A DNA stretch of 64,000 nt from IMG/VR virus record IMGVR_UViG_3300031227_000023, positions 1-64,000 of that record. The stretch is one strand, 5' to 3'. The stretch's first letter is position 1, and every line of letters begins with the position of its first letter. The notes beneath the pieces were generated by a model, which was not told where the DNA came from, searched no databases, and worked only from the letters and a program-made list of their open reading frames with translations. Of this stretch, positions 1 to 64,000 are shown in pieces. The translations under genes and the position numbers were made by a program. The stretch comes from a virus.

Positions 1-386
1 CAAACCGCTGCCCGCAGAACAACCAAGCACACACCGAACAGCACCTTGTTCCGCCATCCACGCAATATGTACATTGCTCGATCCCACGCAGCAGGCCACA
101 CACAGAACGATTAAAACAACAACACACGACACATCACACACGTTTAAAATTAAAGGGTCTTAAATCGTAAGTTCCTAATCGCACGGGCTTCTGATTTTTT
201 GACGCATCGGGGGTTGTCCAATCTTTTCATTGTTCACTTCAAGCCGCCAAGCCCGCAACAAGAATAAACCATCCAAGGGGTTCACGGCACGGGCGGGGAA
301 CGGGCACGTTGCATGTCGATCACCTTCCTGATCCAAAGATGGAAACCACAGGGCACACCGCGTGCACCGTGCAAATCAATCAGTCA

Positions 387-1310
387 TCATTCCGGGGCAG
401 TATCCAATTGGCCGGACGGCAGCAGCAGCCCTTCCACCCGGCACGCAATCTTCAGCCCGGCAATGATGCCCTTGTAATGCGCAGCCTGCGTGTAATCCTC
501 ATCTTGATCCGCCTGCTTGGCAAACGATTCCGCAAGCCTGACCTGTTCCCACGCTTCCTTGAACGCCATCATGTTGCGTCGTGGGGCAGCCGCTTTCTTC
601 CCGGCCTTGGCGTCCTGCACGGTCCTGTCCGTCTGCGCCCGCTTGGTTTCCGGTGACTTGCCACCCGCACGTTTCGGGGCAGCCTTGGCATTGCCGGTGC
701 CGGTCTGAACCACGCGCCCCAATTCCGCTTCCAGCAACTTGCCCTGATCAGCCACCGTGCCTGCGGCCTTGGCAATATCGAACGCGGCAGCGAACGGAAG
801 CATACCAGCAGCCAGTGCCTTCTTCACTGCCGGTGACGCACCCTTGGCCACGGTCAAATTCCGGGAAACGGTTGACGGGTTGCAGCCGAACTTGGTTGCG
901 ATTTCTTTTTGTTCCCACCCGTAGTTGCGCAGGCGCAGCCACGCTTCTGCCAATTCAGCCGCGTTCAGCCGCTTGGAATCGTTTGCCGCAATGGCGTTGG
1001 CCAACCGCTGATCCTGACTGATACCGCGCCCCTCGAAAATCGCGGGCACCTCACGCATGTCGTGGCCCTGTTCGATCAACACCATGCACGCCCGCAGTCT
1101 GCGTTCACCGTCCACCAAATAAATCTTGCCGCCTTCGTTGCGAACCGCCAACGGGTTCAGCAGCCCGTTGTTCAGGATGTTCTGTGCAAGCTGATTGATG
1201 TCACCAAAATCACTGCGGGGGTTCCACCCGGCTTCCACGATCACGGCACGCGGGTCAACTTTACTACCTTCAAACCTGCCCACAACGCCGTCGGCCTTTA
1301 CTAATCCCAT
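387..1310 (-). CDS. ParB/RepB/Spo0J-family protein
   Basis: NPR..F and YLVDGERRLRA ParB-N motifs followed by an HTH (QKEIATKFGCNPSTVSRNL); SD AAGGAG upstream. Confidence 0.9.
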   Translation of the reverse strand: MGLVKADGVVGRFEGSKVDPRAVIVEAGWNPRSDFGDINQLAQNILNNGLLNPLAVRNEGGKIYLVDGERRLRACMVLIEQGHDMREVPAIFEGRGISQDQRLANAIAANDSKRLNAAELAEAWLRLRNYGWEQKEIATKFGCNPSTVSRNLTVAKGASPAVKKALAAGMLPFAAAFDIAKAAGTVADQGKLLEAELGRVVQTGTGNAKAAPKRAGGKSPETKRAQTDRTVQDAKAGKKAAAPRRNMMAFKEAWEQVRLAESFAKQADQDEDYTQAAHYKGIIAGLKIACRVEGLLLPSGQLDTAPE

Positions 1311-1376
1311 TTTGCTTGCTCCTTCTTTCCATCGGTTGGTTGTCTGTTGCGCCTGTCATGCGCCAAATCCACTTGC

Positions 1377-1413
1377 ACAATACCACGCACGGGAACTATT
1401 GCAAGAAAAAAAT
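1377..1413 (-). promoter_or_regulatory. Putative sigma70-type promoter for the parB-like gene
   Basis: Minus strand TTGCAA-N16-TATTGT with a TGn extension and an upstream T-tract; the 16-mer at 1398-1413 is identical to 16741-16756. Confidence 0.5.
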
Positions 1414-1419
1414 TACACT

Positions 1420-2418
1420 TTATTCATTTGGCTTCCAGAAGGCAGGGAATTGTTCAATGCGTTCCCCGTTCAACACATTGCCAGCACGCTTTTTTCCCAC
1501 TTTCACATACCGGACACCACCAACCTGTTCCACATATGAACTGCGCCCGGCAATAGCTTCACCTTCACCAATATCATAAACCGGACCCCACGCACCCCAC
1601 TGTTTGAAATACGCAGGCACCGGACCACCCCAAAATTCACGCTGCGCTTCATTAACCACAGCCTGCAACCAATCCTTCTGCATGATCCGGGCTTTGTTCC
1701 CTGATTCCCCGCCAACAACGATCCAATCAAGCAGCCGCTTCATGTGGCCAAACCGCAACAGGCCCAACAGCGGTTCAACACTGACCCACCGTTTGTATGC
1801 AGGGATTGATTCAAGCCAATAAACACGTTTATCAAACTGTGCCTGATTTTCAGCGGTGATCCCAACCCACACGTTGCGCAACGGCCACACCTGCCCCAAC
1901 TCCCCACAACAGCCCCACCCTGCCCGCAGCTTGGCCTGTGACGCCTGCGGCAACATGGCAACATACCTGCGCCCTGCATGCTCCAACGCTTCAAAGGAAC
2001 CGCGTTCTGTTCCGTCCAACCCTGCGGTCAAAATCCTGCGCATCGAACGCAACAACTGCCCCGGCCTCTTGGTAAGCACCAAATACGTGTGCTGTGGAGT
2101 TGCCGCCATCACCTGCCACATTGCAGCAACCATTTCATAGGGCATGTCTTTGTGCCCGATGTCGCCCATGGAAATGGGAAACACTAAATGCGGCTTTGTC
2201 CAATACAGCGGTTCATCTAACCGTTCCGGGTGCAGGGTGAAATCAAACGGTGCCTGCTTGTCATACCCCTTCACCCCCATTGCTGCCAGCCGCTTGGCCA
2301 TCCGTTCTGCCCAACAGTTTGCACACGCAGGGCTGATCTCGTCGCACCCATGCGCTGTGTTCCACGTCGCACCGACATACCCAGCCTTCTGCAACCATTC
2401 AATCTTGCTTCTGCCCAT
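1420..2418 (-). CDS. DUF5131 / phage Gp37-Gp68 family protein (three-Cys motif)
   Basis: SKIEW...[55 protein letters not shown]; start chosen at the ATG after GGAGGTG. Confidence 0.92.
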
Positions 2419-2878
2419 TGTCTTCACCTCCCACAATTGGTCTGTCATTTAAATCTTCATCGTACCGTTCGTGAATATCACTACACGTGCGACTTTCAAT
2501 TTGCCGGATACGTTCACGAGTAACTGCTATACTGTCACCAACAGCTTCAAGAGTTTCCCCGCCACCGTCGCAAACATCCAACGCACAGCACCGGACCAAT
2601 TCCCACGGCATCAGTTCCGGGTGGTTGTATACGATGTGGCCGGTGGGGTTCACGTCCAAATACAAGTGCCACTTGCACCCCACCCACGGGCACATGTCGG
2701 GCTTCTGCCCATAAGGCACTTCACATTCCCCGCGTGTCTGTGGTCTGATCTGATCGAGCAGCGGCAACAATTCCTGCACTTCAGGGTCTTCCTTCAAACT
2801 ATCAGCCCAACGGTTCAATTCCTGCCGCAACAGGGCACGCTTCTTTTTTGGTCGTTTGCGTCTGCCCGTCACAGTCAT
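2399..2878 (-). CDS. Sigma70 region-4-like HTH DNA-binding protein with Cys/His-rich N-terminal part
   Basis: [20 protein letters not shown] is a classic sigma region 4.2; preceded by [22 protein letters not shown]. Confidence 0.8.
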
Positions 2879-2879
2879 T

Positions 2880-3335
2880 TCACCCCCGCGCCCTTCCGGT
2901 CTTGTCGAGAATATCACTGTCATCTGACCGCACCATTTCCCCTGCGATAAAATGCCGCATGCTGTCTGCAAGCGCAGGCAACGGTTCTTTGCCATCACCC
3001 ATCCGCACCTTCCCCCCGCCTTCCTGCGCCACAAATACCATCATCATGGAACAGATCCGCACCCACAACCGCTGTTCAAATTCTGCCTTGCTTTCCCCTG
3101 CATTACACACAGACTGCCAACCACCGTTGTGAAATCCCATGTGGCACCCGTGACACATTGGCACCACCTGAAAATCATGTGATTTGGTGGACACCCCCCG
3201 GCTGCCGTGGTGGTGAAGTTCAGTGGTGCCCCTGTCACAGATCACGCACGTACGCATTTCAGATTTCAACCACTTCAAATACAAGCTGCACTTCTGCCGC
3301 TTTTCTAGCTTGGGTATTGGTGGCCCGCCTGTCAT
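2880..3335 (-). CDS. HNH-like/DUF968-type zinc-binding putative nuclease
   Basis: YLKWL...CVIC...HH...G...[12 protein letters not shown]. Confidence 0.7.
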
Positions 3336-4009
3336 GCCAGCCCCACTTCCACAACACCGCCTTCTGCCATGCGCACGCCAAGCTGCATGGCCTGCTGCAA
3401 CACATCATCAGCACCAACCGGAACCGTTGCCACCCCTTCTTCTTCAAGCACCTGCGGCCCTGTCTGATACTGATACCCAAAAAATAATTCATCACGCCCT
3501 TCCACACGCCACGTGAACCGGCACGCACGCACAACCGGATCTTCCTTGTGTTCATGCGCATGGTACAAGGCACCCCACAAATTCAATTCACGCGCCGGGT
3601 CTTCATCACCGCTTTCCACAGACCCAAGATAATTGTTGACAACGTATTGCAGCCCACGCGGCAGATCCCACCCGAACATCTGCGCATATTCACTGGCAAG
3701 ACCAACAGCAACAAGTGCCATCCAATCACGCCACGCATCAGACGTGATCCGTTCCCCAACAATTGCATCCCCAATAACAGGGTGCTGCAACACCCCCTTC
3801 ATTGATTCCATGGCACCCTGCCACAACTGATCACCCAACCGGTGCAAGTGTGTCCTGAAATGCACAGCCCATTGGCCCTGATCAACACTGGCCAAATCCA
3901 TCTTCACAGAACCGGGAACAACCACCCCCAGGAACCGTTCAGGAAACGCTTCATGAATTCCCCTTGCTGCCCTTATCAAGTCTGCCTGTTCCATTGTCAT
4001 TGCCCGCAC
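3332..4009 (-). CDS. Hypothetical phage protein
   Basis: 225-aa ORF with start/stop overlap to the next gene. Confidence 0.65.
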   Translation of the reverse strand: MRAMTMEQADLIRAARGIHEAFPERFLGVVVPGSVKMDLASVDQGQWAVHFRTHLHRLGDQLWQGAMESMKGVLQHPVIGDAIVGERITSDAWRDWMALVAVGLASEYAQMFGWDLPRGLQYVVNNYLGSVESGDEDPARELNLWGALYHAHEHKEDPVVRACRFTWRVEGRDELFFGYQYQTGPQVLEEEGVATVPVGADDVLQQAMQLGVRMAEGGVVEVGLA

Positions 4010-4114
4010 CCTTTCATCAGCAAAATTACAATCAATTCAACCACAGCGACGGCACCCGCACCGAACGCTGCTGCCCTGTACCATTTGGCCCGTTCCCGCC
4101 ATTTCAACGCAGGA

Positions 4115-4822
4115 TCACGCCAAGTCTGCTTCATGTCTGAACGCACGCACAACCGCCTTGTTTGCTGTAATCACGCCACGCGCCCGCACACCACCTGTTG
4201 TCAAAAACTTTTCCATCCACTCTTCATCGCACATGATCCATTCTGGATACACACGGGTTTCTTGATTGTTCATGTCAAACGCCAACCCATTCTTCCTGAT
4301 CTTCACAAGCCGTGGTGGCAACCCATCACCAACAACTTCCCCACCTTCCATTGCCCCGGCAATCTCCACCGGGTTGCCGATTGGATTCCAATTAAATGGC
4401 ATCCTGAAATAGTGCCCATCACGGTGCTGATCTTCAACGGTACGGACCACACCGCACGGGCCATAATCCAACCACCCGATCAGCACCCGCGCACCATTTG
4501 GTGCAGTGAAAACCGTGCGCTGCCGCTTCATTGAACTTGTTGCCATCTGAAACCCGATCCTTGTACACATTGGATTTGTATTCCAACCAAACCCATTCCC
4601 GTTGTTGATACTATCCCACAAAGTTTTATACTCTGCAAGATTGCCCATGCCTTCCAGTAGGGCTTCACCATCAGTCATGCCTTCCAGCATTGTTGCATCT
4701 AAGCAAATCAAATCCAGCCAATACGCAGCAGGCACACGTTGGCCGGAGTAAATGACATCCCCTTGCCCAGACTTAACAGCGGCAACACACCACGCATTAG
4801 TCACCCCCCGGCAAAGTTGCAA
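4115..4822 (-). CDS. Hypothetical protein; N-terminal part resembles the C-terminal half of phage ASCH-like proteins
   Basis: MTDGEALLEG...YKTLWDSIN...WNTNPMCTRIGF pattern; start uncertain. Confidence 0.5.
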   Translation of the reverse strand: MQLCRGVTNAWCVAAVKSGQGDVIYSGQRVPAAYWLDLICLDATMLEGMTDGEALLEGMGNLAEYKTLWDSINNGNGFGWNTNPMCTRIGFQMATSSMKRQRTVFTAPNGARVLIGWLDYGPCGVVRTVEDQHRDGHYFRMPFNWNPIGNPVEIAGAMEGGEVVGDGLPPRLVKIRKNGLAFDMNNQETRVYPEWIMCDEEWMEKFLTTGGVRARGVITANKAVVRAFRHEADLA

Positions 4823-5522
4823 GCGGCAACTGCGCTTGCCGTTCCTGTTGTTCCCGCCTCATGCCAATGATTATTGTCTGCACCCCGTGCCCCTTATCCA
4901 GCAACTTCGCATCCCAAGCCATGTTGCCAGCATCAGCAACACCGCTGTGGTTATTCTTACATTTGCCCGGCTTCAGGTTCAACCCCGGCAGCAACGCCTT
5001 TGCCCCTGCAATGCTGCGTTCCTTCGGATCTTTGTGCTTGAAAAATTGGGCAAGCACTTCCTTTTGCCAAGCCTTGGGATTCTTCAGATGCACAGTGACA
5101 CCGCCCTGCAAAAACGCAAGCATGGCAAATGCTGCTTCCCACAACGCCTGACTGCGCCCGATGGCATATGAACTTGTGATGCCCTTGCGTGCAAACATCA
5201 ATTCTTTTTTCGGATCTATCTCCCTGCGTGGCACAGCAGGCTGCCCCTTTTCCATCACCACAACGATCCGATCAGCCAACCCACACACGCGGCTTGCAAG
5301 TTCTGCCATCAAGATCAGATCAAACACCACCTGCCTTGTTTCCCCCTTGAACATCCCACGTGATGCTTCCAGTGTGGTGGGCTTCCGTTGTTTTTTCACA
5401 ATCTTGGTTGGCATCCGTTCAGCAAGCAGCACGTTGCCATCCTTATCAATGACAACAACGGCACCATCTGTTCCGATGTCCACCCCAACGTATGCAACCT
5501 TGATATTGTTTCCCATATTCAC
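4797..5522 (-). CDS. RuvC-like Holliday junction resolvase
   Basis: YVGVDIGTDGAVV, VVMEK, P.AWQK, HSGVADA (RNase H-fold catalytic D/E/D). Confidence 0.8.
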   Translation of the reverse strand: MNMGNNIKVAYVGVDIGTDGAVVVIDKDGNVLLAERMPTKIVKKQRKPTTLEASRGMFKGETRQVVFDLILMAELASRVCGLADRIVVVMEKGQPAVPRREIDPKKELMFARKGITSSYAIGRSQALWEAAFAMLAFLQGGVTVHLKNPKAWQKEVLAQFFKHKDPKERSIAGAKALLPGLNLKPGKCKNNHSGVADAGNMAWDAKLLDKGHGVQTIIIGMRREQQERQAQLPLATLPGGD

Positions 5523-5558
5523 CCCACTTGGTTATGGTTCGCATTGCAGCAGACATTT

Positions 5559-8087
5559 TTATTCACTTTCCACCTCGTCATCCGTAGATTTGGGCCCGAA
5601 ATATGCCATCAGTTCCCTTGTGCTCTGGCGCATACTCTCTACTTCCTCATCACTACCAACCCAGTCTTTGGATTCATCGTCTTTGCTGTCTTCTTTTGTT
5701 TCTGGATCATCCGTCAAGGTGTCGAAAATGCTCGCCTGATCTCCACTCGTTGACGCCTCTTGAAGATTGATACACGCACGGTCAAAATACGAATCCTTCA
5801 ATTCGATTCCAACAAACCGCCTTCCTTGCTTCAATGCCCCGTACCCTTCGGAACCGATCCCAGCGAACGGGGAGAAAACCAAGTCATTCTCGTTTGTCCA
5901 CATGTGAACCGCCCGCTCGATCACGTCGAGTTGCAACGGACACACATGCTTCTCGTCTTTCTCATCCCGTCCGAGTGCTCTGTTCAACACGTTACCCTGC
6001 CTGATGTCCATCCACACCGGACTCGCGTACCGTTGCCACACCTTGATGCTGTACCCGCGCTTGTCCATGAGTCGGCGTGGCACATCGTCATCCTCGACCA
6101 GTTGCGTATCAAATCCGATGCTGTGCTTGCGAGTTTCGACTGCGGAGTGCTTACTCGGCTCATCTTCTCCAACATAATGATCGAACCTTGCCGTATTGGA
6201 TTCGCCACACACGGGGGACACCACTTCGGCGCATCCGTCCAAGTCATCACGCTTACGGAAAACCACGAGGTGATCAGGGTTGCCTTGCCTGCTAATTGTT
6301 GAATCCTTGCACACCTGCTTATGGAGCAACCCGATTGTTTTTGTCCGTTGCATCTCGACAACCGGGTCTTTCCAGATAACAACCTCGGAATGGAACACAA
6401 ACCCGGCATCCCCGAATGCGCGGATAATGTCACCGCGAAAATCATACAGCCCTGTGAATCCCGTCTTGTACTTGAACAGCGGGATATTGATACAATGCAC
6501 AGCGACCAATCGGCCCGGACGGGTGACGCGCAAGAGTTCTGGAATCAGCATAGAGAAGTGCTCGAAGAACTTCTCATCGCTGGCGCTGTTCCCCATGTCC
6601 CTTGCGCTGTTGCTGTACACGTACAACTGGGAGAACGGCGGGGAAAAGATCGTGAAGTCAACCGAGTTATCCACGACCTTCTTTGTTTCCTCGATGCAGT
6701 CCCCTTTTATCATCTCCCACCCGTTGCCGGTGATAGTCTGCTGATCATAATCCAAGGCCAATCCCCTTTCTCCTGTGATTCCAAATTGGAAGTTTTCGTA
6801 CATACTGCGGCCCATCTCGTCATGCTTCGCGGCCTTGACCATTACGTTGTCGTATATCTGTTGTTCGGCCTCTGACATCACTGTATGGACGTGAACCTCA
6901 TGCTCTTGACCAAACCGCCAGTTACGGCGAACGGCTTGGTAATACGCCTCATACGAGTATGACATCCCGATGAAAGCGGCTTGATGACAGTGCTGCCAGT
7001 TCATGCCGAACCCAGCTATTTTGGGCTTTGTTATGAGCACCCGGAATTCACCGGCAACGAACCCCATCAACTTGGATTCTTTGATGTCCGGCCTGTCGTT
7101 TCCACGCACCTCGACAGCCTCTGGTATTGCCAACCGCAGCTCGTCGGCCTCGTAATTTGTATGGCACCACACCACCCACGATCCCGTTGAATCGTTAACG
7201 ATCCTTGCAACCTCTTGTGCCCTTGACGGAGCGGTCACTCGCATCACCTTGTGCACGGTTGTCGCTGATGCTGTCGGGCTGTAAAACATCTCGCCAATCT
7301 CAGAACCTAACGCTTCATAGTCGGCGCGAATGACGTGACGGTGCTGATGGAGTTTGGGCAAAACAAACCCATCGTCGGAGTGCCCAAGGTCGGAAGGCTG
7401 GCGAATGCACACCGCCCAACTGGAAACCCATGACCAAAACGGCTGCACCGCGTGGTGTTTGATTCTCCACACCGATGTCTGCCCGCTGTCATGTAAAAAC
7501 CACCGTGAGAGCATTTCGGTTCTGGGCATGATGCCAAGGAAATCGCTATGGTTCCCGAGTTCAACGTGATCGTTCGGCGCAGGCGTGGCCGTGCAACAAA
7601 GACGGAACGGAGTTTGATCAAAATAATCACAGAGCAACTGTTTTGTTTTGCCCATAAATGACTTCAGGATGCTCGATTCGTCGAGGACAACACCACCGAA
7701 CACGGACGGATCAAACTTCTCGATGCGCTCATAGTTTGTGATGTTGATCCCGGCCACAACTTCACTTCCATCACGAACCACTGAGCATTCGATTCCGAAC
7801 TTCTCGCCCTCGCGCTTCGTCTGTTGACTGACGGCCAGCGGTGCTAGGATCAAAACAGGCATCCCAGTGTATTCAACAACATGGCGAGCCCACTCAAGTT
7901 GCACAGGCGTCTTGCCAAGCCCACACTCCGCAAAAATCGCACACCGCCCCAACTTCAATGCCCACTGAACAATATCAACCTGGAACGGAAATAACATCTT
8001 GTTGATGCCATTCCTTTCAACATGGAATCCACTATCTTCCATGCGTTCCATTTTGTTCACCAAAAAATCTAAATACTTTTTGCCCAT
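5559..8087 (-). CDS. SNF2-like helicase fused to an N4/N6 DNA methyltransferase
   Basis: FAECGLGKT, LDESS, TATP, GFGMNWQ, QAVRRNWRFGQ helicase motifs; then GDC, FSPPF (motif IV), HVCPLQ, VFSPFAGIGS (motif I), GIELK. Confidence 0.92.
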   Translation of the reverse strand: MGKKYLDFLVNKMERMEDSGFHVERNGINKMLFPFQVDIVQWALKLGRCAIFAECGLGKTPVQLEWARHVVEYTGMPVLILAPLAVSQQTKREGEKFGIECSVVRDGSEVVAGINITNYERIEKFDPSVFGGVVLDESSILKSFMGKTKQLLCDYFDQTPFRLCCTATPAPNDHVELGNHSDFLGIMPRTEMLSRWFLHDSGQTSVWRIKHHAVQPFWSWVSSWAVCIRQPSDLGHSDDGFVLPKLHQHRHVIRADYEALGSEIGEMFYSPTASATTVHKVMRVTAPSRAQEVARIVNDSTGSWVVWCHTNYEADELRLAIPEAVEVRGNDRPDIKESKLMGFVAGEFRVLITKPKIAGFGMNWQHCHQAAFIGMSYSYEAYYQAVRRNWRFGQEHEVHVHTVMSEAEQQIYDNVMVKAAKHDEMGRSMYENFQFGITGERGLALDYDQQTITGNGWEMIKGDCIEETKKVVDNSVDFTIFSPPFSQLYVYSNSARDMGNSASDEKFFEHFSMLIPELLRVTRPGRLVAVHCINIPLFKYKTGFTGLYDFRGDIIRAFGDAGFVFHSEVVIWKDPVVEMQRTKTIGLLHKQVCKDSTISRQGNPDHLVVFRKRDDLDGCAEVVSPVCGESNTARFDHYVGEDEPSKHSAVETRKHSIGFDTQLVEDDDVPRRLMDKRGYSIKVWQRYASPVWMDIRQGNVLNRALGRDEKDEKHVCPLQLDVIERAVHMWTNENDLVFSPFAGIGSEGYGALKQGRRFVGIELKDSYFDRACINLQEASTSGDQASIFDTLTDDPETKEDSKDDESKDWVGSDEEVESMRQSTRELMAYFGPKSTDDEVESE

Positions 8088-8109
8088 CAAACCACCCCGT
8101 TTTTCAAAA

Positions 8110-8694
8110 TCAATCTTCATCCAGCGGCAACTCCTCTTGACCAATAGCAGGCATCGTGTCCCACCGTTTCAAGATCAGTTTCACGTCACCGGCCTTGGCC
8201 TTGCCCTGTTGAATCTTCTTGACCAACGCTGCCAACTCCTCATGCGCACCCGCAGGCACCAACGCAGGGTCAACCGTTGGCGTCCATTCTGCAATCAGGG
8301 CTTCCAAAAACTGCCCGGCCCAATCACTCTTCAGGCCATGCATGTGCTTGAACGTCTTGGCAGCGAAGTCAAACATCGGCTTGAAATCTTCAGGAACGTT
8401 CAGAGAGATTGTGACATACCCCTCTTTTTTCCCCTTAGCACCATCGGCAATTCCGCCTTCAACCCCGGTGGTTGGTGGCCACATCGCATCAGCAAAAAGC
8501 TGCTTCTGCATCCCTGCTTCCACAGCAATTTCAGCCACGCCCGCGTTCCGAATCTTCATCGTGTTGTCACAGCCTTCAGCCGCACAGCCATACAGCATGG
8601 TTCCACCCGCTGTTTTCCTGTACTCGAACACCATGCTGCCGCACCGGCACACTGGCATTTTACCAACAACAGTTTCCACTTTCTTTTTCGGCAT
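8110..8694 (-). CDS. Hypothetical protein with N-terminal zinc ribbon
   Basis: CRCG...YGCAAEGC; SD AAGGAAGG upstream. Confidence 0.65.
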   Translation of the reverse strand: MPKKKVETVVGKMPVCRCGSMVFEYRKTAGGTMLYGCAAEGCDNTMKIRNAGVAEIAVEAGMQKQLFADAMWPPTTGVEGGIADGAKGKKEGYVTISLNVPEDFKPMFDFAAKTFKHMHGLKSDWAGQFLEALIAEWTPTVDPALVPAGAHEELAALVKKIQQGKAKAGDVKLILKRWDTMPAIGQEELPLDED

Positions 8695-8714
8695 CGTTCA
8701 TTCCTTCCTTGCTG

Positions 8715-10772
8715 TTACTTGTTCCAAAATGGTTCATCCTTGTCATCAAACAACTTATCTTGCGCCTTGTTCGGTGGTGGCAATTCCGCATCAGCAAGGC
8801 TGCCTTCTTCAACCTGCGGCGCTTCCACCACAGGGATATAGTTCAACTCGTACCGGTTGAAATGCAGCGGCACGGAACCCTCAGTGCCGTCTTCATGCCT
8901 ACACTTCAGCAAAGTGGCAGTGGCAGGCAACCGCGTTTCTTCTGCTTCAACCTCCCTGTGTTCGTTGCGTGGCCTTGATATACGCCACACGTTGTCTGCA
9001 TATTTTTTAAATTCACTACTGCCCATCAAATCGTTCAGATCGGGCATGATTTCCACACCGTTTTTTCCATAGCGTAATTTCGTGGGATGCACCACCAACA
9101 CGATATGCACGCCCGTATCTTTGGTCAATTGCTTTAACTGCTTCACCCTGCGAGAAATCGTTTCCCGTTCTTCATTGTCAACGATCCAATGGAAATGGTC
9201 CAACACCACCATCCACAGCCCGTACCTGCGCACGCCCCATTCAATCGAATCCATCAGCCCATCAAATGTACTTTGATCGGACCATTCCCCCATGCCAAAC
9301 ATGGGAAGCCGGGCAACATCATCAAAATATTGCTCCGCTTCTTCCCGTCGCATCTTGGCCGTGGGTTTAAGCCCTTGCATGTTCACCAACACCCGCACGG
9401 TTGCCGCCATCCCATCTTCAAACGCACCGACCAAAACAGAACGGTGCTGATGCTCAACAATCTTGGCAACGCGCAGGGCCAGCCATTTGCACCATGTGCT
9501 TTTACCGCTGCCCGTGTCACCGGTAACAATGGTCAGTTCCCCATCGCGCATCCCGCCCCACAGCCGATCAACGGGCACGCTATCAAGTTTCACACACGGG
9601 GTGCCGCCCGGATTCCACACCTGCCACAACTGTTCTTTGTACGCAGAAAACGGCTGCACCGCATTGACCGCGAACGAAGTTGCAGCCTGCAACCGCCCGT
9701 CAACCGTTTCCTTTGACACGCCCAGTTCCAAGCACTTGTTGGCATCCTTGTGCGGCAACTGCACCCGTGCGCACCGGTGCTTGCCCAACACGCTGGCAAT
9801 CGCTTCTGCCGCTTCATCACCGGGTTCATCCATATCCATGCAGATCAGCACCGAATCAAACGCAGCGAGCTGTTCCCTGAATTCCGCTACATGATCAGCG
9901 GCAGCAGGTGCCCCGGTGGTCAACGAACAAACCACGTGATGCCCATACTGCCACATGCTAACTGCATCCAATTCGCTTTCACAAATCACAACCTGATCTG
10001 TTCTGCCATCAGCATCAGCACCGATGGCATCCAACCCGTACAGCACAGACCGGCACCCGGCTTCACGTTCAAACCGCTTCCCTTCAACACTGCGGTACTT
10101 CACCAACCACGCCTGCCCATCCCACGTCACAGGCACCGCTGCAAAGGCAATCACTTCAACCGGATCACCAAACGTTTCACCGCACTTCCCGCACATGCCC
10201 GGTGCAGACACCCGTGGCCCGCGTTTGGTTTCCACCATACCGCAGCCGCACTTCCACACCGCACGTTCGGTGAACCCCAACCGCCAATATTTAATTGTTT
10301 CATCTGTGAAACCACGCTTGCGCAAATATTCAAGCACAACCTTGCCACGCGGCTTCCACAGTTCTGCTTCCATCGCTGTAATCAACCGCATGTCAAGCGG
10401 CTTGTGGGCTTCTGTATCGCTCGCATGCCCGCCACGCCGCACACGTTCCTGATCACGCAACACAGTGCCCTGCCTAGTAGCAAATGTTGGCCCTGCATTG
10501 ATTGGCTTAAAAGCCTGATCCAACACACCCATCAACCGCTTCAAGTGAAACAGATTGCCGGATGTCCCACACTTCAGACAATTCCACAACCCCGAATTTT
10601 CAGCAATTGAAAACTTCCGTTCACCTTTCTGCTTCTGTTCGTACCCACAGCACGGGGCACGGTCCAACACAAACTGCCTGCCCCGGCTGCTTGAATTAAA
10701 AGTTTCAACAACCTTGCAGCCACCCTGATCAAACGCAGCCTGCACTTCATCCGGTGTCACTTCCCTTACCAT
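8715..10772 (-). CDS. DNA primase-helicase (T7 gp4/Twinkle-like)
   Basis: N-terminal Zn finger, YLRKRG, TOPRIM (ICESELDAVS, DMDEPG, KDAN) and DnaB-like helicase (GDTGSGKST, VVLDH, LVVHP, GSSEFKKYADN). Confidence 0.93.
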   Translation of the reverse strand: MVREVTPDEVQAAFDQGGCKVVETFNSSSRGRQFVLDRAPCCGYEQKQKGERKFSIAENSGLWNCLKCGTSGNLFHLKRLMGVLDQAFKPINAGPTFATRQGTVLRDQERVRRGGHASDTEAHKPLDMRLITAMEAELWKPRGKVVLEYLRKRGFTDETIKYWRLGFTERAVWKCGCGMVETKRGPRVSAPGMCGKCGETFGDPVEVIAFAAVPVTWDGQAWLVKYRSVEGKRFEREAGCRSVLYGLDAIGADADGRTDQVVICESELDAVSMWQYGHHVVCSLTTGAPAAADHVAEFREQLAAFDSVLICMDMDEPGDEAAEAIASVLGKHRCARVQLPHKDANKCLELGVSKETVDGRLQAATSFAVNAVQPFSAYKEQLWQVWNPGGTPCVKLDSVPVDRLWGGMRDGELTIVTGDTGSGKSTWCKWLALRVAKIVEHQHRSVLVGAFEDGMAATVRVLVNMQGLKPTAKMRREEAEQYFDDVARLPMFGMGEWSDQSTFDGLMDSIEWGVRRYGLWMVVLDHFHWIVDNEERETISRRVKQLKQLTKDTGVHIVLVVHPTKLRYGKNGVEIMPDLNDLMGSSEFKKYADNVWRISRPRNEHREVEAEETRLPATATLLKCRHEDGTEGSVPLHFNRYELNYIPVVEAPQVEEGSLADAELPPPNKAQDKLFDDKDEPFWNK

Positions 10773-11590
10773 CAGCCACCACCCCGCCTTGCTTCCTGTC
10801 GCAAGGCAGAATCAAACACGCTGCCCTGCCCGGACACACGCGCACCACCATCCTGTGCTGCTGCAATCATCCCTTCCGTGTTGCTGTCTTTTAAAATGTA
10901 GTCCACCAAATCGTTGAACGGCTTGTTGTGTTCATTCTTGCCCATGCGCCACGGATCACGGGAACAGCCCTGGATTGCAAGGTGCAATTCTTCCTTGCTA
11001 TATGACCGCATGGCCTTGATCAGTGCCCGCTTGCGCCTGTCAGTAAACTTTGTACGTGTTGGTGATTTCTTGCACAGCCTGACCCATTCATCAAACAACC
11101 ATTTTGCATCATCAGCCTTGCCTTCACGCACTGCCGTGGCTGCCGTTCGTTTCTTGTGCCACGTTGTGTGGTCAAGCAGTTCATTCGCAACCGGCACAGA
11201 CAACAGTAAATGATCAAACGCACCCGGTGGTGGGTCAGGCAATTGGCTGTCATTCTGCCGCCCTTTGTTCACGCGCTGCATGATCACGCGGGGAACAACA
11301 CAATACCTGACACCATTCACGATGTACTCAACCGCTTCCCCAAAACCAATCAACTCTTCAAGCCACCCCTGCGCTTGCCGTTCCCACTCCGCATCAGCGT
11401 GTGGGTCTTCAAAAAAAATCGTGCGATTCCCCGGTGCCGTCACAAATTCCCCAACAGCAGCCACCCGCAACCTGCCCTTGCAGTCAGCATGATCAAGCAG
11501 ACTGATCAGCAGGCAGCGTGCCGTGGGGGAAAGTCTAACAACACACGGATCTTTCCAGAAACCCGCATGAATCAAAGCCATGTTATGCAC
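10772..11590 (-). CDS. Putative replication initiator/replisome organiser
   Basis: N-terminal FWKD..V..LS..AR.L.I.L..HAD.KGR typical of phage initiators; directly upstream of the primase-helicase. Confidence 0.7.
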   Translation of the reverse strand: MHNMALIHAGFWKDPCVVRLSPTARCLLISLLDHADCKGRLRVAAVGEFVTAPGNRTIFFEDPHADAEWERQAQGWLEELIGFGEAVEYIVNGVRYCVVPRVIMQRVNKGRQNDSQLPDPPPGAFDHLLLSVPVANELLDHTTWHKKRTAATAVREGKADDAKWLFDEWVRLCKKSPTRTKFTDRRKRALIKAMRSYSKEELHLAIQGCSRDPWRMGKNEHNKPFNDLVDYILKDSNTEGMIAAAQDGGARVSGQGSVFDSALRQEARRGGG

Positions 11591-11593
11591 CCC

Positions 11594-12202
11594 TTAAAAC
11601 GGAATTTCCTCGTCTTCTTCCTGCCCTGGAATTTCGCTGCCTTGCCCACCCCGTTGATCACCACCCTGATCATACTCCCCACGATCATACCCACCGCCAC
11701 CCTGCGGCTGCTGTTGCTGTTGCGGCTTCACCTTCGGTGGAATGAACTCTGCATCTTTGGAGTATTTGGCAAGGTCCTTTTCGTTGGATTGCAGCTTGGA
11801 AAAGTCTTCCAGGTTCACATACTTTTCATCACGCAGGCTTGTTGTCACAACGAACACGTGTCCAAGCATCCGGTTGATATTGGCAATGTTCGCCTCAACC
11901 CAACGCTGATCATTGCCCGGCCACTGCTGTTGGTTCAAATGGATTTCCACATCATCGTCGTACCCCATGGCTTCCACCAACTGCCCAAACCGGAACTGTG
12001 ATTTTTCGTTGGTGTACAACTGCGCCGCGAATGTTGACCGGCTTTGCGGGCCACCGATCACCTGAAACTGCATCCTGAAAAATGGCGTGGTGTTTTTGTT
12101 TTCACCAAACGTCCATTGCAGAATGCGCACAACATACCTTCCCGGTGGCACCGTACCGCCACCGGCATTCTCTTGTGCTTTGCTCGGATTAAAAGCCGCC
12201 AT
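11594..12202 (-). CDS. Single-stranded DNA-binding protein (DUF669-like)
   Basis: VPPGRYVVRI N-terminus, Gly/Gln-rich linker, acidic EEDEEIPF tail; follows the Sak4-like gene. Confidence 0.8.
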   Translation of the reverse strand: MAAFNPSKAQENAGGGTVPPGRYVVRILQWTFGENKNTTPFFRMQFQVIGGPQSRSTFAAQLYTNEKSQFRFGQLVEAMGYDDDVEIHLNQQQWPGNDQRWVEANIANINRMLGHVFVVTTSLRDEKYVNLEDFSKLQSNEKDLAKYSKDAEFIPPKVKPQQQQQPQGGGGYDRGEYDQGGDQRGGQGSEIPGQEEDEEIPF

Positions 12203-12264
12203 CTGCTTGCTCCTTCTTTTCATATTGGTTGATCACCCTAGCACCTGAACATTGCTGCCCGCAA

Positions 12265-13338
12265 TTACTTTTTCTTGCCGCCACCCTTGCCTGCTGCGGG
12301 CTTGCGCTTGGGTGCAGGCTTCGCCTTCACGGGTTCCGGTTCCGGCAATTCATCATCAGCCGCAGCGGCTTCCGGGAACGCAGGCTGATCTTCTTCCACT
12401 TCCGATTCCGATTCCTGCCCCGTTTCATCTGGCAATTCACTTGCCGTTTCTACTTCCGGCAACTCAGCCACTTCCGGCAATGCTTCCACCACTGCGGGTT
12501 CATGTTCAGGGTCAAGTTCAGGTGCCGGAATTTCCGGCTGTGCGTCTGCCTGCGCCTGAACAACAACGCCACCTTCCATGACGGCTTTCCGTTCAGCCCT
12601 GACACGTTCCCCTTCACGCTGCTGCAACGCTGCCAGCTTGTTTCCATCGAACAGCGAAGCCCACACCGGATCACCCGACCCAAGCGTTTGGGGAATTCCT
12701 GGCAGGTGTTTTGTCATGACCCGGTTCGTGGATTCGGTCAACATTTCGTATGCAATCCCGCCGTCAACCCCACGCTTGTACGCATACATAACAACGTTGC
12801 ACTGCTGCGCCACAAGGTCTTGCGAAGCACGCCCCATGAACTGCGGCCTGATCAGACGTTCATCTTGTTCCCCGCCGTTTTCATCTGCATGGGTAATGAT
12901 CACCACGTTGCACGGCAGATCACGCAGCCACCGGACCATTTCCACAGTCTTGTCTTTCAGTGTTCCCCAGTCCGCAATCTGCATTGCGCCGCGCCCACCT
13001 TGCGTCAAAATCTGATTAACAAAAATACCCTGCAAATCATCCAACGAATCCAACACCACCGTGTTGTACCGCAGCTTTCCGCCATGATCTGACATGTCTT
13101 TCACAAGCTGCGCTTGGATGTGCATCAAATCGTGGTGATCCGAAATTTCACCAACATGAATGTCCGGCCCTTCACGCTGAATGGTCAGCAGTCCGTTGGT
13201 TTCCGTCAACAGAAACAGAACATCCTGCCCAAAATTCGCCCGGCACGCTGCGGTTGTTTTCCCGCAACCTGCCTTCCCATACAGCAGGATTTTCAAAAAC
13301 ACCTGCATCACGTAATCCTTCGCACGCCTGATTGCCAT
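12265..13338 (-). CDS. AAA_24/Sak4-like recombination ATPase with acidic/Pro-rich tail
   Basis: LLYGKAGCGKTT Walker A, VVLDSL Walker B, DWG, NVVIITH. Confidence 0.88.
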   Translation of the reverse strand: MAIRRAKDYVMQVFLKILLYGKAGCGKTTAACRANFGQDVLFLLTETNGLLTIQREGPDIHVGEISDHHDLMHIQAQLVKDMSDHGGKLRYNTVVLDSLDDLQGIFVNQILTQGGRGAMQIADWGTLKDKTVEMVRWLRDLPCNVVIITHADENGGEQDERLIRPQFMGRASQDLVAQQCNVVMYAYKRGVDGGIAYEMLTESTNRVMTKHLPGIPQTLGSGDPVWASLFDGNKLAALQQREGERVRAERKAVMEGGVVVQAQADAQPEIPAPELDPEHEPAVVEALPEVAELPEVETASELPDETGQESESEVEEDQPAFPEAAAADDELPEPEPVKAKPAPKRKPAAGKGGGKKK

Positions 13339-13362
13339 TGGTCTTACCCTTTCCCTTGTCTG

Positions 13363-14568
13363 TTATTTCTTGAACGCACCCGCTTCAATCTCAGGGGCAC
13401 CGATCTGCCCACCTTCACGCTTCACGTACAACGCCTGATCTTCAGACGCATCCAAAAAACAAGCAGCCCTGAACGGACACACCCGACTTGGCGTATTGCA
13501 TGCGCTGCGGTTCCGTGCCCACCGTTCCTGCTTCATCTGCATACTCTGACTGATCAACCGGGAACACTGCCACAGATCGGCCATGGCTTCGGCCTGCTGC
13601 TGTTCCGACACGTACAGTTCATGCCGGAACATAAAGCTGTCACCACGTGCCGCCAACCGTTCATATTCTTCCCGGTACGTTTCCCACACCATCCGTGCGC
13701 CCGGATTTTCGATTGCAGCTTGCAACTGTTCAAACTGCGCCTTGTAGATATCCGGGGTGGTGTCGCACCTGCGCCGCGTCATGTGGCCTGCCGGTGATTT
13801 CAATGCAGCAGGCATGCTCGGTTCCTTGCTGCATAGCACGTTGTACAGCACGCCATGCACGCCGCCTTCAAGCGAAGCAGCCAAAGGGTGAACCTTCCCG
13901 CGCAAATAGTTCGCCGCGTACATGTACGCCCGTGGCTGTGTCGCATATTTCAGTTCTGACTCAAACTGTGGACGCTGCCGGGATGAAGTTGTTTTGTGCT
14001 CAAGCAACAGCACACGCCCGTCTTGCCGATCACGCACCAGCCCGTCAACCTTGCACACGTAATGCCACAGGCTGCTTGCATAGCCGGATGGTGTCACCAC
14101 AGGAATCCGTATGGGATGTTCCACGGCAAGTATTTCATACCGGTCTTGATCACTGGCAAGGTTCTTTTTGATGTACCGTTCAAGCACCCTGACTGCCTTG
14201 CCTGCAATCTCTTCAGCCTTAACCTGCGCTTCTTCCCCGGCCTGAATGTCTGCCGGGTCATTGCTGTTGCCGTATCGCTTATCGATCTGCTGCCCACGTT
14301 CCCCCAACCACGCATTCACCACATCGTGTGTCATCACCAAACTTGCAGTCACCAATTCTGCCCCGCCAATCACAGACCTGCCATCGACAACCGGCCTGCC
14401 CATCATGTTGGAATAAACGCTATCAAGGCACCGGTGGACAAGCGTACCGAAAGACAACGCCACGCCCTTCACACGCGGCTCCAGCCCTTCCACAACACTG
14501 ATTCTGTACCGTTCCGGACAAGTCAGAAACGTTCCCCCACTGCTACTGCTTAACTGCTGCTGTTTCAT
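13363..14568 (-). CDS. PD-(D/E)XK exonuclease (RecB/Cas4-like)
   Basis: S.S...FLTCPERY, FGTLVH, KVDGL...LLEHKTT, Q..AY and a C-terminal C..CPF...C cluster. Confidence 0.88.
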   Translation of the reverse strand: MKQQQLSSSSGGTFLTCPERYRISVVEGLEPRVKGVALSFGTLVHRCLDSVYSNMMGRPVVDGRSVIGGAELVTASLVMTHDVVNAWLGERGQQIDKRYGNSNDPADIQAGEEAQVKAEEIAGKAVRVLERYIKKNLASDQDRYEILAVEHPIRIPVVTPSGYASSLWHYVCKVDGLVRDRQDGRVLLLEHKTTSSRQRPQFESELKYATQPRAYMYAANYLRGKVHPLAASLEGGVHGVLYNVLCSKEPSMPAALKSPAGHMTRRRCDTTPDIYKAQFEQLQAAIENPGARMVWETYREEYERLAARGDSFMFRHELYVSEQQQAEAMADLWQCSRLISQSMQMKQERWARNRSACNTPSRVCPFRAACFLDASEDQALYVKREGGQIGAPEIEAGAFKK

Positions 14569-14887
14569 TCTGCACCCCTGCTGTTGATTGTTCACCGCAC
14601 CCATCGTTCATGTTCGATTCATCACCGTGCCCGCACAGCCACAGAAAGTTCACACCAAGCACTTCACCTGCCCGATGAAGCATGCCAACACCAGGATTCT
14701 TGCCCTGTGTCAACGTGGTAAAAAACCGTTCCTGCAACCCGTTGCTGCGAGCAATTTTCGCTGCGCTGTTCAGGCCATCACCACGACTTGTTCGATGCGC
14801 CAACGCAACACGCACCCGCAGCCGGAACTTGTCAATCCACCATGCCGGTGGTTCAATCGAGCCTTCCTGCTTCACTTCTTCTGCCAT
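14543..14887 (-). CDS. XRE-family HTH transcriptional regulator
   Basis: AAKIARSNGL...GKNPGVGMLHRAGEVLGVNFLWL; first gene after the control region; SD AAGGAG. Confidence 0.7.
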   Translation of the reverse strand: MAEEVKQEGSIEPPAWWIDKFRLRVRVALAHRTSRGDGLNSAAKIARSNGLQERFFTTLTQGKNPGVGMLHRAGEVLGVNFLWLCGHGDESNMNDGCGEQSTAGVQNETAAVKQ

Positions 14888-14929
14888 CGGTCTTGCTCCT
14901 TTTCTGCTAACCATCCAAATCAACAAACA

Positions 14930-15430
14930 CAGACACCATGCATGTTACTGGTTTCTATTGCAACATATATTTTACTTTTTCTTCACAGTGCATACAACAA
15001 ACACTTTTGCAAATCGAACGAAACAAAAACTTGCCTGCCGCAATCCCGCATTTCTCACCGCCGCTTTTTTTCATTCATTTTTTTTCTGCTTTTCATTCCC
15101 TTTTCTTTTCTACCAACACTCTTCTGTTCTTTATTTTGGATAGTGTAATATTTTCCGGCCTATATATTATAATTAGCTAAGTAGCTTTCTTTGTACTACT
15201 TTCTTTAAGGTTTTGAGAGCGCCGATTGCATGCACAAAAAACAGGCACTTGCATGCACAAAAAACAGGCACCCTTGTCTTGGTGGCAAACTAAAGCAAGC
15301 AATCACACCAACTTGAAAACATACTACCAGGAACGCATTTGAACATTTACGGAAGTTTGTTTTGGACGTAACAGAAAACTTTTACCAAAACAGGCAGGGT
15401 TGCCTATCGAAATCTGCACAAAAATTAGGC
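14930..15430. promoter_or_regulatory. AT-rich non-coding control region (early promoters and/or origin)
   Basis: No credible ORF; long T-tracts and much lower GC than the flanks; upstream of the early operon. Confidence 0.6.
15226..15271 (+). repeat. Perfect tandem direct repeat, 2 x 23 bp (TTGCATGCACAAAAAACAGGCAC)
   Basis: 15226-15248 is identical to 15249-15271. Confidence 0.95.
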
Positions 15431-15714
15431 AATTTACACCAAGGCAAGGTTGCCTCCCCCCTCAGAAAGCAGATTATGCACGTCTTGCACATGCTGAAAA
15501 CCACACCCTTCCAGCACCCCACCGGAGCAATACGCACCCGGCAAAAGCATCACCAATGGCCACAGCCCTGCCTTCCCGCCACGTGCAGCATGCAATCGAT
15601 CAGCCCAAGTGCGCAGCAATCTGATCTTCCAACGCTTCAATATCTGCCCCGGTGGCATCCCATTGGATTGGCAGGTTGCTGTTTGTAATCCATGTTGACA
15701 TCTTGCTTGCTCCT

Positions 15715-15996
15715 TTAGCTGGCAACGCCACTGCGCTGCACGGTTCCCATGTCCACCCACATGCTGCCGATTGGCACGCACCGCATCAGATAAACGCCAA
15801 GCAATTCATGCCCGTTTTTCTTGGCAAGCTCCTGTTCCTGATTCCACACCGGCTGCAAGTCAACCAAGCATCCTGACACCGTGTCTAAATACTTGTTCCA
15901 TTCCCCGCGCCACTTGTCTTTCAGCCGCACCATTATCACGTGCTGTTCCAATGATTCCATCACGTTCCTGCCTTCCATATTTGCCCCGTGTGTCAT
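15715..15996 (-). CDS. Small hypothetical protein
   Basis: ORF co-oriented with neighbours; start uncertain. Confidence 0.5.
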   Translation of the reverse strand: MTHGANMEGRNVMESLEQHVIMVRLKDKWRGEWNKYLDTVSGCLVDLQPVWNQEQELAKKNGHELLGVYLMRCVPIGSMWVDMGTVQRSGVAS

Positions 15997-16091
15997 CTTC
16001 TTCTTTCGTTCGTGTAAGGTGTCACGCCACAGGGCGGAACCCCCGCACGCTGCCGTGTGCTGCGGGAAACCGCCTGTTTGAAACAGCGATG

Positions 16092-16664
16092 TTAGTCCTG
16101 ATTTTCGCGCTTCTCGTCACGGATTTGATCCAGCCAGCGGCGCACATCGGTGGTATCCAGGTGTGCATCGTTGAGACGACACTCGGCAACGATATCATCT
16201 GCCATGATGTCGAGTTCTACGTCTGTGGATTCGGAGTTAACCCGTTGATCGTCGTCACCATGGCACAAAAAGTCATCCGCGCCCTCGTATGTCGGGCACA
16301 CGATATCCGAGATGTATTGGTCGATATCATCGATCAGTCCGTTGGCATGATCGGTGAGCGTGCCAACGTGGTTGTTCCCGTTCCATTCCGTGTCGTAGCC
16401 TTCCACGATATCTGCTAGCATCGCCTGAACCAGTTCCGATTCCAGATACTCTCTAATCGGCGTGGTATCCGCTACCCCATCGTGGATATTTGCGAGGTAG
16501 ATAGTCCGCCCGTGATAGATGTCGGCTGTCATGGTGTTGCCATGCCCGGAGCGCACGCATACGCTTGCCTCGCCGTCCGTATCGAGCACAATCCGGTGAT
16601 TCCAGTTTCCACGTTCGTGATCGGCACTGGCGTCGTTGTATTCTTTGTCCATCGTGATTTGCAT
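16092..16664 (-). CDS. Acidic hypothetical protein (moron-like, compositionally foreign)
   Basis: SD AAGGAG, own promoter, very Asp/Glu-rich, GAG/CTC not depleted. Confidence 0.8.
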   Translation of the reverse strand: MQITMDKEYNDASADHERGNWNHRIVLDTDGEASVCVRSGHGNTMTADIYHGRTIYLANIHDGVADTTPIREYLESELVQAMLADIVEGYDTEWNGNNHVGTLTDHANGLIDDIDQYISDIVCPTYEGADDFLCHGDDDQRVNSESTDVELDIMADDIVAECRLNDAHLDTTDVRRWLDQIRDEKRENQD

Positions 16665-16719
16665 GATATTGCTCCTTCGGGTTGGTTGTTGTGTCCGTTT
16701 TCTGTATCGGACAATTTCC

Positions 16720-16756
16720 ATTCTACAGATTGCACAACACATTGCAAGAAAAAAAT
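16720..16756 (-). promoter_or_regulatory. Putative sigma70-type promoter
   Basis: Minus strand TTGCAA-N16-TAGAAT with an upstream T-tract. Confidence 0.6.
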
Positions 16757-16811
16757 GCACAGAATGTAAAATAAATTACAACTGTTTGTTTTCACTGCTG
16801 TTTTACATAAA

Positions 16812-16838
16812 TAAAAAGCGGAATGTTTCCACTCCGCT
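16812..16838 (-). terminator. Rho-independent terminator ending the late/lysis operon
   Basis: AGCGGAGTG-GAAA-CATTCCGCT followed by TTTTA on the minus strand. Confidence 0.85.
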
Positions 16839-16865
16839 GATCCCCCCACCCTTGCTTTGATATCT

Positions 16866-17528
16866 TTACAGCCTAGCTGTCAGGCTTTCCCGATTCATCA
16901 CGTGGCACCCAACCAACTGGCCAAGCCTAACACCCATACAGCCCAACACATCCTTCATCACATCATCAACCGAATGAAACCCACCCCGCCTGCCCCAATT
17001 CCCAATATGCGCAAACGTCGATCCTTCACGCACCACGCACACATTGTGCCCCTTCACCTGCCATGGCCACCAACCTGTTGCCCAGATCACATTCATCACA
17101 CGTGCACCGAACCCACCCTTGACTGACCACGCGCACCACAACGCAGCATCATCACAATCCCAAGACACCCCGTACACATTAACCTTGCGAATCCCGCCCA
17201 ACCTGACCTGCCCGACCTGCCCCGGAACAAACGCCTGCCCCAACACCATGGCCGGGTCAAGCCCACTTGCAAGGATTGCTTCATTAATAAGGGCATCACC
17301 GCAGCACGGATGGTGAAACGCATCACCCAATTCACGCCACCCATCAGGATGGTATGCGATTTTTTCAACAAGATCAGCCGCACCCTTGGGAGTCAACGAA
17401 CCCTTCCACGTGGGGGAAGATTCTGCATGCTTCCGATCCCACAGCCATTGATACAGCTTGGACCACCACGCATAAAGACCGGAACGAACAAGCAGCCAAT
17501 ACCCGGCATGTTTCATCACATCCCCCAA
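16866..17528 (-). CDS. Putative transglutaminase-like/cysteine-protease-fold protein
   Basis: WDCDDAA and GHNVCV motifs. Confidence 0.55.
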   Translation of the reverse strand: MGDVMKHAGYWLLVRSGLYAWWSKLYQWLWDRKHAESSPTWKGSLTPKGAADLVEKIAYHPDGWRELGDAFHHPCCGDALINEAILASGLDPAMVLGQAFVPGQVGQVRLGGIRKVNVYGVSWDCDDAALWCAWSVKGGFGARVMNVIWATGWWPWQVKGHNVCVVREGSTFAHIGNWGRRGGFHSVDDVMKDVLGCMGVRLGQLVGCHVMNRESLTARL

Positions 17529-18071
17529 TTATTTGAAATAAAATGCAAGTGCTGCCGACCCGGCAGCCACGGTGGTTACTATCAGCCCGCCAACCACGAT
17601 CCACACCCACGCAGGTGTGCGATATTCAACGACGGATTCACACTCACAAACCGCATACTGTTGGCAACCGTCAAGTTCTGCTTGACAGTTCCCCAAGCTC
17701 CCTTCACATGCAGCCCGCAATTTGTGTTCCAATCGTTCATCATCCTGCGTTTCTTTGTAATCATCAAAGCCAGCATCATTCAGGCAGAACCCAAACCCAT
17801 CAGGGCACTGCCCGGCTTCACCCACAGTCACCATGAACGGTGCCGGGTCAACATCATCATCAGGAAGCACTTCAATTTCCCGCACCGGGTCTTCAGCAGG
17901 TTCCGGCTGCCGGGGAACAATCACCGTGGCTTCAGCATGCCCGCCGCCCTGATCACTTGTTGCGCTTCTTACGTGCCGCAGACCCACGGAGCAACACGCT
18001 TGGATCACGAACACCATCACCATCAGCACGTGTGCGCAATTCGTCTTCCAACAATTCTGCCTTCTTTTCAT
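17529..18071 (-). CDS. Candidate spanin: possible lipoprotein signal plus C-terminal TM helix
   Basis: MKRR...VLMVMVFVIQAC; C-terminal WVWIVVGGLIVTTVAAGSAALAFYFK; lies in the lysis cassette. Confidence 0.5.
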   Translation of the reverse strand: MKRRQNCWKTNCAHVLMVMVFVIQACCSVGLRHVRSATSDQGGGHAEATVIVPRQPEPAEDPVREIEVLPDDDVDPAPFMVTVGEAGQCPDGFGFCLNDAGFDDYKETQDDERLEHKLRAACEGSLGNCQAELDGCQQYAVCECESVVEYRTPAWVWIVVGGLIVTTVAAGSAALAFYFK

Positions 18072-18321
18072 GGTACGCACCCTTATGGTCTTCAGGTTGG
18101 TCGTTCACTTTCACCACTGTCTGCTTCTTCACAACCACCGGATCTGACCGGAACAGGGAAGACAAGGCAAACACTGCCACGAAGGCAACAGCAATAAAGA
18201 AGATTGGGACCAACCACCACAGCTTGCCCTTTGACACCCGATCCCACGCCCCGCCTGCCTTATCCCCCAACTTTGCCATCATCCTTGCCAGCATCTTCTT
18301 CAACCTTTCCGGCTTCACCAT
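17953..18321 (-). CDS. Single-TM membrane protein (i-spanin-like)
   Basis: One TM (LWWLVPIFFIAVAFVAVFAL) then a charged segment; overlaps the downstream gene. Confidence 0.5.
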   Translation of the reverse strand: MVKPERLKKMLARMMAKLGDKAGGAWDRVSKGKLWWLVPIFFIAVAFVAVFALSSLFRSDPVVVKKQTVVKVNDQPEDHKGAYHEKKAELLEDELRTRADGDGVRDPSVLLRGSAARKKRNK

Positions 18322-18619
18322 CAGCCCGCACCTTGTTCCGGTGCATTAAAAAATTCTTCACGTCACCACCGGTCATCACGATCACGAACAGCCCGAACAG
18401 TTCCACGCAGCGGTTCATGAATATGTCAAGCACTTCCACAACGAACCCATAACCGGCATCACTCTGCCGTTCCCACAGCCACACAAGGGGTGCGCTACCG
18501 ATCACCATCATGCACCACAGGCAAATGATAAATACAAACATCACCACCACGCGCATCCCGCGCAATGCCTGCGATAAGTCATCAATTTTGCGCAGCCTGC
18601 CTGTCAACCGTTTGGCCAT
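18260..18619 (-). CDS. Putative holin
   Basis: Two hydrophobic segments and a charged C-terminus; TAATG-coupled to the endolysin gene. Confidence 0.6.
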   Translation of the reverse strand: MAKRLTGRLRKIDDLSQALRGMRVVVMFVFIICLWCMMVIGSAPLVWLWERQSDAGYGFVVEVLDIFMNRCVELFGLFVIVMTGGDVKNFLMHRNKVRADGEAGKVEEDAGKDDGKVGG

Positions 18620-19182
18620 TACTTCCACCGTGCCAGATAGATTCTGCGGGCCACGCCCGTTTCAACAACATATTTGACGGGGGTGAAGCACACACCACCC
18701 ATTGACTTGTGCGAACCCAACAGGGCAATCTTGATCTGTTCCTTGCCGCCACGCAACATGGTGCGTTCCACATCGTACACCACGCCTTGATGCCCGGACA
18801 CCTTCCCATTCCGCAGCCACCACCCTTGAAACAACATGCCCGGTGCCACGTGCTGCGCCGGTACATATTCCACAAGACCACGCTGCCAACACGCATACAC
18901 CACGCCATGCGTCCATGGATGCCCGGCAACCACGGCATCAAACAACGCATCATGGCCAGCCATTTCCCCTTGTGAAATATTGATTTCTTTTCTGAAGTCT
19001 TTGCCCAACGTGTTGCCCACGCGGGTGTCTTTGTCGATCACGTCCAATCGAGCCGCAACCACCATTTCCAAAAACTTGCTACAATCAATCTTGCGTGCAT
19101 CACGATCCCATGCCCCATACTTCCACCGGGGCATTGGAAACATTGCCGCCACTTTTTTTGCCAATGCCAAGTCAGCACTCAT
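18619..19182 (-). CDS. Putative endolysin, NlpC/P60-like peptidoglycan endopeptidase
   Basis: YG...IDCSKF catalytic Cys and GHQGVV His; flanked by membrane-protein genes. Confidence 0.7.
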   Translation of the reverse strand: MSADLALAKKVAAMFPMPRWKYGAWDRDARKIDCSKFLEMVVAARLDVIDKDTRVGNTLGKDFRKEINISQGEMAGHDALFDAVVAGHPWTHGVVYACWQRGLVEYVPAQHVAPGMLFQGWWLRNGKVSGHQGVVYDVERTMLRGGKEQIKIALLGSHKSMGGVCFTPVKYVVETGVARRIYLARWK

Positions 19183-19325
19183 GATTGCCCACTTTCATGC
19201 ACTCTGCATTTTATCCGCTGTGGTTGTTGCGCCGGATCTTGAACAGTTTGAAATTCCAAATCAACCCACATCCAACACCGGCTGCCAACACAGCAACAGA
19301 AACGCCTACAATGTAAATCATGGTG

Positions 19326-19697
19326 TCAATCCTTTTTTTTCGCACGGGCACGTGGTTTTGCCGTAGCACTGGCTTCGATCTGATCCATCCTTGTGTCAAT
19401 CGCTGCACGCTTCTGTTCGCATGTATCGCCCCTGTCATCCATCCGTTGCAATTGCACCCGCAAATCTTTGGGCACACGTTCAGACAGCTTGGATTCCAAC
19501 AGGGTTAACCGTTGCTGGATTTTGGTGATGTCAGAACTGAACTTGGCAACCCACTTGTCAACCGTGGCACTGATTGCTTCAACAGCACGCTGCCTGTTTT
19601 TCTGCGTGAACAGGAACAGCGCAACGGCAACAGCAGCCAACGTGCTGGCAGCAGCCATCAGGATTTGAAAGGCTGTGGGTGTTGACGCTGCATCCAT
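19326..19697 (-). CDS. Membrane protein with coiled coil (holin/antiholin-like)
   Basis: N-terminal TM (ILMAAASTLAAVAVALFLF) plus coiled coil; first gene of the lysis cassette. Confidence 0.6.
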   Translation of the reverse strand: MDAASTPTAFQILMAAASTLAAVAVALFLFTQKNRQRAVEAISATVDKWVAKFSSDITKIQQRLTLLESKLSERVPKDLRVQLQRMDDRGDTCEQKRAAIDTRMDQIEASATAKPRARAKKKD

Positions 19698-19787
19698 ATT
19701 GGAAACTTCCTGTTCATGGTGCTGATAATGATATTTAAAAAATATCACTTGACCCGTCAATCGTCCACTTTTACAACTTTCAAACAA

Positions 19788-21662
19788 TCACGGGCGGTAT
19801 TGGTCAGCAGCGGGCGTTAACAGCACACTGTTCCCGCCAGGCGAACTATCAACAACTTCATCCGTGGTGTTTGTGATTGTCACGCCAGCCGGATCCCCGA
19901 TTGTCCCGATAATTTTGTGGTCAGCCGTCACTGCCGGGAAAGCTGGAACTCCTGCTGCTGCGAGGCTTGTCATCCCTTGCGTATTCTCACCGAACCAAGA
20001 GTTACGCGCACCATCGCCCATTGAATATGTCGTTGTCCCTTGGTTCGCCCACGTCGTTCCATCTGTAGATTTTTTAAACCACAGATCATTGGCAAGATCC
20101 GTAAGAACGGCCCCGTCCGTAACAATCTTGACCCAGTTGTCGATATTATTAGAAAAGTTCATATCCATAATGACCCACGTTGGTGTGCTCGCTGGAAGCA
20201 CGCCGTTCAGCGTCAACGTGTAATCTGCCTCCACCGCTCCGTGAGAAGGGCTTGTGCCTATCAGAGTTTTGGAAGCCCAGTTTGGTGCGTCAGCCCCGTT
20301 GTCAGGCGCAACGTATACCTTCACAACAAGAGTTCCTGCAATTACCTTGTACCGGTATGCAATACTTGATAGATCACGAGCAGCCCCACTCGTATCTGTA
20401 AGCCGAATTGCAACATAACGCCCGGCGTATTTTGGAACCCAACTTGTTGCTACAGCATTTACGCGGATGACATCAAAGGTTCCAGCAACATCCGCTTCCG
20501 CACCGTCGTGAATAATTGGCACCCCATCCACAGTGATTGGGATCTCCACGTTGGCGACTTTTTGTTTTCCAACATTTGCAGCTGTGACCGTCAACGCCAC
20601 ATCTTTTGGATTTCTGAAATATGCGTTGGTACTCTTGTTCCATAACCTGTGCCTGCCAGTTTGCACTTCCAGGTCAGGTACATCGGACGCACGCAGGTCA
20701 GCACCTTCCATCAATACAAAATCAGGATCTGTTCCCCAGTCATCAGGACCAGACGCGCCGGAACTCATTGCGTCAATGGTTTCCAGCGCAATCTGCGGAG
20801 TAACGTCAGTAGAACTCAAAATTCCACCAAACCCAGACGCATCCACGTCAATCGCACTTGCCGGATGCTGTGACGGGGTTGCCCTGCCAGACAATCCCCC
20901 ATGATCATTCGATGTAGCATGCGGGTTCGCAGCATCATTCTCGTGCGTTGTCAGATTGCTTTGAACAGCAGCAGCAGCACCGGCCTGATCAGCACCGGTT
21001 TGTGCATAGCCAACCTGATGCGGATTGCCTTCATCCCCGGTATGCCCAATAAGTTGACCAGTTGAAGCAGACGAGCTGTGCGGGTTTCCCAACCCTTCAT
21101 GCGTGCCAAGATTAGATTGCACCCCCGCAGCAGACCCAACAGGATCAGCACCGGCCTGACCAGCCGTCACACCGTGAGGATTCCCCTCGTCTTCCGTGTG
21201 TGTTGTCAAACTCGACTGATCAGCCTTGTTCGGCACGGCATCAACCAACGCCACCTGTTGGTGTGTCAAGTGCTGCCGATCACCGTCACCACCACCACTG
21301 ATCCCCATGGTGTCATCATGGAAACTTGACGCACTTTCCTTGCCCCACCGGCCCGGATCTTCAGCCGCAATACTGTTGGGCTTCACGATCAAGTCGCCAT
21401 CATCAGTCCCGGTGCTTGCAGCATTGAATCTGTAATTGGAATCTTCAGTGCCCACATACCTGAAGTGGTTCTGTGTCAGATCGTCACTGACAGCACGCAG
21501 CGCAGCCACATCAGCAACCGGATCATCCTTTTCCCCAACCAACTGCCTGCCGCCAACCGCAGGGTTCGTTACAGGGTCAAGTTCGGGGTTTGCTGCATCC
21601 AACGCTTGCCGAATCCTAGGCTTCAGCACTGGCCTATTTCTTGGTTGGTCACGATCTGCCAT
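19788..21662 (-). CDS. Tail fibre/receptor-binding protein
   Basis: Repeated H.....NPH shaft motifs and a beta-rich C-terminal domain; end of the tail module. Confidence 0.7.
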   Translation of the reverse strand: MADRDQPRNRPVLKPRIRQALDAANPELDPVTNPAVGGRQLVGEKDDPVADVAALRAVSDDLTQNHFRYVGTEDSNYRFNAASTGTDDGDLIVKPNSIAAEDPGRWGKESASSFHDDTMGISGGGDGDRQHLTHQQVALVDAVPNKADQSSLTTHTEDEGNPHGVTAGQAGADPVGSAAGVQSNLGTHEGLGNPHSSSASTGQLIGHTGDEGNPHQVGYAQTGADQAGAAAAVQSNLTTHENDAANPHATSNDHGGLSGRATPSQHPASAIDVDASGFGGILSSTDVTPQIALETIDAMSSGASGPDDWGTDPDFVLMEGADLRASDVPDLEVQTGRHRLWNKSTNAYFRNPKDVALTVTAANVGKQKVANVEIPITVDGVPIIHDGAEADVAGTFDVIRVNAVATSWVPKYAGRYVAIRLTDTSGAARDLSSIAYRYKVIAGTLVVKVYVAPDNGADAPNWASKTLIGTSPSHGAVEADYTLTLNGVLPASTPTWVIMDMNFSNNIDNWVKIVTDGAVLTDLANDLWFKKSTDGTTWANQGTTTYSMGDGARNSWFGENTQGMTSLAAAGVPAFPAVTADHKIIGTIGDPAGVTITNTTDEVVDSSPGGNSVLLTPAADQYRP

Positions 21663-21693
21663 CGTTCAAATCCTTTTCAGTTGCAAGCTGCAA

Positions 21694-22128
21694 TCAACCC
21701 TGCGCCATCCACCTGATTTCAACACTTCCGGGGTTCGCAATATCCCCAATTTCCCGCACGCGCACTTCCAACACATCACAGCAGATGGCCACAGCAGGCC
21801 ACACCGATTCAACCGCAGCAACCGCGCCACCAAAGGCTTCAATACTTTTGTGCGCAACCTTCTGCGTTTCTTCCCACAGGGTGTCACCAATGTCTTCATC
21901 ACGCACGTTTTCCTGCCCCAATGAAGTGAACGGCGCATACCCTGCGGGGGTGGCTGCCATCGGGGTGATCTGCAATGCAGCCTGCCCCGGATCACCAACC
22001 AAACTTCCAGCACCGGAAGTGTACTGCATGGCGATTGAAACACGCGCCTTGTTGCCAACGTGCAAGTATACCGGGTCTGACAACGCCCCCGCAGCCGGAC
22101 ACGCTTTAGTTTCATTTTTCAACGGCAT
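21694..22128 (-). CDS. Hypothetical (probably virion) protein
   Basis: 144-aa ORF in the fibre cluster. Confidence 0.6.
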   Translation of the reverse strand: MPLKNETKACPAAGALSDPVYLHVGNKARVSIAMQYTSGAGSLVGDPGQAALQITPMAATPAGYAPFTSLGQENVRDEDIGDTLWEETQKVAHKSIEAFGGAVAAVESVWPAVAICCDVLEVRVREIGDIANPGSVEIRWMAQG

Positions 22129-22135
22129 GGGTCAT

Positions 22136-22453
22136 TCATCCCTTCGTTTTGGCACGCTTGCGCGGTGCCGGGTTGCTTCTTGTATCCCTGCCCAACGCCC
22201 CGGCCTTGCGCCGCACGGGCTTCTTTCGGACGTGGCTTGGCTTGGCCGTGTCTTCAACCGTGGCCCGCTCCACAACCGCCTTCAGGTTTCCATCAGCAAG
22301 GTCTGTGATTGACAGCAGATCAAGATGCATGGCAGCCATCTTGCGCTTGGCTTCAGCACGGGCTTCTTCCCTGTTGGTTGTTCCCAACGCAACGGGTTCC
22401 ATCTTCTTCAGCGGTGTTTTAATATCCACCCGCAAATACATCAACAACTTCAT
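22136..22453 (-). CDS. Hypothetical basic protein
   Basis: 105-aa ORF tightly packed in the operon. Confidence 0.55.
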   Translation of the reverse strand: MKLLMYLRVDIKTPLKKMEPVALGTTNREEARAEAKRKMAAMHLDLLSITDLADGNLKAVVERATVEDTAKPSHVRKKPVRRKAGALGRDTRSNPAPRKRAKTKG

Positions 22454-22466
22454 GGCTTCCCGCTTT

Positions 22467-24413
22467 CTATCGAATCAGGCTGTTGAATTCAATCTGCGCA
22501 CGGCACCCAAAATAAGAAGCGTTTGCGGTGTCAGTCTGGATTTGCAGCCACAACATATCATCTTCATCAATGACAACATCCGGACTCACATCAACCGGGT
22601 ACGTATCACGCCCATCATCTGTTATGACATCCAACGTTCCAATCACCGTTGCGCCGTTGGAATTCCATGCACTCTGCCGCACAACCTTCATAGCAACAGT
22701 GCCCGCACCATCGTTGTCATAATCAACTTCAACCTGTTTCAGCGTTTCCCCCGCAAGCAGTGCCGGTGACAGCGGAATGTATAACAGGCTTGCCACGGGA
22801 TCAATCGCATTAACTGCCGGTGATCCCCCAACAACCGTAAACTTCCAATGGGTATCATCACTCGCTGTGGCGTTGTCGTTTTCCCCAAGGTTCAGCCACA
22901 TGGAAGACATCGGGGGGAACACCCGGTATTTGGTTTTCACGGCACTTGCCGCAAGCTTAATGTCACCGGTAATATACAAATCTTTCCACCCCAGCACCGT
23001 GCTGCCCAAATCCCACAAGTTCACTGTGCCGGGCATGAAGTCACTGTTGACTGTTTGCCCATCCCCCACCACGCTGCCCCTGTACACACAATCAACCATG
23101 TACGTACAGATCGCATCCATCTGTTCTGCAATGCTTCCAACCAACACCGTGATGCTGTTGGCCCCAAGACTGCCGTTACTTGTAAACTGATGGCCAGCAA
23201 TCCGAGCAGTGCCGCTGTCAAGGGCACCGGCTGTTGCTTTCAGATCCGTCACAATTTCACTGATTGCAGCCTGCACATCAGTAGCAGCAATGTCACCCGT
23301 TCCCCCGCCACCGGCATACCATGCAACCCCAGGCGTATACACAATCGCAGCAGCCGTGTGATTCCCACCACCATTGGCCACGTGATCATTGACATTGACC
23401 AACAACGCCCGCAACTGATCCTGCACAGATCCGGCAGAAATCGAAAATGCCCCGCCCGGCGCATACGCAGCACCACCGATCCGATCAGAACCGGCAGCGT
23501 TGACAAGATCAGTAATGATTCCATTCACCCGCGCAAACACACTGCCCGCTGCGTTCGCCGTGGTATCATGCCACGCTGCGCAATCATAAATCCCCAACAG
23601 GTGCGCACCGCCACCGGTGGCCTGTGACGCAAGGTTGTTCACAAGGGAATCAAGCATGTCATCAGCAGTGCTGCCGTGGGCAACCTTCCACGCTGCGCCA
23701 CCGGTCCAATCCGGGGGATTGGCCTTGGCAACTTGCGTGGCCGTCAACGTGTCAAGATGCCCAAACAAAAACTGCAATGCTTCACTCGGGGTGCCGTATT
23801 GCTTGTCAACCCCAAAGTGCAGGCTGTAATTGTAATACAACCAATCATCCCTGCGGGTGGTGCTTACTTCATCGAACAGATCCGACCCGCTAATTTCAAT
23901 GACGCCAGCCACATTGGTCAACTTGATAATTTTTAGCACGGTACGGGCAGAAGGAACCGTGGGCGGCACCGCTGCGCCAACCGCTGCTTCACTGCCTTGG
24001 ATAATTTCAAACGTCACCGATTCATCACGCTGATACCAAATGGGATCACCGTTGCCATCCGTGCGTTGATCCGACAACGCCCGATCAAACGCAGCAACAA
24101 GCAGCAGATACCTTTCCAGGTTCAACGTGGGAAGGGTACTTGCCCCGTTCACATCCGTGCTGCAATCCTTCGTGGTTGACGCGGTTGAAACATACAGCCG
24201 TTTCCCTTCAGGCGTGTACCCAAGGAACGGGCCACCAATGGCAACGTTCAGGCTGGCCGGTGTTTCAGCAGTGACGGCACCCCCACTGATGATTCCAGTA
24301 AACGCCCAATCTTCACCCAACGCCCAATCAGCCGCTTCAATCCCATCGAGCATTGCGTCCAATTCTGCTTCAGTGACAACCTGCTTGTAAAAGCTATTGA
24401 ATCGAAGTGCCAT
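22467..24413 (-). CDS. Tail fibre protein (baseplate-anchored)
   Basis: Follows the gpI-like gene; ATDVQAAISEI and WDLGS....WKDLY fibre-type motifs. Confidence 0.7.
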   Translation of the reverse strand: MALRFNSFYKQVVTEAELDAMLDGIEAADWALGEDWAFTGIISGGAVTAETPASLNVAIGGPFLGYTPEGKRLYVSTASTTKDCSTDVNGASTLPTLNLERYLLLVAAFDRALSDQRTDGNGDPIWYQRDESVTFEIIQGSEAAVGAAVPPTVPSARTVLKIIKLTNVAGVIEISGSDLFDEVSTTRRDDWLYYNYSLHFGVDKQYGTPSEALQFLFGHLDTLTATQVAKANPPDWTGGAAWKVAHGSTADDMLDSLVNNLASQATGGGAHLLGIYDCAAWHDTTANAAGSVFARVNGIITDLVNAAGSDRIGGAAYAPGGAFSISAGSVQDQLRALLVNVNDHVANGGGNHTAAAIVYTPGVAWYAGGGGTGDIAATDVQAAISEIVTDLKATAGALDSGTARIAGHQFTSNGSLGANSITVLVGSIAEQMDAICTYMVDCVYRGSVVGDGQTVNSDFMPGTVNLWDLGSTVLGWKDLYITGDIKLAASAVKTKYRVFPPMSSMWLNLGENDNATASDDTHWKFTVVGGSPAVNAIDPVASLLYIPLSPALLAGETLKQVEVDYDNDGAGTVAMKVVRQSAWNSNGATVIGTLDVITDDGRDTYPVDVSPDVVIDEDDMLWLQIQTDTANASYFGCRAQIEFNSLIR

Positions 24414-24425
24414 GATTCCAATCCT

Positions 24426-26444
24426 TTATTCTGACAGCACTGTGCCGCCTTCAACTTCGCCACTGATGGCGTCTGTTCCTGCCAGTTCTGATACACCCAA
24501 AACCCACTGCTGTTCAACTTCTGCCGTTGTGGGTTCCACGATATTATGCAAGTGACACGGTGCAGGCTGCAAGTATTCTGCAACCCACCTGATGCCATCC
24601 CGTTGGTCTGTCGTTAGTGTCTGCGCCACCGTGATATCATATGCGTACAGGTTCCACCTGCGCGACGGGCCAAGTACGGTTTCACCCGTGACTTCACCTG
24701 TGCCTGCATCAATTCCGGCCAACTCTGAAACGCCAAGAATCCAACCGCTTGTGTTGGCTTCCGTGATTGTAACAGGGTCAAGCCCAAAGAAAAACTTTAC
24801 CGCAGCAATTATGATCTGTTCGGTGCCCTTGTACCGGTAAAAATAAACCAAGTTTGCCAACAGCCTGCGCTTCATCGTTTCTGTCAACACAAATGGAAAC
24901 GGGTTGCCCAAGTCTGCCAACATAGCATCCAAGTATTGTTCATCAGCTTTTTCAATGTCCCAAGTATCACCGAACCGGTCCACAAGGTACAACATCCAAT
25001 CAAGCACTTCCTGCAACACCGCAGTGAACCGTGCCAAATCACCCGTCCGGTCATTGGTCCTGTCAAATGTTGACATCATGTTTGACCAAATACTGAACCG
25101 CCTGCCTTCAGGTGATTCCGGCAGATACCCGGCAAACTGCATATTATCATGCGGGGAAGCAATTACGTTGCCACTTGCATCAGCGACACCGGCCACCGTC
25201 AATGTGTACAATCCTTGCGGTGTGGCTTCCCAATTCAGGGCCAAATCAAACTGACTAGAATTACCAGATACAGCCGCCACCCCGGAAACAGTAACATCAG
25301 CAACAGGCTGCTTGCCATGTGCGTTCCGTGCATCAGGCTGCACATCAAAGCCAAGCCGGGCCACAGAATAGTTGGCAGCCAACAGGGCAGTGGCACTGTC
25401 AATGGTTTCATCTGCCGGTGGCAAAATAAATTGATCCGAATCATGCAGCAGGGCCACGCTTGCTTCACGGTATGACACGCGCCCATCAGCCAACGTGGCA
25501 GTGATGCCCACCGTGTACGTGCCTTCAGCCCACAGGTACGGCAGCCGCCTTCCCACCACAGCCGTGGAAAAACCAAGCGCAGTGTTCGCACTTCCGGCCA
25601 CCACCTGCAATGTTGCTGTGCTTGACGTGTCAACGGCATAAAGCCAAACCCGGTTCAGGTACGCTTCAGCCCACAGCACCCCCGCTGCTTTGGTGTTGAT
25701 TGCCTGCGCCACTTCTGCTGCGGTTGTTGCGTGCAAGTCTACGGCATCACCTTCAATAAATACCACAGTGGTGGTTTGCCCGTTCACATTCACATGCAAC
25801 TGCGCCCCTGCCCACAACACGTACAACTCTGCATTGCTCTGCTGATAACAATGCGCCAACGGTTCAAAAATCCACCGGCGCAAAGTTCCGTCATAGGTCA
25901 GGGCTTCATCACCCCATGGCAACGATCCAAGCACCTGCGAATAATTCAAGCCCGGTGGAAGCATTGGTTGGGAATACGTGACGCGCACCACCCGTGGGGC
26001 AATGGCCACCACGTTGCTGATCATTGGCCGGGTCACATCTTCAATCGTGTAATACCACGTTTGATCAATCGTGTGCGCACCACCAACAACCTGCGAAGCA
26101 CAACGCACCCGAACCCGCGATAAAGAAACAAACCCATTGGGCACATGCACCGTGATCTTCAGCGTGTCTGCTGTATTCACATACGCGCTGCTTGCTCCGT
26201 CAAACCCGGATTGAAACACCCCGGCAGCAAACGCAAGCTGTTCATCAATCCACACCTGCGTGTTGGCCAAGTCAATGCCATCTGCCCCGAAATCCACAAC
26301 CTCAAAACACACCAACGTTCCCGTGGGTACATCGGTTTCATACGGTTCAGGATCACGGTTTATGATCACCGGCCTTGTTGTATCAACGTCCAAAATAACG
26401 CTGTCAACGTACAACCCCGGCAGTTTCAGATTGCCTGCACTCAT
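24426..26444 (-). CDS. Baseplate wedge/tail protein I (P2 gpI-like) with Ig-like N-terminal domains
   Basis: C-terminal D.EKADEQYLDAMLADLG...KRRLL...YRYKGT...PA gpI pattern. Confidence 0.8.
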   Translation of the reverse strand: MSAGNLKLPGLYVDSVILDVDTTRPVIINRDPEPYETDVPTGTLVCFEVVDFGADGIDLANTQVWIDEQLAFAAGVFQSGFDGASSAYVNTADTLKITVHVPNGFVSLSRVRVRCASQVVGGAHTIDQTWYYTIEDVTRPMISNVVAIAPRVVRVTYSQPMLPPGLNYSQVLGSLPWGDEALTYDGTLRRWIFEPLAHCYQQSNAELYVLWAGAQLHVNVNGQTTTVVFIEGDAVDLHATTAAEVAQAINTKAAGVLWAEAYLNRVWLYAVDTSSTATLQVVAGSANTALGFSTAVVGRRLPYLWAEGTYTVGITATLADGRVSYREASVALLHDSDQFILPPADETIDSATALLAANYSVARLGFDVQPDARNAHGKQPVADVTVSGVAAVSGNSSQFDLALNWEATPQGLYTLTVAGVADASGNVIASPHDNMQFAGYLPESPEGRRFSIWSNMMSTFDRTNDRTGDLARFTAVLQEVLDWMLYLVDRFGDTWDIEKADEQYLDAMLADLGNPFPFVLTETMKRRLLANLVYFYRYKGTEQIIIAAVKFFFGLDPVTITEANTSGWILGVSELAGIDAGTGEVTGETVLGPSRRWNLYAYDITVAQTLTTDQRDGIRWVAEYLQPAPCHLHNIVEPTTAEVEQQWVLGVSELAGTDAISGEVEGGTVLSE

Positions 26445-27127
26445 GCTGCTTCATCCAGTTTCACACGGAAGCCAATCCTGTGGCTGCCTGTGATTTTTGA
26501 AACATTGGCTGCCATGTCCACCCTGTCACGGCTGCGGATCGTATCCAACAGCATGGTGGCCACAGCAACATCATCAATTTCCAGGTTCATGCGCCACTGC
26601 AATTCAGGGCACTGCACAATCAACCCCGCTTCAACAGCAGCAAAGTTTGTGTGCAGAATGGCCCGCTCTGTGCTCTCTGTGACGCCTGCGGGCAAAACTG
26701 CATCAATTCTATACCGTCCGTCATTGCCAAGACCCGAACCGCTTACAACGCAAATACGGCCCGTTCCGAAGTATCCCGTTGGGGTGGTTCCGTTGTACGT
26801 GATGAACGTGCCCTTGGGAACACGCAGGATGTTCACGCCGGGGGTGGTCGCAACATATTTTTCAGCATCACCCGTGGCGTTGATTTCAGCAGGCAACGCT
26901 TCATCCACCCGGAACCTGAACGCAGCACGGACAAGGTTTACAGATGAAGGAATGCTGATTGCTTGCGACACCAACGCGAAGTCATCAGGGGCAAGCGCAA
27001 ATTCATGGGCTTCTTCTTCATCCAAGCCCAAGCAGAACACCCAACGCCCGTGTGGTGCGGTCCATCCTGCCGGGGCAATCCTGCCGTGCTTTGTTCCCAA
27101 CGTTACTTGCCAAGGGCTTGCTGCCAT
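26441..27127 (-). CDS. Hypothetical virion protein
   Basis: ORF in the baseplate/fibre operon with overlapping stop/start. Confidence 0.65.
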   Translation of the reverse strand: MAASPWQVTLGTKHGRIAPAGWTAPHGRWVFCLGLDEEEAHEFALAPDDFALVSQAISIPSSVNLVRAAFRFRVDEALPAEINATGDAEKYVATTPGVNILRVPKGTFITYNGTTPTGYFGTGRICVVSGSGLGNDGRYRIDAVLPAGVTESTERAILHTNFAAVEAGLIVQCPELQWRMNLEIDDVAVATMLLDTIRSRDRVDMAANVSKITGSHRIGFRVKLDEAA

Positions 27128-27135
27128 CTGATCAC

Positions 27136-27876
27136 CTATGCAGTTTGACGCAACACGCGGCAATGATCCACAAACGCACGGCTGCCTGCCGCACTGAATT
27201 CACAACCGAACCCTGCCCGGCCACCAATCAGGGGGATTGCCCCGCTGTTGTGCCCAAGCACATCATCAATATACGATTCACCCAACGTGTCATTGAACGG
27301 AACCAAAACCCAACTCGGAGCATCAACGTTGTTTGCCGTCAAATCGTTCCGGTAACAAGCCAAAACCACATCACCATTTTCATTGGTGATCAGATCCAAC
27401 CGCAAGTGCGTCCACACATCGTTCAGCACCGTGCCCACGCTGTGCCGCAAGTTGTTCCCTGTGGCCACAGCAGGAACCCCGCTGTACAGATACCCCTTGC
27501 GCAGCACAATCTTGCACGGGTCTTCATCGGACAAACCGAGCATATAGCACTGATCAGCCGTGGAATCACCTTGCAGCCCGGCAAACAGGAACGGGCTGAA
27601 CCCTTCAGGGCTTGCAGACAGGCCACGCTTTATTGCGCCTTCAATCCTTATGCCCCGATCTGTTGGCCCAAAGTCAGTGACAGTGCAATACTTGCCGTGT
27701 GCAAGTTGCCCCCCCGGTGCAGCCGTGGGAGGTTCCAACGCATGCCACCCAAACACGAACAGGTTTGTGTCAGGCGCAGTTACCGGTGGACCGGTAACAC
27801 CACCCGTGACACCTGCACGGAAAGATGCAGCTTCAGCAATGCTGCCCACCAAAGATGCCCAATCTGCCTGTGCCAT
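27136..27876 (-). CDS. Hypothetical virion protein (beta-sandwich-like)
   Basis: ORF in the baseplate/fibre operon. Confidence 0.65.
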   Translation of the reverse strand: MAQADWASLVGSIAEAASFRAGVTGGVTGPPVTAPDTNLFVFGWHALEPPTAAPGGQLAHGKYCTVTDFGPTDRGIRIEGAIKRGLSASPEGFSPFLFAGLQGDSTADQCYMLGLSDEDPCKIVLRKGYLYSGVPAVATGNNLRHSVGTVLNDVWTHLRLDLITNENGDVVLACYRNDLTANNVDAPSWVLVPFNDTLGESYIDDVLGHNSGAIPLIGGRAGFGCEFSAAGSRAFVDHCRVLRQTA

Positions 27877-27878
27877 TT

Positions 27879-28544
27879 TTATGCTCCAATATCTGCAAGG
27901 TTGTCCGGCCAATACGCCGCATCAAACTGTTCAGCATCCAAGTGCCGTGGTGACTGATACGCAGGGGGTGCATCATCAAAATACGCCACTTCCGTGAACG
28001 CATATGTGACAACCCAATTATCATTGTACCAACCGGCTTCCATGTCTTCCGTATCTGTCGCATTATCAAACACAGCTTCCGTGAACCGGCCTGCCGCGTA
28101 TTCCCACAAGTATGCATCATTGCCCCAACCGGCTTCCATGTCTTCCGTATCTGTGCCGTTGTCAAACAATGCGGCAGTGGATTGGGTTGGCCAAGTAGAC
28201 ACCCACCCATCATTCAACCACCCTGATTCAAATGCCTCAATCGTTGCCGCCACGGTGTCACCACCGTTGAAAAAAGAAAAGTCAAAATATTCAGCATCGA
28301 ATTCCCACAAGAAACTTCCCCACCCGTCTTCAAACGATTCAACCCAAGACCCGGTGCCGAACGTTGCCAAGGAAACCAAAGACGCACTTGCAACATGCAA
28401 CCACTGTGTGGCTGCACCCTGACTGCCCAACTCAAAACTTCCGTTAATATCGGGCAGCCCGGTGTCAATCGTAACACCACCCCACGGACCACTGCCCCAA
28501 GGGATCGTGCCAAACCCGCTTTCAGGTATCACAACCGGTGCCAT
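27879..28544 (-). CDS. Acidic, Trp-rich repeat virion protein
   Basis: Four E.(F/M)E.GW repeats; a 30-bp DNA repeat at 28029-28058 and 28125-28154. Confidence 0.7.
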   Translation of the reverse strand: MAPVVIPESGFGTIPWGSGPWGGVTIDTGLPDINGSFELGSQGAATQWLHVASASLVSLATFGTGSWVESFEDGWGSFLWEFDAEYFDFSFFNGGDTVAATIEAFESGWLNDGWVSTWPTQSTAALFDNGTDTEDMEAGWGNDAYLWEYAAGRFTEAVFDNATDTEDMEAGWYNDNWVVTYAFTEVAYFDDAPPAYQSPRHLDAEQFDAAYWPDNLADIGA

Positions 28545-28547
28545 CTT

Positions 28548-30407
28548 CTATGCTCCAAACGCAGCGTGCAAGGGAATGATCGGTGTTTCATGCGTTCCGA
28601 ACCCACCCGCATCCACTTCTGTTTGCGACCGAATCAAGGCATCAGATGCCGTTCTGCCATCCCATCGGTTGCCCAACGGAAACGCAGGGGTGCCAATCTT
28701 GGCAAGGTCAATCACAGACGCATCAGCCGCAGGGTATGCAGGGACACTAGGGGTGCTAGCAAATAGCACCTCGATATCAAACGCCTTTCCACCACCTGCA
28801 AACGGGAAGGTTGTCACCCCCAGATCATCACTATATAAAAAGTTGTCCCACTGCCACCCAGTTGCCATCTGCGTGGGAGTCAACAACGCATCAGGAATGG
28901 CTTCTGTGACTGCCCCTGTGATCAAATCAGCCATGAAAAACAACCAAAAAACATTATCTGTCACCAACTGATTCAAAGAATCCCAGATGAAATAATTAGG
29001 ATTCCAAACAGCATCACCCGTGCCGAACGATGTTGAACCCAACGCCACAAGATTTGGCACATCAGGACTGCCCGCAATATCAGGAACAATCGAAAGATCC
29101 ATAGTACCCATGGCTGTCATGTTCAAGTGTTTCAGTGCCACACCCTTCAGCGTGCCCGGCACAATCGTTTGTGAAGAGTAATAACCCCCAAGCTGCGTGA
29201 ACCGAACCATAAACAGCCTGTTGTTGATAAACGCAGTGCCGACACCCGCAGCGGTTTTGTTTTCCACCAAATAAATTCCATACTCCGTGGCTGCACCGAA
29301 TCGTTGCGACAATGAACCATCAGCCTTGTCAGCAGACAAATACCCCACCTTGGCTTCACCACGCAGCACATACCCCGGAACCTGCGGGCCAACAACTTGC
29401 ACCCGCGTGCCTGTGTAGTATTCACCCGTTCCCTTATCGGACAAGGTGCGTTCGCCAATCGGGATCACGTCACTGTTGGCAGCATCCAACAAGTGCCCCG
29501 GTGTGACTAGTAAATTGAATTCGTTCCCTGAACCACCCAACTGATCCGCAAGAATATGCGCCCCTTTAACCTGATAAGCAGCAGACGAACCACTAACACC
29601 CATGCCCGGTGGACTTCCGATGTACATCTTGCTTCCACCCATCCCAATTCCAACCGGCCTGCCCGCGCCCTCTATCACCTGCCCCGCTGTGGAGTGAAGC
29701 GAAACCTGCGCCCCTTGTGTCAGTGTGCCGGAAGCAACAACAGAATGCACCGGACCATGGAACACCACGTTGCACAGCCCATCATCAGCAACAGCACTTG
29801 CGCCTTGCACCGGAAGCACAACCGCCCGGACACAACCAACGATCACATCAGCGGCATCAGCAGAACTTGCCTTTGCAATGGTTGGAACGGACGGGCCACC
29901 CGGCAAATCGTACCACCCGGTTTGCTTCACAAAACTACCCTGTGCAATCGGTGCCCCGGTTTGGTTTATGCAAATGCGCCCCGGTGCTTGATCCAACAAC
30001 AGTTCAAACAGTTCTGTTGAAATCTCCCGTGTTTCACCCCATCCACGCGCACCGGCTTGCTCATTCTCTTCTTCATAAGCAGGCAACCGTTGCGCTGTTA
30101 GTGGTGTTGTCACCCCCACAAGCGTGGTCAATTCTTGCGACCCATACGCGCCGAGTGTGGCCGTTAACTTAATCATCCACGTCCCGTAGTGGTCCAACTC
30201 CAACGTGGGGTTGGCTGCACTTGCACTTGACAACACAGCAGTGCTGTTCCGTGGGCTTGTCACAATCTCCCACGCATACACAGAAATGTTGGTGTCATCA
30301 TCCACGCCCAACGTGATGATGGTCAACGGATTTGTAATACGCAAATCAAGCACCGGCCCATTGCCTGCGCCCGGCCCTGAATCAATCGTGATGTTTGCAA
30401 CGGTCAT
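28548..30407 (-). CDS. Baseplate/fibre-associated protein with N-terminal PKD/Ig-like domain
   Basis: YAWEIVTSP..STAVLS...NPT...D..GT..IKLT PKD-like pattern. Confidence 0.65.
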   Translation of the reverse strand: MTVANITIDSGPGAGNGPVLDLRITNPLTIITLGVDDDTNISVYAWEIVTSPRNSTAVLSSASAANPTLELDHYGTWMIKLTATLGAYGSQELTTLVGVTTPLTAQRLPAYEEENEQAGARGWGETREISTELFELLLDQAPGRICINQTGAPIAQGSFVKQTGWYDLPGGPSVPTIAKASSADAADVIVGCVRAVVLPVQGASAVADDGLCNVVFHGPVHSVVASGTLTQGAQVSLHSTAGQVIEGAGRPVGIGMGGSKMYIGSPPGMGVSGSSAAYQVKGAHILADQLGGSGNEFNLLVTPGHLLDAANSDVIPIGERTLSDKGTGEYYTGTRVQVVGPQVPGYVLRGEAKVGYLSADKADGSLSQRFGAATEYGIYLVENKTAAGVGTAFINNRLFMVRFTQLGGYYSSQTIVPGTLKGVALKHLNMTAMGTMDLSIVPDIAGSPDVPNLVALGSTSFGTGDAVWNPNYFIWDSLNQLVTDNVFWLFFMADLITGAVTEAIPDALLTPTQMATGWQWDNFLYSDDLGVTTFPFAGGGKAFDIEVLFASTPSVPAYPAADASVIDLAKIGTPAFPLGNRWDGRTASDALIRSQTEVDAGGFGTHETPIIPLHAAFGA

Positions 30408-30416
30408 CTTGTCACC

Positions 30417-31955
30417 TTACATTTGCAGGCCGGTTGTACCATTAATCAGGATCACTGTGCCAAGCACAGGGAATTCACTGTTTTGCAAATCCACATCCTC
30501 ATGCGACCCGTTCAGCAGAAAGCCGCTTGGCTGCGGTTCCATCTTGCGCACGCCCGTGACATCACGAACCGCGTTGTATATATCAGACAAGGCAATTTCC
30601 CCTGCTGAATTGCCGTCTTCATCCAAAAAGTTTCCACCAAAATCAACATGGGGATTTTCATCCCCTTCATCATCACCGGATGAAATCGTGATTTCAAAGA
30701 ACGTGGCCAGTGCAGCTTCAACAGCAGCCTTCACCACGGCTTCAGTGTATCCAGAATGAAGGAACACTGTGGCCTGCACGTTGATTGTTTTATACCGTGC
30801 GCTTTGCACATCTAACCTGAAGGTCAAAGTATTGGGGTATGTAACTGTCACAAGCGTTTCAACCGCAGCCAACAGCGCACTGCTTGCCGTTCCCCCACCC
30901 GCAGGAACAACATAAAGAATTCCCGCGTTTTCATCAATCCCACTATCCTGATTGCTTGTGTGCATCAGGACACGTGCGGCTGAAGAATTCCGCAGGGCAT
31001 TGTTTTCATAATCATCACGGGTAACAGTGCGGTTCAACGTGCGCAGGCTAGCAGGGGCACGCCTACGGGCAGCAGCAACCGTTTCACGATCAACCCCACC
31101 GCTTGCACTCGCCACGTTGGTCACTGTGATATTCGCAACCGTTCCATTGGCGTCACGAAATGTTTCATCTATTGCCGTCAATGTGCCCGCGCCAACCTTG
31201 CCCACCGTGCCACCACCGGTCTTGTACACAACCGTGATTGCGCCACTTGGCACTTGCCCAAGCACGCCATCCCCAAACGCAATCCAAGCCCTGTCATATT
31301 CATCAACCCGAATAGTACAATGCCTGTCTGTGTTTTCACTGAACAGCAACGTGCCTTGTTCATCCCACGTGCCTTCAGCCGTGCTGATCACCGTGTTTAC
31401 AGTGCCGCCTTCAGGAGTTTCCAAGTATGGCGTGTATTGCAAGCTGAACAATTGATTGGGCAGCGTGGTGCTTGTGAACTGTTCCGTGTATGAAGTGCTG
31501 TGTTCAGCGGCAACAGTCTTTGCGCCCGTTTCACCTGCCGTCCAAACCACATCTGCCAACGTCTGAAAATAAATGGGATTTTCTGTCAGGGTGCGCACCA
31601 CCGTGCCCGCAGGCACCGTACATGTTGCAGGCAATGCTTCCTGCAATGTCAGGGTCAAATCAACCGTGGCTGCCACTGCGCCGGAAAGTTCATAGTTGAT
31701 CAGCCGTGAAAGTTTGATCAGGCTTCCCCGCAACTGCGCCTGTGTGATCCTGCTTTCACGCACCTGCCGGTCAAGATAGTACACCACCACATCACCGGTG
31801 AAGGCAAAGGCTTCAAGCAGCACCACGCCAAAATCACCAACCTGTGAACTTGTCCACTCTGGAAATGCGTGCTTGATCAAATCAAGCAGCCGCAGTTTCA
31901 AGGAATCGAAATCCTTGTCTGTGTAATCCAAAGTGCCAGTGGGAAGAATTGCCAT
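30417..31955 (-). CDS. Baseplate J/gp47-family wedge protein
   Basis: DYTDKDFDS, FPEWT, D.GVVLLE, FGDG..G..P, GGVDRET, R.VT.DDYE. Confidence 0.93.
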   Translation of the reverse strand: MAILPTGTLDYTDKDFDSLKLRLLDLIKHAFPEWTSSQVGDFGVVLLEAFAFTGDVVVYYLDRQVRESRITQAQLRGSLIKLSRLINYELSGAVAATVDLTLTLQEALPATCTVPAGTVVRTLTENPIYFQTLADVVWTAGETGAKTVAAEHSTSYTEQFTSTTLPNQLFSLQYTPYLETPEGGTVNTVISTAEGTWDEQGTLLFSENTDRHCTIRVDEYDRAWIAFGDGVLGQVPSGAITVVYKTGGGTVGKVGAGTLTAIDETFRDANGTVANITVTNVASASGGVDRETVAAARRRAPASLRTLNRTVTRDDYENNALRNSSAARVLMHTSNQDSGIDENAGILYVVPAGGGTASSALLAAVETLVTVTYPNTLTFRLDVQSARYKTINVQATVFLHSGYTEAVVKAAVEAALATFFEITISSGDDEGDENPHVDFGGNFLDEDGNSAGEIALSDIYNAVRDVTGVRKMEPQPSGFLLNGSHEDVDLQNSEFPVLGTVILINGTTGLQM

Positions 31956-31957
31956 TG

Positions 31958-32416
31958 TTATTGCTCCAACCGTGCAACCACTTGCGCTTCTTCCACCGTG
32001 GCAGACAAAGCACCTGCTGCACGCGGGGTGAACAGCACACGAATTTTTACAAAGTTTTTATGTGGGTCTTCAGGCTGATTGCTGCTTGCGAACCGCTCAA
32101 CCTTCACGCCACGCAATTGGATTCTTGGTTCATATTTGCGCAGCACTTCGGCAGTATAAAACCCGGCCACGTGCTGCATCGTTTCAATGGGCATTGTGCT
32201 GTGCAGCAGCGTGTGAATCCGGCTGCCCCGCTCTGTGTCCCAAGGCAGTTCCCCAACTTCCTGCCCATCAGGGCCACGTGTCATCAATAACTGTTCGATT
32301 GCAGCACGCAACTGATCGATGCCACTTGCCGTGGAAAAATCACCTTTCCCATTCCGCTGAAACGGATGCGTTGGCCCGTTCCAAAATCGTTCTGTTCCGG
32401 TGGTAAAAGCCGTCAA
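31958..32416 (-). CDS. gp25/GPW-like baseplate wedge (sheath initiator)
   Basis: IEQLLMT..GE...GS.I...YEPRI. Confidence 0.88.
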   Translation of the reverse strand: MTAFTTGTERFWNGPTHPFQRNGKGDFSTASGIDQLRAAIEQLLMTRGPDGQEVGELPWDTERGSRIHTLLHSTMPIETMQHVAGFYTAEVLRKYEPRIQLRGVKVERFASSNQPEDPHKNFVKIRVLFTPRAAGALSATVEEAQVVARLEQ

Positions 32417-33171
32417 GGTAATTTCTCCAAAACGGTATACACCTGTTGCAGTGCAGACCGCAGTGCGTTCAGCGTGCTGCTGATTTCATCCAAAGCATCT
32501 GAATTCAAATTCACGACCGGGCCACTCATCACAGAAAAATCAGGCGCAGGAATTTCCACGCCTGCCAACGAACCGAATTGCACCACAATGTCAAAAATCA
32601 ATGACAGTTGGCCCAACAAGGTGCCCGCATATTTGTACTGCTTACAGATCCGGCCCGCAGTTGTATGATACACACGTTCCAATTCAACGTCATTTAATTT
32701 GGCAACCGCAATTCCCATGGGTTTCAACTTAATAGAGGAACGCTTGACGGCTTCCACCATGCTTGCCACAGCATCAACAGCCTGAAGGATTGCGCACACC
32801 ATCCCGCGCAACGTTGCCCCAAGGCTGTACACGGGCAGTAACTTCACCACACCCATCAGCTTTTCAATCAGGTTGGGCAGACATTCGGCCAAACCCACAA
32901 GCACCGTGATAGGATTTGCCTGTGTCACCCCATCCTTGACAGATTCAACACAATCCAACAAAGCCTTCAGGATTTCCAGCACTTCAAAGATTGGGTGGAA
33001 CGGCATGGATGCGGTGTTGATCTGATTCAGAATGGTACTGGCAATGGCTTCCGGTGTCGGATAGCCAATGGTCATGTTCAGCGCCAATTCCCCACCACCC
33101 GGAAAGACCAACGCACAGTCACTTCCCGGATTCCTGCACACCACAAGAATGTCAGTTTCTTCATCAGCCAT
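32413..33171 (-). CDS. Hypothetical helical protein in the baseplate module
   Basis: 252-aa ORF between the spike and gp25 genes. Confidence 0.7.
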   Translation of the reverse strand: MADEETDILVVCRNPGSDCALVFPGGGELALNMTIGYPTPEAIASTILNQINTASMPFHPIFEVLEILKALLDCVESVKDGVTQANPITVLVGLAECLPNLIEKLMGVVKLLPVYSLGATLRGMVCAILQAVDAVASMVEAVKRSSIKLKPMGIAVAKLNDVELERVYHTTAGRICKQYKYAGTLLGQLSLIFDIVVQFGSLAGVEIPAPDFSVMSGPVVNLNSDALDEISSTLNALRSALQQVYTVLEKLP

Positions 33172-33174
33172 TAT

Positions 33175-33732
33175 TCACCCAAGGGGAACATCAGGGTTGG
33201 GCACAACGCCACGTTCCATAATTGTTACCGCGTTTGCGTCCAGATTAATTTCACCAATCGCCTTCAGCGTGATCTTTGTTGCCGCAGAAATCGTGATCGA
33301 ATTGGCATCTGCATCAATTTCAATCTTGTCTTCTTCCACATCAATGCCCGTGCCAAGATTCTTTATTGACTTGATCGTGGCCTTGCGTTGGCCTTCCCGT
33401 TCATCAACAACCACCCGGAACGTTTCCGTTTCAAAAACAGACACCAACGGGCTTTCATACTCTGTCGGAACTTCCTGCCCCGGCTGCTTGCTATACGGGC
33501 CAATATCAAACAACGGGTCATCAATGTTGCCCCGGTTGAATTCCACCTTTACCAATTGCCCTTGCCGTGGCGTGTGCCGGGTGGCCAAACCAACCGGCCT
33601 TGCCCATCCACTTTTTGGTTCAAGCAAGCCTTCCACATTCACCTTGACACGGCGCAGGTTTTCCGGGTCTGCGGTGTCCATCACTTTCCCAACGTAGCTT
33701 CCCCAATACCTTGCTTCTGTCGGTGCTTGCAT
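33175..33732 (-). CDS. Baseplate spike (gpV/gp5 OB-fold)
   Basis: YVGKVMDTADPENLRRVKVNV, WARP, P..GQLVKVEF.RG.IDDP. Confidence 0.9.
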   Translation of the reverse strand: MQAPTEARYWGSYVGKVMDTADPENLRRVKVNVEGLLEPKSGWARPVGLATRHTPRQGQLVKVEFNRGNIDDPLFDIGPYSKQPGQEVPTEYESPLVSVFETETFRVVVDEREGQRKATIKSIKNLGTGIDVEEDKIEIDADANSITISAATKITLKAIGEINLDANAVTIMERGVVPNPDVPLG

Positions 33733-35060
33733 TAGGCTGCCCCTTTAAAACGTTCAATTGGATCACCCCACTTCACCACCTTGCCGGTGCCATCAACCCA
33801 ATTCTCATACAGCCACAGTTGCCCGCCAAAGGCATCGTTGTGGTGTGGCCTTGCCTTGGGTATTCCTTTGGTGATGCCACCGGCCTGCGGTGCCAATGCC
33901 GGATTAATCCGGGCATGGTTTTCCTGCACCACCCTGCGCCGCAGGTTTCCAACAGCATCCTTGCGCAAAACCAAATCCTGCGTGTACCCGCCCGCTGTCA
34001 CCGTTGACTTGCACGTCTTCACATAATAGCTTCCAGAAAGATAATCACTAATGCCCCACACTTCAACGATCTGCTTTGCGGCAACCATCGGATCACCTTT
34101 GACATTCAGCTTTAATTCATAATGCCTTGCCGCACTGTTGATGTAATTGTTGCGTGCAATTTGTTCAGCCGTCGCACGGGTGCCCGGCACACCACGGGTC
34201 AGCCCACGCCCCACCCGCGCCATCACCTTGCTGCCGCCAATCCGTGCCGGGTCTTCCACTTCCAGGATCTTCCCCAACCCATCACGGTCTGTTTCTTGGT
34301 TCCCGGCTTTCACTTCAAACTCTTCACCGGTGATCGGATTGCGCCCAACAATTTTAATAATGCCCGCAGCCCGGCTGAAATCAGCCCTGAACGTTGGCTT
34401 GCCGATAATGTCGCCACCGGGGTGCGAACCGTCCACTTCATATCCATAGCTGTACACTTTCACCGGTGGGCTCCACAGGGCCAAGCTGTGGAAATGGAAC
34501 CCGGTGTGATCCGCATACAGCCGCCACCCCAACCGGTTGGCCAGCCGCTTCAAAAACTTTGCATCCGTTTCCCCGGCCTGATGTATATGCGGCAGGATTT
34601 CACCCGAATCTTCAACCCACACCCACGGGTTCACATATCCGTGCCGGGCAGCCATGATCTGTGCCACGTCACTGATTTTCATGTCAATGAACGTGTTGCT
34701 TTTTTCATCTATATCGGCCAGCACAATTTTGCTATGCCCTTCAATCTTCAACCTTTCAAAGCCTGTGATTTTCTTAATAACCAAATCACGCGGGGGTGTC
34801 ATTGCACCGATGTACCCCCATGATGCCCGGATGATTTCACCGGCCTTCAGCCGTTGGTCATCCAACATGGCAAGATCATGGTTGGCAAGTTCAACAATCA
34901 AACGATCAGCACCAGAATCCACATCTTCATGCATCAGCCGCAGGAATCGCTTGCCAGTTTCTTCCTGATCAAAATACACATCAGGCTCATCCCCATCAAT
35001 CATGGATAGGGTAAGCACCGGCCCGCGCCTGTTGTATTCAGATTCCACACCCACGTTCAA
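33732..35060 (-). CDS. Baseplate hub (gpD/late control D-like)
   Basis: HQAGETDAKFLKRLA, GDP...AKQIV..G...SGSYYV..C...GGY. Confidence 0.9.
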   Translation of the reverse strand: MNVGVESEYNRRGPVLTLSMIDGDEPDVYFDQEETGKRFLRLMHEDVDSGADRLIVELANHDLAMLDDQRLKAGEIIRASWGYIGAMTPPRDLVIKKITGFERLKIEGHSKIVLADIDEKSNTFIDMKISDVAQIMAARHGYVNPWVWVEDSGEILPHIHQAGETDAKFLKRLANRLGWRLYADHTGFHFHSLALWSPPVKVYSYGYEVDGSHPGGDIIGKPTFRADFSRAAGIIKIVGRNPITGEEFEVKAGNQETDRDGLGKILEVEDPARIGGSKVMARVGRGLTRGVPGTRATAEQIARNNYINSAARHYELKLNVKGDPMVAAKQIVEVWGISDYLSGSYYVKTCKSTVTAGGYTQDLVLRKDAVGNLRRRVVQENHARINPALAPQAGGITKGIPKARPHHNDAFGGQLWLYENWVDGTGKVVKWGDPIERFKGAA

Positions 35061-35395
35061 AACTCCTTCAGTCTGCCATAATCCAAGATTTTATCACGCA
35101 ACGTGCGCAGGCTTGGGATGTACACAACCGTTCCCATTGCCGGGGGAACAGTAGGATCAACCACCGGCACCGGCTGGAAGTCTGCGATTGCCCACCAAAA
35201 ACCCGCAGGCCGGACCATGCCCTTGAAATAAAATCCAGCAAGTGACATCCACGTGTCACCGCTGCGTGCAGTATGCACGGCATTGTCCACAAGATTTTGA
35301 TACCTGTATGGTTCGTCTTCTGTCAGGAAGCGTTCACCACTAGCCAAGGTGACATCAGTGCACAGGAAGTGCCTGCTATTTGCTGCGGCTGGCAT
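35057..35395 (-). CDS. LysM/tail protein X-like baseplate protein
   Basis: HTARSGDTWMSLA..Y.....WWAIADF...G.VVYIPS. Confidence 0.8.
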   Translation of the reverse strand: MPAAANSRHFLCTDVTLASGERFLTEDEPYRYQNLVDNAVHTARSGDTWMSLAGFYFKGMVRPAGFWWAIADFQPVPVVDPTVPPAMGTVVYIPSLRTLRDKILDYGRLKEF

Positions 35396-35399
35396 ACGA

Positions 35400-36011
35400 T
35401 CACCCCCACTCTGTGCCGTTGGCACGCAAGTCTTCTGCATACATTCTGGAATCACGCACAGACTCAAGCGTGAACTTGGCCGTGTACGCCCAAAGGTCAA
35501 GCGTTCCGGTAAATCGCTTGTACTCGAAATGCAGCCCACGCATGACGCATTCCATTCCGAACAGACCCGGCCACACAAACAACAAGGAATCAGGTGCCCC
35601 ACCAATGACGCCCGCGCCCGCATTACTCACAGCCATGAAAGACAACAGGAACTTCCTGAAATCCTTCACTTCACCCACGGCATCAGCAAGACCACGCTGC
35701 CGTTCGATTGCAGTGAAAAACTGATCCACATACAACTGAATTGGAATTTCATGATTGCCGGTGTGGCTGAAAGTCAATGGCTGATGTGACATCCCCATGA
35801 TGTCATCTTTATTGTAATAGGCTTCAATGCTGTGTTCAAACGTTTCAGGGTTCAAAGGGAATTCCCTTTCTTCCCCATCACGCAAGTTTTTTATGAACGC
35901 CTTCGTTGGATCAGTTGTTGCAAATCCCCACCCTTCAAACACCGGGGGTTCCCGCTGTTCCTGCCCCTGCTGATCTATCGGTGGAAACAAATCACCTTGT
36001 AATACAGGCAT
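35400..36011 (-). CDS. Tube initiator (CIS tube protein-like)
   Basis: FPLNPE...Y...G.SH..L.F, APD.LLFVW; follows the tape measure gene. Confidence 0.75.
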   Translation of the reverse strand: MPVLQGDLFPPIDQQGQEQREPPVFEGWGFATTDPTKAFIKNLRDGEEREFPLNPETFEHSIEAYYNKDDIMGMSHQPLTFSHTGNHEIPIQLYVDQFFTAIERQRGLADAVGEVKDFRKFLLSFMAVSNAGAGVIGGAPDSLLFVWPGLFGMECVMRGLHFEYKRFTGTLDLWAYTAKFTLESVRDSRMYAEDLRANGTEWG

Positions 36012-36020
36012 GGCTTCTTC

Positions 36021-38753
36021 CTATGTTGCAGGCGATGGTTCAAGCATTCTAGCATCACGGGCTTCCCTAGCATTGGCCACTGCTTCTGCCACCACATCAC
36101 CATCAATTTCCACCGTCACCTGTGTTGGCCTGTCTATCGCTGCCTTCATATCAGCACGCAACGCATCCCACTGTTTCTGATAGTCTGCTTGCGCACGTGC
36201 AGCTATCTTGCTTTGCGCTGCAACTCTTGCCGCCACATTATTCACACCTGTTGGATCTGGAATCACAGCCTGCCGCGCCTGCTGCACCACTTCCGGGCCA
36301 CCGTTGGCAGCAACCTGCAATGTAGCTTCAGCAGCAGCGGCTTCCCGTTGCCGCCTCTTTACAATACGGAAAGCAAACTGCCGTTCAAGCCGTTCCTGTG
36401 TCTGCCCATTAACAGTATCGGTTTCCTTCATTTGTGCGAACATTGCCGCTGCACGTTTCTGAATGTCCGCACGCTGCGCCTGATTCATTGACTGCAACGC
36501 TTCTTCACCGGTTGCCGCAAACTTTTCTGTTACGCTTTTTTCCAACCCCAATTTTTCACGGATGTGGGTGATGGTTTCCTTGATTTCATCCCACTTGTGT
36601 GCCAGCAACAACAGCCCTGCGGCAATGGCAGCAATGGCCAAAGAAATTGCACCAAACGGGGTGACGGACCACGCCAAGGAAATGGCTGCACCCATCATGC
36701 GCATGAACAGCAACAGCGGCTTTAAGATAATCAGCCCGGCAGTAACGGCAAGAATGCCGGTTGCAATTCCGCCCAACACCTTGCCAGTGATTTCACCGGC
36801 CCCGTTCCACCCAACAATCGCATCCTTGTTTTTATCAAATTCCCCCGTGCCGCCATTGATAATATCCCACACCAAACTGAACGCATCACCCATCATGCCG
36901 AGCATGGGAAGTAAATAATTGTCAGCAGCATCAGCAATGCCTTCCACCATCCCATCAAAGAACTTCCCAACCCTTGTGAAAAACTGGCTTGCATTATCCA
37001 CAAACTTCAGCAGCCCTTCATTTTCCGCCTTCCCCAACTCCTTTGTCATAGCATCAGACAAATGGCCATCAACCAACAACTGCACCAACGCTTGGAATCC
37101 AAGCTTGACCTTTTGCAACGGTCCAAGGAATTTATCCAAATCATCACTGCCCTTGCTGAACTGTTCCCGCACCACCTTGAACATCTTGTACATCACCCAC
37201 CCAATTGCAACGATGGGAAGAATGGTCAACATCAACTTGCCCATCATCAACATCATCCCCTTGGCACTGATGCCAAGCAAGCCCATCACGCCCTTCACCA
37301 ACAGGATTGTTCCGGCCAACATCAGGAAAGAACCTGTAAGCACTACAACCTTGGAAATCAACCGCTTTGTTCCATCATCCAACCCGCGCCACGTAACAAT
37401 CAGCTTGTTCAAATTTTCAATCATCCACTCAATGGCAGGCCGCATGACCTGTGCAAACGCCTTGCCAAACACAATTTCAAACGTCTGCGCAGAACCCTGC
37501 AACAGAATCATTTGCCCCTTGAACGTATCCAACAGCTTCTTCCTGAATTCTTCAGCCGCGCCTTCTGCACCTTCAATTGCAAACCGCATGGCATTGACTG
37601 CCGCCCGACCCTTCACCAACATCTTGGTTGCCGGATCAAGTGCATTAGTCAGGAACACCACGGCATCTGCATTTTTCAACACCGATCCGCTGCCGGTCTT
37701 AATCGCGCCACCACTCTTTTCAATCTCTGCCCGCAGATCCCTATAACCCTTTTCACCAATGATCATTTCACCGTTGGCCAGCTTCACTGCTTCCCGGTTG
37801 GCAAGAATGGCTTTAGTAACGGCACGGGTCACACCGGAAAATGAAAGGATTCCGCGCCTGCCCGCAAGGGTGGCTTCAAGACTCTGCCGCTTTTCATCCG
37901 TCCAATCTTTTGTGACTTCAGCAAGATCCAAAATGATATCCATCATCGGGCGCATTTGCTTAGTTTCTTCATCGAAAACCTTTGCAAACGGCTTGATTGC
38001 ATCCTGCACGCGACGTTCAGAGCCCAACCGCATGAACGCAGCAGACAACGCTGTCTGCGCCGTGAAGGCATCAATGCCCACGTTTCGCATCAGACCCATT
38101 GCAATCAGCATGTCATCAAAAGACTGCCGGAACGGGGAACCCTTACCCATCAACTTGGGGAACGCCCCGATCATGTCGCGTGTTTGAAAGTTGGTAAGCT
38201 GTGTCACCCGCAACAGCTTGTCAGTCATAAGTGCCGCTTCCCCAACATCACGCCCGTATGCCTTCAGTGAAGCAGACGCAATGGCAGCAGCATCAGCCAC
38301 GCCCAACTGACCCATGGAACCGGCAGCAAGATCCAAAGACGAACGCAGCACGGTCATGGAATCAGCCGCATCAAAGCCCGTAGCACCCAAGACTTCCAAG
38401 CCTTCAGCGGCTTCCAGTGGGCTAAACTGCGTGGCAATACCAGCACTGATTGCAGCGTTTTCAAGCAGTTTCAATTCCCGCGTGGTGGCCTGCGTGATCC
38501 CACTGACTGATGCCATCTTGAATTCAAATTCAGAAAAACCCTTTGCTGCGCTGAACGCACCTGAAAGCAACTTGGCACCGGCAGTGAAAGCAGCAAACCC
38601 CTGCCCCATCAGTTTCAGTGAAGCCGTGGCCGAACGGGTATGCCCGGCAAAGCCCATCATGCCGGAAGACATGTGGCGCATCATTTTGCCAAGGCCACCA
38701 TCCTTGCCTTGAAACAAAAACCCCGTGCCCATCAGGCCGCCATTCAGTGCCAT
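36021..38753 (-). CDS. Tail tape measure protein (TP901-family core)
   Basis: FEFKMASV...TQFSPLEAAEGLEVL...LDLAA core, long helical Ala-rich body, hydrophobic segments. Confidence 0.95.
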   Translation of the reverse strand: MALNGGLMGTGFLFQGKDGGLGKMMRHMSSGMMGFAGHTRSATASLKLMGQGFAAFTAGAKLLSGAFSAAKGFSEFEFKMASVSGITQATTRELKLLENAAISAGIATQFSPLEAAEGLEVLGATGFDAADSMTVLRSSLDLAAGSMGQLGVADAAAIASASLKAYGRDVGEAALMTDKLLRVTQLTNFQTRDMIGAFPKLMGKGSPFRQSFDDMLIAMGLMRNVGIDAFTAQTALSAAFMRLGSERRVQDAIKPFAKVFDEETKQMRPMMDIILDLAEVTKDWTDEKRQSLEATLAGRRGILSFSGVTRAVTKAILANREAVKLANGEMIIGEKGYRDLRAEIEKSGGAIKTGSGSVLKNADAVVFLTNALDPATKMLVKGRAAVNAMRFAIEGAEGAAEEFRKKLLDTFKGQMILLQGSAQTFEIVFGKAFAQVMRPAIEWMIENLNKLIVTWRGLDDGTKRLISKVVVLTGSFLMLAGTILLVKGVMGLLGISAKGMMLMMGKLMLTILPIVAIGWVMYKMFKVVREQFSKGSDDLDKFLGPLQKVKLGFQALVQLLVDGHLSDAMTKELGKAENEGLLKFVDNASQFFTRVGKFFDGMVEGIADAADNYLLPMLGMMGDAFSLVWDIINGGTGEFDKNKDAIVGWNGAGEITGKVLGGIATGILAVTAGLIILKPLLLFMRMMGAAISLAWSVTPFGAISLAIAAIAAGLLLLAHKWDEIKETITHIREKLGLEKSVTEKFAATGEEALQSMNQAQRADIQKRAAAMFAQMKETDTVNGQTQERLERQFAFRIVKRRQREAAAAEATLQVAANGGPEVVQQARQAVIPDPTGVNNVAARVAAQSKIAARAQADYQKQWDALRADMKAAIDRPTQVTVEIDGDVVAEAVANAREARDARMLEPSPAT

Positions 38754-38793
38754 TAGTCACGCCTTCCAATTGGCCAATGGCTGCCCGCGTTCG

Positions 38794-39066
38794 CTATCCT
38801 CTTGCCGCACGCGCTTCTTTTTGCCGCTGTTCTGTCACCCGATTCAACAGCCACAAGAATTGCTGCATGTCCAGTTCCCAAGCTTCCTTCCACGATATGT
38901 TCAGGCCACTGCCGTCTTGCTGCCACATCAGCCCAAACACGCCTTCAAGAATTTGTTCCCGGCTCATCACCGGGAACATGGCACCGATCAGTTCCGCTGC
39001 CGTCGCATCCGTGCCCTTTTCGATATACCAACCGCCGGAATCAGGAACCGTGAATCGCCAAAAGGG
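38794..39066 (-). CDS. Tail assembly chaperone C-terminal extension (gpGT-like, reached by -1 frameshift)
   Basis: The -1 frame is open from the C CCT TTT heptamer (39060-39066) through ORF 38794-38979. Confidence 0.65.
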   Translation of the reverse strand, partial: PFWRFTVPDSGGWYIEKGTDATAAELIGAMFPVMSREQILEGVFGLMWQQDGSGLNISWKEAWELDMQQFLWLLNRVTEQRQKEARAARG

Positions 39067-39848
39067 ATGTCGAAATCATAGGTTTCCCCGCAGGATGGGC
39101 AAGCCACATCAATGGTAGTGTCAACACCACAGTCCACCTGATCCATGTAATCACGCAACGCTTCTGCATCCTGCGTGTACATTTCCGATTCAATCCACTT
39201 GGGCAGATCCACACCCTTCACCCCTTCCACTTCCAGCACACGCATGCGCAGGGCTGCGCTTGATAGCTTCTGTCGCTGTTGGTGCTGTATCTTGGCAAAC
39301 TTCAGTTCATCTTCGCCGGTGGCCAGCTTGAACCAACACGTGCGCTTTGCAACTTCCAGCCCGAACGCAAACTTGTTGTCACCGGATTCCAGTATCGCCC
39401 GGCTTGCCTTCGGAAGTTCCTGCACGGTCAGTGCGTCAAGGTCCACTGCATTAGACTGATCCTTTTCCCCGCATTCCGTACACGTGGCGGGAATTTCATA
39501 ATTCTTCCCATCCTTCACGCTGATCTTCCTGAGATTAACCAACATGTGGAACCTGTCACCCTGCAACAGTTTCAGCGGGTTCAGCCGCGCACCGTCTTCA
39601 ATTCCCCACCCCGCATACACGCCCGGATCATCGACACCCAACAGGCAGGCGTCAAGGATTTGGGAAAGGGCAACGCCGCTGCGCATCTTGGCCCGATCCG
39701 CCAACGCATTCTGTTCCTTCACCTTCATTGGCCTGATCCGGTACACCATCCCAGACGGTGCCGTGAACTGTTGGCCATCACCCCCAATGGGTACTTCTTT
39801 TATGGGATCTTCTTTGGATGTCTTGGGCGGGTCTTTCTGTGGCATCAC
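38988..39848 (-). CDS. Tail assembly chaperone / baseplate hub assembly-like protein
   Basis: PSG...IRPMKVKEQ, L.GDR..L..LR..S, two CxxC pairs; between tube and tape measure genes. Confidence 0.8.
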   Translation of the reverse strand: MMPQKDPPKTSKEDPIKEVPIGGDGQQFTAPSGMVYRIRPMKVKEQNALADRAKMRSGVALSQILDACLLGVDDPGVYAGWGIEDGARLNPLKLLQGDRFHMLVNLRKISVKDGKNYEIPATCTECGEKDQSNAVDLDALTVQELPKASRAILESGDNKFAFGLEVAKRTCWFKLATGEDELKFAKIQHQQRQKLSSAALRMRVLEVEGVKGVDLPKWIESEMYTQDAEALRDYMDQVDCGVDTTIDVACPSCGETYDFDIPFGDSRFLIPAVGISKRARMRRQRN

Positions 39849-39943
39849 ATTGCCCTTTCATTTGATTGTTTCATTGTCCATTAAGTTAGCACCGACACGG
39901 GGCACCGGAATGCCCCGCATCAGCTAAGGGTTGACAGCCTTGA

Positions 39944-40396
39944 TCAAGCCGCTTCTTCCCAATAGTCACAGGCAATCACCACCGACTCTGCCCGGTGGTC
40001 ATCACTTGTTGCGTCAAAGTCACCTTCACTGAACCGCTTGCACCATGCGTTGAAACACCTGATGCGCTTCACGTCGTTCCCGGCCCGATCCAACTGCACA
40101 ACGTCAATCGTGCGGTACAGATCAGACGGGTTGGCACCGGTGCCTTCAGCCACAGCAACGCATTCCTTCATCCACTGAAGCAGATCAGTGTCATCATCGA
40201 ACACGCCCCGTTCCAACGTGATGTCAGGGAACGTGACAGTGGCACCCGGCTGCTTCTTAGCAATCAGGGAACCGCCTTGCTTGTAACTCGATTCACCGAC
40301 TTCCACAGCAAGTTCCGAACAGCTTTGGAATTCGGCAGACACCACCTTGTCAATCTCAACAAGGAAAGTGCCTTTCAACATGAAATCGCGTGCCAT
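39944..40396 (-). CDS. Tail tube protein (T4 gp19-like)
   Basis: FLVEID...F.SCS.L, PG...F.DITLERG, W, R.I.V..LD, NAW, DATS. Confidence 0.93.
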   Translation of the reverse strand: MARDFMLKGTFLVEIDKVVSAEFQSCSELAVEVGESSYKQGGSLIAKKQPGATVTFPDITLERGVFDDDTDLLQWMKECVAVAEGTGANPSDLYRTIDVVQLDRAGNDVKRIRCFNAWCKRFSEGDFDATSDDHRAESVVIACDYWEEAA

Positions 40397-40444
40397 GGTA
40401 GCAACCCTTTCACTTTAAATCAGACGGCAAAAACAGCACACCGA

Positions 40445-42685
40445 TCATGCTGCTTCGTCAAACGCCCGCGTGTCTTTCGATACTTCCACATTGATGAACT
40501 CAGCAGGCGTGGCCATGGCCAAGCCCATACGAACCTTCAGCTTCCCCTTCGCAACCTGCGGTGCCGGGTTCAACTCCTCGGATACATCCACAAAGAAAGC
40601 CGTTTCCGGGTTCTTCGAAGCAAACGCGCCAATGCCCATCTGCCCGCGCAAGTAGATTTCCACCATACGCTTGACCCGCGCACGCAGTTCCGGGGTGTTG
40701 TTTTCGTGCTTCACGAATTGCAACAGTTCCACCACATCGTGCTTGATATGGATCACGCCCCGGCTTTGGTTCACGAACGGCCAATTGCTGTTGCTATCCA
40801 ACGCCCGTCCACCGTCCACATGCCGTGGCCCGGCTGCATACTGCGTGATGGGGTTGATGCGTTCGGGGTAAAGCAAATCCCTGATTTCATCCCGCAGCAC
40901 TGCTTCATCCTGGAAGCCAATGCACCCACGCAGGTGCCCGTTTTCCGTGCCAGCCGGTGACTTGTAAATGCCACCCTTTTTGGTGTTATCCAATCGAGAC
41001 ATCAGACCCATGATCCCACCGGACGGGGGAACATCAACGCTGTCTTCATTGCCGTACACCGACACGGACGGGTTCACAACCTTGTACCATGGCCAATAAA
41101 CCGAACCGTTGCCCGCACCGTCTTTCAACGCTGCCGTGGTTCCAACATACGTGATGGCCTGCGTGTACGTGTTGCCCGTGGGGGTGTCAAAGACCACATA
41201 CACCATGCCTTCACGGTACGTGTCTGCGTACACGATCAGGCCGGACGCAACGCCCGCTGTGGCCCTACCAGGAACGGCCAACAGGGAAAGGTTGTGGATT
41301 GCGTTTAAGCCATACAGGCCATTCACACCGGCTTCACTGCCAATGAAATCTGCATCAGCAATGCTTGCCAATCCATCGTTGCCACCGGTCATTGCGGCAG
41401 ACGTGGCATTTGCCGGACGTTGCGCAGTGACGGAACCAGCCGCATCTTGATCTGTCACACTGATCAGGCTGCTGCCCGTGTCCGCGTGATTGATCACGGT
41501 TTCACAGAAGTTGGCAAGGGTATCACCCATGGAAATATTCTTCCACCGCTCCTTTACCAACCCGGACACCAACACGTACAGGTTGAATTCACTGGCAGTG
41601 CCGCTTGTTGCGGCTGCCACCTGCACGGTGATGTTCGCGGCAAAAACGCCTTCAGTCTTGCCGTTGCATACCAACGTGTTGACTGCCGTGCCTGCGCTGC
41701 CGTAGTTCACCGCATTGTCAAAGCCAATTTCATCATCAGCCGTGGAAGCCGCAAGGATCTGCACGCTTGACGCTGCGCCGGTGGTGTTGGAAGTGATCGT
41801 GATGGTGGTGGTGCCGGAAACGGTAACACCGCTGCCTTGCGTCACTGCCAATTCAATGATCGTCTTCAATTCCGCACCCGTCACGTTGGCCACATCAGCC
41901 ACGTTGCCTGTGCCGGTATTCAGATCCACAGGGAAGCCCAACACCGCGTTGGACGTGCCACCGGTAATCTGCACCTTGGAACTTGTGCCCAACACATCAG
42001 ATATGATCCGAACGGTGTTGCCACCAATCACGGTGCAGCTTGCACCGATCAGACCCGCGTTGATCACTGCCGCCACTTCTTCAGCGGTTGCAGCACCAAT
42101 TGCGGAAAAGGAACCGGTCAAAAAAGTTACGGTCTGCGTGCTGCCGCCATCAATCTGCACGGTCAGGGTTTCCGCATTGCTAAGGGCAAACGTTTCCGTG
42201 CTTACGCACGTTTCAACAGCGGCAACCGCAGTGATCGTTGCCGTTTCTTCCGTTCCGGGTATTGCGGTGTCAACCAAGACTTCCAGGGTGTCACCACTGG
42301 CCAACGCGAATGTGGCACTGTTGGTGCTGATCACGGCACCGGCAGACGCACTTGCCGCAGCCGTTTGCAACGTGACAGCACCCTTAGCAGCCGTGGCCAA
42401 CGTGCCAGCATCCACATCCGAATAATGGACCACGCGCACGATCCAAGCATACTTGCCGCCTTCACGGAAAAACTGCGCAACGGCCAAGGCCATGTCACTG
42501 TTGGCGTTGTAGCCACCGAACTTTTCCACATATTCCGTCCAAGAGGTGACAAGGGTGGCTGCACCAATCGGGCCACGGTCAGCAACCCCAATGAACCCGG
42601 CCACTGCTGTTGGCTTTTCAGCCAAATCTTTCATCAATGGCGTGGCATCAGAAGCCTTCACGCCCGGACTAAGTTGCGTCGTCAT
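40445..42685 (-). CDS. Tail sheath protein with inserted beta domains
   Basis: LSPGV, FIG.A.RGP, VTSW.EY...FG, YWPW, PPSG, SPAG, INPI, PAEFI. Confidence 0.96.
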   Translation of the reverse strand: MTTQLSPGVKASDATPLMKDLAEKPTAVAGFIGVADRGPIGAATLVTSWTEYVEKFGGYNANSDMALAVAQFFREGGKYAWIVRVVHYSDVDAGTLATAAKGAVTLQTAAASASAGAVISTNSATFALASGDTLEVLVDTAIPGTEETATITAVAAVETCVSTETFALSNAETLTVQIDGGSTQTVTFLTGSFSAIGAATAEEVAAVINAGLIGASCTVIGGNTVRIISDVLGTSSKVQITGGTSNAVLGFPVDLNTGTGNVADVANVTGAELKTIIELAVTQGSGVTVSGTTTITITSNTTGAASSVQILAASTADDEIGFDNAVNYGSAGTAVNTLVCNGKTEGVFAANITVQVAAATSGTASEFNLYVLVSGLVKERWKNISMGDTLANFCETVINHADTGSSLISVTDQDAAGSVTAQRPANATSAAMTGGNDGLASIADADFIGSEAGVNGLYGLNAIHNLSLLAVPGRATAGVASGLIVYADTYREGMVYVVFDTPTGNTYTQAITYVGTTAALKDGAGNGSVYWPWYKVVNPSVSVYGNEDSVDVPPSGGIMGLMSRLDNTKKGGIYKSPAGTENGHLRGCIGFQDEAVLRDEIRDLLYPERINPITQYAAGPRHVDGGRALDSNSNWPFVNQSRGVIHIKHDVVELLQFVKHENNTPELRARVKRMVEIYLRGQMGIGAFASKNPETAFFVDVSEELNPAPQVAKGKLKVRMGLAMATPAEFINVEVSKDTRAFDEAA

Positions 42686-42697
42686 GTTTGATGCTCC

Positions 42698-43048
42698 TTA
42701 TTTCTTGGGTTCGGGCTTGGGTGCCACCCTGCCTGCCTGTGCAGCCTTGGGTGCCTGCGCCTGAACCGGTTTCTTTTTCGCTGGGGGGATGGCCACATTG
42801 GCCTTGATACGACCACGCGCCAACGCAGCGGCAACATCGGGGCATTCCAAAACCGAGTCATGGAACGGGCCAGCCTTCACGCCAACCATCAGGTGAATGG
42901 CAAACGGAACGCGCCGCACCTTCCCCTTGCCAGCATCACCGGGCAACTTCTGCCGCGTACACAAGCACTTCCCGGATTGCACACAATACACATCGTGTTC
43001 CAAGTGCAAACTGATCGGTGCCCTTGTCAAATTCTCAAGCCTAATCAT
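42698..43048 (-). CDS. Hypothetical protein upstream of the sheath gene
   Basis: 116-aa ORF with overlapping start/stop. Confidence 0.65.
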   Translation of the reverse strand: MIRLENLTRAPISLHLEHDVYCVQSGKCLCTRQKLPGDAGKGKVRRVPFAIHLMVGVKAGPFHDSVLECPDVAAALARGRIKANVAIPPAKKKPVQAQAPKAAQAGRVAPKPEPKK

Positions 43049-43974
43049 GGTAATTGCTCCTGTGTCACTGTCGGATCATCTGTTACGGTCCACCCGCGTT
43101 CAACAACTGCACGGTCATCATCTTCATGCCTGAACCCGCGCACAACAAACGGGCAAGAAAACTGATGAACACGGTTGCGCCCACCGGTGGTTGCAAGCTG
43201 CAACTTGGGCGGATCGGTCAAAATCAGCGGGAACGATTCAGCGTCTTCATCCTCAAATGTTAGCCACACGTGCTTCACAGTCAGAAAGAAACGATTCACC
43301 ACCTTCTTCAAGGCCATCAATTCGTTCCTGTTGTCACTGGCAACAACCAAAGTGAACAACAACTTGACCCATTCAACGGGTGCCTTCTGCACCCACTGCG
43401 GACCTGTTGCCGTTCGCTTCCTTGCTTGCTGATTCCTGTAAAGCCGGTCCCACTCTTCATCCGGCCCTTCAACAATCACAATCGGCAAACCTGCGCTTGC
43501 AACATCCACAGAAGCAACACCAAGTTCATCCACTTCTGCGTGATCCAAGTCAGTCAGCCAAGCCACGTTTGGCAAGCTATGACGTTTTAAAAGAACGAGC
43601 AACGCACGGACAATTGCCGAATCTCTCGATTCCCCAACCAATGCGGTCAGTTGATATGTGAACGCATCGGGTCCTATAACGGTTTCAGTTGTGTTGCCAT
43701 CATCATCAAGCCGATTCACCACAATGTCAACATTCTTGGGCAAATCAGAAACGCTGTCTACATACACCGGAACCACAAAATACAGCAGCGTTGGGGCAAC
43801 AACCTGCACCTTTGAAGACAGCACCCCATTGACGGAAACACTCATGGTCAACTGTTCATCACCACCACCCGTGCCGGACACAGGCAACCGGAAGTCTTCA
43901 CCCCACAGCCGTACCAAATACCCACCTGTGGGTGGTCCAACGATTCGGTCCAAATGATCAAAGCGCAATGCCAT
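43045..43974 (-). CDS. Tail terminator-like protein with N-terminal IPT/TIG-like domain
   Basis: GPPTGGYLVRLWG.DF...DAFTY IPT pattern; position before the sheath gene. Confidence 0.6.
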   Translation of the reverse strand: MALRFDHLDRIVGPPTGGYLVRLWGEDFRLPVSGTGGGDEQLTMSVSVNGVLSSKVQVVAPTLLYFVVPVYVDSVSDLPKNVDIVVNRLDDDGNTTETVIGPDAFTYQLTALVGESRDSAIVRALLVLLKRHSLPNVAWLTDLDHAEVDELGVASVDVASAGLPIVIVEGPDEEWDRLYRNQQARKRTATGPQWVQKAPVEWVKLLFTLVVASDNRNELMALKKVVNRFFLTVKHVWLTFEDEDAESFPLILTDPPKLQLATTGGRNRVHQFSCPFVVRGFRHEDDDRAVVERGWTVTDDPTVTQEQLP

Positions 43975-44471
43975 CACAACCCCAACGCTTTCTGCCAATC
44001 CTTGGGCAATTCCTGCAACTTCTTCTTCACCCACGTATCATAGGTTTGCTGAAGAAAGCTGCGCCGGGGAATGATCACATTTTTGCTTCTGCCTGCGCGG
44101 TGCGTTCCAAACTCATGCACAGCCGCAATGTTTGCCAATGACCGCGTGCCGCTCTTATCCCTGTGTTGCGCCTGCCTTAATACTCCCACAAAATATCCCT
44201 GCCCAACCTTGCGCACAATCACGCTGCGCCGCAGTTGCCCGGTAACAATCAGGATCTTCGGATTGCGCACCTTTTCCTTGCGCTGCCGTTGCATCAACGT
44301 GCTGGCAGCAAGCGGTTCCCATGGCGTGCCGCCCGGCTTCTGATTGGTAATTCCCTTGACCACTTCAGCCTGAAACTCATGCGCATACAAAGCTGTCAGC
44401 CTGCCTTCTGCAACCTGAACCTTCTTTGCCAGTGACGCCATGAACCCCGCAGCCTGACCGGAAGACATCAT
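43974..44471 (-). CDS. Virion morphogenesis/tail completion protein
   Basis: W.PLA.ST, LIVTGQLRRS, AAVHEFGT, IP.RSFL. Confidence 0.88.
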   Translation of the reverse strand: MMSSGQAAGFMASLAKKVQVAEGRLTALYAHEFQAEVVKGITNQKPGGTPWEPLAASTLMQRQRKEKVRNPKILIVTGQLRRSVIVRKVGQGYFVGVLRQAQHRDKSGTRSLANIAAVHEFGTHRAGRSKNVIIPRRSFLQQTYDTWVKKKLQELPKDWQKALGL

Positions 44472-44977
44472 TGCTGCTGCCTGTCATCAATAGTGATTGC
44501 CAAAATATTCCGCTTGGGATTATGCAACGCCAACCCGTAACTGTCGGGCACCGCCTTCACAACGTATTGCCCCGGTGGGTTTGTGAATGTTTCAATCAAC
44601 GTTCCATCCTTCTGATACAACGCCGCAATTCGATCACCGGGTTTGATCAATGCCCGGCCATCAGTCCCAACCAAGCCGTTCCGTTCCAACCACTTAAAAT
44701 GCGCAAGATACACCGTGCGGGTCTTTGGAGTCTGCCCACCCGCCATCTGCTGCTGTTCGTTGACCCGTTCTGTATGGATCTGAACAGGCACCCGCACTTC
44801 AGCCATTTCCCTGCGGCTGGATTGGCCAACAGGATTCCCCGCCACTGCGGTTTTGATTGGTTCCCGGAAATCTTCATCGTACCCACCACCGACAACATCA
44901 GCAGTGGCTTGGGTATCCAGCCTGCACACCCCAATTAAAAATTTGCTAATCAACCGTCCTCTTGGCATGTGGCACAC
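44468..44977 (-). CDS. Head closure/stopper-like protein
   Basis: Position in the neck cluster; GYDEDFREP and IKPGDRI. Confidence 0.6.
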   Translation of the reverse strand: MCHMPRGRLISKFLIGVCRLDTQATADVVGGGYDEDFREPIKTAVAGNPVGQSSRREMAEVRVPVQIHTERVNEQQQMAGGQTPKTRTVYLAHFKWLERNGLVGTDGRALIKPGDRIAALYQKDGTLIETFTNPPGQYVVKAVPDSYGLALHNPKRNILAITIDDRQQQ

Positions 44978-45450
44978 CTTTGAAGATTTATGACTTTTTT
45001 AATTGCACGCAGCAATCCGTCATATTTTGCCAACTCTGAATTGCTGTAAGCAATCGCAAGCACGCCTGCCCGCGCCTGATCACAATCAATCCAGAATTCA
45101 AATCTTCCATTGGTCTGCTTGTTGGCCCGCAGCAACGCATGACCCTTGGCCATCATGAACGCTGCAAGTGCTAAATCTTCCACTTTTATACCACACGAAC
45201 CGCCTTGACGCATAACATTAGTGCCACTCCCAAACCTGACCGCGTGCCGTAACTCTTGCACCCGTTGGTCAAATTGAAAGCATGCCCCGTTGCGCCACTT
45301 ATCCTTGGCTTCACTGTGCAGCAGATCGTTTTCATCAAACACAAAGTCATGCTTTTCACGCCTTGACTGCGCCAACTCCACGCCCTTCAACGGAACCCCT
45401 TCAAGCAACAGCCACGCGGCAAACCCGATTGAATGCGTATGGTATATCAC
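44950..45450 (-). CDS. Tandem DUF5659-like domain protein
   Basis: Two copies of the T..(L/I)..AA(W/F)L..G..L...F.F unit; paralog of 46960-47427. Confidence 0.6.
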   Translation of the reverse strand: MIYHTHSIGFAAWLLLEGVPLKGVELAQSRREKHDFVFDENDLLHSEAKDKWRNGACFQFDQRVQELRHAVRFGSGTNVMRQGGSCGIKVEDLALAAFMMAKGHALLRANKQTNGRFEFWIDCDQARAGVLAIAYSNSELAKYDGLLRAIKKVINLQRCATCQEDG

Positions 45451-46499
45451 ACAACCCCCATTTCTGTTGGCCTATGAAACTGCGCAATAACATCATCAAT
45501 TTCGGGATCACCAGTGGGGTAAGAATTGACATTGCTGCCCTGCCCCGCGCCCGCCCGTGGGGCAAAGGAAACTGACTGTGTTTTTGTTTTGATAGAACTG
45601 ACCCTGTGCGCTTCACGCCTGTCTTCCATTTCATCCGGGTCATCAAATGTCGGCAGCATGCGCCACACGATCTTCACCGCTGCATCACGCAATTCTTGGG
45701 GTGGCGTGTTCACCACCAAAATATTATCCTCATCTTCATACACTTCCGTGTACCCGAACACACCCTTGACTTCCACGTTGTGCCTGCCTTCAGGAAATTT
45801 GTACGCGGGATCGTAGAAGGCAATGTGCGGATCTGCACGGTCATCTTCCAGCGTGTTCCTGTTCCTGATGTGCCGGTTGCCAACCCGCATCACTTCATCA
45901 TCAACATCCCACACCGGATCATAATCCTTGTCTAAATAATTCACTTCTTCCAACGCATCAATCGGGTGCCTGAACGGCAGCCGGTCCATGCCGTTGCCAT
46001 CGAACCGGGCCACGATGTACCGCAGATCAAAGATGTTTGCCGTGGCCCTGTAAATCAGGCTTGTTGCTGCCTGCAACTTGCTGCCAACTTCAGCATCCGT
46101 GGCATCAGCTTCAGCAATTCCCCAATTCCTGACATCCTGAACCGTGGCCACCTGCTGCCTGTACCGGTTGGCACCCGGATCTGCCACGCACAATTCATAC
46201 CCGTGTGTGGTCCATTCATCTGCTGCCGCAATCTTCCACCGAACCGCAACCAAGTAGTGCCCCTTGTCAGCATCAGCCGGAACAGTCCATGGGATCACGT
46301 ACCGGCCAACGCCCAACAGGGTGGCACTCAAATCAATAACAGCCCAATCAACCACTTCGGTCAGGCCAGTGGCTTCACGAAGGAACACCTTGAAGTCAGC
46401 AGAACTTGCAGCCTGCAAGAATCCGTTCGCATCCATTGCAAAAAACCACAACCTTGGATTGGTTGTGGATACCACTTCGCTCTGCTTCAGGTGTTCCAT
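45447..46499 (-). CDS. Head-tail adaptor/connector
   Basis: ATVQDVR, A...I..AT, FPEG..NV.V.G.FGY, P.E...A, TGDPEID. Confidence 0.75.
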   Translation of the reverse strand: MEHLKQSEVVSTTNPRLWFFAMDANGFLQAASSADFKVFLREATGLTEVVDWAVIDLSATLLGVGRYVIPWTVPADADKGHYLVAVRWKIAAADEWTTHGYELCVADPGANRYRQQVATVQDVRNWGIAEADATDAEVGSKLQAATSLIYRATANIFDLRYIVARFDGNGMDRLPFRHPIDALEEVNYLDKDYDPVWDVDDEVMRVGNRHIRNRNTLEDDRADPHIAFYDPAYKFPEGRHNVEVKGVFGYTEVYEDEDNILVVNTPPQELRDAAVKIVWRMLPTFDDPDEMEDRREAHRVSSIKTKTQSVSFAPRAGAGQGSNVNSYPTGDPEIDDVIAQFHRPTEMGVV

Positions 46500-46512
46500 G
46501 TTCGATGCTCCG

Positions 46513-46947
46513 TTATTTCTTCGCCGGGTCTGAATCTAAACCATTCAGCTGCCCATGGATGACTCCCGGTGCCACTTCAACTGCATCCATTGTGTCTTCC
46601 CCGGCCTGCGGTTGTCCACTTTCCGCTGCCTGCGCTTCTTCAGCAGCAGCCTTGTGCAAGCTAATCATATTGAACAGCACGCCCCTGAAATTGCTGAACC
46701 CTGTGTGAAGCCCGGTGACAACCGCATGTCTTAACGGGGCAACAGCAGACTGCGGCAACTGGCCACCATGCATCTTCAGGCTGATGTTTTCTGCAATCTC
46801 CTTTTCTTGGAATTCAACCAAAAACGCACACATGGCATCGAACAGCACAACCTGTTCCGTTGTAAGCGTTGGTCCGCCCAACGCAGCCTTCAGCCTGTCC
46901 TTCAACGGGGCAGCATCAGGTGCCTGCGCCTTCTTTTCTTCCGACAT
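46513..46947 (-). CDS. Hypothetical protein
   Basis: 144-aa ORF with SD-like AAGGG. Confidence 0.6.
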   Translation of the reverse strand: MSEEKKAQAPDAAPLKDRLKAALGGPTLTTEQVVLFDAMCAFLVEFQEKEIAENISLKMHGGQLPQSAVAPLRHAVVTGLHTGFSNFRGVLFNMISLHKAAAEEAQAAESGQPQAGEDTMDAVEVAPGVIHGQLNGLDSDPAKK

Positions 46948-46959
46948 GGGTCTTTCCCT

Positions 46960-47427
46960 TCATAAATTTACAAGACGCTTCAGGGCACGCATGCATGCGT
47001 CAAACCCTGTGCATTCACTGTTGGTGTAATTAATCGCAAGCCGCTTCCACAGGCTGCCGCCCGGATCGTCAAAAATAAACCGGTACGCGCCACGATTCGG
47101 CTTACACGCAACCACCAACTTCACATCGTTCACGATCATCCATGCAGCCAATCCCAAGTCACTGGCAATCACCTGCCCACGTTCAGCATCACGGTACTGT
47201 GGATTTGACTGCGCAATTTCACGCAGGGTGCGCACTTCCCTATCGTACCGGAACAGATCGCGTGAAGCATATGCACCAATATCAGATTCCCACTTCCGTT
47301 GCTCGCTTGGCAGGAATGTGAAAGTATACCTGTAACGGTCATCCATCACGGCATCCTTCAGCATCCAACCAAGCTGCAACAAGAAGGAAGCAACCCCAAG
47401 ATTCGTGGTTTGTAATTGATCAGCCAT
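46960..47427 (-). CDS. Tandem DUF5659-like domain protein
   Basis: TTNLGVASFL..LG...YTFTF and SDLGLAAWM...YRFIF repeats. Confidence 0.6.
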   Translation of the reverse strand: MADQLQTTNLGVASFLLQLGWMLKDAVMDDRYRYTFTFLPSEQRKWESDIGAYASRDLFRYDREVRTLREIAQSNPQYRDAERGQVIASDLGLAAWMIVNDVKLVVACKPNRGAYRFIFDDPGGSLWKRLAINYTNSECTGFDACMRALKRLVNL

Positions 47428-47434
47428 TGGGTTC

Positions 47435-48190
47435 CTATCCCTTCGTGGTGGACGCCTTGCGTTTGGCCGGTGCTTTTCGTTTGGCCTTGGCCGGGGCCCT
47501 TTTCTTTGCCACAGGCTTCACGACCGGGGGGGAAGCAGGGGCAGGGGCAACCGCTTCAGCCAACGTGCCCGCATCTTGCGTGGCACCGTGATCAACCAAT
47601 TCCCCTTTCTCGTTCACTTCAACCATCTTCGGTGTGGAAGCACGGGATGCCCGCGCCCCAAGGTCTGTGTTTTCATTCAACGTCACTTCATCCAACCCCG
47701 CATCCCAATCCTTACTGCCGTCCACTTCACCCTTCACCACCTCGCTTGTGCGGGTTGGAACATCCGGGTGGACTTGTTCCGGTTCCGGCAACGCCTGCAC
47801 AACACCGGGAAGGTCCGCACCCGGCCCAACCAAGTCACGTGTCCGGCCAACAGGGCTGGCCTTGATTACCACCGGGGCAGCAGCGGGTTCATCCTGGAAA
47901 TCAACAGCACTTTCAGGATTACCCTGCGGAATAAACCCGGCCTGCTGCATCTGCTTCCTGCGCCGTTCCTTGATTTGTTCCTGCAATTCTGCCGGGGTGA
48001 TGGACTCGAAAACCGGCAGACTGTCAGGGTCAGCGGGGTTGGTCAGTGCCGTTTTCAGGTAAGGAACAACCCCCGCATCAACCGTGTACCACCCCTTGTC
48101 TTTGTGAAAAATCGTTGACCCAATCGTGTACGTTTTACACTTGGCCTGCACCCTGATCCGCACCAACAGTTTGTCTTGTCCCATCGTCAT
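47435..48190 (-). CDS. Hypothetical protein with Lys/Ala/Pro-rich tail
   Basis: N-terminal domain paralogous to 48244-48639. Confidence 0.7.
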   Translation of the reverse strand: MTMGQDKLLVRIRVQAKCKTYTIGSTIFHKDKGWYTVDAGVVPYLKTALTNPADPDSLPVFESITPAELQEQIKERRRKQMQQAGFIPQGNPESAVDFQDEPAAAPVVIKASPVGRTRDLVGPGADLPGVVQALPEPEQVHPDVPTRTSEVVKGEVDGSKDWDAGLDEVTLNENTDLGARASRASTPKMVEVNEKGELVDHGATQDAGTLAEAVAPAPASPPVVKPVAKKRAPAKAKRKAPAKRKASTTKG

Positions 48191-48243
48191 TGCTCCTTCT
48201 TATTTCACAATGCCACGTTCACAACGAACGCAGCCAACCATCT

Positions 48244-48639
48244 TCAATTAACATCATTCCGAACCCCCGGAACAACAACAGGCACGCCACCACGCCCACC
48301 CATTGCAGTCAGCCCGCCAATACTATAAACAGGCTTTGCTGTGGCCACCCACGCAGCCATTTTCCTGCCACCCGTGCCAGTTGCACGCGGCAAGTCTTGC
48401 TTCGCTTTGCCATCTTCCACAACACCGGCACGTTCAGGTTCAACGGCAACGGCTATTTTCTCTTGCGATCTGACTTCAAACACCGCACCGCTGTCAGGAT
48501 TTGAAGGATTCACCAACACTCCACGGAACACTTCAGCCGCACTATCTTCCACCACGAACCATCCCGCACCCTTGTGGTAAACCCTGCCACCCATCGTGTA
48601 TGTTTTACATTTCATGTCCGGCTTGATTCGTACCTGCAT
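48244..48639 (-). CDS. Hypothetical protein, paralog of the downstream gene
   Basis: VRI....KCKTYT.G....HK..GW..V...NP..PDS..VFE shared with 47435-48190. Confidence 0.65.
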   Translation of the reverse strand: MQVRIKPDMKCKTYTMGGRVYHKGAGWFVVEDSAAEVFRGVLVNPSNPDSGAVFEVRSQEKIAVAVEPERAGVVEDGKAKQDLPRATGTGGRKMAAWVATAKPVYSIGGLTAMGGRGGVPVVVPGVRNDVN

Positions 48640-48652
48640 GGATCTGCCTGCT

Positions 48653-49597
48653 TTATTTTCGATCAGCAACAACAAACAATTCAACGCCATCACTGCCAAG
48701 GTGCAGCACTTCTTTCTGTGTCACATTCTTCAATACTTCTTCCAACAAATCCTTCCCAATAGCACCACCGACAAACAAAAATTTTGTTTCCTGAATCATG
48801 CAATTCAACCGGTTCCTTGCCAGTTCAATTTCACCACTGCCAAGCACCCGATCCAAAACGCCAACACAGACAGCAACTACAGCCCTGCGCGGGATTCCAT
48901 TATCTTCAAACACATCACCATGCCTGTATGATACAAGCGAATCAAAGACCCAATTTAAATGCTCTGCCACAGCCCGCTTCTGCGGATCTTTTTCAATTCC
49001 AATCACACTAAAGCCAATCTCTTGCAGCATCCTGCTTTTCCCACCAGTGCTCGACCCAACGTCATACGCACGCCCCGCACGCAAATTGTTTTCGTTGCAG
49101 AAACGATGAACATGTTGAAACCACCCGGACGAATTCACAACATCCCAATCGCCAAAGGCAGGATGATCAATCTGTTCCCGCAGTACATGCCCGTTCTGAA
49201 ATTGCACCAACCTGTCTTCCAAATCAACCCACATCTGATTCACTTGCTTGACTTCAACCGGAACAGGAAGCCCGCAAACAATGAACCGGCCACTTCTATG
49301 ATGCCCGTCGAGCATTTCATATTGCCCATTCCCGTGCAAAATAGCTGGTGCAGCAAATTCCGAATCTATCTCTTCGCCTTGAAGCGCACGCAAGGCTTCA
49401 ATTCTTCCCACCGCTTCATCTTCTGTCATCCCGTATGCACCACGTATCGCCTTGAAATACGTTGTTGATCGGTAATCACCACCACTTTCCAATGCCCGGT
49501 AAACATCACACACGGCAAGATTTGCAGCATTCCCCCGCCTTGCTCCGTCAATGCTTAACCACCGTACGGGAACTTGATGAATGATGCGCTCTGTCAT
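48653..49597 (-). CDS. ParB/Srx-like domain plus class I SAM methyltransferase fusion (copy 2)
   Basis: YEMLDGHHR; AYDVGSSTG; VIGIEKD. Confidence 0.75.
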   Translation of the reverse strand: MTERIIHQVPVRWLSIDGARRGNAANLAVCDVYRALESGGDYRSTTYFKAIRGAYGMTEDEAVGRIEALRALQGEEIDSEFAAPAILHGNGQYEMLDGHHRSGRFIVCGLPVPVEVKQVNQMWVDLEDRLVQFQNGHVLREQIDHPAFGDWDVVNSSGWFQHVHRFCNENNLRAGRAYDVGSSTGGKSRMLQEIGFSVIGIEKDPQKRAVAEHLNWVFDSLVSYRHGDVFEDNGIPRRAVVAVCVGVLDRVLGSGEIELARNRLNCMIQETKFLFVGGAIGKDLLEEVLKNVTQKEVLHLGSDGVELFVVADRK

Positions 49598-50664
49598 TTC
49601 TTTAATATTCCAGGCTTGGCCAACGCAAAAACATCACGCTTTTCCGTCTGCCCGATGTGAACAACTTCCCTGTTGGTCACTTCACCAAGCCACTTCATGT
49701 ATGGTTCTGTCTCAAAGGAAACAATCGACTTGTTCAAGGAAACGTCACCAACAGCACCACCATCAGTGATGAATACCCGTGTTTCCTGCACCATGCGCTT
49801 CAGCCGGTCAATCACAAGCTGATGATACCCTTGGCCAAGAAACCGGTGCAGCACACTGACACACACAGTCAACGCTGCCCCACCCCCGTGTGGTGGCACG
49901 CCTGTTTCATTGGTCAAGTCGCCACTCCGGTACGATACAAGCGAATCAAAAATCCAATTGCAATACGATGCCACAGCACGCGCATTGTCATCAATTTCCA
50001 CGCCGATCACGCTGAAACCAAGCCCGCGCAACATCCTGCTGATGTGCCCCGTGCAAGATCCAAGATCCCACGCCGTGCCCGCGCTGCCTTCATTCACACT
50101 AAACATCTCTTGATAAACAAGCCAATCCTTGATCAATTCCGTGCGCCTGCCTGACCTGTCAATTTCCCAATCCCTGAATTCAGGATGTTCAATCGGCTGA
50201 TACAGCAACCGCCTTCCACTATAAATTCTTTCCAACCGATCCTTGAACGCAAGCCACATCGGGTCAACCTGATTCAAATCAACGGGAATTTCAGTGTGCC
50301 CATCAACGATCATCTTGCAAACCCGGTGATGGGCATCACGAAGTTCATAGACACCATTGGCGTGCAGGATCACAGGCGCAGCAAAGTCTTCCCATATTTC
50401 AGATTCAAACAAACCCCGCAGCTTGTTGATCCGCGCCCGTGCCTGTTCAGGCGACATGCCCAACCCATCAGTGATCACTTTGAAATATTCCGAACCTTCC
50501 CCGGATTCGCCACGCTTCATTGCCCGGAACAAACCACAAGCCGCCAACTCTGTTGGCACCGTCCCCAAGGCACCTTCAACACGCAGCCACGGAACGGGAA
50601 CAAGATATTTTTCGCCCATATCAATCACCATGTTTTTCCTGTGAAGTGCCGAACCAATGCCCAC
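49594..50664 (-). CDS. ParB/Srx-like domain plus class I SAM methyltransferase fusion (copy 1)
   Basis: YELRDAHHR; YQPI; AWDLGSCTG; VIGVEID; SVLH. Confidence 0.8.
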   Translation of the reverse strand: MGIGSALHRKNMVIDMGEKYLVPVPWLRVEGALGTVPTELAACGLFRAMKRGESGEGSEYFKVITDGLGMSPEQARARINKLRGLFESEIWEDFAAPVILHANGVYELRDAHHRVCKMIVDGHTEIPVDLNQVDPMWLAFKDRLERIYSGRRLLYQPIEHPEFRDWEIDRSGRRTELIKDWLVYQEMFSVNEGSAGTAWDLGSCTGHISRMLRGLGFSVIGVEIDDNARAVASYCNWIFDSLVSYRSGDLTNETGVPPHGGGAALTVCVSVLHRFLGQGYHQLVIDRLKRMVQETRVFITDGGAVGDVSLNKSIVSFETEPYMKWLGEVTNREVVHIGQTEKRDVFALAKPGILKK

Positions 50665-53600
50665 CCTGGAAGATTATCGTATTCACTAAACCGTTTTTCT
50701 TGATCAACAACATCAGCAGCCATGCCAGCAATCGCACCACTCAGGGCATACCAATCATACACATCCCCTGTACGCCTGAACCGTTCCAATATCTTCCCAA
50801 CTGCCCCATGCACCCACGTCATTGATTCAGGCCGGAAACGGGCTTTCTGCGCCAAGCTGAAATAACGCTCATAAATTCCAAGCAACGTCCACTTCGGGCT
50901 GTGCTGCCCAAGTATCCCACAATGGATCGGGTCAACATGGTGCAGAACGTTTGCAACAGCGACCCTTCCCCCATCCTCTTGCAACTTTTTCATTTGCCCA
51001 ACGTCGCAAGACAGGCCATCTGTGAACGTGTATTTTCTGATCAAGTCTGCATCATACGCCTTCACCCCAAAAATTGCCCGCCCAAGATGCACATCCCACA
51101 ACCCCGCGCACGCAATGGCAACATCATCTGTTTCGTTGATCATCCGGAACAGCGTGGCAATGGCGTTGGGATACAACACCATGTCATCATCAACTTGCAC
51201 AAAATACTTTGTTTTGCACCGATCAATCATCTGCTGAAAGGCAGCACTCATTGGTTCAATATTCTTGATTTCCCTGACAGCGAACCGCGCCGTTTGCCCA
51301 TGCAAAGCTTCCACCACATCGCTGTAATTAATCCCTCCCGTTGTCACAACGAACACTGTAAGCATTTCAGTCAAGTCATACGACCGGGCAAAATCAGGAA
51401 TCAAACAGTGCTTCCGAACAGCCTTGAACGAGACCGGGGCAGGGGCAGGCGTGGAAGGAACAGGCACCATCGCACCTTCACCACTTTTCGCTTTTCCTTT
51501 TTCCGTTTCCACAACCCGGCACAATTCACGCAACGACTCTGCCCTAATTGACCAATCCCACGCACGGACCATTTCCGCACGGTTCGCACGACCCATTGCA
51601 GGAAGCAAGTGCCGGTTGTCACGCAACCGAACCAACTCCTTCTGCACCGCTTCAACCGTCCTATCCACAATGATTGCACCGCTGGAAAAAACTTCCGGGG
51701 CAATGCCGGTGCGCGTGCTTATCCACGCCCGCCCGCAGGCTGCCGCTTCAAGCAACATATTGGGGGTGCCTTCAATCCATTCCTGCGAACAGCACAGCAC
51801 CACATCAACGCCTGCGTAAAACTCAGGCATTTCTTCAATCGGACGCCACCTGTCTTTCCTGTCTGCCATCACAAGTTCAACACCATCAACGCCATCAATT
51901 GCAGCATGCAACAATGGCATGCCCTTCACATCAGCCCAACGCCAATCAGTATTTGTGGACCCTGCCCACCCCACACGCAGCGGCGTGTCATTCAAATCGG
52001 TGCGGTATTCACTGAACCGGAACAGGCCGGTATCAACCCCATCTTGACAGAATCCAAACTGATGTTCACCAACCGCATACCCAATTTCAGAACTGACAAT
52101 CCGAAACAGATTGAAGTTGGCAAACATATGATAAGGGGTGAACTTCAAGCCTGCCACCAACTGTTCGCGTTCCCACGTTCCCACACCCCACGTGGCTGCA
52201 TCATAGTGCGCAATGATCACAGCGGTGTGTGGACCCAACTTGTCTTTGATGTCTGCAAGTGCTGCATACCACATCAGAACAACAATATCATAATCAAGCA
52301 CCGCAACATCGGGCAATTCAAGCAGTGACAGCCTGTCAACAATAAATTCATCAGACAGGAACCGGGCTTGCTGTTGTGCTATTCTGGAAAATGCCCAATT
52401 AGGACGGTCATACACGATCAGCACACGCTTTTTCCCGCCACCTGAACAACCACCCGTGGAAGCACAAGCAACAGGGGATTCAACTTCCCCTGCACAATCA
52501 CATTCATTTCCAACCACGCCACCCCCGTCAACTGCCCCGATCTGCACCGCAGGCTTGCCGCTGTGGCCGTCACTGCCATCAGCAGGAACATCTGGCAGCA
52601 CATCTTCACACTTGGCCTTCACGGGCAAAATACGAAGGTTCAAATTCCTCTTGGCCAGTGCTGTTCCAAACTTTCCAACCTTCAACCACGCTTCGCCACG
52701 TCCGATCTGTTCCACTTCATCCATCAGCCGGAACCATTCACCAAACCCACCCTTGTACGTTTTCACTGCGAACGGATACCCCGCCAACCCATGCATGGAA
52801 GGCACGTGGAATTTTCCAGCCCGTGCTTTGCACCCCAACGTCACCACGGGGCAACCCAACCGGATCACATCCAACACCGTGCTGCCCCATGACTCTTCCA
52901 CCAACGGGTTCACAAACCCCGTGGCCTGTGACAGCACGTTGCCGATATTTTCCACATCAGCAGCAGCGTGGAACCGGAACTGCGCAGTGCCCGCCCCACG
53001 GAACAGTTCAGGCTGCCCACCGGAACCGTACACCCACAGCAATGAATCCGGGTGCTTAGGCGCATAGTGCTTCTTCCAGCTATTCACGAACCGGACCACC
53101 TGCGAATTGATCACCCCCGCGTACACCCACAAGTGCTTACCACTCCGGACCAATTGCCGGGCTTCAACATCAGCCTGCCCAACAGCCAACCTGCGAACAG
53201 GAAGCACGCACGGCTTCACATCCATCCATGGGTAACGCTTTTCCAATTGGCCAGCATATGGGGTGAACGGGGTGAATACCCTTGCGCCTTCCAGCGCACT
53301 GCGCACATCGTTCCGTTCAAACCAACCATCAGGCATCAGCGGAATGATCACGGTGTGATCAGGCCACGGCACCAACTCGTCATTGACAGCGGGAAACACG
53401 GTCAAGTTCCCATCGAACCCACCCCACACAGTATCAGCATCAGACGCCACACCCGGCCTGCACCAACGCTTGGCACCGTGCCGCACCGGCAACACGTCCT
53501 GCGCCAACAGATCATCAGCAACGGCTTCCACCACTTCCACATGATCAGGGTTTGGATACACGCCACGATCCGCAGCGAACCTTCCCGTGACAACAAACTT

Positions 53601-54524
53601 GCGCCGCTCCGCATCACCGAACAGATCACGGTAATGCAGCACTCTTTCTTCCCATCGAAACGATTCAACACTCGACCGGGCAACATGCGCCAAAGTTTCA
53701 AGTTTCACCCGATCTGTCACCAAAGAAGAAATGGCGTCTGCAATCGAGCCAACAGACCGGCCAACAAAGATCCCGTTATAATTCGGCACAATCACTTCAG
53801 GCATAATCCCCACCTGCGTGGTAATCACAGGCTTGCCGGATGCAAGTGATTCCAACGGTGGGTTGGGGGTGCCTTCCCCTTCAGCACTTGCGCACACATA
53901 ACAATTAATTTTCTTGTAAAATGTTTCACACATCTGATCATGCGGAATGATCACCCCGCTGTGGCTGTCTGCCACCACCAACTTCACGCCCGTCTTCTTC
54001 ACCGCCTGCCGGATCAGATCAAAGCCCTTAATATTTCCACCGGCCTGACTGTTGCCCGCCCACCCCACAGTGAAATCCTGCGGCAGCGGTGTCTGATGGA
54101 ACTTGTCAAAATCAACCCCATCCATGGTGGTCACAATGCGCAGCCGCATCCTGTCTTCATGATCCAACCCATCCCACAGCCGCTTCCTGATCCTGTCATT
54201 GGCCACGGCAAACCCATCAGCACGCTTCACGATCAAGTTCCAAAACACAGGATTGTCAGGCCAACTGAACCCATCGTACAGGCCAATGTAAACCTTGTCC
54301 GCAATCAGCCCGCGCTGATCCAACCACGGGAAGCAAGCCCACCACAGGCAAAACACAGCGTCAAAACGCTTCTGTTCCAATTGCGGAAACTCCCCAAACG
54401 GAATGGCGGTGAATTTGTAAAGGTTGGCCAGATGGAACATGATCTGCTGCGCTATTCGATCAAACGCCCAATCACGTTGTTCCATCGTGATCAGCATAGT
54501 TGGCTTTTCGGTCATTGAAGCCAC
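50625..54524 (-). CDS. Multi-domain glycosyltransferase (GT4 + degenerate GT-B + GT4 + GT2-like)
   Basis: Two GT4 units (DGVD...VGWAG...KG...EGTPN..LE...G.P/A.I.T..G), a middle EESWG..LD...G.PV unit, and a C-terminal GT-A unit with VQVDDDM. Confidence 0.9.
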   Translation of the reverse strand: MASMTEKPTMLITMEQRDWAFDRIAQQIMFHLANLYKFTAIPFGEFPQLEQKRFDAVFCLWWACFPWLDQRGLIADKVYIGLYDGFSWPDNPVFWNLIVKRADGFAVANDRIRKRLWDGLDHEDRMRLRIVTTMDGVDFDKFHQTPLPQDFTVGWAGNSQAGGNIKGFDLIRQAVKKTGVKLVVADSHSGVIIPHDQMCETFYKKINCYVCASAEGEGTPNPPLESLASGKPVITTQVGIMPEVIVPNYNGIFVGRSVGSIADAISSLVTDRVKLETLAHVARSSVESFRWEERVLHYRDLFGDAERRKFVVTGRFAADRGVYPNPDHVEVVEAVADDLLAQDVLPVRHGAKRWCRPGVASDADTVWGGFDGNLTVFPAVNDELVPWPDHTVIIPLMPDGWFERNDVRSALEGARVFTPFTPYAGQLEKRYPWMDVKPCVLPVRRLAVGQADVEARQLVRSGKHLWVYAGVINSQVVRFVNSWKKHYAPKHPDSLLWVYGSGGQPELFRGAGTAQFRFHAAADVENIGNVLSQATGFVNPLVEESWGSTVLDVIRLGCPVVTLGCKARAGKFHVPSMHGLAGYPFAVKTYKGGFGEWFRLMDEVEQIGRGEAWLKVGKFGTALAKRNLNLRILPVKAKCEDVLPDVPADGSDGHSGKPAVQIGAVDGGGVVGNECDCAGEVESPVACASTGGCSGGGKKRVLIVYDRPNWAFSRIAQQQARFLSDEFIVDRLSLLELPDVAVLDYDIVVLMWYAALADIKDKLGPHTAVIIAHYDAATWGVGTWEREQLVAGLKFTPYHMFANFNLFRIVSSEIGYAVGEHQFGFCQDGVDTGLFRFSEYRTDLNDTPLRVGWAGSTNTDWRWADVKGMPLLHAAIDGVDGVELVMADRKDRWRPIEEMPEFYAGVDVVLCCSQEWIEGTPNMLLEAAACGRAWISTRTGIAPEVFSSGAIIVDRTVEAVQKELVRLRDNRHLLPAMGRANRAEMVRAWDWSIRAESLRELCRVVETEKGKAKSGEGAMVPVPSTPAPAPVSFKAVRKHCLIPDFARSYDLTEMLTVFVVTTGGINYSDVVEALHGQTARFAVREIKNIEPMSAAFQQMIDRCKTKYFVQVDDDMVLYPNAIATLFRMINETDDVAIACAGLWDVHLGRAIFGVKAYDADLIRKYTFTDGLSCDVGQMKKLQEDGGRVAVANVLHHVDPIHCGILGQHSPKWTLLGIYERYFSLAQKARFRPESMTWVHGAVGKILERFRRTGDVYDWYALSGAIAGMAADVVDQEKRFSEYDNLPGWALVRHFTGKTW

Positions 54525-54560
54525 TCCTGTTATTCTGTCTTATTTCGCCAACTGCGTATC

Positions 54561-54603
54561 AAGAAAAGGGTGCCCGCCTGTATTACCAACAACAAGCAGG
54601 CAC
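54561..54603 (-). terminator. Rho-independent terminator after the capsid-associated genes
   Basis: 12-bp stem GTGCCTGCTTGT/ACAGGCGGGCAC (two G-U pairs) followed by CCTTTTCTT. Confidence 0.7.
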
Positions 54604-54629
54604 GCCTTGTGCCGCATTAAAACGCGGGC

Positions 54630-54953
54630 TTAAAGCTGCGCCCGAACGATGAACTTCAACCCGGTGGTTGCCGTCACCTTCACGTTCGTGGCGTCGTGTG
54701 TTCCTTCGGTGATGATGAACCCGGCACCGGCAATGTAACCGGCACTGGTATCCACAGGGATCACCAACACTTCATCTGGAACCGCGCCCAACCCATGGGG
54801 GATGCTCTGTTCCGAACCATCCGCAGTTTGCTCCGCACTCTTGAAACTGTTCCCACGCGCAACAAGCGATTGAAGCAGCGAGTACAGATCGGGTGCGTGC
54901 TGTTTTGCCGCGCCGCTTCCGGGGAAATCAGCAGGCATTGAAATATTGGCCAT
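54630..54953 (-). CDS. Small capsid-associated protein
   Basis: HGLGAVP motif; strong SD; downstream of the major capsid gene. Confidence 0.65.
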   Translation of the reverse strand: MANISMPADFPGSGAAKQHAPDLYSLLQSLVARGNSFKSAEQTADGSEQSIPHGLGAVPDEVLVIPVDTSAGYIAGAGFIITEGTHDATNVKVTATTGLKFIVRAQL

Positions 54954-55022
54954 GTTCCTTGCTCCTTATTCAGCAGCCCGCAAGCCATGCAGGATGCAAT
55001 TCAAACAGAACCGGCCCGGTGC

Positions 55023-55349
55023 CTAGTAAATCACCAACGCCTTCAAGATCACACCGGTCAGATCCACGCCGTTGCCCACTTCCACACCGGTGGAATACAG
55101 GTACACCTTAACCTTGGCGTTGGCTGCGTCATAAACGCCATAATGCGCCCCGGTATACGGGAACAGCACAAGCTGCGCTTCGCCGGTGATCAGTGCCGCA
55201 ATGACTGCCGGTGGCAGGGTGTCTGAGAAATCAGCAGCTTCACCGCCGGTGGGGTAACTGGCATCCATGGTGATGCCGAACGTGTCCAGGAATGTGGGTG
55301 CAGACGCCTGCCCGCCAAACTTCTTTGCTCGCGTGATGGTAGCAGCCAT
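55023..55349 (-). CDS. Putative head decoration/cement protein
   Basis: D.SYPTGG motif; immediately after the major capsid gene; SD AAGGAG. Confidence 0.65.
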   Translation of the reverse strand: MAATITRAKKFGGQASAPTFLDTFGITMDASYPTGGEAADFSDTLPPAVIAALITGEAQLVLFPYTGAHYGVYDAANAKVKVYLYSTGVEVGNGVDLTGVILKALVIY

Positions 55350-55377
55350 TTTGCTTGCTCCTTCTATTCAGAATTAA

Positions 55378-55398
55378 GGGGCACCACAAGGGCACCCC
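55378..55398 (-). terminator. Hairpin after the major capsid gene (weak terminator or stabiliser)
   Basis: GGGGTGCC-CTTGT-GGTGCCCC then TTAATT. Confidence 0.45.
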
Positions 55399-55437
55399 AC
55401 GGTTTGTTCACTTCAGCACGTTGTTCGCTTCAGCCGA

Positions 55438-56370
55438 TCAGGTAGCGATGGCAGACGTGTTCACAACGGCATCTTCTTCCTGGTAATTCGCGCCGACCCG
55501 GAACGTGGCCACGATAATCACCACACCCGCGCTGATATCCTTGTCGGTTTCCAGCATGATGTTTCGCCAAATACCACCGATGAAATTCTTGGGGTTCATC
55601 AACAGGCAGGAAGTTTGGTTGGTCCCAATCCCCTGATCTTCAGGCATCATGTCAAAGGCACGGACGGGAATGCCGTGGAATCCAGGCTCACGGGTTCCGG
55701 TCAGGAACGCATCACCCAACGCGGTGCCGCGATTGGAAAGCTGATCGATGTAATCATGCTGCGCGTTGTGCGAAGTCATGTACACCATCTTGGCCTTGTC
55801 GCGCCGGTACTTGTTGGGCATGGATTTCTTGATACTGGAAAGCAGCGTGGTTTCCAGGGCTGCACCCGCGGCATTCACCGCGTGACTTGTGGCAGCAGCC
55901 AACCCGCCGTTGAACATGGCAAGGTAGGGATCGGCAGATGTGGTGATGCCCTGGATGAACAGTTCATCCAAGTCAACGCCAACCCGTTCACGCAAGGCTG
56001 CCATGATGGTGTTCTCCATCTGCTTGCCTTCAATGTTGTCTTCCAACACATCGTAGGGCAGCCGGATTTCCGCCTTGGCTTCATGCGTGGTGATGGTGAC
56101 GGTTTCAGTGGTGGCCTTGCTGCGTTGCGATTCCGGCAAAGCCTGTCCGGACGTGGCCGCATGCATCACCCGGCTGCCAAACCCGATCTTTTCGAGCTTC
56201 GCCGTGTGACTCTTCAGTCCGCGCATAAAGACAGCGGGCATGAAGTTGGCCTGTTCGATCATTTTCCTCAGAAACTTTTTGGCCTTCTCATCCAACAGAT
56301 AACCACCGTCATTGATCAGATCAGTGACGGTCATGTCTGCTTTCGCCAACACATCTTTGTTGCTCCGCAT
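55438..56370 (-). CDS. Major capsid protein (HK97 fold, XkdG-like)
   Basis: GGYL...KAKKF, LEDNIEG, DLDEL.I.G, MP.KY, LGD, GIPV, NPKN; follows protease/scaffold genes. Confidence 0.93.
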   Translation of the reverse strand: MRSNKDVLAKADMTVTDLINDGGYLLDEKAKKFLRKMIEQANFMPAVFMRGLKSHTAKLEKIGFGSRVMHAATSGQALPESQRSKATTETVTITTHEAKAEIRLPYDVLEDNIEGKQMENTIMAALRERVGVDLDELFIQGITTSADPYLAMFNGGLAAATSHAVNAAGAALETTLLSSIKKSMPNKYRRDKAKMVYMTSHNAQHDYIDQLSNRGTALGDAFLTGTREPGFHGIPVRAFDMMPEDQGIGTNQTSCLLMNPKNFIGGIWRNIMLETDKDISAGVVIIVATFRVGANYQEEDAVVNTSAIAT

Positions 56371-56412
56371 GACTTTCCTCCAACTGTGAAAGGTGGGCTT
56401 CTCTGCCCGGTG

Positions 56413-57153
56413 TTACTTTTCAGACAAATCAACAGGCCATGGCGTTCCACCACCATCGCCGGAACTCGAGCCCTGCCCACGTTCACCGGGTTCCGGTGAT
56501 GCTGGCAAGGGGAAATCAGAAGCCATCTTGGCCAGTGTGGTGCGGGCTTCACTGCCCTGCTTCTTCAAGCCTTCAACCACTCCGGTCAACTTGATCACCG
56601 AATCTTGAACCCCGGCAACCGGTTCCGCGTACCCGTCCAGGATGGCCTTCACCGCTTCCGGATCTTCCACGCCGAACAAAGCCTTGCGCAACGCCTTCTG
56701 CACGGCTTCATCTGATCCGATGAACTGCGCCAACAGCTTTCCGCTGAACGCACCCGTTTCCAATTGTTCCTGCAATTTGTCAATCCGTTGGCCGATCACG
56801 GCCACACCATCTTCACTGCCGGTGGGACTATCACCGCTATCATCAACAGGCGCAGCACCAACCAACAGCTTGACCACTTCAGCCAATCCTGCGGGCACCG
56901 CATCCTGCTTGTTCAAATCCTGCATGTCTTCCAACACGACGGTCAGTTTCTCAAGGGCATCCTGCACCCTGTTCACAGCCTTGTCTTCAAACCCACCATC
57001 AGCCTTGGCAATCAGCCATGCCGTTTCACCGTTTGCACCACGCGGCACAAAGCTGATTTCATCCACACCCAAGCCAACCAATTCCGTGATGTCGTTTGGG
57101 TCTTTCCGGGTGGGGATTCCGGCCTTTGCAATCTTCTGCTTTTTCTTGGGCAT
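56413..57153 (-). CDS. Prohead protease C-terminal segment fused to a scaffold-like helical region
   Basis: L..L.VDEISFVPRGAN motif, then an acidic helical region ending WPVDLS. Confidence 0.65.
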   Translation of the reverse strand: MPKKKQKIAKAGIPTRKDPNDITELVGLGVDEISFVPRGANGETAWLIAKADGGFEDKAVNRVQDALEKLTVVLEDMQDLNKQDAVPAGLAEVVKLLVGAAPVDDSGDSPTGSEDGVAVIGQRIDKLQEQLETGAFSGKLLAQFIGSDEAVQKALRKALFGVEDPEAVKAILDGYAEPVAGVQDSVIKLTGVVEGLKKQGSEARTTLAKMASDFPLPASPEPGERGQGSSSGDGGGTPWPVDLSEK

Positions 57154-57163
57154 CGTTTTGTTC

Positions 57164-59785
57164 CTATTCCACAGGCACCCGGTACGAAGTGCCACCAATG
57201 CTGAAAGCGTTCAGATGTCCATCATCAATAAGTTCCCACAAAGTGCCATCAACTTCAGCCCGAACCAACCAAGTACCTGCCTTGATCGTTCTGCCTGCAA
57301 TTTCCAAGTCAGTTGGTGCCAAGTAGCTTTCAAGCACTTGCGCTTCACCAACCGCCCGGCCCTCATGGTAAACTTTAAAATGTCTGTAATCCCGCAGCCA
57401 GTTCCAAGCAGCACGCTGAATTTCTTCTGCACTGACCACATCACCCTGCCTGTCAGGGTCTACTTCATCACCATCACCCCCGTTGTTGGGGATCATGACA
57501 ACGCCAAGCACATGGTGCCGGTCATCTGCAATGCCATCAGCTTTGCTCAAATGAACGTTCAACTGATTGCTGTCTGCAACTGGATTGGGCTTGTCAAGGA
57601 TCGGTGCTACAGATCCACTGTAAGGGCACCCATTTTCAGTGTCAACATTTCCACGCCCAAATCCCAAACCTTTTGCAACCGCTTCCACCCGTTCATACTG
57701 CCCACCCACCATCAAAAGGTTTTCGTTTTGGAACCATCCGGCCTTCACCAAACCATCACGCATCCCACGCGCCGCTTCACCACCGGCCTGCCAATACCGC
57801 AAATGTTCAGGCACACACTTTTCCAACGCTTCAGGCAGCCAACTGATTCCATCGGGCGGCATCAGACCCTTGGCCACAGCACGATCAGACAGCACAGCAG
57901 GCAACAGCTTGCCACGGAAGCACTGCCACCCTTCATCACCCTTCCAAGTGAACACCAACCGGCCACCCGCATCACCTTCCAAAAAGTATTCATGGAATCC
58001 TTCACGCTGCACGCCGAATTCAACAGCCACGTCTGCAAGATCCACTGACTTGTCAACCGCTTCCGGTATGACCTGCACCGCTGCTGATCGGTGTGACTTG
58101 AACAGCCCGGTTGGCAGCACGCTGCTTTCCCATCCATCTTCAACCTTGCCAGCCGGAACAGCCCACCCGATCTGATCAACACCCACTGTGGTGGTGAAAC
58201 CATAGAACAAATCTTTGCCAATCGCATGCACCACCACCTTTCCGGGCTTGGCACCAAACGGCACGCGCATAAATGCGTCATGGTCTTTGGCAACGCTATG
58301 AACCGCAGCCTGCACCGCAGGCGTCAACACCAAATCGTATGCACCACGCACAAGCCCGGCCCTGTCTTCCCCACCACCAACGGCAGCCGGAAGTTCATGG
58401 TGATCCTTCAGCAGCCGGGCAAGGGCATCAGCCGCAGGCCGGGTGAACCCGTCACCCTTGACCACGAACAGCAACCCATCATCATCAGCTTCGATCTGTA
58501 CGGCATTGGGCTGAACAAGAAACGCCCCATCCAACTTCACCTGCCCAAGATTATCCAACCCCTTCTGCACCTGCTGTGCAGCATCCTGTATTGCTTTTTC
58601 AACACCGGAAACGGCAGCCTTGCCAACCCTGGATTTTTGCCTGCCTGACAAGGAAAAAACGGCAGCCCGTTCATCGTGGCACTTGACACACGCGAACGGA
58701 CCTAATCCAAACAAGGCTGCCGGTTCCACTGTGCCGGGATCATCCAAACCACCCGACTTCAGCAACCGGGAAACAACACGGTTCACATCATACGTTTCTG
58801 CAAATTCATCCACTGCTGCTGCAAGCCCATCACCATACTTGCGCACGGCAACCACAGCACGTGCCCGATCAGCCGCACCGGAACTGACCAACCCTGTGTC
58901 AATGGCACGGATGCTTGCACTGCCATCGGGGGAATCAAAATCAAGCGTGCCCAACCCATCATCCACATAATAATCATCGGGTGGAACGCCCAACCGGCTA
59001 ATCTGCCGAATCACCGCCACGGCATCACCATCACCGCGAACCCGCAGCACATCACCGGCAATACTCTTGACATCAAAGCCCTGTTCAATCAGCAAATCGT
59101 AAACTTCGTTTGGATCAACCCGCAACGTGGTTGTGATGTAAACAGATTTGCCGTCTTCCCCCGGCATAATCATGGAAACATCAGACAACGGAAGTTCACC
59201 CGCTTCAAGCCCTGAACTATCCTGCAACCCACGGATTTGTTCAGCCTTCCACCGGGCTTCCCGCACGGCATTGCGGGCTTGATCAATCTCCTTCGGTCCA
59301 CCTGTTCGATCCGCACGCCTGACAAGCTGCGCTGCATTTGACAACTGCCGCTGCGCCTGCGCCAAATCTTCGTTGGTGTGCTTGGTATCACCCGGCACGA
59401 ACCGGTCGGTGATGGAAGGCATTTCTTCACTCAGGAACTTCACGCGATTTTCCAACGCAACCTGCGTTTGTACCATCCGGCTGTGCTTATCATGCGCCCG
59501 ATCATCAACAGACTTGGCTTGGCGAAACTCTGCCCATGCAGAATCATACACGGCAGCGTCAACCCCGTTCGGCACTGCACGCATTTTCTCTTCTGCTTGT
59601 TGCCGCAACGCTGTAGTTTGCCGCACTTCGCCCTGCTGATCACGGACCTTGTTGCCGTATTCACGAACATCAGCCTGCTTGGGGTTGGGATTGCCAAGCG
59701 GGCCAAGGAACCTGCCCCATTCATCACGTTCACTGTAATAAGCTGGATCAGATTTCTTGACTATATGCTTGGCCATTGTTCCCAT
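57164..59785 (-). CDS. Large head protein with C-terminal XkdF-like prohead serine protease domain
   Basis: VLGVVM.P..D.QGD..SAEEI..AA..W...H...ESY.AP...GTW...W..I..G...AFSIGG. Confidence 0.85.
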   Translation of the reverse strand: MGTMAKHIVKKSDPAYYSERDEWGRFLGPLGNPNPKQADVREYGNKVRDQQGEVRQTTALRQQAEEKMRAVPNGVDAAVYDSAWAEFRQAKSVDDRAHDKHSRMVQTQVALENRVKFLSEEMPSITDRFVPGDTKHTNEDLAQAQRQLSNAAQLVRRADRTGGPKEIDQARNAVREARWKAEQIRGLQDSSGLEAGELPLSDVSMIMPGEDGKSVYITTTLRVDPNEVYDLLIEQGFDVKSIAGDVLRVRGDGDAVAVIRQISRLGVPPDDYYVDDGLGTLDFDSPDGSASIRAIDTGLVSSGAADRARAVVAVRKYGDGLAAAVDEFAETYDVNRVVSRLLKSGGLDDPGTVEPAALFGLGPFACVKCHDERAAVFSLSGRQKSRVGKAAVSGVEKAIQDAAQQVQKGLDNLGQVKLDGAFLVQPNAVQIEADDDGLLFVVKGDGFTRPAADALARLLKDHHELPAAVGGGEDRAGLVRGAYDLVLTPAVQAAVHSVAKDHDAFMRVPFGAKPGKVVVHAIGKDLFYGFTTTVGVDQIGWAVPAGKVEDGWESSVLPTGLFKSHRSAAVQVIPEAVDKSVDLADVAVEFGVQREGFHEYFLEGDAGGRLVFTWKGDEGWQCFRGKLLPAVLSDRAVAKGLMPPDGISWLPEALEKCVPEHLRYWQAGGEAARGMRDGLVKAGWFQNENLLMVGGQYERVEAVAKGLGFGRGNVDTENGCPYSGSVAPILDKPNPVADSNQLNVHLSKADGIADDRHHVLGVVMIPNNGGDGDEVDPDRQGDVVSAEEIQRAAWNWLRDYRHFKVYHEGRAVGEAQVLESYLAPTDLEIAGRTIKAGTWLVRAEVDGTLWELIDDGHLNAFSIGGTSYRVPVE

Positions 59786-59827
59786 CCCACTGTTGGTTCA
59801 ATTCATCCCCCGGCTTGCAGGCTGCAA

Positions 59828-60523
59828 TCAGTCCTTCTTGACCGGTTCCGGGGTGGAAAGATCACCGGACCAATCCGTGGTGTCACTCTTTTCCACGCCT
59901 TCCTTGGCGGGTTCACCACCCGCGCCGGTGTCCGTGGCGGGATCGGTGGTGGCCGGATCGGTGGTGGAATTGGCCGGGTCAGTGGTGCCTTCCTTTTCCA
60001 AGGCATCCATACGCTTCTTCAACTCCGCGTTTTCCGCGTGCAGCTTGGCCACTTCAGCACTGTCGCCCGGTGCAGCGTACTGATCGGCCAACGCCATGGC
60101 AGCCTTGGCAAACTCACCCAGTGCAGACGCGGCTGATTCATCAACCTTGCCCACTTCGGTGACATGCGCGGAAATCCGCATGGCGGTTTCACCCAAGCCC
60201 ATCAGCATGCCTTCCACGGTGGCATCCTTGCGGATCACATCATGCTGCTTGGCCACGGCACCCGCCATCACGGCAGTGGCCTTCAGCACCGGCAGCATGT
60301 CTTCAGGCATCTTGCCGTCTTCACCAATCTTGCCGATCAGATCGGCAGCCGATTTGGCCACGAACGCGGTCTGCTGCATGGTGTCCGAACCTTCCAGCCC
60401 GGCATCTTTCAGCAACGCGGTTGCTGTTTCGCTGAATTCTGTGGCCAGTTCCGGGGTGATCGTGGCACCATCCACCTTCAGGGCTTCACCGACTTTGGCC
60501 ATTTTTTCGAGCAAGAGTTTCAT
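59828..60523 (-). CDS. Helical scaffold-like protein with TTDPA repeats
   Basis: Ala/Glu/Lys-rich coiled coil; ends in WSGDLS, like WPVDLS in 56413-57153. Confidence 0.6.
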   Translation of the reverse strand: MKLLLEKMAKVGEALKVDGATITPELATEFSETATALLKDAGLEGSDTMQQTAFVAKSAADLIGKIGEDGKMPEDMLPVLKATAVMAGAVAKQHDVIRKDATVEGMLMGLGETAMRISAHVTEVGKVDESAASALGEFAKAAMALADQYAAPGDSAEVAKLHAENAELKKRMDALEKEGTTDPANSTTDPATTDPATDTGAGGEPAKEGVEKSDTTDWSGDLSTPEPVKKD

Positions 60524-60525
60524 GA

Positions 60526-60906
60526 TTATTCCCTTTCATCGTTATCCAAAAAGCCATCAGGCATCATTTCAGCTTGCCCTTTTTCCCCTGCCCACATTCT
60601 ATCGCGGACGGGTTCAAATGGCTTGCCATCTAATTCACTTTGCAACGCCTTTGGTAAATTGTCTATTATTCTACGCACGGACCACCCGTGATCACCGCGC
60701 AGCTTTTCAAACACATCAGTGCAAATCCGCACCCGATTCTTCACGTGCACCCCGTTGTCATTGCACACGATCCGTGGGGGGTTCGTCCTGAATGACTGCG
60801 ACACCGCAACAATAAAACCCCTGGAAACCAACGCCACCTGCTTCTGATCTTCCAGCTTGAATTTCTGAACCAACGCATTAACAAATTCCATCCCTTGACT
60901 TCCCAT
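60526..60906 (-). CDS. Hypothetical protein
   Basis: ORF in the head operon; start after AAGGAAAG. Confidence 0.6.
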   Translation of the reverse strand: MGSQGMEFVNALVQKFKLEDQKQVALVSRGFIVAVSQSFRTNPPRIVCNDNGVHVKNRVRICTDVFEKLRGDHGWSVRRIIDNLPKALQSELDGKPFEPVRDRMWAGEKGQAEMMPDGFLDNDERE

Positions 60907-60931
60907 TGATCTTTCCTTTTTCCAGCTTTGA

Positions 60932-61291
60932 TTATTCGACCCGTTCGAAATCCCACCCAAGTTCATCTTCAAGAATTGCAGGATGCACGCCAACCCCGTA
61001 GTACTCCATGTACCACCCATTGGTCACAACCACAAGATGCGCCAACGATGCAGCAACCACATCAGGATCTTCAACCATCGAAAATGGAACCTGATCTTGT
61101 GTGCCAATCGGTGGGTCTGCATCAATCACATCCTTCACCTGCACCGCAATCGTTTCCCCGCCTTCCACAATGACATCATCCCCTTCAACGTAGAAAAAGA
61201 CAGCCGTGCTGCCATCAATTTCAACCTGCCAATATTCACCCTGTGGCACCCCGCCTGAATGTTCCCTGAATTCAATCTTGACCTTTGCCAT
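60932..61291 (-). CDS. Small acidic protein, candidate immunity protein for the MuF C-terminal domain
   Basis: 119 aa, very acidic, starts 10 nt after the muF stop. Confidence 0.55.
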   Translation of the reverse strand: MAKVKIEFREHSGGVPQGEYWQVEIDGSTAVFFYVEGDDVIVEGGETIAVQVKDVIDADPPIGTQDQVPFSMVEDPDVVAASLAHLVVVTNGWYMEYYGVGVHPAILEDELGWDFERVE

Positions 61292-61300
61292 TGGTCTTCC

Positions 61301-64000
61301 TTACTTGTACGCGCCGGTGTTAATTGATCCCAGCACACGCGTGAAATGGTCAACGTCTTGCATCACCTTCCCCGCAGACTTCCCATCAAAATATTCCATG
61401 CCCATGGATGTCACTTCTGTTGCATCCAAATCCTTCACGCTTCCACCACGTGGCGTTTTCACAGTCCCTTCCCTGTAATACAACCTACCAACATAGTGGT
61501 CTGTGAATTCAGGATTACCCCGTTCGACTTTCACAACAATTTCATTCAACTTATATGCTTTGTTTCTTGTCAAATAACGCAGCGGGGTTTCCCCTCCTAC
61601 AAATCCATCAGCATCTACTTTGGCGCGCTGCCACAGGAACCACTGCCCATTCTTCAGTGAATCAGAATTGAGTTCATCAAAATGATGTCCATATTCGTGC
61701 AGGAACTTGCGCCGTACTTCTTCCTTTGACCACTCCGCATATTTCCGAACACGCACGTTTTTTGTTCCAATTGAAATAAACGCACGTTCATCAACCCCCT
61801 GGCTTGCTATTGATTTTGCAGACTCATAGAACGCCCCGCTTTTTGTTGGATCAACATCAACCCTGACAGCAGGCAACCGGCCACGAACAACACCACGACC
61901 GTACCGCGTCACATAATCATAAATCGCACACCCTTCTTCAATCCCATCACGAACAGGCTTTGGAATTTTTGACCATTGTGCATAAGCCCCGGCATCATCC
62001 AAAAACTGTGCTTTGATCCTGCCAAACAGCCGGGCTTGTTCAGGTATCGTTTCAACATACGCAAGGGATTTTTCTGCAATCTCACCAGCAACCTTGTGGT
62101 GCGCGACACTATCTAGTGCAAGAGTTCCGGAGGATTCCTTTCTAATCAAATCCTTCAATACCCACTCCCCACGCTTTCTGATCTGATCCACCCTGCCACT
62201 TTTCCTTGCCGACCCCCAACGCGCATCAACAGCCGGTGGCCTTGTACTTGACAACGGGCCAAGCACTTCATCACCACGCAAGCCTTCTTCAGGAACCAAC
62301 TGCCATGGCTGTTCATGCGGCTTCAACGGTGCAGGTACAGCAGGCTTGGGCACAGCAGCGGCAGTCCTGGCAGCAGCCGCACCCCCTGCCCATGGACCCA
62401 ACCCACCGGGCACCGCAGTCTGTATGGCCTTCTGATTGTAAATAACAGTGGTCCTGCATAGCGGGTGGTACGGTGGCAAACTCATGCCCAAATCACGCAT
62501 TTCCTTCACGGTGGAATACTGCGAAGCATACTTGCCCGCATCCCATGTTCCCGCACCCGGCTTTGTGACAGTCATGATACTGTTGAACTGCCCCTGTTTA
62601 TTCATCACCCCCCAGTCAGCACCCCGCCTGCGCACCCATGGCATTTCAAATTTAATATCTTCAGGATCAGCCAAGTTGTCAGTTGACGTTTGGTGTTCAT
62701 GCGCAACCTCAACATCTATTACTTTACCATGGATGTACCGGCAATTATGAACAACAACCCCTTCTGCAATGTATGTTGGGTCATCTTCCACTTCAAGGTT
62801 GTACACGTAACATGCACGCCGCACCTTGCGAACGGCAACAACCTTTTCTAGCCTAGTGCCCCTGCAATACTCTTCAACACTACGTTCTCCGGATTCCCTT
62901 GATTCAATTGCTCGCCCGTAATCCTGATCAGTTTCCACCCCATGCCTGCAATTGCTTGTTCTTTTCTTTCCGTCGCATCCTCCCTGAACCCTTCCCTGTG
63001 CCAATACTCCCCGTCCACCTCGATTGCGAGACCGTGCTCCGGTAGAAAGAAATCTACATTGAATCGGTCGACGGGCTTCTCTAGCTCGTAATTGATTCGA
63101 TTCTTTTCCAACACTTCCGCAACGATTTCTTCCAACCCCGTTGCCCCCTTCCCAATCAAAAGGCATCTGCGCGAACAATGCTGCCTCTTGACCACTTCCG
63201 ATTTCTTGATAACAAACTTTTTCCCGCACTCCTCGCACGTTATCGTTTCCCTTTGATCCTTCCACCGGCATGCCCGTGAACACGTAGTGCGGGTTTTCCC
63301 GGAAAAAAATTCCACTGGCTTTATTCTGAACTCCCCCCCACATACAACGCACCGCTTCACCAACAATGCCGGATTCAACCCCTTCCTTCCAGCTTCCACC
63401 CTGCACTGATCCGAACAATGCTTCATCTGCCCCCGTTTCACATAACACTGCCTTGCCGTGAATGCCTTGCCGCACCATTGACAAACCATTTCCACATTGT
63501 TCATCCGATATTTGTTGTAACAATCCGTGCCGCAATACTGAGCCCTGTTCCCCACCGCTTGAAACGTCTTTCCGCAACCCTTGCATTTCTTCTCTATAGA
63601 CAAGGCTGTCTCCTTTCCGCAATTCTCCAATAGGTCTCCATCCATCTGCGGTAAGGATACGATGTTTTTTTGTTGCAATCAAATGATTGCCGGACTGGAG
63701 TTGCACTTCAATCAACTCTTCATCAACAAATCTTTTCGATACAGCCAACACGTGCCTCAACACCCCTGATCCCGTCACGACAACATCACCCGCATCAATG
63801 CTGTCTATACGTTTTTCCCCTAACTCTGTTTTTACTTTTGTTTCGCCAGAAAAACACCATTCTGTGGTTCGTTCATCCATCACCGCATAGGCAATTACCT
63901 CTGTAATGCCCGCTTCCATGAAGCCGTGCAACTGCGCCCGTGAACGGGAACGCGCAACCAAGTTGTGCGCCACCACCGTCCAATAATTCTTCATCTGCTG
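61301..64000 (-). CDS. MuF/SPP1-gp7-like head morphogenesis protein (5'-truncated) with intein and C-terminal HExxH metallopeptidase-like domain
   Basis: After removing the intein: AVMDERTTEW-CRYIHGK...PPYHPLCRT MuF motifs; C-terminal LHEYGHH...EVTSMGME; frame is open to the window edge. Confidence 0.88.
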   Translation of the reverse strand, partial: QQMKNYWTVVAHNLVARSRSRAQLHGFMEAGITEVIAYAVMDERTTEWCFSGETKVKTELGEKRIDSIDAGDVVVTGSGVLRHVLAVSKRFVDEELIEVQLQSGNHLIATKKHRILTADGWRPIGELRKGDSLVYREEMQGLRKDVSSGGEQGSVLRHGLLQQISDEQCGNGLSMVRQGIHGKAVLCETGADEALFGSVQGGSWKEGVESGIVGEAVRCMWGGVQNKASGIFFRENPHYVFTGMPVEGSKGNDNVRGVREKVCYQEIGSGQEAALFAQMPFDWEGGNGVGRNRCGSVGKESNQLRAREARRPIQCRFLSTGARSRNRGGRGVLAQGRVQGGCDGKKRTSNCRHGVETDQDYGRAIESRESGERSVEEYCRGTRLEKVVAVRKVRRACYVYNLEVEDDPTYIAEGVVVHNCRYIHGKVIDVEVAHEHQTSTDNLADPEDIKFEMPWVRRRGADWGVMNKQGQFNSIMTVTKPGAGTWDAGKYASQYSTVKEMRDLGMSLPPYHPLCRTTVIYNQKAIQTAVPGGLGPWAGGAAAARTAAAVPKPAVPAPLKPHEQPWQLVPEEGLRGDEVLGPLSSTRPPAVDARWGSARKSGRVDQIRKRGEWVLKDLIRKESSGTLALDSVAHHKVAGEIAEKSLAYVETIPEQARLFGRIKAQFLDDAGAYAQWSKIPKPVRDGIEEGCAIYDYVTRYGRGVVRGRLPAVRVDVDPTKSGAFYESAKSIASQGVDERAFISIGTKNVRVRKYAEWSKEEVRRKFLHEYGHHFDELNSDSLKNGQWFLWQRAKVDADGFVGGETPLRYLTRNKAYKLNEIVVKVERGNPEFTDHYVGRLYYREGTVKTPRGGSVKDLDATEVTSMGMEYFDGKSAGKVMQDVDHFTRVLGSINTGAYK
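62848..63603 (-). CDS. Zinc-finger-repeat plus Vsr/DUF559-type putative homing endonuclease nested out of frame (+1) inside the intein
   Basis: Four CxxC...CxxxC repeats, then E...VDF......AIEVDGEYWH...GWKLIRI; TTG start 6 nt after AAAGGAG. Confidence 0.88.
   Translation of the reverse strand: MSIEKKCKGCGKTFQAVGNRAQYCGTDCYNKYRMNNVEMVCQWCGKAFTARQCYVKRGQMKHCSDQCRVEAGRKGLNPALLVKRCVVCGGEFRIKPVEFFSGKTRTTCSRACRWKDQRETITCEECGKKFVIKKSEVVKRQHCSRRCLLIGKGATGLEEIVAEVLEKNRINYELEKPVDRFNVDFFLPEHGLAIEVDGEYWHREGFREDATERKEQAIAGMGWKLIRITGEQLNQGNPENVVLKSIAGALG
63610..63616 (-). promoter_or_regulatory. Shine-Dalgarno site for the nested endonuclease
   Basis: AAAGGAG-ACAGCC-TTG on the minus strand, within the intein codons for K-G-D. 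Confidence 0.7.

Follow-up and report, generated by a model that had tools for sequence, protein, structure and literature searches.

Intein endonucleases that are encoded in a frame of their own have been reported in two preprints, by Gosselin, Arsenault & Gogarten 2025 (bioRxiv 10.1101/2025.01.02.630785) and by Phillips, DeSimone & Gogarten 2026 (bioRxiv 10.64898/2026.09.14.751524), and both of them credit such separately framed endonucleases to Gorbalenya 1998. The former describes inteins in MuF-like minor capsid proteins of Gordonia phages with antisense Vsr-like genes, e.g. in phage Angelicage (‘VSR -1 ORF’); its single out-of-frame case on the sense strand is EndoVII-like (frame 3). The latter deals with a dnaX intein of cyanobacteria in which a LAGLIDADG homing endonuclease is encoded out of frame. 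In the fractured genes of Dassa et al. 2009 (PMC2677866), split inteins flank free-standing homing endonuclease genes (HEGs) of the Vsr-like or GIY-YIG type. Two further systems are related to parts of the arrangement: I-Bth0305I (PDB 3R3P), which Taylor et al. 2011 (PMC3239194) present as an EDxHD homing endonuclease from a group I intron in recA of Bacillus phage 0305phi8-36, and the ShiLan domain (Arsenault et al. 2025, PMC11855218), a hidden out-of-frame HNH endonuclease in an insertion of a phage methylase.

Here we analyzed a stretch of 64 000 nt of viral DNA (positions 1 to 64 000 of IMG/VR record IMGVR_UViG_3300031227_000023, referred to as the window), in which a MuF-like gene carries a predicted intein and, in the +1 frame of the same strand, a putative Vsr-like nuclease gene. 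The locus resembles the Angelicage-type inteins in that a contiguous MuF-like intein has an unstructured, stop-free centre and a Vsr-like/EDxHD endonuclease is encoded by another frame of the same DNA, and in both cases the proposed origin is a free-standing HEG that invaded an intein. When we checked Angelicage directly, we found an antisense ORF of 291 aa opposite a stop-free intein frame. The Angelicage-type gene is antisense, lacks the four zinc ribbons and lies at another MuF site (N/CRC), whereas the gene in the window is sense +1, has zinc ribbons and a Shine–Dalgarno sequence in the GD block of the intein, and lies at a DERTT../C site. With the dnaX intein it shares a sense overlapping ORF between the splicing domains, an in-frame region predicted to be disordered next to a confidently folded out-of-frame product, a Shine–Dalgarno sequence upstream of the endonuclease start and purifying selection on the endonuclease frame; the dnaX case differs in the endonuclease family (LAGLIDADG), in the offset (+2) and in its cellular host gene, in place of a phage structural gene. 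Like the fractured genes, the locus combines the Vsr-like (later EDxHD) superfamily, an origin from phages and metagenomes and a HEG that occupies the endonuclease slot of the Hint domain, and gp41-1, structurally closest to the splicing domain in the window, is one of the fractured-gene split inteins. However, a stop followed by a restart splits the intein of fractured genes, while the intein frame in the window runs through the HEG uninterrupted. I-Bth0305I is the closest match to the nested catalytic domain by sequence profile and by structure, but it is encoded in an intron and not nested in an intein, and its N-terminal DNA-binding region is unlike the four zinc ribbons. The ShiLan element likewise keeps its host frame stop-free across an out-of-frame endonuclease ORF, although it lacks a splicing domain and encodes a nuclease of the HNH type.

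The preliminary description of this locus knew of no account of such an arrangement; in view of the two preprints, separately framed intein endonucleases are not new. In the literature we found no report of a sense-strand +1 Vsr-like gene in an intein. The proposal of the preliminary description that the locus is a plausible precursor of split inteins stands as far as the link to fractured genes is concerned, given gp41-1 as the best match and the existence of split forms in two homologous lineages, L010 and L081 (lineages are designated by L and a number), but it is not novel, since it is discussed in both preprints and in Dassa et al.

RESULTS

Host gene and intein

The coordinates of all features are listed in Table 1. 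The true start of the MuF-like gene is an ATG at record position 64906, beyond the window, which gives a gene of 1201 codons that overlaps the end of an upstream portal-like gene (match to phrog_12). Both exteins match phrog_13868, a family of unknown function, with residues 1–101 of the C-extein corresponding to its positions 251–356. As the two exteins abut at positions 249 and 251 of this family, the intein insertion is precise. A PPxHxxCR motif is present in the gene. In a Pfam search the N-extein and the C-extein, including its ~330-aa extension, gave no match, Phage_Mu_F (PF04233) included. Three homologous intein hosts (L014, L081 and L088), all with the other insertion site, pass the Phage_Mu_F model, and the hosts in L003 and L020, which share the insertion site of the window, score below its cutoff. 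A search of viral contigs with the C-extein found no relatives, and the whole precursor, compared with GenBank phages by tblastn, gave one short Hint match only.

Table 1. Positions of the intein, the nested gene and their parts in the window
Feature	Coordinates	Strand	Remarks
MuF-like minor head protein precursor gene	61301..64000	(-)	ORF, open at window end
C-extein	61301..62743	(-)	MuF core end (PPYHPLCRT), Ala/Pro linker and ~330-aa extension with HEYGHH motif
Predicted class-1 intein, 371 codons	62744..63856	(-)	Cys1, TKKH (block B), VYNLEVEDDPTYIAEGVVVHN, then +1 Cys; CFSGET (63856) to VVHN/C (62744)
N-terminal splicing region, intein residues 1–91	63584..63856	(-)	AF2 10-residue block means 85–94 for residues 1–90
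C-terminal splicing region, intein residues 325–371	62744..62884	(-)	AF2 10-residue block means 80–94 for residues 331–371
Intein-frame filler, intein residues 92–324 (~233 codons)	62885..63583	(-)	Stop-free, poorly conserved, predicted disordered
Nested +1-frame gene, 251 aa, putative zinc-ribbon and EDxHD/Vsr-like homing endonuclease	62848..63603	(-)	TTG start, TAG stop 62850–62848
Shine–Dalgarno sequence AAAGGAG, 6 nt upstream of TTG 63603	63610..63616	(-)	Within (R)K-G-D codons of the intein
Four CxxC...CxxxC zinc ribbons, nested residues 7–147	63163..63585	(-)	Presumed DNA-binding module
Predicted nuclease catalytic domain, nested residues ~155–245	62869..63141	(-)	D184, E195, D197, H202; aligned to I-Bth0305I catalytic domain and Vsr

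The preliminary description had reported intact splicing blocks in the MuF intein, and we found the same motifs at the same positions, together with Pfam matches to Intein_splicing (5.5e-12) and Hint_2 (9.4e-9). Residues C1, T62, H65, D359, H370 and N371 are invariant in an alignment of five lineages, in which blocks F and G are conserved as well; the first extein residue after the intein is Cys in the window and Thr in L006. Foldseek gave the gp41-1, MchDnaB-1 and Msm DnaB inteins as best PDB matches of the splicing domain (E 1e-7 to 1e-6). By motif content and structure prediction this is a class-1 intein with a predicted Hint fold made up of the N- and C-terminal regions, which would be expected to splice. 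A fractured gene or naturally split intein was considered and rejected, as the host frame runs without a break from 64906 to 61301. Because the intein frame passes through the HEG without a stop, splicing would take place in cis.

Intein frame between the splicing regions

The roughly 250 residues between the splicing regions had been called featureless, which agrees with AF2 pLDDT values below 50 across intein residues 92–324. We then asked how this frame is kept open. With the nested protein sequence as a fixed constraint, a stop could appear in the intein frame at 79 codon junctions; in the window T occurs at none of these 79 stop-creating third positions, compared to 27% elsewhere. Across the 251 nested codons we observed no intein-frame stop where about 20 are expected; the probability of this is 2e-11 by background codon usage and 6e-8 by the usage of the ORF itself. 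The chance figure of 6e-6 given in the preliminary description was right in direction but too mild in size. In each of four other lineages (L001, L002, L003 and L006) none of the stop-creating junctions is used either (0/60 to 0/83). The equivalent frame of neighbouring genes contains roughly 4.5–9.5 stops per 100 codons. Finally, all six sense-class ORFs are without stops in the host frame, in contrast to 6–60 stops in 15 nuclease homologues that are free-standing or antisense. The intein frame is kept stop-free by selection, as had been proposed.

The nested nuclease gene

The nested protein matches DUF559 with 27.8 bits (cutoff 20.6), and a full HMMER search yielded 5002 representatives of its family at E ≤ 1e-3. 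The family profile finds I-Bth0305I (3R3P) as best PDB match (E 1.5e-15), followed by Vsr (1CW0, 2e-4). The AF2 model of the nested protein has a pLDDT of 94.8 and in Foldseek again matches 3r3p best (TM 0.76), then Vsr 1cw0. In a family alignment of 50 members the residues D184, E195, D197 and H202 are invariant, as are the 12 Cys of three ribbons; the zinc ribbons show weak PDB profile matches to zinc fingers of the MYM/FCS/YacG type. Based on these profiles and models the nested protein is an EDxHD/Vsr-like (DUF559) nuclease and should be active as such. The description of the +1 frame as 251 aa with four zinc-finger repeats and a Vsr/DUF559-like nuclease was thereby borne out, and the search of both frames with HMMs that it had suggested assigned Hint_2 and Intein_splicing to the intein frame and DUF559, above its cutoff, to the +1 frame.

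Between lineages the amino-acid identity is 29–42% in the nested frame versus 17–31% in the filler, so that conservation is not confined to the intein frame; such confinement had been named in the preliminary description as a result that would count against its claim. Codon positions 1 and 2 of the nested frame are 43–59% identical in five lineages, compared to 27–46% at position 3. Judged by these sequence comparisons, purifying selection falls on the nested nuclease frame at the protein level. When GenBank phages were searched by tblastn for the nested protein, the homologues obtained were all free-standing and came from mycobacteriophages and a Microcystis phage.

Translation start of the nested gene

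The nested frame is open from 63678, which leaves 25 open codons ahead of the TTG at 63603, a weak start codon. We observed Shine–Dalgarno-like motifs at the homologous starts in L003 (AAGGAG, 6 nt, TTG), L077 (GAGGAG) and, weaker, L001 (GGAG/AAGGGA), while two of the six lineages (L002 and L006) have no clear Shine–Dalgarno sequence; among 19 neighbouring genes, eight have such a motif upstream. The strong Shine–Dalgarno sequence inside the intein codons of the window points to internal initiation, from which the nuclease would be expressed. For L002 and L077, where a stop closes the nested frame just 1–3 codons before the start, there is no room for a frameshift fusion. A scan for promoters and terminators around the nested gene gave nothing above chance; with no promoter-like element near the gene, its expression has to depend on the late muF transcript, where ribosomes translating frame 0 may hinder internal initiation. 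The sequencing runs listed with the window sequence include no RNA run.

Recurrence and topologies

The phage occurs in 12 or more salt-lake metagenome runs. Contigs from four other salt-lake metagenome runs span both junctions with 0 gaps, and no variant positions are listed for them. The check for assembly indels called for in the preliminary description thus came out in favour of the arrangement, and an assembly error was ruled out on the basis of four independent assemblies without indels and the recurrence of the layout in further lineages. We found the same +1 layout in five more lineages, divergent and of viral or metagenome origin (L001, L002, L003, L006/7 and L077), with nuclease identities of 30–42%, and the six lineages keep 235–303 codons open in the nested frame. 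In the nuclease tree a cluster with SH-aLRT 82 contains five of the six sense-class nucleases, with the window, L001 and L003 grouped at 96. The only close pair, L006 and L007, differs by one base in the gene, a nonsense mutation in L007 that truncates the nested ORF and leaves the intein frame intact, which shows that the nuclease can decay.

Within MuF inteins one nuclease family occurs in four topologies: sense +1, antisense, in-frame and N-fused split. The nuclease is antisense within the intein in L004 and L005. In-frame DUF559 endonucleases are found in five lineages (L014, L020, L068, L088 and L131) and form a separate, distant clade with just 0–1 zinc ribbons. The N-fused split forms (L010 and L081) consist of an in-frame fusion of IntN and nuclease and a separate C-intein ORF. 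The nuclease tree suggests that the +1 state has persisted for long as a trait of its lineage and is not a fleeting intermediate. We lean slightly towards the broader view that sense +1 dual coding marks an old, stably inherited clade of zinc-ribbon EDxHD nucleases (~35–42% identity), in which the host frame is always stop-free and the Shine–Dalgarno sequence in most cases comes from the GD block of the intein. The antisense, in-frame and N-fused split forms would then be sister clades and provide a natural series for the model of mini-intein invasion and for transitions to canonical and split inteins.

DISCUSSION

With a complete HEG ORF in another frame, an uninterrupted intein frame, an unstructured centre, a nuclease-like predicted fold and purifying selection, the intein in the window is, as far as sequence and predicted structure can tell, a non-canonical intein. 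The central claim of the preliminary description, a contiguous intein whose endonuclease slot is filled by an independently framed nuclease gene, is supported by the stop avoidance, the recurrence, the embedded Shine–Dalgarno sequence and the disorder of the filler compared to the confident fold of the nuclease. We consider it likely that the locus is a mobile intein made of two genes, with cis-splicing in frame 0, an internally initiated homing nuclease in frame +1 and stable inheritance of both. Frame 0 would supply a complete class-1 splicing domain, the halves of which are joined by a disordered linker of ~233 residues whose sole requirement would be the absence of stop codons; the precursor would be translated straight through and the intein would excise itself and restore the head protein. 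A separate protein of 251 aa would arise from frame +1 by internal initiation at TTG 63603, using the Shine–Dalgarno sequence provided by the conserved K-G-D codons. In this protein the four zinc ribbons would recognize DNA and the EDxHD/Vsr-like domain of the I-Bth0305I type would cut it, most likely in intein-less muF alleles at or near DERTTEW/CRY, a target site that we assume, and repair of the cut would copy in intein and HEG as a whole unit (homing). Selection acts on the protein sequence encoded by the nuclease gene and, at the synonymous sites of this gene, against stops in the intein frame. The most likely origin of the layout is the invasion of a mini-intein by a free-standing nuclease gene, after which it would have been passed on as a stable lineage trait.

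Other explanations have to be weighed against this. Since in-frame DUF559 endonucleases do occur in MuF inteins, an ordinary in-frame enzyme could have been displaced by compensating indels during assembly or sequencing. We regard such an artefact as practically negligible: the four other salt-lake runs are free of gaps at both junctions, the five further lineages share the +1 offset, the in-frame nucleases belong to a distant clade with fewer ribbons, and avoidance of all 79 potential stops would be meaningless unless the intein frame is read. The weak TTG, the 25 open codons upstream of it and the natural IntN–nuclease fusions in L010 and L081 would fit a programmed +1 ribosomal frameshift out of the intein frame, producing a fusion of N-extein, IntN and nuclease that functions like those split forms. 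This is very unlikely, given that the fusion is impossible in L002 and L077, that a strong Shine–Dalgarno sequence lies at canonical spacing and that the N-termini of family members, like that of the TTG product, lie about 6–9 residues ahead of the first Cys.

Whether the nuclease is still active, and for what, is a separate matter. The nested ORF could be an inactive relic in an element that no longer homes, with selection on the splicing frame only; decay of the HEG after fixation is expected from the theory of the homing cycle, and in L007 a single substitution relative to L006 truncates the nested ORF, with the host frame open. For the window we find this unlikely, because its ORF is unbroken, retains every invariant catalytic and zinc-binding residue and has a very confident predicted fold, because the codon-position pattern across lineages indicates that the nested frame is under purifying selection, and because six lineages hold the nested frame open over a length at which unconstrained sequence would gain stops. 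An active nuclease might also serve phage–phage competition, degradation of host DNA or repair, with the intein as a safe harbour rather than as an element to be mobilized. Most family members are indeed free-standing genes in phage genomes, and DUF559/Vsr-like domains are found in repair and restriction contexts too. However, the association of the nuclease family with MuF inteins in four topologies argues for a functional partnership, and for its closest solved relative, I-Bth0305I, a homing function with cleavage adjacent to the insertion site is described (PMC3239194), which makes a role apart from homing quite improbable. A two-gene mobile intein with a homing nuclease in the +1 frame remains our preferred reading.

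The case supports the view of intein origin in which the splicing domain came first and the endonuclease later. It also presents two levels of selection on one stretch of DNA: one frame is selected for its amino-acid sequence, the other merely for having no stops. The MuF family with its four topologies is an unusually good system for studying how free-standing HEGs become intein domains, how split inteins originate and how an internal gene is translated in a heavily translated late mRNA. As gene callers normally report only one of two overlapping genes, such nucleases are under-annotated. For intein engineering it is relevant that a splicing domain related to gp41-1 appears to tolerate a predicted disordered insert of ~230 residues.

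Intein and nuclease frames in the MuF-like gene

The source record has a length of 89,915 bases, of which the window covers 1-64000, and the window sequence was found in many salt-lake metagenome runs. The ORF hosting the intein overlaps a portal-like gene (phrog_12) at that gene's end. Its two exteins match the phrog_13868 profile back to back, with the N-extein match ending at 249 and the C-extein match beginning at 251; it follows that the intein was inserted precisely and that homologues lacking it exist. We observed no direct match between the exteins and the Pfam profile Phage_Mu_F. This profile is passed by the hosts of MuF inteins at another insertion site (L014, L081 and L088; L numbers denote viral or metagenome contigs with relatives of the nested nuclease), and the hosts in L003 and L020, which share the insertion site of the window, score just under the cutoff. 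Because of these scores, the position after the portal gene and the motif PPYHPLCRT, we named the host 'MuF-like'. Its C-terminal ~330 residues (61301-62315, minus strand), past an Ala/Pro-rich linker, contain an HExxH-like motif (FLHEYGHHF) and have no match in Pfam or PHROG. A 119-aa acidic ORF (60932-61291) comes after the gene.

Features of the MuF-like locus
Feature	Position	Strand	Evidence or remark
Host ORF (MuF-like)	61301 to beyond window end	-	ATG at record position 64906; 1201 codons
Intein, 371 residues	CFSGET (63856) to VVHN/C (62744)	-	Pfam Intein_splicing 5.5e-12, Hint_2 9.4e-9
Shine-Dalgarno AAAGGAG	63616-63610	-	6 nt upstream of TTG 63603
Nested ORF, 251 residues	open 63678 to TAG 62850-62848; TTG start 63603	- (+1 frame)	ORF analysis

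The preliminary description had proposed a contiguous intein carrying a nuclease ORF in its +1 frame, and this was borne out much more strongly than could be shown from the sequence alone. Profile searches assigned Intein_splicing and Hint_2 to the intein frame and DUF559, above cutoff, to the nested frame. The predicted structure of the intein shows a Hint fold with 10-residue block means of 85-94 for residues 1-90 and 80-94 for residues 331-371, while the filler, i.e. the intein-frame translation of the DNA overlapping the nested gene (residues 92-324), has a pLDDT <50. In the PDB this model is matched best by inteins, first among them the naturally split gp41-1, and the splicing residues C1, T62, H65, D359, H370 and N371 are invariant across five lineages.

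The nested protein consists of four CxxC...CxxxC zinc ribbons followed by a nuclease domain, and scored 27.8 bits against DUF559 (cutoff 20.6), with MTES_1575 and Vsr as weaker Pfam matches. With HMMER, run in full against 1.8 billion representatives, we obtained 5002 relatives at E<=1e-3, most of them of 230-400 residues. In a 50-member family alignment D184, E195, D197, H202 and 12 ribbon cysteines are invariant, and the family profile matched the catalytic domain of the homing endonuclease I-Bth0305I best among solved structures (3R3P, E 1.5e-15), ahead of a DUF559 structure and Vsr. AlphaFold modelled the nested protein with very high confidence (pLDDT 94.8); Foldseek again placed 3r3p on top (TM 0.76) and Vsr second. 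The nested ORF is a genuine nuclease gene of the EDxHD/Vsr-like type. Its nuclease domain also has weaker relatives in L064, L067, L117 and L144, in long proteins from bacterial MAGs and metagenomes with 4-9 DUF4379 treble-clef zinc-finger repeats and an MTES_1575-like nuclease; zinc-finger array and Vsr-like nuclease are combined there in another architecture.

Recurrence of the layout and selection on the two frames

Using the nested protein as query against viral and metagenome contigs, we found five further lineages (L001, L002, L003, L006/L007 and L077) with a +1-frame nuclease ORF in an intein at the same MuF-like site, D(E/Q)RT../C ... HN/C. Their nucleases are 30-42% identical to that of the window. 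Both frame junctions are covered by contigs of four other salt-lake runs with 0 gaps, which together with the recurrence of the layout rules out an assembly artefact. The near-identical contigs L006 and L007 differ by one C>A in the MuF gene (position 3420) that cuts the nested ORF short in L007 (Y>stop, TAC>TAA) and gives a P>T replacement in the host protein; the change reflects either decay of the homing endonuclease gene with the intein retained or a low-coverage sequencing error.

Wherever the next nested codon begins with AA, AG or GA, a T in third position creates an intein-frame stop. Given the nuclease protein sequence, T was found at 0 of 79 such junctions, compared to 46 of 172 (27%) other third positions of the ORF. 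About 20 intein-frame stops were expected, with P(0) ~2e-11 for the codon usage of the neighbours and 6e-8 for the usage of the ORF itself, so that the earlier chance estimate of 6e-6 was conservative. In the equivalent frame, neighbouring genes have roughly 4.5-9.5 stops per 100 codons, and 15 homologous free-standing or antisense nuclease ORFs, serving as a family-internal control, contain 6-60 stops; host-frame stops were absent from all six sense-overlap nuclease ORFs. Stops are likewise avoided in L001, L002, L003 and L006 (0/60 to 0/83), and L077 has 0 host-frame stops. The open state of the intein frame is maintained by selection. Identity between lineages is higher for the nested frame (29-42%) than for the filler (17-31%), and higher at nested codon positions 1 and 2 (43-59%) than at position 3 (27-46%). 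From this conservation we infer protein-level selection on the nuclease, whereas the filler need only stay open.

Probable expression of the nested gene

The Shine-Dalgarno motif of the nested gene is formed by the K-G-D codons in the conserved GELRKGD block of the intein. At the homologous position L003 has AAGGAG, 6 nt and TTG; L077 has GAGGAG ahead of a GTG/ATG start, L001 a weaker GGAG/AAGGGA, and no clear motif precedes the nested starts of L002 and L006. Among the neighbouring genes, 8 of 19 have a Shine-Dalgarno-like motif upstream, several of AAGGAG or GGAGG type. The nested frames of L002 and L077 open just 1-3 codons ahead of the start, which rules out a frameshift fusion in these two lineages. 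The best-supported route by which the nuclease would be made is internal initiation. As a promoter scan around the nested gene gave no standout promoter-like site, the gene is presumably carried on and expressed from the late muF transcript. From the sequence evidence, a cis-splicing intein combined with an independently translated homing nuclease and selection against stops appears well supported.

Known systems and other topologies of the nuclease family

The arrangement is a variant of a recently described kind; the preliminary description knew of no earlier account, but such accounts exist. Gosselin et al. 2025 (bioRxiv 10.1101/2025.01.02.630785) reported antisense LAGLIDADG, antisense VSR-like and sense out-of-frame EndoVII-like homing endonucleases, with only non-canonical ones in minor-capsid (MuF-like) inteins, and proposed that free-standing homing endonuclease genes invade inteins. 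Phillips et al. 2026 (bioRxiv 10.64898/2026.09.14.751524) described dnaX inteins with a sense +2 LAGLIDADG ORF, a Shine-Dalgarno motif and frame-specific selection; Gorbalenya 1998 is credited in both preprints. An out-of-frame HNH hidden in a stop-free insertion was reported by Arsenault et al. 2025 (PMC11855218), and the split ('fractured') version with Vsr-like homing endonuclease genes by Dassa et al. 2009 (PMC2677866). In a literature search of limited coverage we found no contiguous intein reported to contain a zinc-ribbon Vsr-like/EDxHD gene on the sense strand in the +1 frame, and no host gene for which all these topologies had been described with a single nuclease family. The locus is valuable mainly for its clean selection signal, for its ribosome-binding site within an intein block and for the MuF series with its several topologies.

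Within this series, seven loci (L004, L005, L074, L076, L078, L079 and L080) have an antisense nuclease (nuclease plus, host minus) opposite a stop-free intein frame. Of the antisense frames in each of the six loci tested, exactly one lacks stops and the others have 10-31. The insertion site in the MuF-like genes reads D(D/E/N)R(T/V)/CFP...LVHN/C. These loci match the class listed as 'minor capsid, MuF-like ... VSR -1 ORF' in Supplemental Table 1 of Gosselin et al. (bioRxiv 10.1101/2025.01.02.630785), whose antisense ORF we confirmed in the sequence of Gordonia phage Angelicage, but here the nucleases carry zinc ribbons and belong to environmental phages. In the divergent MuF(-portal) genes of L010 (1729-3799) and L081 (3-3054), the N-intein is in frame with a zinc-ribbon/DUF559 nuclease ended by a stop, and a separate ORF overlapping the nuclease 3' end encodes the C-intein (VYNLAV...VVHN/C) and C-extein. 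The two loci are split-intein 'fractured genes' whose endonuclease is fused to IntN instead of free-standing. Inteins with in-frame nucleases occur in L014, L020, L068, L088 and L131.

In a nuclease tree, which is short, built by a quick method and has long branches, five of six sense-class proteins group (SH-aLRT 82; the window's nuclease with L001 and L003 at 96), a separate clade (99) unites the antisense class and two free-standing members, and the nucleases encoded in frame with their inteins are distant. This clustering only suggests that topology is a lineage trait kept through deep divergence. Two MuF-like proteins with in-frame DUF559 inteins have large extra domains resembling effector or toxin modules fused to MuF: NUDIX and DUF3626 in L014 (1471-6039) and an ADP-ribosyltransferase (ADPrib_exo_Tox/ART) domain in L088 (1-3633). 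The host ORF of L068 (664-3495) shows two Intein_splicing/Hint stretches, at ~residues 302-391 and 485-921 with DUF559 in the second, and may thus contain two inteins in one gene.
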